A DNA stretch of 64,000 nt from Octopus vulgaris (lineage: Eukaryota), in assembly GCA_951406725.2 (NCBI GenBank), contig OX597815.1:169818001-169882000 (forward strand). Direction: 5' to 3'. The notes under the pieces are model-generated. The model did not search any database. It was not told where the DNA came from and was given only the letters and a program-made list of their open reading frames with translations. Position numbers and translations under genes: made by a program. Below are positions 1 through 64,000 of this stretch, piece by piece (position 1 is the first letter of the stretch; each line of letters opens with the position of its first letter).

Positions 1-170
1 TAATAAATGTTCCTTATTGCATGTTATGGATGATTCTTTTATGACTTCATTGCTTTCTAGCTTATCTTAAGGTATTTTCGCACCCGACATCACAAAATGC
101 GTCTGCATAAACATCGCCGGACAGCAAATAGAGATTCGGACATTGCTTAGAAAATAATTTTCATTTTTAG

Positions 171-251
171 CCTCGTATATAGTACGCACTAGGGATTTTG
201 ACCTTTAAATTTTGGGGAAAAAATGCGGATTATACTCGAGGATTTACGGTA
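171..251. mobile_element. End of a Tc2/pogo-like DNA transposon or MITE (terminus ...tatactcgaggatttacgg-TA)
   Basis: Reverse complement reads TA-CCGTAAATCCTCGAGTATAATCCGCA. An imperfect subterminal inverted partner lies at 171-188. CCGTA termini flanked by TA are typical of Tc2/pogo-like elements. Confidence 0.55.
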
Positions 252-334
252 TCTGAAATAAACTCGACTGTTCTCACAAACGAGAATACTAAAAGTGAAC
301 CCCGACCGCTCTCAAAAATTAAGTAAGAAAAAAA

Positions 335-522
335 AACCCGGAAAAATAATCCTTGTCCGAGACTGGATCGATCCCAAAATCTAATCAGTTGGTGCCAGTC
401 ACAAGGCCAAATATCCTTGATAGTTTCATCCGAATCCATCTCGTGGTTCTTGAGATATCGTGTCCACAGACAAACAAATAAACACGACTAAAAACCTCCG
501 CCTTCGCTAAGGCGGAAGTAAT
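335..522 (-). mobile_element. Putative Helitron/Helentron-derived (HINE-like) non-autonomous fragment
   Basis: GC-rich terminal hairpin TCCGCCTT-CGCT-AAGGCGGA (497-516) next to an acagacaaacaaa tract, a layout resembling HINE/DINE-like elements. Confidence 0.4.
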
Positions 523-856
523 AACAGCTTTAACAACAGTTAGAAAGACCTTCACTCACCATCCCAACTATCATTAATATCAACAAAGCTTTTTTGTTGC
601 TATATCCGGCTATGCACCTATAATGAAAATGCTAAACACTTCCTTGAGGATCAACATATATTTACTAATGAATTTTCCCTCAGATAAAAAAAAAGGAAAC
701 CCCAGGGGTGTGTAAAATAACAAGACAACTAGAATTATATAATTTGGACAGTTATCCATACGCTCAGCCGAACATATTTGCTAATGCCTATCGAACCAAT
801 CAGAAGTCTATGTTAGGCCGACATGTTAGAAATAGCAGGAAAAGTTTTCTCAAATT

Positions 857-1125
857 AATTGCAGCGTGGAAGGTGTTTATAAGCAATTTAAGAAATACAC
901 AAAAACCATTAGATTCACTTCAACATTTAAAGTTTTGTCAGTGAACAAGTTGCGGTCTCAAAGCCACGAAAATATTTTGACAAATTTAATTTAAATGTTG
1001 AAGTGAATCTAACGGTTTTTGTGTGTTTCTTAAATAGCTTATAAACATCTTCCACGCTGCAATTGTTTTCGTTCCAGCACACGATCTCAGATCAGGTCAC
1101 TTGCTATGCAGGTACATCTCCGTAA
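857..1125 (+). mobile_element. Fold-back PLE-type terminus: ~75-bp inverted arms around a hammerhead-like motif
   Basis: Arms 857-931 and 990-1064 are near-perfect reverse complements. The loop holds the motif at 933-984. Confidence 0.6.
933..984 (+). ncRNA. Type I hammerhead-like motif, G3-C8 core variant
   Basis: TTTGTCA / GTGAACA / imperfect stem II (GTTGC..GCCAC) / GAAA-ATA-TTT / TGACAAA. Stem I is 7 bp perfect; stem III lies in the palindrome AAATATTT. Confidence 0.5.
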
Positions 1126-1274
1126 TTTTCTTAAATTACATACCATTATCTAAAATAGAATGCATTATGTGGTCCGTTGTATACTAAAACTGAAAATATG
1201 ACGGAATGGTAATGGTTTGATTGCCTTTGGTCATAAAACTCCCGATCAGGGCTGACTCGAAGGTAAACAACAGC

Positions 1275-1525
1275 GTGGAGACGCGTAGCTTAGTGGTTAG
1301 GATGTTGGACACATGATCGTAAGATTGTGGTTTCGATTGCTGGACCGGGCGACGTATTGTGTTCTTGAGCAAAACACTTCATTACACGTTGCTCCAGTCC
1401 ACTCAGCTGGGGAAAATGAGTAACACTGCGATGAACTGGCGTCCCGTCCATCTGGGGGGAACGCATACGCCACTGAAACTGGGAAACTGGGCCCATGAGC
1501 CTGGCTAGGCTTCAAAAGGGCGCAT
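1275..1525 (+). mobile_element. tRNA-derived SINE (family C)
   Basis: A-box-like tagcttagtggttagg, B-box-like gtttcgattgc, then ttgagcaaaacacttcatt..gctccagtccactcagctg, shared with other copies in the window. Confidence 0.8.
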
Positions 1526-2046
1526 TATTATTATAGGTAGATGTTGTAGATGAGAAAAGTACAAAGAATAACGTACAATAACATTACAATAATCTTAGCA
1601 CAAGAATGCAGACAAACACAAATGTAGCACTCGTATGTATTTCATCTGGGCAACTCAAACGAAACAAAACAAGATATATATCTGAACCGTCATGGATATT
1701 ATCAGATATTATCCATCTTGAATATATTCATTGCCAAGGCGATTCCCAATATCGCCTTGACAAACTACAAGGAAGATACTTCAATTCACTTCGAATCGTC
1801 ATCGACTGCAAGCGGTTGCAGAAACTAAAGCAAAAGGCTTTTAATGAAAGACAATCTAAATATTTATGGAGCAAAGTATTTCCTTTTTTAGTTTTACTGC
1901 AAACACGAATCATGTGACTAAGTGTATACTCACTCCAGGCATCCAAACACATCTACATTTTATAAGTAACTGCTTTTCCAGATCATTTACGGACACACGT
2001 ATACACACGCATACAAAAAGGGAACCCATACATGCAGACATACACA

Positions 2047-2138
2047 TGTATGTATGTATGTATGTATGTATGTATGTATGTATGTATGTATGTATGTATG
2101 TGTGTATATGTATATGTATATATATATATATATGTATA

Positions 2139-2204
<66 letters not shown>
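2047..2204. repeat. (TATG)n + (TA)n microsatellite
   Basis: Read directly from the sequence. Confidence 0.95.
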
Positions 2205-2205
<1 letters not shown>

Positions 2206-2473
2206 TAGAATGAAAAAAAGGAAAGCTCTTGGTACAGTACTATATACTTGAAAAAATAATTAGAAATGGGTTTCCTGGTAACATTTCCACTTCGATTTAA
2301 CAAAAGGTAAACTTATAAACATCTAATTATTAAAGTGGGAAAATTATCAGAAAAGCCATTGCTATTTGATTTTTCAAATATACATACATACATAGATACA
2401 TACGTGCACACACGTGTATATATGTATAAAAGCTACGTATGTATATTTGTGCGAATGTATGCATGCACACATT

Positions 2474-2475
<2 letters not shown>

Positions 2476-2505
<30 letters not shown>

Positions 2506-2734
2506 TGTATGTATGTATGTATGTATGTATGTATGTATGTATGTATGTATGTATGTATGTATGTATGTATGTATGTATGTATGTATGTATGTATGTATGT
2601 ATGTATGTATGTATGTATGTATGTATGTATGTATGTATGTATGTATGTATGTATGTATGTATGTATGTATGTATGTATGTATGTATGTATGTATGTATGT
2701 ATGTATGTATGTATGTATGTATGTATGTATGTAT
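2476..2734. repeat. (TATG)n microsatellite, ~260 bp
   Basis: Read directly from the sequence. Confidence 0.97.
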
Positions 2735-2804
2735 TTGTGCAGTCTATGTTAGCGGGAAAAGAACGGACGTAAAGAAAATTATTTATGCATATATATATAT
2801 ATAT

Positions 2805-3285
2805 ATAACATAAGGGACTAAAGCCATCTGAATATGGCTAGGGACAGGGCAGGGTGGTGGGGGTGTTACTGTTGCATTTAGCCCCAGGCGAACATCGACG
2901 TCACCAGAAAGGCTCGACACCGTCACGGTGCCCTTAACCTGCAAAGGGAGGTAATTCCCCGATGAAGCGGAAACCACACACGGACCATGGTTTCAAGGTG
3001 TATTGCCTATCATCGGCGTGTGGTAGGCCTCCGCTTCCTCGACGAATTCTCACTCTGCAGGATTTTCTTATATAGATTTTCAAGCAAAATACATTTGCTG
3101 ATTTCGAAAATCTGTTCGAAAGCAATAATAATTCTCTAAAAGGGATATAGACAGTAACTGCTCGATAACATAAGGGACTAAAGCCATCTGAATATGGCTA
3201 GGGACAGGGCAGGGTGGTGGGGGTGTTACTGTTGCATTTAGCCCCAGGCGAACATCGACGTCACCAGAAAGGCTCGACATCGTCA
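2805..3285 (-). mobile_element. Retrozyme-like element: 360-bp unit plus 121-bp direct terminal repeat, inserted in (TA)n
   Basis: 2805-2925 repeats at 3165-3285 (period exactly 360, one mismatch). Flanked by (TA)n on both sides. No protein coding. Contains a hammerhead on the minus strand. Confidence 0.8.
2960..3041 (-). ncRNA. Type I hammerhead ribozyme with extended stem I
   Basis: Minus strand: GAAGCGGA..CACACG / CCGATGA / TAGG-CAATACA-CCTT / GAAAC-CATG-GTC / CGTGTG..TCCGCTTC. Predicted cleavage between 2983 and 2982. U4C and a U.U pair at the base of stem II may reduce activity. Confidence 0.75.
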
Positions 3286-4074
3286 TATATATATATATCA
3301 ATTCCAATATTAAAAACTATAACTATGTATGTATAATATATATATATATATATAAATATGTGTGTATGTGTATAGATATATAAATACATTTAGAGATTTT
3401 TTTTGTATATACATATATATAAGTATGTATGTGTGTGTATGCGAGTGCGTGTGTGATTGTGTTTTTATGTACGTGTGTATTTCTGTATATATGTATATAC
3501 TTAGAGAATGGGACGAAAATTGTTCGGTTAATAAATATCAATTTTGACGATCTACTGAAATAACGGCATAAAAAATGAATAAATAAATCCTATTTCCTTC
3601 ATGTCTCTCAGCATAAACACACATAGATGAAGAACAACAGCAACGGTTATCTATTAAATGTCATTCAATCGAAATATAACGGTCCTTAACGTCAACCAAT
3701 CACAGTAGTCGTCACTTAACCTAACCTACAACTTGTTTATACATATAATAAAGCTCTACACAGAACTAGTAACAAGTCCTTATCTGTAATGTCCATTTGC
3801 ATTTTCATCTATTTGGGCACTAAAACAGTAATCGCATTTTAATACCCTCTTTCTGAAGATGTTTATATGCTTAACAGAATCTTCAATTAATTCTCCCTCA
3901 TTCCTTAAAGGCAGGAAATGTTTCTGATTCTTTCCTAAATCTTTGCAGTTTTCCTAAGAAAGGAAAGTAGGTTGTAGGCATAGGCGTATAGTTAGATATT
4001 CTTCTTTCTAATCACGTGGTTCATTTATCAAGTATCTTCTACCATTGACAGGTCTATGGAAACTGAAACTTTTC

Positions 4075-4811
4075 TGCATTTCCTTCCTGCCACGAGTAGC
4101 CTGTCACCCCCACTTCCGATACCAGCAAATCTGCAGAAGTGGGTCAGGACCATGAAGGCGAATCAGCTGTACAGGCTTTGTAGAGAAAGGGGCATCATGG
4201 CACACATCCTCTCTGGTTGTCAAACAGCTCTCAACCATGCGATATATATATATGGTGCCATTACAAGATGTTCCTAAATAGTTACTAACACTATGGAGAA
4301 GAGACGGAGAATACAAGGAAAACCGACCCTATTAATCAACTTCGTGAAGGAGTGAAAAAGCAAACATAGAGAGGAGGAAAATAATCTTCTGCAAAAGGAA
4401 AAATCGTGGCATATAAAGGTAGACTACTGTGAAAACCTACTGTTCTCCCATGTTGTTCAGATAAGCCTGAACGCAGATGGGGTAAAGATTATCCTGATTG
4501 AGCTTATAGTCCCGTAGGAAAAAAAGTGCAACTAATGCTTTGAACGAAAAGTGCAAAATACCAAAACGTTTTGTAAGATTGCAGGGGTCAAAGCTGGTAG
4601 ACATGGCTATTCTGAGCCGAGATGACTGTAGAAGATTCTCTACCTAGTTGGTTTTGGAGAGAATGTTCACATGCATTACGATGGTAAGAAAAAGGGGAAG
4701 ACGGTTGCTTGCCAAAGATAAAAACGAGTCGGTTATGGAGCAAAAAAGATGCTAAAAGCCAGAAGCTAAGAGGAGGAGATGGGAAGTGATTTGGATACCT
4801 TTCCCGACTCC

Positions 4812-4813
<2 letters not shown>
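4075..4813 (+). mobile_element. Decayed RLE-type non-LTR retrotransposon 3' fragment (HERO/NeSL-like)
   Basis: Translations LPIPANLQKW..RLCRERGIMAHILSGCQTAL (CCHC-like knuckle) and IILIELIVP*EK (RLE-like). Stops and frameshifts present; ends at (TA)n. Confidence 0.7.
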
Positions 4814-4879
<66 letters not shown>

Positions 4880-4880
<1 letters not shown>

Positions 4881-5260
4881 GGGTAATTGAGTGGCAAATA
4901 GCTTGCTTACCAACTACATGGTTCCGGGTTCAGTCCCATTGCGTAACACCGTGGGCAAGTGTCTTCTAGTAGAGCCTCGAGCCGATCAAAGCCTTGTGAG
5001 TGGATTAGGTAGACGGAAACTGAAGGAAGTCCGTCGTATATATATATCCGTATATGTTTATTCCTCCCCGCAATCGCTTCACACCCGATGTTGGTGTGCT
5101 TACATCCCCGTCACTTAGATGTTAGGCAAAATAAGTGGACCGATAGAATAAGTACTAGGCTCACAAAAATAAGTTCTAGGGGTCGCTTTGTTCGACTAAA
5201 GGCGGTGCTCCAGCATGGCCGCAGTCAAATGACTGAAACAAATAAAAGAATAAAAGAATA
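4880..5260 (+). mobile_element. tRNA-derived SINE (family B, internal microsatellite)
   Basis: Head ggttccgggttcagtcccattgcg, core gtagacggaaactgaaggaag, tail ggcggtgctccagcatggccgcagtcaaatgactgaaac. Many copies in the window. Confidence 0.85.
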
Positions 5261-5708
5261 CATACATGCATGTAACATACATATACAATTACTGTTCTAT
5301 GTCACTGACAAATCTATTTGTTTCCTACCGTGTCAGTCCCTCTCTAATTTGGTTCCGTGTGGATGTACGGCTAACAACAAAGCACTAATATAAACTGATA
5401 AATCTTTCGTTAGATTTATAATAAATTATTTTGACCGTAAATTTTATTATCTTTTAATCTTCTTCTAATACTAATTCACTGCCAATAATTTCATCTTTTG
5501 AACTGCATAAATTTCTATATCATCTTTGTGACACGTATGACTTTGTGCTCATAATTTTCAACCTTGAGAGATATAGCTGATATCTGCCCACGTGATCTCG
5601 AATCTTATGCTCATGTTACGTAACAAATTGAAAATTTTGTTACCAAATTCATGAATTCTCTCAGCATGTACAATACATACATACATACATACATACATAC
5701 ATAGGGGT

Positions 5709-5930
5709 ATACGATGAGGTGCTGAAAAGTTCCTGGTTTTGGGCGGTAAACGAAAATACAGGAAGATCAATTAAATATGATTCTATTCAACATATTCCCC
5801 TCTCAGATTCACACAGTTATTGCAGCAGTCCTTCAATTTTTCTAAGCCTTGTAGAGAACTCGGAAGATTAAGCTTCCAAACAGGCCTTTCACGATGCCCT
5901 TAAAACAGGAACCTCTCTGCACCCACTTGT
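5709..5930 (-). mobile_element. Mariner transposon end fragment
   Basis: TA-cgatgaggtgctgaaaagttcctgg terminus. Minus strand encodes ..LRGEYVE*, a mariner-like C-terminus. Homologous to 46990-47232. Confidence 0.65.
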
Positions 5931-5958
5931 AAATATATATATATATATATATACATAC

Positions 5959-6364
<406 letters not shown>

Positions 6365-6384
6365 ATATATATATAGATATATAT

Positions 6385-6442
<58 letters not shown>

Positions 6443-6444
6443 TG

Positions 6445-6716
6445 ATATGCACCTGGCCTAGTGGTTAGGGTGTTGCACTGACGATTGCGAGATCGTGGTT
6501 TCAATTCCCAGACCGGGCGTTGCTTTGTGTTCTTGAGCATAGCACTTCATTTCGTCGTCTGACATGTAGCACACGGTTCACTTGTACAGGTACTATCGAT
6601 TTGATGTAGAGAATGCGCTTCTTTGAACACAAGCATTTGATCACTATAAACAAATCATCTGTGTGCTTGTTCGGCAAGAAACTGGGGAACCCTCATACGT
6701 CGTCTAACGACAGGAG
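6445..6716 (+). mobile_element. SINE family C
   Basis: tggcctagtggttagggtgttgcac..gtttcaattcccagaccggg tRNA-like head. Tail similar to 58880-59200. Confidence 0.75.
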
Positions 6717-8004
6717 AATCAATTATATATATACATGTACACATAATTGTTTTAATTACAGTATCTTTATGTGTTATCGTTTTGAATATAAACACAATAC
6801 GAGATTTAATGTAAGTTATTACCAACACAAATTCTCATTTATTTTCCTATGTATTATTTTCTGCTGAATTTTCCCTTCTAGTTTCATGGATTCGAGTCAA
6901 GAACGATTTTACTGTAATCTCTCCTTTCGCCAACAAATCAATCTCTCAAAGCAGTAGATGCCAATATCACGACTATATTTACTTTATTGCTAACATGTCT
7001 GTTCTGGTATCTTGGAAACTGCTGAAACGAGGAAGTCTACATTTGTTGTTAATCTTAAGCTTTTATGTTTCAAACTTTGATATTTTTCCGTAAAATATTT
7101 TGACATTAAAAACGTTGCATAACGCTGTCAATATGTTAAATAATTGGTTAGACTCGAGAATTAGCGAAGAAATTAAAAACAAAAACAGAAGAACGAAAGC
7201 TATTAAACATAACATATGTACATAGCAACACAGTTTCTCTGAAATATTTGTGTTTATAATAGTAAAATGCAAAAAGTACATTAACATACATTTGCTTTGA
7301 ACTGTTTCGTTTCATAATACTAGGTTAAATGTTTATTCTTCATGTTATGGATTGGGAGGGAGCTGCACGTCTAACGTAATTTTACTTGTATGTTTTTGTT
7401 AAACACGCACACACACACACACACACAGACACACACAGGCGGGCGCACAATAATTCTTACGCGTGTCTTACCATCTGTCCAACTTCAAGCAAAATATTTG
7501 TAAGCATAATGCAATACAGTGTTCTTCTGAAGAACTTCTGAGGTTCAACGTTGAATTACACTATGAACACCCATTACAGAGAATGAAAATAACCATATTG
7601 GCAAAACGCATGTAGGGAACAAATGATATAAACTGCACCCTGTTTTTATCATATTTTTCCTACATACATACATACATACATACATACATACATACATACA
7701 TACATACATACATACACACATGCATACAAACATACATACGTACATACATACATGCATACATACATGTATGTATGTATAAGTCATAATTTAAAGTTTGTGT
7801 ATACACCTTATAGTATGCCGTTTAATGCCCTTTCTCTGTATTCGGCTACCTAATGACATCAACAGTAACGATGTAACGGCCAGTGGAAATATATGTAGGT
7901 CGTAAAAATCATTAAAATATGGTGTATGAAATTGTAAAATAAAAAGAAATCAATTTTGAGCATGTACCAGCTTCCATATTCTCTATCGTTATAATTATAT
8001 ATAT

Positions 8005-8306
8005 ATAACATAAGGGACTAAAGCCATCTGAATATGGTTAGGGGCAGGGCAGGGTGGTGGGGGTGTTACTGTTGCATTTAGCCCCAGGCGAACATCAACG
8101 TCGCCAGATAGGCTTGAAACCATCACGGCGTCCTCTGAGGACGCCGTGATGGTTTCAAGCCTATCTGGCGACGTTGATGTTCGCCTGGGGCTAAATGCAA
8201 CAGTAACACCCCACCACCCTGCCCTGCCCCTAACCATATTCAGATGGCTTTAGTCCCTTATGTTATGGAACAGTTACTGTCTATATCTCATTTAGAGAAT
8301 TATTAT

Positions 8307-8310
<4 letters not shown>
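8005..8310. mobile_element. Fold-back (palindromic) copy of the 360-bp retrozyme-like family, lacking the ribozyme
   Basis: 8005-8135 and 8137-8266 are reverse complements (centre T8136, one 1-bp indel in the G/C run). The right arm continues into sequence matching 3122-3164. (TA)n on both flanks. Confidence 0.85.
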
Positions 8311-8349
<39 letters not shown>

Positions 8350-8351
<2 letters not shown>

Positions 8352-9305
8352 CAGTCTACGTCAAAGGATGGCTCTGCACAGATCCCAGATCAAAATTCCC
8401 CAAAACAGAAAAATAGCATTCAGCCAACACATTGAGATTTGCGCCAATTCAAAATATCGAAGCTTCATAATTTTTCGCCTCTACCAATTCAGGGACGATA
8501 CAACCTGTAGCCAACGAATTAGTAAAGAGATTCTCTTTATTATAAAACACAGGACCCCTTTTGAACGCATCTACAACAGACGACATATCCACCACGACCT
8601 TAGAATAACACAAAAAACATGCACGCAAATATTAAAAATGATGCATTCAAGAGATATCCAAGAATTCATTAAAAACAGTCCCAATCACTGCTATAATCCA
8701 CAACGAGTCACTTTTAGGTCACTTGATCATTTAACATCCTACTACTATCCTACCATCCTGCATTCTCTTATTATTCTCTCTCCTTCTTTTTCTTCGTCTT
8801 CTTCTTCTTCTTCTCCGCCACTTCCTTCCTTACTTTACTATTATTGCTGTTTAGAATAACACCTTCGCAAATATTATAAACAATACATTCAAAAGAGATA
8901 TCTCAAGAATTCAATTACTACTACGATCCACAAGTCAATTTTAGGTCACTTGACCATTTAACATCCTACTACTATCATTGTATTCTTCTTCTTCTTCTTC
9001 TTCTTCTTCTTCTTCTTCTTCTTCTTCTTCTTCTTCTTCTTCTTCTTCTTCTTCTTCTTCTTCTTCTCTGCCAAGAATTCACAGCGACCTCGAACCCACA
9101 AGAGTAAACAAGAGAGACAGAGACAAGAAAAATGCCCCTTGTATTTGAATACTATGCAAATATTCTTTTAAAAAAACTTTTCTTTTAATTTTTCCAAAAT
9201 TTAATTGTTTTCCATACTTACAGTTGAAAAGTCTCATTTACTGAAACCGGTACTGAAATGTTTTTTGTAAAATTATTTTACCATTTTCTACCTTGACTTT
9301 TTTTC
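8350..9305 (+). mobile_element. Penelope-like element 3' fragment (C-terminal half of GIY-YIG endonuclease plus 3' region)
   Basis: SLRQRMALHRSQIK..FSQHIEIC..FIIFRLYQF..RISKEILFIIKH resembles a PLE GIY-YIG C-terminus. Imperfect internal duplication (~8620-8860 / ~8865-9070). Degenerate hammerhead at 9219-9256. Confidence 0.65.
9219..9256 (+). ncRNA. Degenerate minimal hammerhead (U3-A8 core)
   Basis: CAG / TTGAAAA / GT-CTCATTT-AC-T / GAAAC-CG-GTA / CTG. Confidence 0.45.
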
Positions 9306-9544
9306 CATATATATATATATCGTTTTCTTGAATCGCTGATAAGTATTTTTTCTCAATAACTTCTGAATGTGTTCCTTACATATTACATACTTGTCTGTTA
9401 TGTGGGTGTATGTATATTCTAGATTTAAGCACCTATCACGTTGTCATTTATTAATTGCAATAATCTTTGTCTTGTGACGCGCTTCTTTCTTCTTTAATCG
9501 TTTTTCTCTTACAAGACAAACTCAATGATGTTCTGCATTGCATA

Positions 9545-9605
9545 AATAATAATAACAATAACAATAATAATAATAGTAATGATAATAATAATAATAGTAA
9601 TGATG

Positions 9606-9660
<55 letters not shown>

Positions 9661-9671
9661 ATGATGATGAT
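9545..9671. repeat. (AAT)n microsatellite
   Basis: Read directly from the sequence. Confidence 0.95.
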
Positions 9672-10090
9672 GGTTCCGGAAACCATCAATGTGGGTCTTC
9701 CTTATTTCTGAGCAGCTGTCATCAAAATATACTTAGCGTAATGACAAAAACGTCTTAATCGTCTGATTTCTACTTAATCGATCTTGTGAATATTTCTAAT
9801 GCCAAACCGTAAATTTGTATGTTTACTCCGTTTTTTTTTTTCCTTTTCAATATTTTACATTTCGGAAGCAAAATATTTTTTTTTCTGTTTGTAATATCCA
9901 GATTTGTTTTCTAGCGCAGTCTTTATACTTCATATTGCTTGTTTTTTTGCTATTTCGTTTGCAGGAGGATAAATATCTCTATACAAACAAACAACAGCGG
10001 AGAGAAGACTTTACAGTTTACACTACATAATGATAACACTTCAAACTAAACCCCGTTCTATGAATTGAAATAATGAAATGGAACGCAGCA

Positions 10091-10121
<31 letters not shown>

Positions 10122-10486
10122 ATAGTCATTATGTATTTGAAACAACAAAAGTTAGCATTTCTAATTAAATGCGGATTTTTGATAATTAGTTCTGAGAGCG
10201 CGTGAGCAATATTCATTATATATCTCTTTATCTTTATACTTGTTTTAGTCATTAGTCTGCGGCTGCACGTATCTATTTTTTCAGTCTGGTACCATCGGTC
10301 ACTTTTTGCAGAACCGTTAAATTATTGGGACGTAAATAAACCAACATTGGATGCCAACCGGTGGTGGGGACAGACACACAGAGACACGTGCAGACATAAA
10401 CACAACACACCTACACACGCGCGTACGCGTGCATACACACACACACACACACACATACATATACACATGCATATATATATGTGACA

Positions 10487-10715
10487 GGCGGCGAGCTGGT
10501 AGAAACGTTAGCACGCCGGGCGAAATTCGTAGCAGTATTTCGTCTGTCGTTATGTTCCGAGTTCAAATTCCGCCGAGGTCGACTTTGCCTTTCATCCTTT
10601 CGGGGTCGATAAATTAAGTACCAGTTACGCACTGGGGTCGATGTAATCGACTTAATCCCTTTGTCTGTCCTTGTTTGTCCCCTCTATGTTTAGCCCGTTG
10701 TGGGTAGTAAAGAAA
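10487..10715 (+). mobile_element. tRNA-derived SINE (family A)
   Basis: ggcggcgagctggtagaaacgttagcacg head, gagttcaaattcc B-box, tail gtagtaaagaaat. More than 10 copies in the window. Confidence 0.9.
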
Positions 10716-10729
10716 TGTATATATATGTG

Positions 10730-10877
10730 ACAGGGTTCTTTCAGTTTAAGTCTACCAAAACCATTTACAAAGCTTTGGTCTGCTATACTAACAGACATTT
10801 GCTCAACACGTACACATAGTGGGACTGAACCTGGAATCGTGTGGTTGGAAAGTAAACTTTTTACCACAGAACCACGC

Positions 10878-10878
<1 letters not shown>
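10730..10878 (-). mobile_element. SINE family B head fragment
   Basis: Reverse complement matches the 4880-5030 head. Confidence 0.7.
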
Positions 10879-10960
<82 letters not shown>

Positions 10961-11007
10961 ATATATATATATATAATTTATATACACACATGCATACACA
11001 CATATTC

Positions 11008-11093
<86 letters not shown>

Positions 11094-11194
11094 GCTAGCT
11101 AGCTAGCTAGCTAGCTAGCTAGCAAACGCTATTTTTACATTTTTTAAATGAGAAATAAAGATCCTTTAACTTGAAACACGTTAACTGCAGCATA

Positions 11195-11360
11195 CCGTAT
11201 TTATATGATATGAGTTTTAGTATTTTATATACAATTTTAACTGGCAAAAACTGGTGTGTGACTTATATACAGAGCAGAGCTAGAACTGTGAAGAGAAAAT
11301 ATTTTGTTCCAAGACTTAACACTAAATTAGAAGGTGCAGCTTATACACGATTAAATATGG
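11195..11360. mobile_element. Small Tc2/pogo-like MITE remnant
   Basis: TA-ccgtattta ... taaatatgg imperfect TIRs with internal gacttatatac / gcttatacac motifs. Confidence 0.45.
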
Positions 11361-12067
11361 TGTATATAAAAAAAAACACCAACATACAGTCGTAATTTTT
11401 ATACACCGGTGGAAACATAGATATACACAAACATATATGCACTCGTATACACTGAAAAGGAGAAAGGAGTGGATTCGATCTAAATATTAAATAAAGAGAC
11501 ATTAATTGTATTAATATAAATACACTCACACATACACATACACATATATTAAATTACGAATACATACGTATGTAGATATATACATACATACGTACATACA
11601 TATATAGATATCTCTATATAAAAGGTGAGAGAAAGTAAGAGAGAGAGGGGCGAAGTGGAGAAAGAAAATGTAGATTAAATCTAGATATTAATTAACACGC
11701 ATACATACACGCACACACGCATGAGAGAGAGAGAGAAGACGAGAGCGAGAGAGAGAGAAAGAGAGAGGGAGGAGAGAGAAAGTGAGGTAATGAGAAAGGG
11801 TAAGCCAAAGAAGATCTAATTAAATAGTGTTACTTTATTATGAAATATTGATTTCATTTGTCTGACGAAATTTTCTTAGCATAAAAATCTTGTTTTTGTT
11901 AAGGGCAATCAAAGTAGAATACTGGGCGCTTATATCTTTGCCACTTAACTGATGTGAATTGACTTCAATGAAGAACTGAGTTTGCTTCGCTGTTTCGGCT
12001 TTCATGAAGTATGTACCTTACACTCTGAATTCGCCACTTTTATATAATGCAATATTTGTAGCTATTA

Positions 12068-12468
12068 AGGTGGCGAGCTGGCAGAAACGTTAACACGCTG
12101 GACGAAATGCTTAGCAGTATTTCGTCTGCCGTTACGTTTTGAGTTCAAATTCCGCCGAGGTCGACTTTGCCTTTCATCCTTTCGGGGTCGATAAATTAAG
12201 TATGAGTTATGCACTGGGGTCGATGTAATCGACTTAATCCGTTTGTCTGTCCTTGTTTGTCCTCTCTGTGTTTAGCCCCTCGTGAGTAGTAAAGAAATAG
12301 GTATTTCGTCTGCCTTTACATTCTGAGTTCAAATTCAGTCGAGGTCGACTTTACCTTTCATCCTTTCGCGGGTGATAAATTAAGTACCAGTTACGCACTG
12401 GAGTCGAGTTAATCGACTGGCCCCCTCACCCAAAATTTCGGGCCTTGTACCTTGAGTAGAAAAGAATA
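12068..12468 (+). mobile_element. SINE family A, partial dimer
   Basis: Full copy followed by a restart at ggtatttcgtctg (~12300). Confidence 0.85.
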
Positions 12469-12525
12469 TTAGCAACTATTAGTTGTGATAAAAACCTTAT
12501 GGTTGGATCTAAAGAAGTTGCAGGC

Positions 12526-12819
12526 CAGCAGTCTCAAACTTCTTTTGCTCCACGGACTGATTTCATGCAAAGCATTTTTTCCACGGATCGGAGGATCACG
12601 TCCATAACGGAACAATAAAATGCACAACATATATTTTAATTATTTCATATATATATAATGCAATATTATTATATGTGTAATACATATATAATGCAAAAAC
12701 ACCCTGGAAGCTGTGATAGTCAATGAAATAGAAAAGAAAAATTATTCTTTCTGTGCAATCCGCTACCAAATGATCCCCATCCCAGTACTGGTTTGAGGCC
12801 TTGTAGTTGGGGATCCCTG
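12526..12819. mobile_element. hAT (Charlie-like) MITE
   Basis: Termini cagcagtctcaaac / gttggggatccctg resemble CAGGGGTCCCCAAC hAT TIRs. No clear 8-bp TSD. Confidence 0.55.
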
Positions 12820-12910
12820 TTCATAACCGATCATAGCGTATGTCAGCAGTTATACTTTACGAGGTAACTCACCATGGACTTCGAAAAATAAGAAAAAAAC
12901 AACCTTACAA

Positions 12911-13268
12911 TATCATTTTATAAGAATCTTATCTACAAAGCATTTGTCTAAGACTAAAATTCATCTATAAATGTAACCAAAACTACAATAACAGATTAGA
13001 ATAAAAAAAGGTTTGCCATTAGTGGTAACATCGTGATCCAAAACAAATTTTAAGAACACCACTTGACTCTTAGCGGATTTCATTCCATTGCAGTATTATT
13101 TTATAAGAATCTTATCTTCAAAGTATTTGTCTAAGACTAAAGTTCATCTATAAATGTAAGTGAAATTACAATAACAAATTAGGATAAAAAGGTTTGCCAT
13201 TACTGATAACAGCGTAATTCAGTTTTAAGACTATCACTTGACTCTTAGCGGATTTCAGTCCGTTGCAG
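12911..13268. repeat. Diverged tandem duplication, two ~180-bp units
   Basis: Both units start ta(tc/tt)attttataagaatcttatct and end cacttgactcttagcggatttca..ttgcag. Confidence 0.85.
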
Positions 13269-13738
13269 GGATTTTAAATTTGAGGCTCACTGATCCAGCT
13301 GATAGTAGTTCCCCCACTAGATGCGACTATGCGTTCGGTCTCGTGAGTAACATATAAGGACTCTGCCCCATTTTCTGACAGACTCACCAGTGGCCATTGA
13401 ATTATAACTGGGTTATTTATAGGGATCAAAGCAGTGGCTAGCAACAAGCCACGAATAGCATTTTTACCTTCTCTTTTACCTGACAGTCTCGAAGTCTGGC
13501 AATGGTCAGAGGTGATGCTTTTCGTATGCCGTGAAAATGGGTAGATGGGTAGAGTGAAATTACATATGATAAACAGGTAGACATACAGATAGATAGATAC
13601 ACAGGTAATATGAACAAACAAGCACACATACACACACATACAAACACGCAAACACATGAATATGCAGAATACATACAAACGTACATACATATATACACAT
13701 ATACATACATATCTATCTATCTATCTATCTATCAATCA

Positions 13739-14140
<402 letters not shown>

Positions 14141-14507
14141 CATAAGGGTGCGTGTGTGTATGAGAGAGTATGTGGTGCGTATGAAAGGTCTGGACGTGTG
14201 TATGTATGATGTGATGTGTAATGTCGTATGGTGTATATATATATATGCATATATGCACATACACACACCCATATATACATACAGACACACACATACATGC
14301 TTAAATATATACATATGTGTATGCACACGCACACTGACCCGTATACAAGCGCACAAACAAAAAGAACGCAGCTCGGATAACGACTGTTGAAACGGTTACA
14401 AGACGCAACGAAAATTTTAGAAAAAAATAAAGAAGTAAATGAGTGGAAATTTTACCGGTGAGTGTGTTAAATAATAAGGCACAAAAGGAAAATGACTTTT
14501 CCCAGAC

Positions 14508-14544
<37 letters not shown>

Positions 14545-14569
14545 AATTTAGCATACTTCAGATCAAGAA

Positions 14570-14780
14570 ACATGGTAAATATTACTTTCAAATTATGGTA
14601 CAAGACCAGCAATTTTAGAGATGGGATAAATCGATTACATTGACCCCAGTATTCAAATGGTACTTGTTTTATCGACCCTGTAAGAATGAATGAAAGTCGA
14701 CCTCGGCTGAGTTTGTAAACAGAACGTAAAGACGGACGAAACGCGGTTAAGCATTTTGCCCGGCGTGCCAGCTCAGCGCA
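14570..14780 (-). mobile_element. SINE family A, diverged
   Basis: Reverse complement of the family A core. Confidence 0.75.
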
Positions 14781-15365
14781 TCAAATGTAGAAAGTTATTA
14801 AAACATATTTCATCTTTATAGATGAGGCCAACAGTTTTGAAAAAAAATTTGTATGTATTGATAATATTTACAGAAATGTATGTTCAAGACACAAGATAAT
14901 TAAAAATTTTTATCAATAGGTTTTGATGGAACTGTAGCTATTTCGTTTGGTAAGTAAATACGATTAGTTCTGTAAGTAAGGAGCAAATGTAATTATTTCC
15001 ATGAATATTTCCTGATTAGAAATAAAGTGAATTTTCTTTTGTATTGATGTTATTCGTGAAAGCTCACCTGTCCATTGATTTCAAGAGATACTCGCAGTAG
15101 GTGTGGAGAAGTCTGGGAAGCAGAACGTCTAAGAAATTCTAAGTAGAAAGTATCACTGCACAGTATATCACTGAAACAGTAGCAGCAAATACAGTTGCAC
15201 TTTAAGACTCAGTGTCCGTTTAAATAACTTTAGGTGAGTAATATAACGCCTTACCTGCATCATTGAGCGTAAATTGTTCAAGAGTCACTTAATGTAATTT
15301 CGACACTCTGCAAAACCTACTGTCATAGATAAACTAACCTACAGAAATATATTGTATATCTTTGA

Positions 15366-15832
15366 AGGCGGCGAGCTGGCAGAAACGTTAGCACGCCGGG
15401 CGAAATGCTTTAGCAGTATTTCGTCTGCCGCTACGTTCTGAGTTCAAATTCCGCCGAGGTCGACTTTGCCTTTCATCCTTTCGGGGTCGATTAAATAAGT
15501 ACCAGTTACGCACTGGGGTCGATGTAATCGTCTTAATCCGTTTGTCTGTCCTTGTTTGTCCTCTCTGTGTTTAGCCCCTTGTAGGTAGTAAAGAAATAGG
15601 TATTTGTAGGTAGTAAAGAAATAGGTATTTGTAGGTAGTAAAGAAATAGGTATTTCGTCTGTCGTTACGTTCTGAGTTCAAATTCCGCCGAGGTCGACCT
15701 TGCCTTTCATCCTTTTGGGGTCGATAAATAAAGTACCAGTTTCGCACTGGGATTGATGTAATCGACTTAATACCATTGTTTGTCCTTGTTTGTCCCCACT
15801 ATGTTTAGCCCCTTGTGGGTAGTAAAGAAATA
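15366..15832 (+). mobile_element. SINE family A dimer with reiterated 25-bp junction
   Basis: tgtaggtagtaaagaaataggtatt occurs three times at ~15580-15655 between the two bodies. Confidence 0.9.
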
Positions 15833-15854
15833 TATATTGTATATCTTAACTATT

Positions 15855-16020
15855 CCGCGTAGCTTGGTGGCTACGGTGTTGGGTTCCCAGTCAAAAGGTC
15901 GTGGGCTCGATATCTGCACGGGCGGTTTGTGCACCTGAGGAGGGCACTGTATTTCACGTTGTTCAAGTATACTCAGCTGAAAGTGTACATCAGGCAAGTA
16001 CTGAGGCTGCCCTCTATCTA
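15855..16020 (+). mobile_element. SINE family C-like, diverged
   Basis: cgcgtagcttggtggctacggtgttgg..gggctcgatatc tRNA-like head. Confidence 0.55.
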
Positions 16021-16689
16021 ACATTGTGAATACATAGGCACCAAAAGCAATTAGTGAAAACATATGTTGCCAAGCTATACTAGTTTGCGAGGGCTATGGT
16101 TACTTACAGATTATATTTTAAGAAACCATCAATTATTTTCTTTCCTTTATCCGAAGACTCTAATATTTCCATATTTCTGTGCACTCTTGACAACATTACC
16201 GAATGTAAACGTATAATCAGTCTTTTGAAGCTAGCTAAAAGCTGAAATACGGGAACCAGTGAGAGTGTGTGCATATATGCAACAGTTGAATTAAATTTGA
16301 ATTTTGCAGAATGTTGTTAAATTCCATTGTCGTGGGGGAAGTTAAACGCTTCGGGCAATTGACTTTCAACGGAAAGTAGAGAAAAAGAAGCCGTTGTGGG
16401 ATTGTAACTGAACTATATTTCAATGGAACCATACCCTTCCCCTCTCTTCCTATTGATGCTATAGTCTCCGAAGTAACCGTTTTAAAATGTCTCCTATTTG
16501 AATATGATATATCTTCCGGGCACTTGATCTCCTCAATTTTCAGGTTACCTGCGTATTTATTTAATTACATATTTATTTTTATTCTATGTTACTAAAATAG
16601 TGCGTTTGTTTCTATTTAGAGGATATTTTCACTAAGGTATTCCAATAATATTGTGCAGGAGGCTATAAGTATGTATTTATGGTCTATTT

Positions 16690-16741
<52 letters not shown>

Positions 16742-17752
16742 GTAAATATGTATTTCTTGATAATTGCTTAGGTTTTCTTGTTTCCATCACATTAAGTGCT
16801 TGTAGCTACCAAACCGCAAATCTATTTTATTGGATTTCGAATTAAATCAACGCTTATGTTTTCACATGTATGAGTCTATAAATGTATTCATGTTCGAATG
16901 TACTAATATTTGTCATTAACGGATGCAAATGGAGAATTTTCGAAATGGTTTTTCATATTTCTCTGTCAATGACCGATACGTCAAGAGAATGTAATTAAGT
17001 TTGTTCTATTCTTTCCTAAAGAATTCCTGTATTTCTTAGATTGGTGTGTAAACATTTGTGCCATATATAAGAGTGCCACTGATTATATATGATTCAATAA
17101 ATATCTCTTAGCAAATTAAAAAAAAAAAAACGAAAAAAAAAACAAAAAAAAACAACGCAAACTGTAAGTTGCATATCAATTAACTGGAGATAGTCTCTGT
17201 ATTCGGAACTTTAAAAGCAACAGCTTATCTTCACAACTGTATATATATTTTTGCTGCCTTTAGTAAAAAAAATCGATGCGAGAGCGAGAAGATATCATCT
17301 AAATGTTTCAAAACATTTCTGTTTTAAAACATGTGAATATATTCTGTATCTATGGTGCCTTTGGTCTTTTCATGAGTGTACTCTTTCCTACGGACATAAT
17401 TCTTATAAGAACAGTTTCATTGGTAGGTATCATACTACACACAGTATACATAAAGTTATATAATGGTATATCTTTAACGTTCTACAACGTTAAAGATATA
17501 TCTGAGATTTTTTATCACATCGTTGCAGCCTGAAGACGTCATGTTTGTTATTTGATGTTTTTTGTTCATTCTTGGGTTAAATATGTATGCTAAGCTTACC
17601 ACAATATCATATATGCATACATACATATGAATATATAGACATATATTAGTGTTTGTTCTTTATGCATAGTTATATGTAAAAACAGTCAAAATAATTGAAG
17701 AATCATTCAGTACGTACGTATAAATAGAGTATTACTTTTAACTTCGTCAATG

Positions 17753-17795
17753 ACTATCTGACGAAGGCATTTGAGCTGAAATTTGAAGTCATTGT
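17753..17795 (+). ncRNA. Degenerate hammerhead-like motif
   Basis: ACTAT / CTGACGA / A-GGC-ATTTGA-GCT / GAAAT-TTGAA-GTC / ATTGT. Stems are weak. Confidence 0.4.
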
Positions 17796-17850
17796 GAACT
17801 TTTCCTTGTATGTGTGTGAGCGTGTGTGTGTACGTGCGTGCGTGCGTGCA

Positions 17851-17881
<31 letters not shown>

Positions 17882-17884
17882 AGA

Positions 17885-18980
17885 TCAGTGATCAGGTATT
17901 TATACTTGAAAGGTTGTACACCAAAAGAGACTTTCGATGCGATGAAAGAAGTTTATCATACGACGTAATCAAGTACTGGCATCGCCAGTTCAAATGTGGT
18001 CGGACATCAGTGAAAACTGCTCCTATTCCTGTATTACTAGAATCCGCCACTGAAGACGACACCATCCATAAAGTGGAAGCTGCCATTTTGGGGGATCGCC
18101 GCATAACTATTCTGCAACTAGCTTAAGAAATGAAGATAAGTGTAGAGCCCGTGGAAATAATCATTCACGACCATTCGTAGACACGGAAGTTATCTGCACG
18201 ATGGATTCCCTGGATGCTGAAACCTTTTCAGAAGCAGGGGCGAGCGTGTCAATAGCTCCCAGGTTCTTTTGGTAATGTGCCAAGAAATCAAGGAGGTTAT
18301 TTTCGGTAGATTTATCACACAGGATGAAACATGGGTCTATGGGTCCATCACTATGATCCTGAGGCTACAGTCCAGTCGAAGCAATGAAAGCATGATAACT
18401 CTCCGCCTCCATAGAAGGCTCATGTTCAACCCTCAGCGGGCAAGGTGATGCTCACAGTCTTTTGGGACCAGCACAGAGTAGAGATGATGGATTTTCTGGC
18501 AAAAGACGCAATAATTCACGGAGCATATTATACTTCTCTGCTGCAAAAATTGCGGGACGCCGTCAAAGCAGAGAGGCGTGGTATGCTGACCAAAGTAGTC
18601 CGCCTCCTTCAAGATTACACCCCAGTTCACAATGCGCATGTTGCCCAGATGAAAGCACACTCCTGCAGCGATGAGATTCTCCCTCATTCCCCTTAATCTC
18701 CGGACCTCACACCGTCTGACTTCTACCGCTTTCCAAATATGAAGTCTTTTTTGAAGGGAAATTACTTTTACAGATGATGGATGAACTTATGTCCGAGAGA
18801 AAGTCTTGCCTCCAGACGCAACCTATCAATTTCTACAGACGAGGCCTTCACAGCTGCTTAAAGCGCTGGGAGAAGTGTGTTACCATTGGTGGTGGCTATG
18901 TAGACTTATAATTACTCTAAGTTTCGGTTATCCCAGTCTTTGGGAAGTGAGTTAGGGTAATACTTAATGAACACCCAGTG
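17885..18980 (+). pseudogene. Decayed mariner (DD34D) transposase with 3' TIR
   Basis: Motifs WHRQFKCGRTS, ITQDETWV, KVMLTVFWD, LLQDYTPVH, HSP*SPDLTPSDF. Stops and frameshifts. Ends aatacttaatgaacacccagtg-TA. Confidence 0.9.
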
Positions 18981-19392
18981 TATATACAGATAAATATACA
19001 TGTAATTAGTACTGGGGTGGTTACATTCGACTAAAAATTCTTCAAGGCGGTGCCCCAGTATGGCTGCATTCTAATCATTGAAACAAGTAAAAGAAAAAGA
19101 TTAAAGAGATATACATGCATATGTTTGGTATGTTCCTCCGGGTATCCAGGTTGGGAAGATGCAATCATCTCTGTCTATGTTGTTATAAGCTAATTTGCCA
19201 GATACGTAAGACATGGTTGCATGTTTCACTTCTTTACATATACAGAAGTGCCATCCTTCTTATTTACATTCATCTCTGTTCAAGAACTGTGTAGAACATC
19301 TAAGTATAACTCAGACGTCTTCAAAATTTAAAATAATTTCTTTTTCACTTGTATAAAAGTACATATATATATTTCTGTTCGGAAATGTTTAT

Positions 19393-19563
19393 TTCTTCTT
19401 CTTCTTCTTCTTCTTCTTCTTCTTCTTCTTCTTCTTCTTCTTCTTCTTCTTCTTCTTCTTCTTCTTCTTCTTCTTCTTCTTCTTCTTCTTCTTCTTCTTC
19501 TTCTTCTTCTTCTTCTTCTTCTTCTTCTTCTTCTTCTTCTTCTTCTTCTTCTTCTTCTTCTTC
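19393..19563. repeat. Pure (TTC)n microsatellite
   Basis: Read directly from the sequence. Confidence 0.97.
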
Positions 19564-20552
19564 GGTTGAAATGATATTGTAAGAAGCTGTCTAGACTAGC
19601 AGTATCTTCTGGCAACCTTACTGTCTTATTTTTTTTTTTTACGCTCTTGAATTTAAGATAAATGCCAATGTCACTACCGTAAAAGTTACTGGTGCAATGT
19701 TGTTAAAATTTCATGTTGTTTCCTTGCCCTGATTGTAGTTTTTACAAGCGTTCAGTGTAGCAATACTTATATTTTTTCTCAGATAATTAGCACTGCAATC
19801 GTATTGAATAGATGTGGAAGTGTGACTCCACCTACCAGACGTTCTGAACTTAGCTGAATTATTCTTTCGTGAATTTACATTTATTTACAGTACGAGGTTC
19901 TTCTGTCATCGAGGACAAGATAAATAGCAAATCACTGTTGTCATTATTCGTTGTCTAGTTCATGATTCTACCGAATTCTATTACTCTATCTTGCGAGAAA
20001 TTCGTGACCAAATCTAATTGTCTTTTAATGCTATAAGTATTAGAGATTTAGGTCATCAACAAAAAAGGACTGACATTAGATTTGTTGTATATTGCTATTT
20101 TCTATTGAGCTAAGTATGTAAATACGTTTCTTCCTTAATAATAACTGATAAAGGTTACCTATGAGAATGAGCGGTGGCGAGATAGGCCATCATACTGAAG
20201 TATTCCTTTAGTTAGCTTAATTTTGTTTTATCTTCGTATATACTTGCTTCAGTGACAACCAAGTTGACAATGATTTTTTTTTTCTCAGCAGTTTTAATAT
20301 ACGCGGATTGAACTACGATTACTGACTCTGCCTATCTCTCTATGCAGTCTAAAAATACTACCGCAATGCATCTGCTATATAGCGCCACGGTACTTGAGAA
20401 CGTCTTTGTTTATGAGAAATTGTTTCATACAAGAGTACTTCCTCTCTCTCTCTCTGTCCTTTAGTTTGTTTGCAAAACCGACCACGTTGTTAGAGAAACT
20501 ATATATACTGAAATCTCAGTACAGTTTCTAAGTACTATATAATGGTAATTAA

Positions 20553-20872
20553 ATGTATGTATGTATGTATGTATGTATGTATGTATGTATGTATGTATGT
20601 ATGTATGTATGTATGTATGTATGTATGTATGTATGTATGTATGTATGTATGAGTGTGTGTATGTGTGTGTGTATGTATGCATGTATGAATGCATGTATGT
20701 ATGTATGTATGTATGTATGTATGTATGTATGTATGTATGTGTGTGTATGTATGTATGAATGTATGTATGTATTAATGCATGCATGTATGTATGCATGTAT
20801 GCATGTGTATGTATGTACGTGTATGTATGTATGTATGTATGTATGTATGTATGTGTGTATGTGTGTGTATGT
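20553..20872. repeat. (ATGT)n compound microsatellite
   Basis: Read directly from the sequence. Confidence 0.95.
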
Positions 20873-21332
20873 GGTCAAGCAAGAGTGTGTTTATGAATGC
20901 TCGTATGTATATACTATCTATGTATGAATGCAAGTATATATTCAGTTGTTCTCTTCCTTCTCTTTTTCCATTTCTCTTTTTCCATTTCTCTTTTTCTCTC
21001 TCTTCCTCTCTCTCGCTCCATTTCTTTGATATTTCCGACAAAGAAGAGTCGTTCAAACAAAAATTGTTCTTTCATTAAGATTCCTACTTAAATTATAGAT
21101 GGGCATTTATATTTCCTTGTTTTGATAGACTATGCAATGTGGCTCCCTATTTAGTATTACAAATTAAGAAATACACACGCGCGCGCACACACACTCACAC
21201 ACATACACACACACACAGACACACGTATCAGTAATAAGCGTATAATATAATGATTAGAAATATATATCTCCTTTTTACTTCTCGCTCTCTATATCTATTT
21301 ATCACTCCATATATCCGTGTTTGAGCACCCGC

Positions 21333-21375
<43 letters not shown>

Positions 21376-21714
21376 TACATATATGTGTGTGTATGTGTCA
21401 GCATGAAATAAAACATGAAAGATTGTTTATAAGATATTAAGTTACACCATCATCCATAGGTTCATTAACATAAAGTGATTATAATTTACATAACGTAAAT
21501 TACCTAATCATGACTTATCGTCAAATCGTAAGAGACGTATAACCTTTATCTGCAACATTATTGGATTGAAAATACGTTGACAAAATCACGCAAGTACATA
21601 CATACATACATACATACATACATACATACATACATACATACATACATACATACATACATACATGCATGCATGCATACATACATACATGCATGCATGCATA
21701 CATACATACATACA

Positions 21715-21748
<34 letters not shown>

Positions 21749-21879
21749 CATACATACATACATATATACATACATATATACATATACATATATGCATATA
21801 TATAAATACACATATATATATGTATGTATGCCTGTATATTTATTTATATATGATACAAAATAGTTCATATATAGTCACA

Positions 21880-22021
21880 GGTATGGGTGTGTGGTAGGAA
21901 GCTTGCTTCCCAACCACAATGGTTCCGGGTTCTGCTCCACTGCATGGTACCTTGGGTAAGTGTATTCTACTTATAGCCTTGTAAATGTGTTTGGTAGACG
22001 GAAACCGTAAGAAGCCTGTCG

Positions 22022-22056
<35 letters not shown>

Positions 22057-22230
22057 CTGTGTTTGTCTCCCAACTACTATCTCTTGACAATAGATGTTGG
22101 TGTGTTTACGTCCCCGTAACCTAGCGGTTCGTCAAAAGTGAACAACAGAATTAGTTCTAGGCTTCGAACTCTTTAAGGCGCTGCTGCAGCATGGCTTCAG
22201 TAAAATGACTGAAATATGTAAAGAATGATA
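21880..22230 (+). mobile_element. SINE family B
   Basis: Head, core and tail match 4880-5260. Confidence 0.8.
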
Positions 22231-22459
22231 TAAATTCGAAATACTTCGTTTCACGTTCTTCTAGTTCCCTCAATTGGAAGTGGGTAACCCTGCCACAAAC
22301 TGGTGGGATGTGCTGCCCGTCTAGCCAATGGGTTGGCATCATTCGAAAGCTACAACTCTGCGAGGAAGCGCATTGTGACCAGCGGTGTGTCTCGTCCATA
22401 TAGTGATATATATATAAATAAATGAAAGAATGGAGTCGAACGAAGATTTTAACAAAATT

Positions 22460-22554
22460 CCTTTACTCTCGACACATGTTTCGTAGACGGCATACTTTTA
22501 ATTTCGAAGGAATAAAGGATGCATTATGCCATCTTCTCATCAGGAAAGATAAGG
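22460..22554 (-). ncRNA. Type I hammerhead ribozyme, canonical core, long stem II
   Basis: Minus strand: CTTTC / CTGATGA / GAAGATGGCATA..TATGCCGTCTAC / GAAAC-ATGT-GTC / GAGAG. Stem II has 11 of 12 positions paired. Predicted cleavage after the C at 22471. Confidence 0.8.
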
Positions 22555-23024
22555 AGCCTCTTTCAGGCACAAGACGAACAAAATTTTTTGATGGTTGCCT
22601 ACATGGTGACCACAGTGATAATGAGTGTTTTTTAAAAATAATCCGTTATAAGCAATGACGTCAAAAGTGGGTAGAAGTAGGAAGTAGAAAAAAATAGGTA
22701 GGGGACAATATGTATGCTGTATGTATGGGGATGTCGAGTGTGTGCTTGTGTTAATGAGTGCGAGTGTTTGTGTATGTGTATGAGTGTGTGTATATAACTG
22801 CATTTGTGTCTGTGTGTGTGTATGTGTGATTGTGTGTGAGGGAGACAAACGTCAAATATACTTAGTAGTAAGGTGTAAAATTTGTGTCTGTGTGTTTGAT
22901 TGTGTGTGTGAAAGAGAGAGAGATATAAATATACGTCAAAGATATTTAGTAGCAATGGGACATATAACGGAGCAGAAAGAAAGATCGAAGGCATAGTAAA
23001 GAATTTGTCTATGGCAGTGGTGTG

Positions 23025-23361
23025 GACATGAAGCTAATTGTTAAAACTACAGTGGCTATCTATATTATTTTATTTATATGAGTGGAAAGTGTACATTTGT
23101 ACGATTTTTCTATGAGTGTGTTTACTAGGGGAACCTTGGCGAAAAGGATATAGAATAGTTCAGAATTACAAATGTTACAACATTTCCTGCCCTTATCAAA
23201 AGGAAAGGATACATACAATATAAACCAATCCAACTTGAAAGTTATATTGTTGTCTTTAAGACGCCAAACTAATTTACTCAGTCCTGTACTGATATAAATA
23301 AAACTCATATAAATAAAATAATATAGATAACCACTGTAGTTTTAACAATTAGCTTCATGTC
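23025..23361. repeat. 59-bp inverted repeat around a ~220-bp spacer (MITE-like or local inversion)
   Basis: 23025-23083 vs 23303-23361, one mismatch. No TSD seen. Confidence 0.8.
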
Positions 23362-23589
23362 TTTCCTCTGAATCTACTATTATCCAGTGCTTTGTTATAA
23401 TGATGGAAGAATATTATGTCATCACTATGAGGAGCGTCACCGCAAGCAGTAGGGGTCAAACAATCAAATAATTACGACTCAGAAACCAAATATGTACTAC
23501 TGAGAAGATAAAGGCAATTGTCACTGGCAGTCTTTGACCGCACGCAGTACCACCGACGACGGCTTCGGCGGCGCCGCACTACTCGGAGA

Positions 23590-23730
23590 AGCGCTAATTA
23601 ACGCGCTGGTTAACGGGTCAGAATATCGTTAAATGTCGGAAACAAACGAATTGCTCCACCAACTAAGAACGGTTATGAACCACCGCCCACTGAATCAAGA
23701 AAGACATCTCGATCTGTCAATACTACCGGT
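23590..23730 (-). pseudogene. Decayed 18S rRNA fragment
   Basis: gctccaccaactaagaacggttatgaaccaccgcccactgaatcaagaaagacatctcgatctgtcaat matches the antisense of conserved 18S sequence GCTCCACCAACTAAGAACGGCCATGCACCACCACCCAC..AATCAAGAAAGAGCT..AATCTGTCAATC, with substitutions. Confidence 0.85.
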
Positions 23731-24313
23731 ACACTAGGACAATTTTAGGCAAAGCTGAATCACTGGTTCTCGGGGACATATAATCTCTTAGATAAAAAGC
23801 AGAATGTGTGAGGGCAGTTTCAAGAACAGTTATATATATATACGATAGACCAAATTATTGAGATGCAAATATAAGTAGGAGGACACGATTTTCAAGTCAC
23901 TTATGGCACTTCTCCACATTAATAAGTTTAATATCACGCGGTTGATCTATATTACATGTCAGTAACAAGCACACCCATTGTTGAAATTTCTGTGATTTTC
24001 GTAATGGGGAAAAACAATTCATCTTCATCTAGATAACAAACAACTTAAAAGAACTGAGTTAATTTGTAATTGCCTGCTCGGAAACAAGTTTACTCTTTAC
24101 TCGAATCCAAATAAAAACTTGAAAACGGAAAGCCCGTAGAATATCCTAATCTTAACTCTAACCCCTACACAAAACAAATTGAAAGCTAGTACAACAAGCT
24201 GAAGCCCGCTTATAAACGCCGACTTGGGTAACCGTTCCCTTAGTCGACACTATTTAAGACACGTCCGTGTACATGGGCATGAAATTCAGATTAACAGCGC
24301 TGTGACGTTATAT

Positions 24314-24732
24314 ATTTATTTCTTGTTGCCCACAAGGGGCTAAACATAGAGGGGACAAACAAGTACAGGCATGGGGATTAAGTCGATTATATCGACGCCA
24401 GTGATTAACTGGTACTTATTTAATCGACCCCGAAAGGATGAAAGGCAAAGTCGATCTCGGCGGAATTTGAACTCAGAACGTAACGGCAGACGAAATACCT
24501 ATTTCTTTATTACCCACAAGGGGCTAAACATAGAGGGGACAAACAAGTACATACAAGGGGATTAAGTCGATTATATCGACCCCAGTGATTAACTGGTACT
24601 TATTTAATCGATCCCGAAAGGATGAAAGGCAAAGTCGACCTCGGCGGAATTTGAACTCAGAACGTAGCGGCAGACGAATTATCGCTAAGCATTCCGCCCG
24701 GCGTGCTAACATTTCTGCCAGCTCGCCGCCTT
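24314..24732 (-). mobile_element. SINE family A dimer
   Basis: Two tandem bodies. Probable TSD ctgtgacgttatatatt at ~24299 and ~24733. Confidence 0.9.
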
Positions 24733-25579
24733 CTGTGACGTTATATATTAACTATCTACCGAGGTTGATGTGTTAAATTGTTTACTGGCATCATTTGTAG
24801 TATTGTTGTGAACGCAATAACACAAACTCAGTACTACATATAATAGAGGTGTATGCAAAAAATGGAGTGCTAACTGAGAGTAATCTCGAAACACAATAGA
24901 AGTTTATACTCTACTTTTGTATTGAATATATCTTATCTCTTTAAAATCAAAAGCACGCGAACACACGCGCAAACACTGTGTGTACATATGTGTGTATTTG
25001 TGAGTGTGTGTGTGTGTGTGTTTGTGTGTGTGTGTATCGATACTCTCGAACATTATCAAACCGAAATGTGTGATATAGACGAAAACTTTTCCCAGCAGCA
25101 AAAATATATCTGCTCGGAGATAATTTCTGAATACTGAATTCTGAAGAGAATCAATTATGTAAGAGATTAGTAAATAGATGAAAGAAGAGATATATTCGGT
25201 AATGCTAGATTCTTTGCGTTACACATCCACAAATACACACGCACGCGCACGCACACACATATACTGTAAATATACTAAGTTGTTGGAACATCGATGAGTT
25301 ATTGAAATTTTGCAAGATACATTATTAACGAAAAACATAATTTAACGCAGTTACTGCTGTGAAAAATTTTCCGCCATTTACATTTCAAACACGGTGGTTA
25401 TCTCTTGCACGGTACACTTGCAACTTGTTGTTCACGTTGTCGCTACTGTTGCTACAGTGGTAGCTGTTTTTTATTTGGGGTGGGGGGTGGGGGTGGTTAG
25501 TCCCCAACTCAGTTCCCAATGAACAAACTTCTGACAGACTGCGACCACCCTGTGTACCGCCTTGAAGGTCAACCCAAGT

Positions 25580-25870
25580 ACTAAAATCTGGTGTTTATTC
25601 TATCGGTCTCTTTTCGCTGAATCATTAGATTACAGGGACGTAAACAGACAGACACCGGATGTCAATCGTGTGGTAAAAATATAGACACAAAGACATATGA
25701 ACACAAATATTAATATACACAAAGGGCTTCCTCGCAGTTTCTCTTTCCCAATTTCACTCACAGTCTGGGGCTATGATAGATGATACTTGTCCAAAGTACT
25801 GCACAATGGGACTGAACCCGGAACCACGTGGTTGACTAACGAGCTTCTTAACGACAGAGCCAATCTTGTC
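25580..25870 (-). mobile_element. SINE family B, diverged
   Basis: Reverse complement of the family B head and core. Confidence 0.7.
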
Positions 25871-25929
25871 CTGTGCATCCATGTACAGAAGTATGTTATG
25901 ATCCACGTTGGTCTTACGAAGGCCCTATA

Positions 25930-26240
25930 TATTGGTTTCAAATTTCAGTACAAGACCAGAAAGTTCTGGGGAGGAGTAAGTCGATTGCATCGACCCCAAT
26001 GCTAAACTGGTACTAATTCTATCGACACCGAAAGGATGAAAGGCAAAGTCGACCTCGGCGGAATTTGAACTCAGAAAGTTAAGACGAACGAAATGCCTCT
26101 AAGCATTTTGCTGGGCGTGCTAAAGATTCTGCCAGTTCGCTTTAATAAAAATCCTTTCTACTAGAGGCATAAGGCCCGAATTTTTGTGGGAGGGGATAAG
26201 AATTTCGCCTGGCGTGCTAACGTTTCTGCCAGCACAAAGC
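25930..26240 (-). mobile_element. SINE family A fragments
   Basis: Family A core. Flanking direct repeat aggccctatatattg at ~25920 and ~26246. Confidence 0.8.
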
Positions 26241-26869
26241 CTTGGAGGCCCTATATATTGATTGAAACGAGTAGAAGACTAAAAGAATATAGTCTCGTTA
26301 GAAGAAGAATCTGTTCACAGACTAAACGATAAGCTGTTTATATTTTCTAATGCTTTGTAGAGATAGTAAGGAGAAATAATTTGTTATATATTCTATCTAT
26401 GAGAACTTCGACTGAAGATACATAGTCATCTGTTTGATCTGGAGAGGTTCGTAAATATTTGGTTTATAAAGGAGTCAGCAAATTCGATATGCACTTTTGA
26501 TTTTCTATATTCGATTAGTGACATCCAGAACGAGAAGGAAGCAGTTTACGCGTCACAGAATTACTGTCTGAGAAATCTTCCATTATCAATCATTTCTTTC
26601 ATACCACTAACATTTCTTAACATCTCTAGTCCAGCGTCCGATATTAGCTTATAATTGTGTTAAAAACCTGACCGTATGGATTTCCCGCATTAGCATAAGG
26701 TCACGTAATTGTGCAAAAGACGTGATGTTGATTAAATTGATCCCATTACATGTCTAGTAATTATATTATTCAATCTGGAGGGGTAAAAGAAAAAATTCAG
26801 TCGCAACAGGCTTTTGAACTGGGAACATGAAGGAACATCTCTTAACACACCAAAGTATTCAGTTCAACA

Positions 26870-26919
<50 letters not shown>

Positions 26920-27048
26920 TTGTTTTGCGAGATTCCTGATATGAAATCGTGTGTTGAAACGGATGTTGTTACATTTTTAGGGACTGTCATATTTTTGTGC
27001 CAAATAACCACACGCACTATATACACGTTTTTCCACATCAACTTTATT

Positions 27049-27123
<75 letters not shown>

Positions 27124-27602
27124 TTAGTGTCCTTTGTATGAAATCTCTCGTCACACATCATGTGACCTCTTCAACGACTCTTCATAAAGATTTCAGTCAA
27201 AGGACACTAATATAAGAATAATAATAAAACTGAAGTGAACAACGAGTATATAGTACTTGTGGGTATTTGGCATATATATATATATATATATATATACTTT
27301 TATTCTTTTATTTCTTTCAGTAATTTGACTGTGCCCATGCTGGAGCACCGCCTTTAGTTGAACAAATCGACTCCTTCTTTGTAAGCCTAGTACTTATTCT
27401 ATCGGTCTCTTTGGCCGAAGTGTGCGCGCACACCTATGAGTGAGTGGGCGAGCAAAAGAAAAGAACTTTCAATACATTTCCTAGGGCTTACATGTATTAT
27501 TTAAAACAATATTGTTCGGTCCTCTGAGACTTAAAGTTTTGCAGGCACCTAACTGGAGCCACCTCCTTTAGGCTTCAGATTGCCGGCAATCAAACTGTTT
27601 TA

Positions 27603-27654
<52 letters not shown>

Positions 27655-28569
27655 TATGTATATATATCCTTATGTATATCCGTAGCTCCACCATAACAGC
27701 CTTTTGTTTCATTGACTTGCAAACAAACCAACACATGACATTAATGGATTGAGTACTTTATTTGATATCTTCCCTATCATGGTTTTAGAACAATGTTACT
27801 TTTCTTTACAATATTGTTTATTTATGTGGTTTGCCTAAAGCGTTAAAATCATATTTACTAAGTTTTCAATCTCAAGGGGATGACAGAATCATCGATAAAA
27901 TCAAAATATATGCTCTTCCCTTCAAACATTTGTGATTAGATAAATGAATTATGTCAGTAGAAAGTGAAGTATATTTGTCATGATTAATATGTTCTCCCGT
28001 TGATCTATTGATAGCTGCTGAAATACTGATTGCTGTATGTTTATTTCTAAACATGGACAGAAAGTGAAATCTAGATGTTACCTAAGGTAGATATGAAATC
28101 GATTATTGGCTGAATATTATAACTGATTGGAATTTATTTGTTGGAAGTGCAGACTCAAGTTACATCAGTTCGTGTTACGTGTTTTTTCGACTTTACGTCG
28201 TATTTCTTCTATTAAAGACATTACATCGGTCTCAGCGAGCGTATTTAAAAGTGTAAAATTAAAACAAAAAAGAAACAACCTAAAAACAAATACTGAAGTC
28301 GAAAATCAAATAAAATTACATGTAAAAAATATGCACAAACCATCTGTTAAAACAGATATAAGTTAATAAATTTCTTAAATGATTTTTGGTGATACAACGT
28401 TTTTCGAATTAAGTCGAATGTCTTGGAACCAGTTACTAGCGTAAGTTGAGGTACGTCTATATTTTGTTTTGTTGCAAGATGACAGTTTGTTTAGCAGGGA
28501 ATTATTTCTCTGCAGAAAATTGGAGAAAGAGAGAGTATTAGGATGTGTAAGTAGGAGAGGTATTAATGG

Positions 28570-29000
28570 CTTCTGATTTAGACGTGGCTAACAATTTTCA
28601 AGGAAGAGGTTAGTCGATTCCGTTGAATCCCGCACTTGACTGGTACTATATTTTAACGACTACAAAAGGATGAAATGGCAAAGCTGACCTCCGCGGAATT
28701 TGAACTTAAAACGTAAAGAACCAGAAGAAATACTGAAAAAAAAACCCCAAAACATTTTTTACGACGCTCTAACGATTTTCCAAGCCACCTTAAGAGAGAT
28801 GCTAGTCTCAAATTTTTGCAGAAGGTCATCAAGTTCGTGAATAAATTGATTACATCGACCCCAGTGTTCAACTGGTACATATTTTATTGACCACGAAAGG
28901 ATGAAAGGCAAAGTAGGCTTCGGTGGAATTTGAGCAGAGAAACTAAAAACGATCGAAGTGCTGCTAAGTATTTTACCCGGCGTGCTTATGATTCTGCCTT
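28570..29000 (-). mobile_element. Two diverged SINE family A copies
   Basis: aaaggatgaaa(t/g)gcaaag..ggaatttga core appears twice. Confidence 0.7.
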
Positions 29001-29016
29001 AAGAGAGAGATAGTAA

Positions 29017-29345
29017 CTGTGAAAATCCATATATATCCAGCCTGTAGAGGAAGTCCCTCAACGAAGAACGGTGCTTACCATGCGTTGATAAGAGGCAAAT
29101 ACCTCGAAACCGGTCCGTATGTAGTATCCGTATCTTCGGGGAGGCTGATCTCCCTTTGCAGGCTGGCAAGGACACCGAGATGGTGTCAGCCCTTCTGGTG
29201 ACGTTGATGATCGCCTGGGGCTAAATGCATCAGTAACACCCCCACTACCCCGCCCTGTACCTAGCCACATTCAGATGGCTGATCCTCCTTATGTTATAGA
29301 GCAGTTACTGTTTATATCTCGCTCAGAGATTTATTATTGTTGAGT
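29017..29345 (+). mobile_element. Divergent copy of the 360-bp retrozyme-like family
   Basis: Colinear with the reverse complement of the 2805-3165 unit, in a different circular permutation. Contains the hammerhead at 29062-29138. Confidence 0.8.
29062..29138 (+). ncRNA. Type I hammerhead ribozyme, U3-A8 core variant, extended stem I
   Basis: CGAAGA-ACGG..CATGCG / TTGATAA / GAGG-CAAATA-CCTC / GAAAC-CG-GTC / CGTATG..CCGT-A-TCTTCG. Predicted cleavage after 29115. Confidence 0.8.
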
Positions 29346-29705
29346 AACAAGGCTATTTAACGGGAAAACTAAGCCTAATTAAAATACTTGTTGAAGATTT
29401 TCTGATGACATTGAAGGAAAACAAATTTGTATTTACTAATAATATGCATTGTGGCGGCACATGGCCTAGTGGTTAGAGCAGCGGACTGAGTGAGATTTTA
29501 TTGTTGTTTGTAGCAGAGTGAGTGACCATGGGGGTGGTCTTACATATTGGTTCGTTCTTCAAGAGTTATTACAGTTGCCAAACATGCCATTAATCACTCA
29601 ATGATTGGAGTACCAAGTTTTGCATTAATTTTGGAGGACTAATACTATAATGGAGACAGCTAAATTTAAGATAAAACGGAATCCAAGGATGCTAGTATCT
29701 ATCTA

Positions 29706-29801
<96 letters not shown>

Positions 29802-30255
29802 CCCATGATTGTATCTGTCCACCAGTCTGTCTAATTTATAAAGTTCAATCGTTAAAACGTTTGAATCATAATTATTTATGTAAATATTCTTTCATATATA
29901 TATATGATATATAACATATATATGCAAATATTTATAGAGATTATTTTAGATCTTAATTATAATATTTATATACATTCATATATTTTCATTGATAATTTAT
30001 ATATATTAGTCATTTTAAATATTTATGTAATTAGATATAGACTAATATTGATATTAGATTATGAGTGGGTTTCCTACCTTATAAATTAAAATTAATATTT
30101 AACATTATAGTCGATTTGGATATAATCATAATTGTTAAGTTTTATGTCTCCAATTTGATAATAGAGTTTATTATAAATAAAATTATTATATTATATATAT
30201 CATTTATATCTTTAAAATATTGTTTAAATATTTCTGATTATATTTTAGATATTTA

Positions 30256-30323
30256 AATCACCTGAAGAATGACTGTAACTCGAAATTTTAAGAATTCGAC
30301 AGCCATGAAACGATCGTAGTGTT
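30256..30323 (+). ncRNA. Type I hammerhead ribozyme
   Basis: CAC / CTGAAGA / ATG-A-CTGT..CGAA..TTCG-ACAG-C-CAT / GAAAC-GATC-GTA / GTG. Palindromic stem III ACGATCGT. Lies in an AT-rich tract ending at (TA)n. Confidence 0.65.
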
Positions 30324-30453
30324 ATACTAATTATCTTTTTTTAATAATTTTGATATATAGTTAAAATAATATGAATTAATTGATCTTATGTATTGGCTTA
30401 AGTTTTTCATTGTATGATTTGCCTGATAGTGGTTTTATCTCTAATTTAATATA

Positions 30454-30513
<60 letters not shown>

Positions 30514-30857
30514 CATACATGCATAATACACATACATACATACACAGATGCACGGATACAGAAACACAAATGTTTGTACGCCAAACTCTCGCAATCACGC
30601 ACACGCCGTATAAGAGAAACAATTATACATACGCAACGCGCACAACGCTGATCTAAATGATAGCCTGGTGGTTTTTTTATGGGTTGCAATTGTTTACTGA
30701 GGAAATTTCCCAGTAGATACATAATATCGACGTTTCATACATATGCTCATACATATGTGGAGACATCAGAACACACACACAGATAAATATGAACAAATAT
30801 ATATATGCACATAGATATGTTTTATATATGTGTGTGTGTGAATGTATATATATATTT

Positions 30858-30859
<2 letters not shown>

Positions 30860-30911
<52 letters not shown>

Positions 30912-31027
30912 ATATACTTATATATGTTTATATATATTTTATATACTTATATATATATATACATGTATATATATATTTATAAACATATATATGTATCTCT
31001 TTCTCTCTCTCACTCTCTACATATAAA

Positions 31028-31092
<65 letters not shown>

Positions 31093-31206
31093 CATATATA
31101 TATGCATATATATATATATATGCATATACATATATATATATATATATATGCATATATATATATATATGCATATATATAAATATATATTCATATATATATA
31201 TATGTA

Positions 31207-31265
<59 letters not shown>
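30860..31265. repeat. (TA)n-rich compound microsatellite
   Basis: Read directly from the sequence. Confidence 0.95.
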
Positions 31266-31267
<2 letters not shown>

Positions 31268-31574
31268 ACGCTATTAAACACACAAAATATACAAAACTCA
31301 ACTACAATATCACATGAATATATAACCGGCGTTTATTTAGGTTAAACATTCTCTTGACGTTTTTGAATGAGGAATAAAACACTCACGCGCACTCGCACAC
31401 ACAAACACACATGAACGCATACACACACACATGCGCGCGCGCACTGCATTATCAAATCAAACAGCAAAAAATAATAATTCCAATAACAAACATCAACCAA
31501 GCCGTTATAAATGTCGCATTGTGGAGGAAGAGCACCGGTGGTGGCGGTGTGCTCGTCGCCGACGTGCTGTTGGT

Positions 31575-31632
31575 GTTTGTGGTGATGGTGATGATGATGA
31601 TGATGATGACGATGATGATGATGATGGTGATG

Positions 31633-31711
<79 letters not shown>

Positions 31712-31963
31712 CAGAGGAGATGGTGGTGGTGTCGGTGGCGGCTCATTTGCAGCTGAGGAATGAAGTAATGAGGCTTGTGTAAGTGTACGATGCTGGTGCT
31801 GATGATGGTAAAGACGACGACGATGATGATGGTGACGATGATGGTAATGAGAAATGCGATGATGACGATGATGATGTTGTTGATGATGTTGTTATTGTTG
31901 TGGTAGATGGTAACGTTGACGATGATGATGGTGATGATGATGATGGTGATGATGATGATGGTG

Positions 31964-31995
<32 letters not shown>

Positions 31996-32614
31996 GGTAA
32001 TAATGATGATGATGGTGGTGGTGATAGTGGTGGTAATGATGATGATAATGATGATGATAACGACGACGACGATGATGATGGTGAAGATGACAATAATGAT
32101 GATGTTATTGTTGATGATGATGATGATGATGATGATGGTGGTGGTGATGGTGGTGGCGATGATGATAACGACGGCGATGATGGTGATAATGAAAAATGAT
32201 CATGACGATAATGATGATGATGACGATGATGATGATGACGATGATGATGATGATGATGGTTGCCATGCTAAATATGAGTTCAATAATGATGAAGATGAGC
32301 GCAATATTGGTGTAGGCGGTATCGATGAATTGTCGTTATTTTTTTTCATGTTGTTACCTTTGTCGTGAAACGTGATGATGACGACAATAATAATGATGAT
32401 GATGATGATGATGATGAGAAAGAGGAGAAAGAAGAGGATGGTAATGATGATGATGATGATGAGAAAGAGGAGAAAGAAGAGGATGGTGATGATGATGATG
32501 ATAATAATGATGATGAATTGTTTAAAAAGATAAATAAAAATGAGGCAGTATTGTTGGTGTTGATGCTTGAAGGTGTTTCCTATTTTTGTTGTTGCTGTTG
32601 CTCACAATGATGGT

Positions 32615-32647
<33 letters not shown>

Positions 32648-32674
32648 GATGGTAATGATGATGACGACGACGAC

Positions 32675-32706
<32 letters not shown>

Positions 32707-32761
32707 CGATGATGATGACGATGATGATGATGGTGGTGGTGGTGGTGGTAGTGATGATGAC

Positions 32762-32795
<34 letters not shown>

Positions 32796-33468
32796 AGAAT
32801 GACGATGGTGATGATGATGATAGTGATGATGACGATAGTGATGATGATGACGATGATGATGACGACGACGATGACGACGACGATGATGATGATGATGATG
32901 ATAATGAAGATGACAACAACGATGACGATGATCATGACGACGACGATGGTAAAGATGATGATGATGATGATGATGATGATAATGACGATGGTGAAGATGA
33001 TGATGTTGATGATGATGAAGATGATGATTATGATGTAGATGATGATGATGATGATGATGATGGTGGTGATGAAGACGGTGGTGGTGTTGATTATGTGGTA
33101 TTGTAAGATCAGAGAACGAATGTATATACGGCGATGGCAGTGCTGAATAAATATTGAGGTTCTTGTGATGTTGTGGTTGTTGATCTTGTTGTTGTTGAAC
33201 GCCAGATCAGTCTCTATCCGTAACTTTCCCATCTTTTCATAGAATGTCTACCGTATCTGTATATTTAAGACGGTACAGAGTGTAGTCTGAGAGGAGAGGA
33301 GATTTTTGCTGCTCTTTCTAACAGATCGAATGACTGCGTTGAGGTTCTTCTCGTCGGTTCGATATTTGTAGTTATTTATGATGGTGGCGGTGGCGGAAGG
33401 CGCTGCTGCTGCTGCTGCTGCTGCAGCTGTGGATAACTTTGATAATGATGATGTTGATGTTGCTGCCC

Positions 33469-33513
<45 letters not shown>

Positions 33514-34034
33514 GTAATGGTGATAATAATATTGACACTGTTGCTGTTTCTGCAGCAACAGCTGTAGCAGCAACAGCAGCAGCAGCAGCAGCAGCAGCAA
33601 CGACAGCAGCAGCAGCGACAGCAGATGATGATGGGGATGATGATGATGGGGATGATGATGATGGGGATGATGATGATGGGGATGATGATGATGGGGATGA
33701 TGATGATGGGGATGATGATGATGGGGATGATGATGATGGGGATGATGATGATGGGGATGATGATGATGGGGATGATGATGATGGGGATGATGATGATGGC
33801 GATGATGATGATGGCGATGATGATGACGGCGGCAATGATAATGATGATGATAATAATGATGATGAGGATGATGAGGATGATGAGGATGATGATGATGATG
33901 ATGAGGATGAGGGTGATGTTGGCGACGGCGATGGTGATTATCGTGACGACGACAACGACGACAATATTGATGATAGTGTTGTCACTGCTGCTGGTAATGC
34001 TAACGAAAATGACGTTGCCGACGGTCATGAGAAC

Positions 34035-34068
<34 letters not shown>

Positions 34069-34200
34069 TGGTGATGATATTGATGATGATGAGGATGACA
34101 ACGACGATGACTACGATGACGATGATAATAACAGTGGTGATAATAATGGAAATGCTAACGATGATGATGACGACGACGACGACGACGTCAATATGGTGAC
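31575..34200. repeat. ~2.6-kb (GAT/GGT/GAC/GCA)n compound trinucleotide domain, including a (GGGGATGATGATGAT)n 15-mer array at ~33625-33830
   Basis: Read directly from the sequence. Source of the poly-D/M/S/H/I ORFs. Confidence 0.9.
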
Positions 34201-35114
34201 ATGACGGTAGTAAAGATTGCACTACCAATCTATCGCCAACTGCCAAAATTGACAAAAAGAAAGGAATATAAAAAAACCCCAGAAAAACGGAACTAAAGAA
34301 AACAAAAAAACCATCGAAAAACAAAAAACCCAAAACAAGAAAAATGGTTAAAAGAAATTCCACCAGAATATGTAAGTGCAACTAGTCGCTATTGTATGCT
34401 ACATTTGAACGGCAAACGACTTCTAATCAGAGCGCCTCTCAGGAATATCTCAGTAAATAGACGACAGGTATGTAAATCGTGATGCGACAGACTGTTGACT
34501 GCAACTTCAAACTCAGAAACTAATGACCAAATCAGATAGAGTGTAGTAGCATCGATGTGTAACGAGGTGTATGTACGCTAGCAGTTTGAGAGGGAGGCGT
34601 AGCGTAGAGAGAGAGAGAGAGAGAGAGAGAGCTAAAGCGAGAGTGAGTAGAGAGAAGAAGAGAGAGAGTAAGTAGAAACAGAGAGAGGGGGAGAAACAGA
34701 GAAAGAGGGACGGAGAAAGAGCGGAGGGAGAAATGGTTGCTCACACACACACGCACACACACACACGCACACGCACGCACGCACGCACGCATGTGCATAC
34801 ATGCAGACACACACATACGAAATTATACATATATGTAATATAAAGTGTATATATATGTTTATCCTCTGTCTGTATGTATGCATATATGTATGTATGTGTA
34901 TACACACTCACACACACACACATATATATACAAAATTACTTATAGATATAAATAGATACATACATATATATATATATATGTGCATATGCATATGTATGTA
35001 TATATATAGTATATATATATATATATATATACATGTGCATATACAAATATGTATGTATGTATGTATATATCTATCTATATATATATATATATATATAATA
35101 TATATATGTATCTA

Positions 35115-35165
<51 letters not shown>

Positions 35166-35239
35166 TATATATATAGAAGGAGTTTTATAGGATAGTACTG
35201 TATATATATAAATCTTCAGGAAGCTATTATAATGAAACA

Positions 35240-35350
<111 letters not shown>

Positions 35351-35443
35351 ATATACATATACACACACACATATAAATATAAATATATAAATATAAATAT
35401 ACACACACACATATATGCATACCTCTATACACACACACATATA

Positions 35444-36641
35444 CACGATACGGTAAATAAACTGTCGTCTGAATTACGCAAAAATGAAAATAACACTGAC
35501 ATCTCATTTTAAGAGATATATTTACCGAAATTACATAAAAATATCATGAAATACTAAGGAGTAGAAGTATTCAATAAAATCGCCACTGGCTTCAATCACG
35601 GCCTCCAGACGACTTCGGAATCACCTGCAACTCATCTTTGGTGTTACAAGGAGTTTTGTTGGTCTCTCGCTCAACTGCGCCCAACATATAATAATCAAGG
35701 GAGTTACTATCTGGGGAGTTAGGTGGCCAGGTGTTAAGGGTGATGTGGTCACAGAAATTGTCTCACAGCCATGACTGGGTCCTCCTCTCTGGGTGGCATG
35801 GTGCAGAGTCCTGTTGCCAGACATAGAGTCTTCCAGCAACCACCCTCTTGTTCAAGGGCAGCACTACTCCTCTAGGCACTTGATGCAGGCCTTCTCTTGA
35901 GTCTGTGGCCGTGTGGGAAGATGAATGGAGGCATAACATCGCCATCACTAGTGATCACACCAAACAACATGATGTTGATTGGATGTTTGATTTTTTATCA
36001 GTCTCAGTACATGTTTTGGGGACACGACAAGCCAACGGTTGTTCTGTGTGTTCAACATCTGATCCTGGCAGAAACTTTTGGGTTGGAGGGGATGCTTGAG
36101 TTTATTCAAAAGCTTCGTCACGCGGTCTTTTCTCTTATCCTTGATGACTTGGGATGAACATTGTCCCTGCCTGATAAGAAATTCAGACACTCCCATGATC
36201 CTGGCGATGACCCTCATTGACTTGGAGGGATCGTCGTCAATCATGGACTGGATCTCACCGAGAAATTGGGAGTTCTTTTCTTATCAGAATTATCAGAGTG
36301 AGTTTTCTGAGCTGCCATACCTTCATAATCATCATTGGACTCATCCAACTCTTTCCGAATCCTCTACATTGTCCTCACATTGACACCCAAGCACTCCGAA
36401 ATGTTCGTATTGAAGTAAATAACCATAATTAGGTTTGACACATATATTCATATATATATACATATATGTATACATACATATACTTACATCTCTCTCTATA
36501 TAGAGTAGATTGCGTCATAGTGTTGTTTTTCTCACAGACGGTGCCCAACTGACCCTACTATACTGTGTAGTCGACAAAAGTAAAAACAAGCAATGCGCAT
36601 GCGTGAAATTAAAGTTGCGACAATCTACCTATCGCACCCTG
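35444..36641 (-). pseudogene. Decayed, internally deleted maT-like (DD37D-type) Tc1/mariner-superfamily element
   Basis: Minus-strand motifs IDDDPSKSMRVIAR, VWQQDSAPCH, WPPNSPDSNSLDYYMLGAVERETNK. Degenerate TIRs near 35444-35467 and 36615-36641. Confidence 0.8.
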
Positions 36642-36657
36642 TGTGTATGTGTGTGTG

Positions 36658-36752
<95 letters not shown>

Positions 36753-36757
36753 GTATG

Positions 36758-36840
<83 letters not shown>

Positions 36841-36947
36841 AGGTATTGATGTAAATAACCATAATTAGGTTTGGCACATACATTCATATAAACATACATA
36901 TACATACATATACGTATACATACATATACTTATATATATACATAAAT

Positions 36948-36993
<46 letters not shown>

Positions 36994-37211
36994 TTATATA
37001 TAAGACAGAGAGGTAGACACATATAACTACATATATTCAGAAAGATAAACACACACACACCCACACATATGCGAAGACATATTTTCCCAAAAAAGAAGTT
37101 ATATCAGATTCGTGTTTCGAGATTTTGGGAAAATAATCCAAGATTCGATAATGTGTGTGCGTGAACGCGCTTATAGCTGCGTGTGTGACTGTGCGTGGGT
37201 TGTTGTTGTGG

Positions 37212-37288
<77 letters not shown>

Positions 37289-37801
37289 ATATTGTTATAA
37301 CAAAAGCAGCAGAAAAAAATTTGACTGAATTCATAGACATGAGCGTTTTCACAAGGAAAAGGTCGACAACCTTTTCTTTGTTAAAATAATGCGCTCAAAC
37401 TGACACACGCACATACACAGACAGACACACACACTCAAACACACAGAAAGACATGCACACACATATATGTGTGTGCATGTACAAACATAAATATATTCGA
37501 GTATATACTGTACACACGCATGTATATATACACACATACTGTATACACGCATATATATATATATATTCTTTTATTCTTTTACATGTTTCAGTCTAATAAC
37601 TGTGGCCATGCTGGAGCACCGCCATTGTGATTATCTTTCCACTTTCCTCATTTGTCGGAGCGGCTTTTGGTGAAGGATGGAGTTCGATGCTACTGCCCTC
37701 TTTTGAGTTTCTTGCTTAAATATTGGCTCATCCGGGATGCACACATACGTAGATGCATACATACACACACGCATACAAACAAACATACATACATACGTAC
37801 A

Positions 37802-37833
<32 letters not shown>

Positions 37834-37940
37834 AACAAACATACATGTACACGGCACCCACATCTATATAAAGACAAAGCGAGAGAGAGAGAAAGAGAGA
37901 GAGAAGAGAGATAGATAGATAGGTAGATAGATAGATAGAT

Positions 37941-38005
<65 letters not shown>

Positions 38006-38272
38006 GACACGGAAAAAAGTGATGGATGAGTTAATATGCATACAACCGGCGAATATTTGGCGGATTTATATCTCAAGTATGAAGTCCGATAGTCATACCA
38101 ATTATTGGTGATAGTAACCTCGAAGTTTCACAAAGTTTAAATGAAAATGCATACTCTCGACGACACTTCGAAAACACTGTCAATAAATTTACACACACGC
38201 ACACACCTACACACACAGAGCAAACATCTACACACACACACACACACACGTATATCTATATGTATGTATATG

Positions 38273-38304
<32 letters not shown>

Positions 38305-38605
38305 TGTATGTATGTATGTATGTATGTATGTATGTATGTATGTATGTATGTATGTATGTATGTATGTATGTATGTATGTATGTATGTCTATCTTCTATCT
38401 TTAATCTTTTATTTGTCTCAGTCACTAGACTGGGGCCTTACTGTTGCATCGCCTTGAAGGGTTTAGTCGACCACATTAGCCCCAGTATTTATTGTTTTCC
38501 AAGCCTAGTACTTATACTATCGGTCACGTTTTGCCGAACCGCTAGTTACTGGGACGTAAACAAACCAACATGTACATAATATATACATACATATATACAT
38601 ACATA

Positions 38606-39045
38606 CTATTGCACTGAGGTCTCTTCTTGGAGACAGGGTAACCATGTACTCCCACTCCTCTCAGTCATGGTCGGGTCGTCAGCAATTAAACCGGCTCCCC
38701 TCTTGGTTCAGCTTGCTGGATCTTGGAGGAGTGTGTGGGGGTACCCGTCAGAACTAAAAACAAGATCTGTTCAAACAAGGGCACAGGAGCGCTGTCCTTG
38801 CCCCTCACCACACCAAGCTAAGACTCCAACATTGGATCAAGCGGAGGAAGCTAGATCTCCGAACGATTGAACTTAGCAGAAGCGGGTGATGCCAGACGAA
38901 TCGGTTAGAAAGGCGCTACTCTAATGACATTGGAGTTAGCAGCATTCCGTTGCAACTCATCTTCCGGAACTCGCATCTCACATTAGGTAGTGTCGCAACA
39001 GAAGGATTTTGGGCCTCGCCGACAAGGAATCTCTACCCTAAACAA
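38606..39045 (+). mobile_element. GC-rich structured insert, probably the 5' UTR of a non-LTR retrotransposon
   Basis: GC island between microsatellites with several hairpins and an HDV-like nested fold at 38640-38732. Confidence 0.45.
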
Positions 39046-39100
39046 ACATGCATACATACATATATCTATATATACACACGTAAATTATATATATATATAT

Positions 39101-39306
39101 AGTTAATCCAAACATGAAAACACAAACAGAAAACACAACAACGCGAGGACGTGGAACAAATATAGTATTATTGGACGCTCAGAAAGGAAGGAAAGAAGGA
39201 GGGTTTAACGTTTCGAGCGGAGCTCTTCGTCAGAAACATGCGAAAAGGAAAGATCCAAAGAAGGGAAGACGGAGGAAATAATCGCCAACAGTACCCACGC
39301 GGTCGC

Positions 39307-39308
<2 letters not shown>
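39101..39308 (-). mobile_element. PLE pseudo-LTR with minimal hammerhead (39203-39237)
   Basis: Minus strand: GTTT / CTGACGA / A-GAGC-TCC-GCTC / GAAAC-GTT / AAAC. Flanked by (TA)n on both sides. Confidence 0.75.
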
Positions 39309-39393
<85 letters not shown>

Positions 39394-39574
39394 TGTATTT
39401 GGTTTGCAAGATTCTTTATGTAAATTCGTGTGTTGAAGTATATTTTGTTGTCTGGGGAGATTCATTCTGTTTTAATGCCTTATTAATCAACAGAGTGTTA
39501 ACAACTATTGTAGAGGTTGCAAGAAGCATACATACATGTATAGTGTGTGTGTATATATATATATATATGTATAC

Positions 39575-39611
<37 letters not shown>

Positions 39612-39614
<3 letters not shown>

Positions 39615-39815
39615 TCTTTTACTTGTTTCAGTCATTTTGACTGCGGCCATGCTGGAGCACCGCCTTTAGTCGAGCAAATCGACCCCGGGACTTATTCTTT
39701 GTAAGCCCAGTACTTATTCTATCGGTCTCTTTTGCCGAACAGCTAAGTGACGGGGACGTAAACACACCAGCATCGGTTGTCAAGCAATGCTAGGGGGACA
39801 AACACAGACACACAA
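39612..39815 (-). mobile_element. SINE family B tail
   Basis: Reverse complement of the family B 3' half. Confidence 0.85.
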
Positions 39816-39839
39816 ATACACACACACACACATACATAC

Positions 39840-39955
<116 letters not shown>

Positions 39956-40726
39956 TTATATAATATACACACCTACAAAGAGAGCGGGAAGGAGAGACAA
40001 AGAGAAAGATAGGGAGGAGATGGAGAGAGAGAGAGACAGATAGAGTGATAGACAGACAGACAAATGTTGGAAAGGGAAGTGAAATATATGAGAGTGCTGC
40101 AACAGTATGATGCATATTCTATGAACCTTTCTGAATTGATCTGTTTTTGGTTGTTCCTTAGGGTAAAAATTCATAAAACTGAAGCGAGGTCATCGTATGT
40201 ATGATTTCACGTCTGTATGATACACCGTTAAAACTACGCTGCCCTACTTAAGTAATAGCTGCACATAACTGTATGCAGATAGTCGTTTCACAGCCTCTCA
40301 TGCACGCCTGCACGTGCACGCACACATATATGTACATGCACATGAATATTCATATTCCTACACACACACACACACAAACACACACCCATATATATATATA
40401 CACACACACATACACAAATTTTTTTTTTCTGAGAATGAAAATTTTATTTTTTGTGAAAGTAATATATCTACCTTCGTTTACCACGGGGGTTTGTTTACGA
40501 AAAAAAAAAAACCCTCAATTAACCCAAAGCCAAAACAAAAAAGAAATCATAACATAATGATAAATGAATAAATCATCCCCACGTGATTTGTAACTGAAAC
40601 AAAAAGTAGATTCATTGACATCAAACTCATGACCTAGAGCGGCGATGCTTTGAACAACACGTATTTTCTTGATCGGGTCTATCTTTCGTATCTTCTCTGT
40701 TCACTGGTTCCATGCTGACAGGTACG

Positions 40727-41095
40727 AGAACGTAATTCGTTTTAAAAATACGCAGATTTGCAGCAGAGTAATCACAAAGTGATAATTAGTGCATTCTGAG
40801 TAGCTGAGCATTGTGCGTGATCATCTGGGTGCGTTTTTGGCTGTACGAAAAAAAAAATCTTCAACTGATCTCCAACCCGTGTTATCACAGATTAATCCGT
40901 GATAAGCGTAAGAACGTAATTCGTTTTAAAAATTCGCAGATTTGCAGCAGAGTAATCACAAAGTGATAATTAGTGCATTCTGAGTAGCTGAGAATTGTGC
41001 ATGATCATCTGGGTGCGTTTTTGGCTGTACGGAAAAAAAAAATCTTCAACTGATCTCCAACCCGTCTTTTCACAGATTAATCCGTGATAAGCGTA
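40727..41095. repeat. Near-identical 184-bp tandem duplication
   Basis: 40727-40910 and 40911-41095 differ by a few substitutions and A-run length. Confidence 0.9.
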
Positions 41096-41989
41096 ACATT
41101 GTCCAGTGATGAATGAATTATTGACAAACAAAGCAAACGTACTGAATTACTTTAAATTATTTCCTCTTTCTGGGTGCCATAACTGTTGCTAACAATACAC
41201 TTTAGTTTTCTTTCTCCAGTTAAAGCGCAAATTTTAATCCAATGTGACAACAATGGATAGTTCAAATTTCTGAATTCTTTAAATTCATGACATTGGTCCT
41301 TATTGGATTATTCTCTTTGCTCAATAATTATAATTATGCTAATTGCTTCTAGTGGAAACCATCTGTGATTATAAAAGCAGGCTTAAGAAGATTACCATTT
41401 ACTGATGAGGCTTAATAAGAACGAAATATGTCCGAAACTATCACATTAGCAGCTAACAAAAACTGTATTGTTTCCATAAATTTGGAAACTAACTTGCCCG
41501 GAAAATTTGGTCATAATTTCTTGAAATTATTGCTCCCTTTTCTTTAGGGTCTGTTAAATTTGATACACACATACGCGCGCGCACGCACGCACGCAAACAC
41601 AGACAAACTCACACGCACACACATACAAACAGACACGCATGCACGCACACACACACACATGCATGTATATTAATTTCCACATCCAACTTAACTTGAATGT
41701 GTTGTTTTAAACGCTGTAGACTGCGGTAATCTCTGAGACATCATGTCAGTTTGACAAAATTTCGATCTGGCATTCGGCCGTGGGGTATCTGCTACTGAGG
41801 AAGAGCAAATTACCCTCATATCATATGATACATCAGTTCTATCCATATGCAGAGGAAATTACGCCTGCCGATATAATCAGTGCTTTTTTAAAACTTAATG
41901 TCTGTACGAGAATATTTTTCTGGATGATTACCGCAGCTTGCAGCGTTTAAAACACATCCAAGTTACGTTTGTACCCCATTGGGGCTCGT

Positions 41990-42400
41990 CGTCTTTCTGC
42001 AAACTAGCCGACTTAATAGAATGTACAGCTACGAGCTTCCTTAGTCAGGTGAAACCAGTTACGGAATATTGCTCACACGTCTGGACCCGTTCAGCTTTTA
42101 CTCACATAGAATCCAGCTACGTATCCACAGAAAAGCTACTCACTTGATTGGCATGAAATCACTGGCAGAGCTGTGCAGTTCGCTCTCCCCCATCTTTTCT
42201 ATTGCTACTATAACGGCTTTTTATCGAAGCTGGTTTGTTTTCTGTGTCCCTCAACCGAGCTACGACCATCCCACTTGTTTGTTCTCCGTGGTCATCCTAT
42301 ATTTGTGTTCAACATCTTCAGGCTCTGCACTAAATATTTTCCAATAATGTTGACTCAGTAGGACGACGCTCAGGAATCTTCTCCCGGCTTCTACTTTTTC
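41990..42400 (+). mobile_element. Decayed Jockey/CR1-like LINE ORF2 C-terminal fragment
   Basis: SQVKPVTEYCSHVW..RIHRKATHLIG resembles the RPxxEYCSHxW..RIQxxAxRLI motif downstream of RT. Confidence 0.6.
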
Positions 42401-42407
42401 TGTAGGT

Positions 42408-42788
42408 ATTTATTTCTTTATTGCCCATTGAGGGCTAAACACAGAGGGGACAAACAAGGATAGACGAAATACTTATTTAGTCGATCCTGAAAGGATGAAA
42501 GGCAAAATCGACCCCAGCGGAATTTAAACTCAGAACGTAACGGCAGACGAAATACCTATTTCTTTACTACCCACAAGGAGCTAAACACAGAGGGGACAAA
42601 CAAGGATAGACGAAGGGATTAAGTCAATTACATCGACCCCAGTGCATAACTGGTACTTATTTAGTCGATCCTGAAAGGATGAAAGGCAAAATCGACCTCG
42701 GCGGAATTTGAACTCAGAACGTAGCGGCAGACGAAATACTGCTAAGCATTTCGCCCGGCGTGCTAACGTTTCTGCCAGGTCACCACCC
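42408..42788 (-). mobile_element. SINE family A dimer
   Basis: Two bodies. Flanking repeat ctgtaggtatt at both ends (probable TSD). Confidence 0.85.
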
Positions 42789-43799
42789 TCCTTTCCTGTA
42801 GGTATTGAATTCTCTCCCTCCTCCATCTAGACATGATTGTCTTTGAGTCCTAGTACTCTCAGGGGAGGATACTCGTTTTCCATGTTCTAAGTGACTAACA
42901 TCGTAATCTTAGCGCTGAACAGGGCTACTCATTTATATCTAAATGAACTGGGACAACGTGAAATGAAGTATTTTTTTGCCTAACGACACGAAGCACCGCC
43001 CTGTCCAGGAATCTAATCTATAATCTTGAGATCATGACAGCAACACGCTAACCACACGACCACACGCCTTTACACGTGTTGACTTGTAGCAGTTTAAACA
43101 GAGCATTAACGACATCAAGCTCGCCGGTCTCAGGAGGCCTACAGAGCACATGGATACTGCTTTTACTCAAGACTAAATGAGTAAAAAACGGCCAGTCTGA
43201 ATAATTTCATTTTAAATTTACTTGCGTTAATGGAGTCATTAGGTCTCAAAAGTCCTTGCAGATATTCGATACAGCTTTCTGTTTTTCACTTTCAACTGAA
43301 ATGAAAGTTCAATAAACACAATCACAGCTGCGTTCACCATTATCAATTTATCATTTTCAAATCACATCATGAAATGCTTCGTGAGGCAGGTGGTGTATGA
43401 ATGAAAAAAGGAAAGAAATCCTAGCTCAAGGCATATATATATATATATATATGCATATGCAGCAAACAGTGATGTATTAACAGTATTTCGTTTCGTTGCC
43501 GCAATGTACTGGAGAAAATATCTATAATGTTTCTGTTTTAGTTGATACTATAAATTAACCACCATTACAGCAATCAAAGAAATCGCCCTCAAAACACAAG
43601 AATTTAGTGTTCAATTTTGCTGCTGAGTAAGTGTTATATATGCAAATTTTACTTTGTACTTTAATACACGTGTGCTTATAATCCAATTTTTGTGGGGGTT
43701 ATTTAAATGTAGTAAACAGTTTCTAACGAAAACTCTTCCAAAGTGGTGTCAAAATGTGCACACCTACATCTGTTTCCATTTTTTATGGCAGTACATATA

Positions 43800-44200
43800 A
43801 TGGCTTCGGGAAAGAGGCAAAGTCGGTTACATTGACCACACTGATACTCATTTTATCGTCCTCGAAAGGATGAGAGGCAAAATCGACCTCTGCGGAATTT
43901 GAACACAGGACATGAAGACGTACGAAATACCGCTAAGCATTTTGTCCGGCATGCTAATGATTACGCCAGCTTGCCGCCTTTATGCCTGTATGCATATTTT
44001 TTTCTACTCTAGGCACAAGGCCCAAAATTTCGGGGGAGTGGGACCAGTCGATTAGATCGACCCAGTACACAACTTGTACTTAATTTATCACCCCCGAAAT
44101 GATGGAAGGCAAAGGAATTTGAGCTCAGAACACAGAGACAGACGAAATACCGCTAAGCATTCCGCCTAGCGTGCTAAGGATTATGCCAGCTCGCCGCTTT
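43800..44200 (-). mobile_element. Two SINE family A copies
   Basis: Family A heads at ~43980 and ~44198. Confidence 0.8.
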
Positions 44201-44330
44201 ATCCCTGTATGAATATTGCACAGAAAAACTGGCTCATATCGTCGTAACGCAAAATTTTGGCTAAAGCACCTATGAATATGTTCTTTAGTACATTTAATAC
44301 ACATATACATACATACATACACCTATACAC

Positions 44331-44386
<56 letters not shown>

Positions 44387-44453
44387 GAGTGTATTTTTAC
44401 CTTGTTAATTAACACGGAAAAAATAAATACGTGTCGAAAGTATATATATATAT

Positions 44454-44523
<70 letters not shown>

Positions 44524-44527
<4 letters not shown>

Positions 44528-44705
44528 AGAGTTTACGAAAAAAACAAAAGACGAAGACAGGTGGTGTACAAAACAAACAGATGTATTAGTATAACGCTGA
44601 GGAATAGAAAAAAGTATTTTACGTTTCGAGCCTACGCTCTTCTACAGAGACGCAGAAAAAACAAGGAGAGAAACAAGGAGAGAAAAAATGTGTGTAGTGG
44701 CATAC
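44524..44705 (-). mobile_element. PLE pseudo-LTR with degenerate minimal hammerhead (44615-44650)
   Basis: Minus strand: CTGTAGA / A-GAGC-GTAG-GCTC / GAAAC-GTA. Stem I is poor. Embedded in (TA)n. Confidence 0.65.
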
Positions 44706-44762
44706 GATATATATATATAGTATGTGTGTGTGTACGTGCATGTATATATATGCATGTATATA

Positions 44763-44801
<39 letters not shown>

Positions 44802-44946
44802 AAATTCAATTATCCGCACCAACGCACGGTTGCAACACCATATGGTTGTACCTCCAACCGTGCTGTCTTCTGCTGTGATTTTTGCTACCAAGGTATCGGT
44901 TAAACTTTTGATTAATCTGCAATAAGATTATTCATCTTTCTATTTC

Positions 44947-44998
<52 letters not shown>

Positions 44999-45092
44999 TG
45001 CATATATATATGTATGTCTATATATATATATGTATATATAGGTAGATCTCTCTCTCTCTCTCTCTCTCTCCATCTCCTCTCTCTCTCTCTGT

Positions 45093-45145
<53 letters not shown>

Positions 45146-45979
45146 TACTAAGCTTACAAAGAATAAGTCCTGGTGTCGATTTATTCGACTAAAGGCGGTA
45201 CTCCAGCATGACCGCAGTCAAATGACTGAAACAAATAAAAGAATAAAAATATGTATGTATGTATATATATGTGTGTGTATGTATGTATGTACGTATGTTT
45301 GTGTATGTGTGTGTGTGTATGTATGCATGTATGTATCTATCTACATGCATATGTATACATACATATAAACATATATATATATATATATAGTCACCTTTAT
45401 ACACACACACATACGCATACATACCCATCTTAATAATTTATATATAATAGATGTATAAGATGTAATGCGAAAATACAAGGTTTGTCTATGCACTTGAAAG
45501 AAGTAAACAAACCGAGTATAATCTTTTTGGTGTTATTTATATAGCAGCATAATTACGCAATCTTTCAATTTCCTTCGTGCATATCTTAAATAAAATAAAC
45601 AAAATGTGAGAAAAAAAGCAGTAGAATTTTGGTGATATTATGCTAAATGATGCCTTATCTGCAGAGTGTTAGATTTTTTAAATCAACACTAGAAAGCACA
45701 TCTTTGAATTCTGATCTATCGCCGTAGTGATTGTATTATTTCTTAGCCCATTATAACGAGTCAAGCAAAAAATTGACATTCATTATAATGTTCACTCTCG
45801 ACATTTTTAACCGAACATCTTAATAGATGTATTTTCCTTTGTTTCAAGAATATATTTCAGCTATATTGCGAATTAAGCGAAATTGTACGCACACAAATAT
45901 ACACTAACATACTCAAACAAGTTAGTGCACACAGAAACACAGCCACACACACACTTGCACGCGTATACACGCACTTGCT

Positions 45980-46010
<31 letters not shown>

Positions 46011-46370
46011 GAGGAATTGTGAGCAGGTATACATGCTAGGCCTTGACAGACGAGTAGTTTTTTGAAAGGTTAGAAAAACATACGCATCACATAAAAGGTT
46101 ACGAGAAACAATTGAGATAACATGTTAAATACCAGAATTACTGGAAATGGTTCCCATTATTTAGGTTTTATCCTCTTGAAAGAACATCGATCATTATATC
46201 GTAGAAAATACCGAAGTGACATGCATGATACTACAAATGACTGACAAACGTTTTCAATAGCCAGCATTTAATTCAAATCATTTCAAATTATTTCTACATT
46301 AAGCACCATAACACAGCAGCTTCGTCCAGAGAAGCCGCGGCATTTTAATATAAAGGAATTATAAGATATA

Positions 46371-46936
46371 GTGGGTTATCCGGAAAGTTCGTGGCGATTT
46401 ATAGTAGCTTACATTTCGACTTATTTTAGAACATGGTTGATTCCATAAAATAGGATTTGACTACACCTTTATTTAGAGCACAGTTTAAGCTATCTTTTCG
46501 TGGAAGAAGATTTATGTTCTTATAACCTGTGTTAATTCTGTAACCCTTTAAAATGGAAGATAAGAAAGTTCATTTTCGGCACTTGATGCTTTGGGAACCA
46601 AACAAAAATTGCTGCTGCTCGGCTGGGATGTGTTACCCCACTCTCCATATTTACCAGATATTGCTCCTTCGGATTTCCACTTATTCAGGTCTCTGCAGAA
46701 TTGTCTTAATAGTAAAAATTTCAATTCCTTGAATGACGTAAAAAGATACCTTGATGAATTCTCTGCCATGAAACCACCTCAATTCTGGGGAGAGGGTATT
46801 TTCAAGTTAAAGGAAAGATAGAGACGCATTGTGCAACAAAATGGTTCATATTTGGTTGATAAAAAATCTAATGGCAAGTATTTATTGACCTTTTTCTTTA
46901 CTTTAAAAATCGGCACGAACTTTCCGGACAACCCAA
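46371..46936 (+). mobile_element. Internally deleted mariner with both TIRs and TA TSD
   Basis: TIRs gtgggttatccggaaagttcgtggcgattt / aaatcggcacgaactttccggacaacccaa. N-terminus MEDKKVHFRHLMLW is joined to C-terminal LGWDVLPHSPYLPDIAPSDFHLFRSLQN. Confidence 0.92.
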
Positions 46937-46989
46937 TATAATAAGGGTGTCAATGGAAACTTCTAGATCCTTATAGAGGGATCTCCGTT

Positions 46990-47232
46990 GGCCAAGAATG
47001 ACCATGCATCATCCCTTAATCACATATACGAAGGAGTGACTTTAAGGGTATCACGAAATGCTTGATTGGGGGTCCCACCTTTCGAGTTCTTTTACAGGGC
47101 TTTAAAAAAACAAGGACCACTGCAATCAGTGTGTGAATCAGTGAGGGGAATATGTTGAATAAAATCATAATTAGCTGATTCCCCTGTATTTTCGTTTACC
47201 CAAAGCCAGAAAATTTTCAGCACCCTCTCGTA
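46990..47232 (+). mobile_element. Mariner 3' end fragment (same family as 5709-5930)
   Basis: ggggaatatgttgaataaaatcata..aaaattttcagcaccctctcg-TA. Confidence 0.65.
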
Positions 47233-48768
47233 TGTATAGGGCTGGGTAAGATTTCTTTTAAAAGCTGGTGGTTATCTGTGAATACGAGTTTCCTCTTTCC
47301 ATGTCGTTGACTTTTATGCAAAAGAAATTCCACCCATGTAGTCCGATGCAAATCAAAAAGAACCTAATCAAATATCACAAGGCATCACAACCCATCCTAT
47401 AACGGATTGGCAATTTTTTTATTGACCCCAAAAGAATAAAACCAAGTTGGCTCCTATGCAATTTGAACTCCCATTGCAGAGAGTAAATAATGTGTGGCAT
47501 TCTATCCAATTCGCTACTCTACTAGCTCATTAGTTTTCAGTTTAGTCAGTGAAATTAGCGCAACAAACATTGATTTTGTAGAAACTGCACAATGTATCAC
47601 TCAACAAATAGATGTCTATATCTGGTTTATGCCGGCAGGATTCAGTTTAAGCGTAAAGAAATAGCTGAACTGGAAGAATAAAATATGAACCCAGCAATTT
47701 AGTGGTGGTGTTATGTATTGCCAATTATATTGACCTCACTACTTGACTCTGGAAGCAGGAAAGTCAATGTCAAGTCAATCTCTGTCGCATTTGAACTCGA
47801 ATGACAAAAATACTTAAATATTATCAGAGAAGCATTTCAAATGACACTCTCACAATCATGCCGTGAAAGCGCGTGGTCGGAATAGTGTTAAGGAGAAGGG
47901 TTTCCTTAAACAATTTGGCCCGAGTGCTTGGAATAGAATGGACATTAGTTACCAGGTAGTTTAGTTCAACCAAATGATAGTCAAATAGGCCATGGCGGAA
48001 TAAATCGGAATAAATACAGCAATGCATTCAGTCCGACGCTTTTACAGTTCTGCGTATCAACTGCTTTGGATAGGTACTTTTATTATCAACTACTTTGGAT
48101 AGGTACTTTTATTATCAATTCCGAAATGATGGAATATAGAATTGGGTTCAGAGGGATGTGAACTCCGAGTGCATGGAGTCGGAAGTGGAACAAATACCGC
48201 GAAGCATTCTGTCTGTTTCTCTAACAACTGTACCAATTCAACGACAGACTTCAATAAAGTTTCCGTCAGGAAAATTCTCTTATAAAGCATTGGTCAACAC
48301 GGAGTTTTAGCACAAGACACTTATCCATTGTTCCACGCAGTGGGAATGAACCCGAAAATGTGTGGTTTTGAGAAGAGAACTTCTTTACCACACAATTCTG
48401 CCTGTACCTATATTTTATTTTGCAGTAGATATATTTCTAACCAAAGACAAAAACAAAAAAACGCGAAAAAATTAATTGTATCATAGACATATTTTATATT
48501 ACATATTTTGTATTAACTACTTCTTTTAAGTTAATATTTTATATTGTTTCAATAATACAACGAATCTTACTGACACCACGACTTGTCTTCGCTTCTGTAT
48601 TACATTCATCTACTTCGCTTCTAAATAAGTTAATTTCGAACGTAATTTCATTCCAAGTTATCGTTTATATTTTTCGTGAAGTTTGGAGACTAGCTTCATT
48701 AGACCCGTGTTTTCAAGAAATTAACAACAGTCTTGAGTCTTTAACGCCAAAGGTTAAAAGTAATATTT

Positions 48769-48824
<56 letters not shown>

Positions 48825-48842
48825 ATACACACACATATACAT

Positions 48843-48877
<35 letters not shown>

Positions 48878-49320
48878 AACACACGCATACACACACTTAC
48901 ACATGCACACACACACACACACACACAAAAGGAAACTAAAAAGAAAAAAGGAAAAGAAGAAATAATTATACAACGATCTTGTTACTACAGGTTATGTAAA
49001 TTAAATATAGATTTATCGTTTCGCTAGATAGCAACTTCATAATTCTATAATTCTTACGATTATAATTACTTGTTGGACAATGATAATTACTCTAATATAT
49101 ATTTTTACAATATAATGATGGCCTTACTTGGCATAAAACATAAACTTATGGAACAACAGTGACTTTTAGCTACTGGCTGTGTGGTTAAGAAGTTCATTTT
49201 ACAAACGCGTGGTTTCGGTCGGGATCACTTCCAATCCACGGCATCTTGGGCAAGTGCCTTTAATTGTAGGATTGAACCGACCAATACCTTGTCAACGAAT
49301 TACGTAAACGGATGCACGCT

Positions 49321-49355
<35 letters not shown>

Positions 49356-49384
49356 ACACGCATACATACACACATATGTATATA

Positions 49385-49620
49385 TTGTTGTGTCAGGGGA
49401 AAGTCATATTGCCTTAATGCTTTTGTGACCTTGTCAACGTCCATTGACAAGGTTACAAAAGCAACGAAAATTATGAAAAATTAAATGAGTTGGAAATTGA
49501 ACCGGTGAGTGTGTTAGATATTAAGGCATTAGAATAGTATGAGTCTCCACAGACACAACAAAATTTGCTTCAACACACGAATTCGCATAAAGAATATTGC
49601 AAGTCAGATACAAAAACGAA
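49385..49620. mobile_element. Fold-back copy of a microsatellite-associated repeat (relatives at ~14390-14515, ~26915-27030, ~39388-39500)
   Basis: Inner hairpin 49419-49437 / 49444-49462. Outer arms ttgttgtgtc / gacacaacaa and tgccttaat / attaaggca. Confidence 0.6.
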
Positions 49621-49628
49621 ATACATAC

Positions 49629-49659
<31 letters not shown>

Positions 49660-50149
49660 TTTCGCTTACGCATTGCGAGACTAATGACGTGGTGTAGGAC
49701 TCAACATACGTATGTTTCAGAATGAAAGCCGGTCATAAGAAAGAGAGGTGCTAAAGGAATAAATGATTATCTTATGAACTTCATTAGCTTACACCTGTTT
49801 CTGTTATAGAATGCAGCCGTGTGTGTGTGTGTGTGTTTGTGTCTGTATGTGTGCGTGTTTGTTTGCTACCCACAGCTTAACAACCCGTGTAGGCTTGCTT
49901 CCGATACCGTAACTTAGCAGTTCGGTAAAAATACCCCGATGCAATAAGTTTAAAGTTTAAAAGAAAAACTGAAGTCGATTTGCACGAATTGCACCCACCT
50001 TCATGCGTGTGTATGTATATGTGTGCGTCTTTATGTTTGTCCGCCTCACTGCTTAACAACCAGTGTTAGTTTGTTTACACTCTCGTAATGTAGAAGTTCG
50101 GCAAAGATCCCGATAGAATAAGTACTGTATTCGACTTGTTCGACACTCG

Positions 50150-50510
50150 GCCGTGTCCTTACCCCCTAGTGGCTTCCCTTCCCTCCCACACCCACGTCAC
50201 CAACCATGCTCTCCGTCCTGTTTAACTCTTTCTCCTTCCCTTCTGGTCCCTCTCAACTTCTGTTCACTCTTGATATCAGAAGTTTATATACGGTGATCCC
50301 ATACAACGAAGTACTTCTTGCACTTAAACACTTTATAGACGTTCGGCCTGACTCTCAACCTACCACCTCCACTCCTCTTCACCTGGCAGAACTTATCCTC
50401 CCACTCAACTGTTTCTCATTCGGGGTGTGGGGAGTTTTATCAACAACTCTCGGGAGTGGCCATGGAATCGAGAATAGGCCCCAACTATATGAACCTATGT
50501 TAGCTATGTT
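50150..50510 (+). pseudogene. Penelope-like reverse transcriptase fragment
   Basis: LLFTLDIRSLYTVIPYNEVLLAL..LAELILPLNCFSF, then after a frameshift YQQLSGVAMESRIGPNY; these are PLE RT motifs. Confidence 0.85.
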
Positions 50511-50639
50511 TGCACACCTCCACTTGTTGGGTTCACCATAAATTATCTCCCCTTTATTCAACCTCTTTTATTATCTCCCTTTCATTCAACCTCTTTTTTT
50601 CCCAATCATTCGTCATGTTGGACCATTGAACTCAACACA

Positions 50640-50804
50640 TTTTTCATCATTCTCTCCCTATTTATTTTCTTTTATTCCTTTCTGTCGAAGAGCGTAGGCT
50701 CGAAACGTAAAAGGCTTTTCCATTTGTCGCGAGCGTCAAACTAATACACTTGCATGTTGTTCCTACACTTGTCTTCGTCTTCGTTTTTCTCTGAATTTGA
50801 ACTA

Positions 50805-50806
<2 letters not shown>
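50640..50806 (+). mobile_element. PLE pseudo-LTR with minimal hammerhead (50677-50714)
   Basis: CCTTT / CTGTCGA / A-GAGC-GTAG-GCTC / GAAAC-GTA / AAAGG. Downstream of the PLE RT fragment; ends at (TA)n. Confidence 0.75.
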
Positions 50807-50857
<51 letters not shown>

Positions 50858-51285
50858 ATGTATGTATGTATGTATGTATGTATGTATGTATGTATGTATG
50901 TATGTATGTATGTATGTATGTGTGCGTGTTTGGGCGTGTGTGTATGTGTTTCGACATATACATACTCACACATGTAAGCGCATGCATTTTTAGCGGAACG
51001 ATATTTTCACTAATTCGAATTTTCGAAGAAATGTGTGTTTTCGGTCTCCATTATAAAAATTTTTTTTTTTTGCTAGAAATAAGTTGGATAAAGCACATCC
51101 TTACAACGTAAATTCCTGCTGAGGTCCATTTCCTGAAACTTTTGTTGCGAGAGTTAGATTGCAAAATTAGCTACAAAACAATTATTAAAAAAAAAGAAGA
51201 AAAAGATCAACATATACTGTACCAGTTGACATCAGTAATCAAACTTTCTCTTCAGATATGTTGGGTTTTTAGCTCGTCATTTTTA

Positions 51286-51340
<55 letters not shown>

Positions 51341-51563
51341 CTTTATATCTTTAAGAATACTTATTTGTGTGTTTGAGTGTGTGTTTAGGTTTGTGTATTT
51401 GTGTGTGTGTGTGTTTGTGCGTGCGTGAGTGTGTGTTTGTGTAATCGTGCACACGCATATATACACAGACAGCCAGATTCACACACACATGCACCCCCAC
51501 ATCAGGTAACAAACAAAAAACACAGGAGGGAATTTTTAAACAAATGTTGTATTACTTTAATGG

Positions 51564-51662
<99 letters not shown>

Positions 51663-51731
51663 TAATTAGATATATAAATGTATATATATATATATATGTT
51701 TGTCTCGATATATATACTCTCTCAAACTTTC

Positions 51732-51830
<99 letters not shown>

Positions 51831-51893
51831 TGTTACGTTATATATGCTGTTCTATCAGTATTTACGCGTTGAAGAATATACTTCTAGTTGTTC

Positions 51894-51975
<82 letters not shown>

Positions 51976-52465
51976 AATAGACATATGTATGCATGTATAT
52001 ATATAAGTGAAAAACTAAACTAAGCAAAGAGAAATGAAATTTATTCACATGCCCTCTCCCTGTCAGCCTATCTCATTCATATACGTATATACAATTACCT
52101 ACATAGGTATGTATACACATACATGAAGATATGCATGCACTCCGAAACGCACGTATTTCAAAGAATCTTGATTTGTCGTAAGAAAAATTTCAACCAGCAT
52201 AAATTGTGTGCCATATATATGACAAAATTGTTCATTCCTTTACTTTCACATTTGACTAACTAAACAGAAATCAATCCTACATCAAACCAGAATGACTGTC
52301 TCCACCATACTTTTTACTCAACTCATACCTTACAGATATGCATTTCCCTTCTCTCCTTTTCTATCCCCTATTCCTTGACGATGACTTAAACCACTTCCCC
52401 CTCTACCTACACCGCACAAAAAAACCAGAAACCACATAAAACCGGGAAGAACAAAAGTAATCCAC

Positions 52466-52680
52466 AGCCTGATGAGAGCGAGCAAGTCGGAACTTCAAGC
52501 GTCTCCTTATAAAAATTGATATACTTGTGTGGTTTGTGTGTGTGTATATATATATATATTTATATATATATATATATACACATACTTACATACATACATA
52601 CATACACACACACGCGCACACACACACAAGTATATCAATTTTTATGAGGACACGCTTGAAGTTTCGACATGCTCGCTCTG
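52466..52680. mobile_element. PLE-type terminus with degenerate hammerhead, duplicated in inverted orientation across a microsatellite
   Basis: 52475-52531 vs reverse complement of 52623-52679. CTGATGA..G(G/A)AAC. Confidence 0.6.
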
Positions 52681-53199
52681 TATATATACATACATATATA
52701 TACATATATACATACATTTGTAATTGTTGATTTACTCTACCGTTAATCAAAAATTTTCTCTATGTGCAATCCTTCAGAACAATCTCCCTTTCCCACTAAA
52801 AATAGAAAGAAATCTGAATCGTGTTATCGTTTAAAGGACTGTATACGGCAAGAAACCGTGATTATCGATATAATGGATTTTGAAATACCAACGAATAAAT
52901 GACTCTACTTGATAATTGAGAAATGCTTTTTAGTTTTATTGTCCTGACGTAAAATTCATCGATAGCTATTTACATAGGACTCAATGTGTCTATAAAAATA
53001 CAAAAACAAATAGTGATAATCGGTTGGACTATTTCAGCTGTTCTTTCCATTAATGCCATTTAGGAAAACAGCTTGTTGATTTCGAAATTTATTTGGAGAC
53101 CAAAATATGTTACAGAGGTAAAAGAAACTGAATATTACATTACACAGGTAAATTTGGTGAGAACACCAATATTACGAAATGATTTAACACACACCAGAT

Positions 53200-54100
53200 T
53201 ATTTCCGATTCCCACAAATAATAATGAACTAGTCATTGAAGGCAAAAATGTCCCTATCCTCTGGGATTTTCCAGTCAACACCGACAGAACGATCCAGGCT
53301 AATCGACCAGACATAGTCATTAAAGACTGAAGAAAATAATTGTAGACTAATAGATGTAAGTGTTCCCACTGATAAAAATATATCTGTAAAGGAACTTAAC
53401 AAATTAAGTAAATATAAGGACCTGAAAATTGAAATACAAAAGATGTGGTATCGTAAAGCGAGAGCTGTTCCTGTTATTGTGTGTGCACTAGGTTTGTTGA
53501 AAAAGAGATGTCAAAAGCATCTAGATAATATCCCAGGAGAACCATGTCTCAAACAAACTCAAAAGATTGTGCTGACAAGTACTGCCCGCTTCCTTAGAAA
53601 AACTCTTTCAATTTAAATGTCTGTCTTGTATTACATGAAGACATTTCGGTGCTGCTCCTACCACGTCCCTATCTGAAGCGTTCAGTCATACTGTAACATC
53701 TCTTATCCTTCACTCGCCCTAGGATGCTATGTGCATCTTTGATCACGAGCAGTAGTGGGGAAGCATCATAGTCATGTGTCGAGAGGAATTCTTTGGGGTT
53801 TGGATAATTCACCTTTGGAAACGTAGGTGTTTCATTCAACATCCTCAAACACCCTTATTCAAGGACCTTTTGAGCAGGATAGGCTACTCGTCCCGAAGAA
53901 AATTCTAACTGGGTCCCACCTGCAAGGTTATGCACTCTTTATTTTGATATGAGATCTCATGTCGTGCACATGTAGTGGTAATGCATTTGCCTGTGTACTC
54001 TCATAAGTCGCGTAGTCATGATGGGTGTATTGTGCTTCGTATATTTTACCCCAGTGTCACTTCGATGGCATGTGTTGCTCTCTCACTCAATAGTAATAAT
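53200..54100 (+). mobile_element. Dong/R4-like RLE LINE 3' fragment with downstream untranslated region ending in (AAT)n
   Basis: EGKNVPILWDFPVNTDRTIQANRPDIVIKD*..LIDVSVPTD..KLSKYKDLKIEIQKMW. Paralogous to 62085-62859. Confidence 0.8.
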
Positions 54101-55869
54101 AATAATCCTTTTTACTCTAGGCACAAGGACTGGAATTTTGGGTGAGGGTTAAATCGATTATATCGACTTCAGTGTTCAACTGGTGCACGTTTTATCAACC
54201 CCAGTTGCTAACAGTTCTACCATCCCGACAAATAATAGTAATAATAAAAAATAATACCTGAATGGATTTCAACTTGACCCTACGGGCGCAAGTTAACAGT
54301 GAAGGACGTTTAAGGAAAACCGATTCTAACACATGAAGTAGGCGATGTGATGAATGACAGTTGACTTCAAACTGCTCTGTGAACAGCTTCTGATGTCAGG
54401 TGACATTAAAAATTTCTCGCCCGTAAAGCGAAATTCGTTTCTCCCCCCTACCCTCTGAATAGTACAACTGGTATATGCTTGGTTGCACGAAGATGAAATC
54501 ATCTGGTGTGGCTTTGTATTCTTTTTTTTTCTGGGTTTCTAATATATATATATATATATACACGCTCACACATATACATGCACGACTACATGTACATTTA
54601 AACATCATCACCGTTATCCTCATCCGCCTCCTCATTTTCCTCCTCCTTCCCTCTCCTTACTTTCTTCTTCCTTCCCCTCCCCACTTTCCTCCTGCTTCCC
54701 CCTCCTCACATTCCTCCTTCTTCCCCCTCCTCACTTTCTCCCGCCTCACTTTCCTCCTCTTCCCCCTCTCACTTTCCTCCTCCTTCCCCTCCTCACTTTC
54801 CTCCTTCTTTCTCCCGCCTCACTTTCCTCCTCTTCCCCATCCTCCTCCCATTCTTCTTCTTCTTCCTCCTTCTTCCTCCTAGTTCTCTTCTTCCTCCTAG
54901 TTCTCTTCTTCCTCTTCCTCGTCGTCGTCGTCGTCATTACATCATTGCTGCCGCCGTCGTCATCCACGTCATCCTTGTCTTCGTAGTCGGAGTCGGCAAT
55001 GACCATTATAACGGCCATTATCTTTTATATAGCCATGATATCATCATCACCACCATCAGCATCAGCAGCAGCAGCAGCAGCACCACCACCACCACCACCA
55101 AACCCCACCAAACCCATCGTCGTCGTCGTCGTCGTTGTCATCCTCCTCTTTTTCCTATCCTCTCTAGCTTATAATCATCCTCACGAACTTAACCACCGCC
55201 ATCGCCATTACAACGATGTCGATGGAAAACAATGACGACAACAATCACCCACTTAAACGTACATGATCTGTTACAACAAACTATACTTCTATAGATACCC
55301 CGAGAGCCACTCTCATATTGGCTTTTGCTACAAAATGCACTCTTGTTTACATCGCGTTTAAGTGACGGGAGGGGAAGGGTAAATATTTAAATTTTACATC
55401 AACACCACCAGCGTCAATTGCAGTTCAATCCAAGACTACAAGTTATGGATACACATCCTGGAAAGAAAAATATTTTAAGAAGTAAAAGAGGACGACGAAG
55501 ACAAAACTTGCAATACCATTAAAAGCAAATTTAAAACTAAATCATCCGTAGAGATGAGAACAGAAAGTATCCCTGGAAGTTATATGATTTATGTAACGCG
55601 GTTTAACGCGGTTTAACAACCTCTACATGGACGAGGAATAAAACCAATTTACATTATGCGCACAACTGCGTGCACACGCATGCATGCGCATGCGCATGTG
55701 CACACTAACATGCGCATCCAAGCGCACGCATGCTTATATGCACTATGCACGTACGTACTACACGCAAGCACGCAAGAGCACATGCATTCGCATTTGAGTG
55801 TATGTGTACACGCATGTACATGTGCGTGTGTGTATGTGTTTGTGTGTGCATATATATATATGGTATATG

Positions 55870-55930
<61 letters not shown>

Positions 55931-55977
55931 GTATGTATATATATATACATTTATATACATATATATATATCATATAT

Positions 55978-56011
<34 letters not shown>

Positions 56012-56035
56012 ACACTATATATATATATACACACC

Positions 56036-56083
<48 letters not shown>

Positions 56084-56483
56084 CACACACACATATATAT
56101 GTATATATATACGTATATATACAAACACACATACCCACGAACAAGGAGAATCAAACTGAAATCTGCACATATGCACACGCATACACACGCTCACAAACAC
56201 ATTCATATAGGCGTACATGCACACTTACACACACGGACACGCGCTTGGCACACACACGTCCACACACATATACACACCCACACTCACACACAAGCATAAC
56301 TATTTGCTGACTCAGTCACATTATATATATATAACATAGAAAAATCACATATGTATGAATACGTAATCAGGTGCATGCAATTAAACACGTATCGATATTT
56401 ACTTATTATTTACGTATCAGCAAAAATATTTATATTTCCTGTAGGCACATGTACGAACATGCTCAAAGAGCCGTTATGACAAG

Positions 56484-56528
<45 letters not shown>

Positions 56529-56546
56529 GCGCAAAATGAGTATGTG

Positions 56547-56579
<33 letters not shown>

Positions 56580-56737
56580 GTATATTTATGTATATATATA
56601 TACATACACATATACATACATAAATACATACGCCTATACATATATAAATACACACACATCTATATATCCATATTTATGTATACACGTGTGTATACGTATA
56701 TATATGCATACATACATATACATGCATACATACACAC

Positions 56738-56777
<40 letters not shown>

Positions 56778-56797
56778 TATGCATACATATATATATA

Positions 56798-56847
<50 letters not shown>

Positions 56848-57574
56848 CAAACATATATATGCATACATATACATATATATATATATATATATGCATATAT
56901 ATATATATGTATATGTGTGTGTGTGTATGTATGTATGTATACACGCACATACACAGACTGATAGAAATAGCCAAACAAAAGCAAGTGACAGATAACATTT
57001 TATGCATTCATATACACACACGATCCCTGACAGATATTCAATATATATAGCAACATGCTTATTATTCAAACAGACGATCAACAATCTACACACACACACA
57101 CACACATACATACACATGAAAACCTGCGCTCATACACACATGCTCATATGGGTATACACACACACACACCTCACATACTCATATTTGCATGGCGTATATG
57201 AATCTGTGCAATGTTATTGTTTGTTCATATAGTAATTTTCCATAAGAAGAATCTGTCGAAGTGCTTTTTAGCTCTCACATAATTTACGTTTGCTCTAGGT
57301 CCAAAAAGGAACTGTTGAGAACTAAGCTGTCTTATGTGTGATGTAAGCGGCCGTCTAAACTCGACAGCGCTAAGGATACACGCTGTTTCGCTTATTCGCT
57401 ATAAAGAGACTATAATATAACGATTTGATGTGTGGAGGGTGTGGAAAATCTGGAGTGTAGGGAGTGGAACAAACCTTGGGAACTAGACTTAGTCGAACCA
57501 TATGGTCGTACTTTGCGGCTATAGTTACTTATATATTCTGAAGAGGTTCAACAACCTTCAGAACAGCGAGGTAA

Positions 57575-57705
57575 CAACGGCGGTAGCAGAGATTTACTAC
57601 CACTGCGACGACTCTGTTGAATAACTGAACGCGCTATGATGGTGTGTCGGTGGCGATGATGAAACGAAGGCTGATGTGTGCTATTGCTCGTGTCTGTATG
57701 CGCGT
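57575..57705. repeat. ~130-bp segment duplicated at 59313-59440
   Basis: caacggcggtagcaga..gaataactgaac..gaaacgaaggctgatgtgtgctattg, each copy followed by (GT)n. Confidence 0.85.
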
Positions 57706-57900
57706 GTGTGTGTGTGTGTTTGTACATGTTTGTGCATGTGCATGTATGTGATGTGAGTGGTGTGTGCAAATTGTGGAGTAGATGCAGTTGCGGTAACAGT
57801 GAAAACGTTGAAGCGTTGATCGTTGTAGATAAAGAACAGTTTTACTAGAATATTTAAATAGTGATAGTGGCTTTGGTAGTTCGGATTCCGGTACATGTAG

Positions 57901-57958
<58 letters not shown>

Positions 57959-58879
57959 AACGATGATGATGATGGGAATGATGATGCAGAATATGGTTAT
58001 AGTGAAATTACTTTCTCTGCCTCTCCTTCCGTCTCTTTCTCTCTCTATCTCTTCCCCGCTACCGTCTCTTTCTTTGTGTTGAGAGTCATGAACTTGGTTA
58101 TGATAATTATATTGTGGCTATTTAGTTGTGATGATAGTAATGGAGTTGGGTCTAGGAGTGTTAGGGAGTGGGCAAATGGAGTTAATCTATCAATCTGCGA
58201 CTGAAAAGAATAAAAAAAAATCAATGGCAAAGAAATAAAGACGATGATTGCAGGAACATAAAACGCATACACTCACTCTCAGAACAGAATCACACACGCT
58301 CAGACACATATATGTAGCTTGGTGGTTAGGGTCTTGGCTTATGGTTGTAAATTCGTGGGTTTGATTCTCAGGCTAAGCGGCCTGTTTTATCGTTCAATAA
58401 GGTACATCATTTTTCGTTCTTCTCAGACGAAAGGGATAATTAGTTGTAGCTAGGAGTTAAGCTTGCAATAGATTGAAATAAGAAGTTTTTAGGTTCCATA
58501 TAATTGCGAGAAGATATACACCCCTTCAGACTAGGGGACCATATATACACATGTTATCCAGATTAACATAACCTCTTGGTTCTTGTGTTTCTGTTTTCAC
58601 TTTGCTCCAAGCATCGGAATAAGATATCTATTTGAAGGAAAACAAGGTCTCTTTGCTTATGTATACTCTATTTTCTACAGTGATCCATATGGTAACTGAA
58701 ATAGATCATACAAGGAAGAGTATTCCTGCAGCGGCTCGCTGCGAAGAGGTGAATAAACGCATCGAGAAATTTCTTCTTTGGCTGGCACATAGTTTTGTAG
58801 TCTGTCCTTATTTTGTGCTTGATTAATGACAGTCTCTAACGATTACTAGATTTCGAAATACCTACTTGAAGTCATTGAA

Positions 58880-59200
58880 GGTGTGTGGTTCATTGGTTAA
58901 GGTGTTCGGCTCATGATCATAAGGTCATGAGTTCGATTCCTGGCGGCACGTTGTGTCCTTGAGCAAGAAACCTTATTTCTCGTTGCTTCAGTCCACCCAG
59001 CTGGCGAAAACGAGTAGTACCTATAATTCAAAGGGTCAAGCTTGTCACATTCTGTGTCACGCTGAATCACCTTGTGCAACGACGTTAAAGGTACGCGTAT
59101 ATGTGGAGTGGTCAGTCACTTGCACGTTCATTTCACGAGCAGACTGTTTCTTTGATTGAATCGACTGAAACACTCCAATGTCGTTATCAACAGAATCCTA
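58880..59200 (+). mobile_element. SINE family C
   Basis: tRNA-like head tggttaaggtgttcggc..gagttcgattcc. Confidence 0.8.
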
Positions 59201-59440
59201 GCAGACTCGAAGACATTGACATCCAGCTATGCTGCTTACGAGTATCAACACAGTGTAGTTAACTACTCATCCGAAGTACTTTGTTTTACTATGTTCGGCA
59301 AACTTGTCATTTCAACGGCGGTAGCAGAAATTTACTACCACTGCGACGAATCTGTTGAATAACTGAACACGCTATAATGGTGTGTCGGAGGCGATGAAAC
59401 GAAGGCTGATGTGTGCTATTGAACGTGTCTGTATGTGTGT

Positions 59441-59497
<57 letters not shown>

Positions 59498-59624
59498 TGT
59501 ATGCCATGCTACCTCCACACAAACTTCATTAGTACAGGAGCCAAATAAAGTTGGTAATAGAGAATACTTCAGTATCATTTCGGTAGTTGGCTTACGTGAT
59601 ACTATATAATCAATTCCAGTAATT

Positions 59625-59965
59625 AGGGTAAAGAACCCCTTCGCTCACGAATGATTATGGGATTGCACCTAGAAAGTTACCCTCCAAAGCACGAGTCAGG
59701 GAAAAGTTGTTTATGGAAAACTAGCAGTCACCCATGCATATCAGCCTCTCCTCTCCATGCCACCGATGTTATCCAAGGGAAATGCAATTGCCGATACAGC
59801 TTGGCACCAATGACATCGCAACCCATTTCTACAGCTGAGTGGACCGGAGCAGCGTGAAATAAAGTGTCTTGCTCAAGAGAGCAACACGCAGCCCGGTCCA
59901 GGAATCGAACTCACCACCTCATGGTTGTGATTCCGACGCTATTACCACTGAGCCATGCACCTCGG
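59625..59965 (-). mobile_element. SINE family C variant
   Basis: Minus-strand head gcatggctcagtggtaatagcgtcgg..gagttcgattcctggaccggg. Confidence 0.8.
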
Positions 59966-60011
59966 CCAGTAATTAAGAACAGAAAAAGTACAGTGAGATC
60001 TCGGATAGACT

Positions 60012-60205
60012 ATGCTTAGCGATATTTCGTCTGTCGTTACGTTCTAAGTTCAAATTCCGCCGATGTCGACTTTGCCTTTCGTCCTTTCGGGGTCGATAAA
60101 TAAAGTACCAGTTTCGCACTGGGGTCGATGTAATCGACTTAATCCCTTTGTCTGTCCTTGTTCGTCCCCTCTATGTTTAGCCCCATGTGGGCAATAAAGA
60201 GAAAT
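60012..60205 (+). mobile_element. SINE family A, 5'-truncated
   Basis: Family A core and tail. Confidence 0.85.
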
Positions 60206-61294
60206 AAAAATTCAAAAGATTGTTCAAGATGAGTTCAAGAAAATTACCCAGAAAATTATGCCAACAAGTACAGAACCTAAAATACGATTTTAGCATCGCA
60301 TTGTTTTTCTCACATGCTGCACTAATTTACATAAGTACAATGCATGAAATATTTTTCTAATCAATAACATTTACCTTTTTCGATTACGTTGCTTGGGGGT
60401 GTACAACCTGCTTCGTTTTGCTGTCAGGAGATAGAAAAAATAAGAAAAAACACATAGATTTCTAATGTTTCTAACTCTTGAAAACGTAGCGTACACTTAA
60501 TCAAAGGAAATAGAATGTAATTTCAAATGTCCTTGTTTAGAAAGTGTAAGACATGACATATGACTTTCTCTTTCAAAAGGTATGTCCCTCTGTGAAATAT
60601 CAGTTACTTTGGTGCAACACTTGTGATCTATATAATTTGGAGCATGAATAGGTGCAAAGACAGAAAGTGAGAGAAAGAGAAGAGGGGACAGGGACAGAGA
60701 GAGAGAGAGAGAGAGAGAGGAAGGAAGAAATAAAGAGGCAGCGTTGATCTGTATGTGTGAGTACGCGTGTGTCAAACAGTAAAAACTAAACAGATAAAAG
60801 ATAGAGCAAAGATTACAGAGAGCAATTTTATCAGAAATCTTTATTCTTTTTTTTTAGTAATTGAAAGCAGTAGGCCGTTCAATCGTTACAGTATTGGATT
60901 TTTTTTTTCGTTTTTTTTTTTTTTTCCTAGTTGATCTTACTGTTGTTATACCTAACACATAGCTTGAATATAATGTAGAACATACGGCAGTCTCTGGCTA
61001 ATGAATCAACGAATGCTCATTCTAAATGACAACAACTTTGAAATACACATTACTTCCCATATATATTAATTCAAATCAGAGGAGGCCAGGAAAAAGAAAA
61101 AAATTAAAGGAATACAAGAATATTAAAGCAAAAGTATTGCAATTACTTTTGATGTAAGAATTAGTTTTGTCACCGATTTTGTATATTGAGTTACCTTCTG
61201 CTTCTGCCGCTGTTGCTGCTGTGACTGCTGCTGTTATTGCTGTTGCTACACTTTAATAGGAATGAGTAACAAGGGTCTTGCTGAAGAAAGTAAA

Positions 61295-61445
61295 GACGTC
61301 TGGCCTAGTGGTTAGGGCGTTACATTCACGATCGCAAGATCGCGGTTTCGATTCCCAGATAGGTTGCGAGATGTGTTTTTGAGCAAAACACTTCATGCTG
61401 AAATTGCTCCAGTCCACTCAGCCGTAAAATGGGTGGCCCTGCAAC
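61295..61445 (+). mobile_element. SINE family C head
   Basis: tggcctagtggttagggcg..gtttcgattccc. Confidence 0.75.
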
Positions 61446-61700
61446 AGATTGGAGTACAGTGGCAAGATAATAACTCAAGAAAATCACCTGAACGGAGGTC
61501 TCGTGAGCCACGATTTGTATTCAGCAATCGAAAGGATAACTCGTACAACTCGTACAATGAATTCTGACTGGTTGCTTTTTTTTTCAACCAAGTCGAAAAA
61601 TGAAGATGAAAGAAAGAACACAACAACAACCACACATTTCTATATTTAAGAGATGAGGAATTCTGTACATTATTTACATTATTTACATTCGATGGAACCC

Positions 61701-61765
<65 letters not shown>

Positions 61766-61782
61766 TACTACTACTACTACTG

Positions 61783-61833
<51 letters not shown>

Positions 61834-61962
61834 ATAATAATAATAATAATAATAACAATAATAATAATAACAATAATAATAATAATAATAATAATAATAA
61901 TTATAATAATAATAAAAAATACTACTACTACTACTACTACTACTACTAATAATAATAATAAC

Positions 61963-62011
<49 letters not shown>

Positions 62012-62024
62012 TAATAATATAATA

Positions 62025-62068
<44 letters not shown>
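61701..62068. repeat. (AAT)n/(ACT)n compound microsatellite
   Basis: Read directly from the sequence. Confidence 0.95.
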
Positions 62069-62079
<11 letters not shown>

Positions 62080-62081
62080 AA

Positions 62082-63032
62082 GCGCACGAGCAATTGGCTG
62101 ATAGGTGGGAGGAGAAACCTCTGCACGGCAAATATGTGACCCGCAGCAAACAAGCTGATGTTGACCAGAAGCAAACCCATCAGTGGCTACGGAGCTCAGG
62201 GCTAAAAGCAGAGAGCGAAGGTTTCATCCTGGCTGCTCAAGACCAAAGCCTATTAACCCGGAACTACCAGGCCAATGTGATGAAAAATGGAGCAGACCCA
62301 AAATGCCGATTCTGCAACGACATGATTGAAACAGTGGACCACCTAATCTCTGGATGTAAAGTCTTAGCACCAGTGGAGTATAAATTAAGACATGACAGAG
62401 TTGGCCAATATCTCCACTGGCTAATAAGTCGGCATTACAATATCAAAACTGCCGACAAGTGGTATAATCACCACCCTGAGGCTGTAACTGAAGGAGAAAA
62501 TGTAACGATTCTGTGGGACTTTCCAGTACATACAGACCGAACCATCAAGGCCAATAAACCAGATATTGTTGTGAAAGACCAAAACAATAAAGTTTGCTTA
62601 TTGATCGACATGAGCATCCCCTGTGATCATAATATCTCAGCGAAAGACCAGAAAATATAAAGACCTACTCATTGAAATTGAGAAAATGTGGCATCTCAAG
62701 GTGGTTACAATACCAGTGATCGTAGGAGCACTAGGAATGATCAAGAAGGGAACCGAAAATTATATAAGAATGATCCCTGGCTTACCATCCCTGCAAGAAG
62801 TGCAAAAGATTGTCTTAACTGGTACATCACACGTATTGAGAAGAGCATTGTCGATGTGAGAACTGTTGCTGCTCATGTATTTTAATTTAACTTAAAAAAA
62901 AAAAAAAAAATGAACGAACTACTGAATTTGGTTTAATGGCCTACCATTGTATACTATGAGTTTCTTTGCCCTAGGAGTCGGGAAGACACTCGGCAAGAAA
63001 TGGAAGCAAATTTGAAAGAAGAAAAAAAAAAG
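62082..63032 (+). mobile_element. 5'-truncated Dong/R4-like non-LTR retrotransposon (CCHC knuckle plus RLE endonuclease) inserted in (AAT)n
   Basis: CRFCNDMIETVDHLISGC..RHD..ILWDFPVHTDRTIKANKPDIVVKD..LIDMSIP; frameshift at ~62645; KYKDL..PVIVGALG..stop at 62859; A-tail, then (TAA)n. Confidence 0.9.
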
Positions 63033-63090
63033 TAATAATAATAATAATAATATTAAATATCGAAAAATACCTTAGGAATGAGAACCCAAG

Positions 63091-63134
63091 ACACCTGAAG
63101 AAGGCTGGAGGATATATCAGCCGAAACGTTGTGT
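63091..63134 (+). ncRNA. Minimal type I hammerhead (PLE-type)
   Basis: ACAC / CTGAAGA / A-GGCTG-GAGGATATAT-CAGCC / GAAAC-GTT / GTGT. Stems I and II are perfect. Confidence 0.75.
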
Positions 63135-63659
63135 TAACAACAAACAAGATGAGGACAAATATATGTCGAATGTAAATAATGTAAATAATGTAAATAATGA
63201 ACACCAACCATATTTCTCTTTTGGCCTTTTATACCGTTTTACAATGTAGTTTGATACATCCGTCGAAACGTACGAATGGTGAGACTCTACGCGGTCTCGC
63301 TACAAGCTAGACATAGCGGAGAATACACCATTCAAATAATGCATGTCCCCTATCGTCTGAAAAATGTAAGGAAACCCTATATAATGTTGTCTAAGATGGA
63401 ATGGTCGCAGCTAGAATGTCTTTGAACATAAGCCTTCTCGATCAAAAGCAACCTGAAGCTAAACAACCTCCACAACCACCACCGCTGACGCTACTAAAAC
63501 GACGCCACCAAGCCACCACGCCACTATACCACTACGCCACCACACCACTACGTCACGATGCAGCAACACCGCCGCCGCTGAAGTCGGCGACAGTGACGGC
63601 AATGACGGCGGCAAAACCTGATGTTAAACTATGATCTCAATTTCCTGATTGTTCTCGTC

Positions 63660-63888
63660 TTATATAGTCGTTTCGATCCTGGCACAAAACCAGCAGCTTT
63701 TCGAGGAGGAGAATAGTCGATTATACCGACCCCTATATACCCAACTGGTACTATATTTACATCGATCACCAAAGAGATGAAAGGTAAAGCTGATTCCAGC
63801 AGAATTTAAACTCGGAACGCAATGAGTCGGTAGAAAAGTCGCTAAGCATTTTGTCCGACGTTGTAACAACTCTGCCAGCTTGCCGCCC
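63660..63888 (-). mobile_element. SINE family A, diverged
   Basis: Minus-strand head ggcggcaagctggcagagttg. Confidence 0.75.
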
Positions 63889-64000
63889 TGTTGTCATAGT
63901 GTAATGTAGTAATGTATGATCATACAGTTTGGAAGCTCAAAGGTACTTTATAGTCCTCCGCTAAAATTAACGAGCTTAATACCTTCAGGAACAGTCAGTT

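Follow-up and report, generated by a model that had tools for sequence, protein, structure and literature searches.

Insertions and hammerhead motifs in the window

The window analysed here is a 64,000-nt stretch of the Octopus vulgaris genome. A generic type I hammerhead scan of both strands detected exactly two sites, designated copy A and copy B, and a third insertion was found without a hammerhead (Table 1). The hammerhead of copy B was read directly as stem I CATGCG/CGTATG, core TTGATAA with U3 at 29085 and A8 at 29090, and stem II GAGG/CCTC with the loop CAAATA, followed by GAAA, CCGG and TC. The predicted cut falls after C 29115, in a GUC triplet. Beyond positions 3 and 8, U4, G5, A6, A9, G12 to A15.1, U16.1 and the G10.1-C11.1 pair were all intact; copy B has the conserved core with a 3-8 pair, as in the published U3-A8 variant.

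Table 1. Retrozyme-like insertions in the window and the parts of their hammerheads
Feature	Position	Strand	Basis and remarks
Copy A, 1.3 units in tandem, youngest subfamily	2805..3285	-	(TA)n on flanks
Hammerhead motif of copy A	2977..3022	-	C3 (3016), C4 (3015), G8 (3011), U10.1·U11.1 (3009/2995), palindromic stem III; predicted cut after C 2983
Third insertion, two 3' fragments in inverted arrangement, no hammerhead	8005..8309	.	(TA)n on both sides; arms stop at the two 3' ends favoured in the family
Copy B, single 5'-truncated unit of the 360-nt putative retrozyme, U3-A8/G10.1-C11.1 subfamily	29013..29342	+	261-nt query: 95-100% matches, many contigs
Long stem I extension enclosing the copy B hammerhead	29042..29162	+	Conserved 3-nt bulge 29076-78; fold z -6.4; both sides changed in all 4 proximal pairs
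Type I hammerhead motif of copy B	29079..29121	+	Direct reading, pattern scan
Stem I of copy B	29079-84/29116-21		
Core of copy B	29085-91		
Stem II of copy B	29092-29105		
GAAA of copy B	29106-09		
Palindromic stem III of copy B	29109-14		

In copy A, direct reading gave stem I CACACG/CGTGTG, a stem III insert CCATGG and the core CCGATGA. The first-pass annotation of this DNA had described differences between the two copies in stem I, the distal helix and stem III, together with the TTGATAA core and U3-A8 pair of copy B, and our reading agreed on each. Stem I can be described more precisely as containing one true double change (C-G/U-A) and one A-U/G·U wobble, and the change in stem III, which is still palindromic, is a 2-nt indel. 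That annotation overlooked two features of copy A: position 4 is C rather than U, and stem II starts with U·U instead of G-C at 10.1-11.1. Copy A and its subfamily, with C4 and U·U, depart from the conserved hammerhead core, which has U4 and an R10.1-Y11.1 pair; natural precedents exist separately for C4 and for U·U at 10.1-11.1.

In both copies three helices surround the core, open at stem I, and the NUH triplet is GUC (GUU in one subfamily elsewhere in the genome). Predicted folding was far better for both hammerhead domains than for shuffled sequences (z of -6.4 and -6.9, equalled by none of 200 shuffles). The minimum-energy folds of both copies showed the long stem I, and the full active three-way junction was the minimum-energy fold in neither. 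The Rfam hammerhead models gave no match at E<=10 in 28900-29400, and no hammerhead was among the matches listed for the whole window (150 of 280).

The output of the repeat finder on the window was dominated by microsatellites. A dispersed repeat of about 350 nt, probably a SINE, was present in a dozen or so copies (28800-29000, 12067-12418, 24381-24732 and 42470-42787 among them), one of which lies directly upstream of copy B. A near-perfect, MITE-like hairpin of about 200 nt at 860-1061 was visible only through weak matches to miRNA models, and extended (GAT/GGT)n trinucleotide runs, strongly skewed in GC, occupy 31500-33000.

The 360-nt repeat as a likely non-LTR retrozyme

We searched the genome (2.8 Gb, 227 contigs) with both copies. 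The 40 candidates with the highest scores, out of 1,781, contained 84 matches to copy B, and most of the full-length ones were 95-100% identical; copy A matched 125 places, dozens of them at 100% and often spaced by 360 nt. Matches of 261 nt at 100% identity lay on nine contigs (C1-C9), indicating dispersed and recently amplified copies. The tandem period of 360 nt, with one type I hammerhead per unit, fits the 150-400-nt range of retrozyme units. Within the units of two loci checked, no sense-strand ORF of at least 40 aa was present, and only antisense ORFs of 50 and 70 aa were seen. The earlier assignment to a retrozyme-type repeat is in line with these observations, and the repeat is likely to be a non-LTR retrozyme with a non-coding tandem unit of 360 nt and a predicted hammerhead in each unit.

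The insertions are partial tandems, often flanked by (TA)n. An inverted part was found in 10 of the 14 complete subfamily-A loci and in 11 of 22 B loci, and insertions of subfamily A end preferentially at two 3' positions separated by 44 nt. Partial tandems, an inverted 5' copy, a 3' tail and a microsatellite target are described in PMC8557442 as hallmarks of Penelope-like elements (PLEs), and all were found here; for this and the other published reports, our comparisons refer to the parts of each text that were available. At L022:1463-3261 a B-type and a C4-type insertion adjoin with a (TA)n run between them, suggesting repeated use of one microsatellite target.

The non-LTR retrozymes described by Cervera and de la Peña (2020, PMC7229834) likewise consist of 300-400-nt tandem units with one type I hammerhead each, in thousands of copies, and share a short palindromic helix III suited to dimer cleavage. 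In one of them, HHR_Amex2 of the axolotl, helix II likewise starts with a U·U mismatch, yet the RNA cleaves, more effectively when dimeric. The GC content of the octopus monomers (47% in A, 48% in B) lies marginally above the descriptive trait of <45% stated there. The passages of that report compared here contain no U3-A8, U3·G8, C3·A8 or C4 cores and no subfamily succession, and neither the word 'octopus' nor 'cephalopod' occurs in its main text; its supplements may list such variants. A recent preprint (bioRxiv 10.64898/2026.07.22.740005) treats vertebrate retrozymes as PLE derivatives, the same element class with the same proposed mobiliser; its sample, as far as the available part shows, comprised 31 vertebrates, 3 insects and 1 anthozoan, examined with canonical and minimal descriptors.

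Of 24 listed sequencing runs, 20 contained part of this DNA, and none is recorded as RNA. Four sequencing runs guessed to be RNA were considered, and in two of them, compared with a B dimer, a 387-390-nt contig was self-closing with a 360-nt period and letters of the A lineage. A circle, a tandem transcript and DNA would each explain such a contig equally well, and it was therefore not counted as evidence of circular RNA.

Penelope-like elements and their hammerheads

Young, intact PLEs with reverse transcriptase (RT) and GIY-YIG domains are present in the genome (L294:244-5460, and also L291-L299), several copies being 97-99% identical. The element at L294 has a 781-aa frame of RT with a C-terminal GIY-YIG, an overlapping upstream frame of 479 aa that gave no Pfam match, and direct terminal repeats of 504 bp, and it sits in (TA)n. 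BLAST detected no homology of the retrozyme units to the terminal repeats in 46 GIY-YIG loci, which represent a small fraction of the 6,136 candidates (150 scored), and none of the 46 qualified as a partner element by a shared terminal repeat. The one substantial match at these loci was an old retrozyme copy between (TA)n runs. Relatedness of pLTR and retrozyme is reported in the above preprint, as far as its available text goes, but was not found in these 46 loci.

The terminal repeats of the PLEs contain hammerheads of their own. At L294:633, at L294:5346 and at 27 other GIY-YIG loci, we observed a minimal hammerhead, located in terminal repeats, whose core is U3-A8 and whose stem III is the palindrome CATG. 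Its stem II varied in a compensatory manner, and the reversed control gave 0 matches. These motifs resemble the minimal hammerheads of Schistosoma mansoni PLEs (Cervera and de la Peña 2014, PMC4209133), for which about 1,300 U3-A8 motifs with palindromic helix III and high sequence variability within the genome are described. Unlike those, the octopus retrozyme motif combines a complete, bulged stem I with a stem II of 4 bp, and lies in a non-coding tandem unit rather than in a PLE terminal repeat. Downstream of another PLE frame, at L300:4798-4845 and at L302 (- strand), a further minimal hammerhead combined C3-C4…G8 with U10.1·U11.1 (0 matches in the reversed control); this is the core combination of the youngest retrozyme subfamily. 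A different hammerhead at L279:11-60, with a U3-A8 core and A10.1-U11.1, possibly represents another retrozyme family.

Covariation of the helices

The first-pass annotation had taken the paired changes between copies A and B as indicating selection on RNA structure and at least two subfamilies. Alignment of further copies extended both points: the helices covary, and many more subfamilies were found. In a set of 60 natural copies, 93.9% of cells form standard pairs, compared with 80.3% in shuffles, and two-sided changes occurred in 16 of the 19 pairs, a level reached by 0 of 500 shuffles; slid controls paired at 27-49%. The set was picked by hand to span the subfamilies and its rows are related, so these values are given as support for structural selection and not as a p-value. 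The weakest pair was 10.1-11.1, unpaired in 27 of the 60 copies. The 3-nt bulge of stem I and the invariant columns of loop 2, the elements that would take part in a loop 1-loop 2 tertiary contact, were conserved in the alignment.

Among the stem III inserts found at two or more loci (9 of 269 units were left unparsed), nine were perfect palindromes of 4, 6 or 8 nt, one was self-complementary with a G·U, and two were not palindromic, namely CCAG at 6 loci, probably a product of CpG decay, and CCTGG at 2. Repeated replacement of stem III by other palindromes is expected if two paired hammerheads cut (PMC4209133). The invariance of the catalytic columns in the trees was partly built in by the search pattern and was not counted as evidence. 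In 30 copies found by their flanks, without conditioning on the core, five carried one private change among G5, A6, A9 and G12 to A15.1, and no such change was shared.

Compensatory changes in stems I and II are also known across the hammerhead repeat copies of the Dolichopoda satellite pDo500 (PMC2837043). Unlike in the octopus retrozyme, C3 and G8 are nearly invariant in pDo500, being changed in 4 and 2 of 198 sequences, respectively.

History of the 3-8 pair

Genome-wide counts with exact patterns, which are lower bounds, include tandem units and gave 2-4 matches in reversed-pattern controls, yielded 3,955 cores: 1,398 Y3-C4, the commonest class, 1,101 U3-A8, 862 U3·G8, 545 C3-U4-G8 and 49 C3-U4·A8. 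By eye, 98 of the first 100 Y3-C4 matches listed were C3…G8, and 23 of the 49 C3-U4·A8 cores formed one subfamily at 18 sites, six others being unlike the family. In L001-L030, loci chosen for likeness to copy B and in part overlapping, all 45 core-covering matches keep U3 and A8, again by eye. U3 and A8 of copy B thus co-occur well beyond it and are not private to it; from the 1,101 cores, U3-A8 is a subfamily state, and the wobble U3·G8 is common. The strict Watson-Crick selection on 3-8 that the earlier description implied is at variance with U3·G8 in 862 of the 3,955 cores. In a CTAG subfamily (L153, L158 and L172), U3·G8 is accompanied by U17, giving a GUU site, and stem II is fully replaced.

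Trees were built with columns 3, 4, 8, 10.1 and 11.1 masked. They were ladder-like and required 12 changes of the 3-8 state on 90 rows and 16 on 118 rows, against a minimum of 3 (35 of 222 units were left out as truncated, and 15 of these were restored in the 90-row tree, 5 whole and 10 without their upstream part). Copies A and B fell in one clade with 100/100 support, whose basal and sister rows are U3-A8. The C3-G8 of copy A is therefore the derived state, and the direction proposed at first, from C3-G8 to U3-A8, is reversed. Judging from the trees, U3-A8 would be ancestral to both window copies, provided that the root lies outside their clade. The ladder from U3-A8 (L063) through U3·G8 (L061 and L131) to C3C4-G8 had starred support values of 100/93, 100/97 and 98/93 in a tree that left out the long rows L185 and L230, and a single origin of C3 in the young clade was rejected (p-AU 1.6e-8). 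The tree topology suggests that the lineage of copy A passed through earlier switches between U-A and U·G and then from U3-A8 through U3·G8 to C3-C4-G8. If the root lies outside, C3-G8 would have been regained twice in the young clade, a sister lineage reaching the canonical C3-U4-G8 separately.

Median distances to the nearest other locus agree with a root outside the clade, being 0.004-0.020 for most classes inside it and 0.017-0.058 outside; these come from small samples of 2-19 loci per class, in which at least two units are mislabelled and from which L001-L060 were left out as biased. The deep root is unreliable because of long branches and divergent relatives as outgroup. The most divergent relatives sampled are mostly C3-G8, and a full cycle of the 3-8 pair from C-G back to C-G is plausible on these trees.

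C3·A8 was considered as a forward intermediate from U-A to C-G and is not put forward as one: its support in that position was 82/42 in the 90-row tree, and a later tree did not resolve it. In a finer tree, whose alignment included some flanking columns, the C3·A8 copies fell within the C3 clade but were weakly supported there (a topology keeping C3-G8 together had AU p=0.19), and the subfamily may be a side branch formed by a change of G8 to A. Phylogenetically independent pairs, too few for a significant outcome, gave no significant covariation of position 3 with position 8 (4 pairs, median p 0.5). Position 8 changed 14 times and position 7 changed 18 times, both among the most changeable columns, and since C7-G8 is a CpG, mutation bias may drive part of this change.

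Discussion

Sequence comparison makes it probable that the repeat carries a working, rate-tolerant retrozyme hammerhead whose 3-8 pair has changed repeatedly between subfamilies. Multimeric retrozyme RNA would be cut at GUC by paired, dimeric hammerheads, would pass through a circular RNA intermediate and would be reinserted by the enzymes of a PLE, and successive master elements would give rise to the subfamilies. Selection would retain the catalytic residues and helices and would require modest cleavage only, so that U-A, U·G and C-G would all work at 3-8 and C·A would be tolerated rarely. Weakening changes, such as C4 or a mismatched 10.1-11.1, would leave amplification going. Points against this reading are the non-significant test of position 3 with position 8, the possible CpG bias, the unreliable deep root, the lack of homology to PLE terminal repeats in the 46 loci and the missing Rfam match. 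The kinetics of swaps at 3-8 were reportedly studied by Przybilski and Hammann in 2007.

A more selective account, which overlaps this reading and which we hold only tentatively, is that attenuation itself has been favoured. Slow ribozymes would leave long multimers or circles intact for reverse transcription, favouring weakened cores (C4, U·G or a mismatched 10.1-11.1); alternatively, C4 with a non-Watson-Crick 10.1-11.1 would form a compensated core. The subfamily with C4 and U10.1·U11.1, which by eye comprised about 84 of the first 100 C4 matches listed, is the youngest, with a median nearest-locus distance of 0.004 compared with 0.019 for B, and has longer insertions (1.6-5.1 units compared with 0.9-2.6), which favours attenuation. 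C4 also recurs with C10.1·A11.1 in an older retrozyme lineage and with U·U in a PLE minimal hammerhead, and this recurrence suggests that attenuation is tolerated or favoured, or that position 4 interacts epistatically with the base of stem II. However, the association of C4 with C3 or with the 10.1-11.1 mismatch was not significant (6 independent pairs, p>=0.25), the canonical C3-U4-G8/G-C subfamily is nearly as young (0.009), two copies (L096 and L110) carry C4 on a G10.1-C11.1 background, and array length may simply reflect youth. The boldest form of this account seems doubtful to us. It holds that deliberately slow hammerheads win, C4 and a broken 10.1-11.1 having arisen at least three times (in two retrozyme lineages and one Penelope element) as a tuned or compensated core, while the 3-8 pair would have cycled from C-G to U-A, U·G and C-G through mobile wobble or mismatch intermediates that mutagenesis scores as nearly dead.

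It is unlikely that cleavage has become obsolete, with the fold maintained for binding by the mobilising enzyme or a host protein, while positions 3, 4, 7 and 8 drift by transition and CpG mutation. The subfamily-level changes at 3, 4 and 8 are indeed all transitions, the CCAG inserts show decay of the CpG type, and canonical hammerheads are lacking in some PLE clades that nevertheless spread (PMC8557442). When the CUGA region of one type III hammerhead was mutated singly and pairwise, activity was low in every mutant other than the G3-C8 swap (PMC9901934); this would put U3-A8, U3·G8, C3·A8 and C4 among the low-activity cores, and it counts against the rate-tolerant reading as well. Against drift, the unpaired catalytic residues show private changes only in the 30 unconditioned copies, and the palindromic stem III and NUH triplet have outlasted many replacements. 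The 49 C3·A8 cores compare with several hundred expected if the two sites were independent, a comparison in which the copies themselves are not independent, and octopus repeats are reported to be barely methylated (PMC9476566). The notion that copy B is dead, that its U3 and A8 arose by private decay and that chance produced the paired changes can be dismissed: both changes are transitions and copy B is 5'-truncated, but U3-A8 is found in over a thousand cores, identical hammerheads lie on many contigs and the helices covary.

Returning to the rate-tolerant hammerhead, the element class, natural U3-A8 hammerheads (PMC3088659, 2011; PMC4209133) and U·U at 10.1-11.1 are already known. Perreault et al. 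(2011, PMC3088659) describe natural covariation between C3-G8 and U3-A8 and a mismatched U10.1·U11.1; they cite in vitro activity for U3-A8 and a viroid hammerhead with U4C that is viable despite being weak in vitro. In the available part of that report the variants are rare single examples, whereas octopus subfamilies numbering from tens to over a thousand copies have C4, U3·G8 and, at 10.1-11.1, U·U or C·A as fixed states, and their order can be inferred. Our literature search, which covered openly accessible main texts, found no report of amplified U3·G8, C3·A8 or C4 retrozyme cores, nor of an ordered series in one genome, and 'hammerhead ribozyme' was absent among the matches listed for the cephalopod literature.

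Most accounts of compensatory evolution are deduced from end points, but in this case intermediates of the 3-8 pair survive as ordered subfamilies, in hundreds of copies within one genome. This tertiary pair adjoins the general acid G8, and each intermediate passed retrotransposition as a fitness test. The subfamilies constitute a natural allelic series for epistasis in a ribozyme core, with U-A, U·G, C·A and C-G at 3-8, presence or absence of C4, and G-C, G·U, U·U or C·A at 10.1-11.1, and permit a test of the role of the hammerhead in PLE and retrozyme transposition. As 545 of the 3,955 counted cores are canonical, searches with the CUGANGA pattern would overlook about 86% of them, and animal retrozymes are therefore likely to be undercounted. 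The successive waves of subfamilies likely preserve a stepwise record of the evolution of the ribozyme core.
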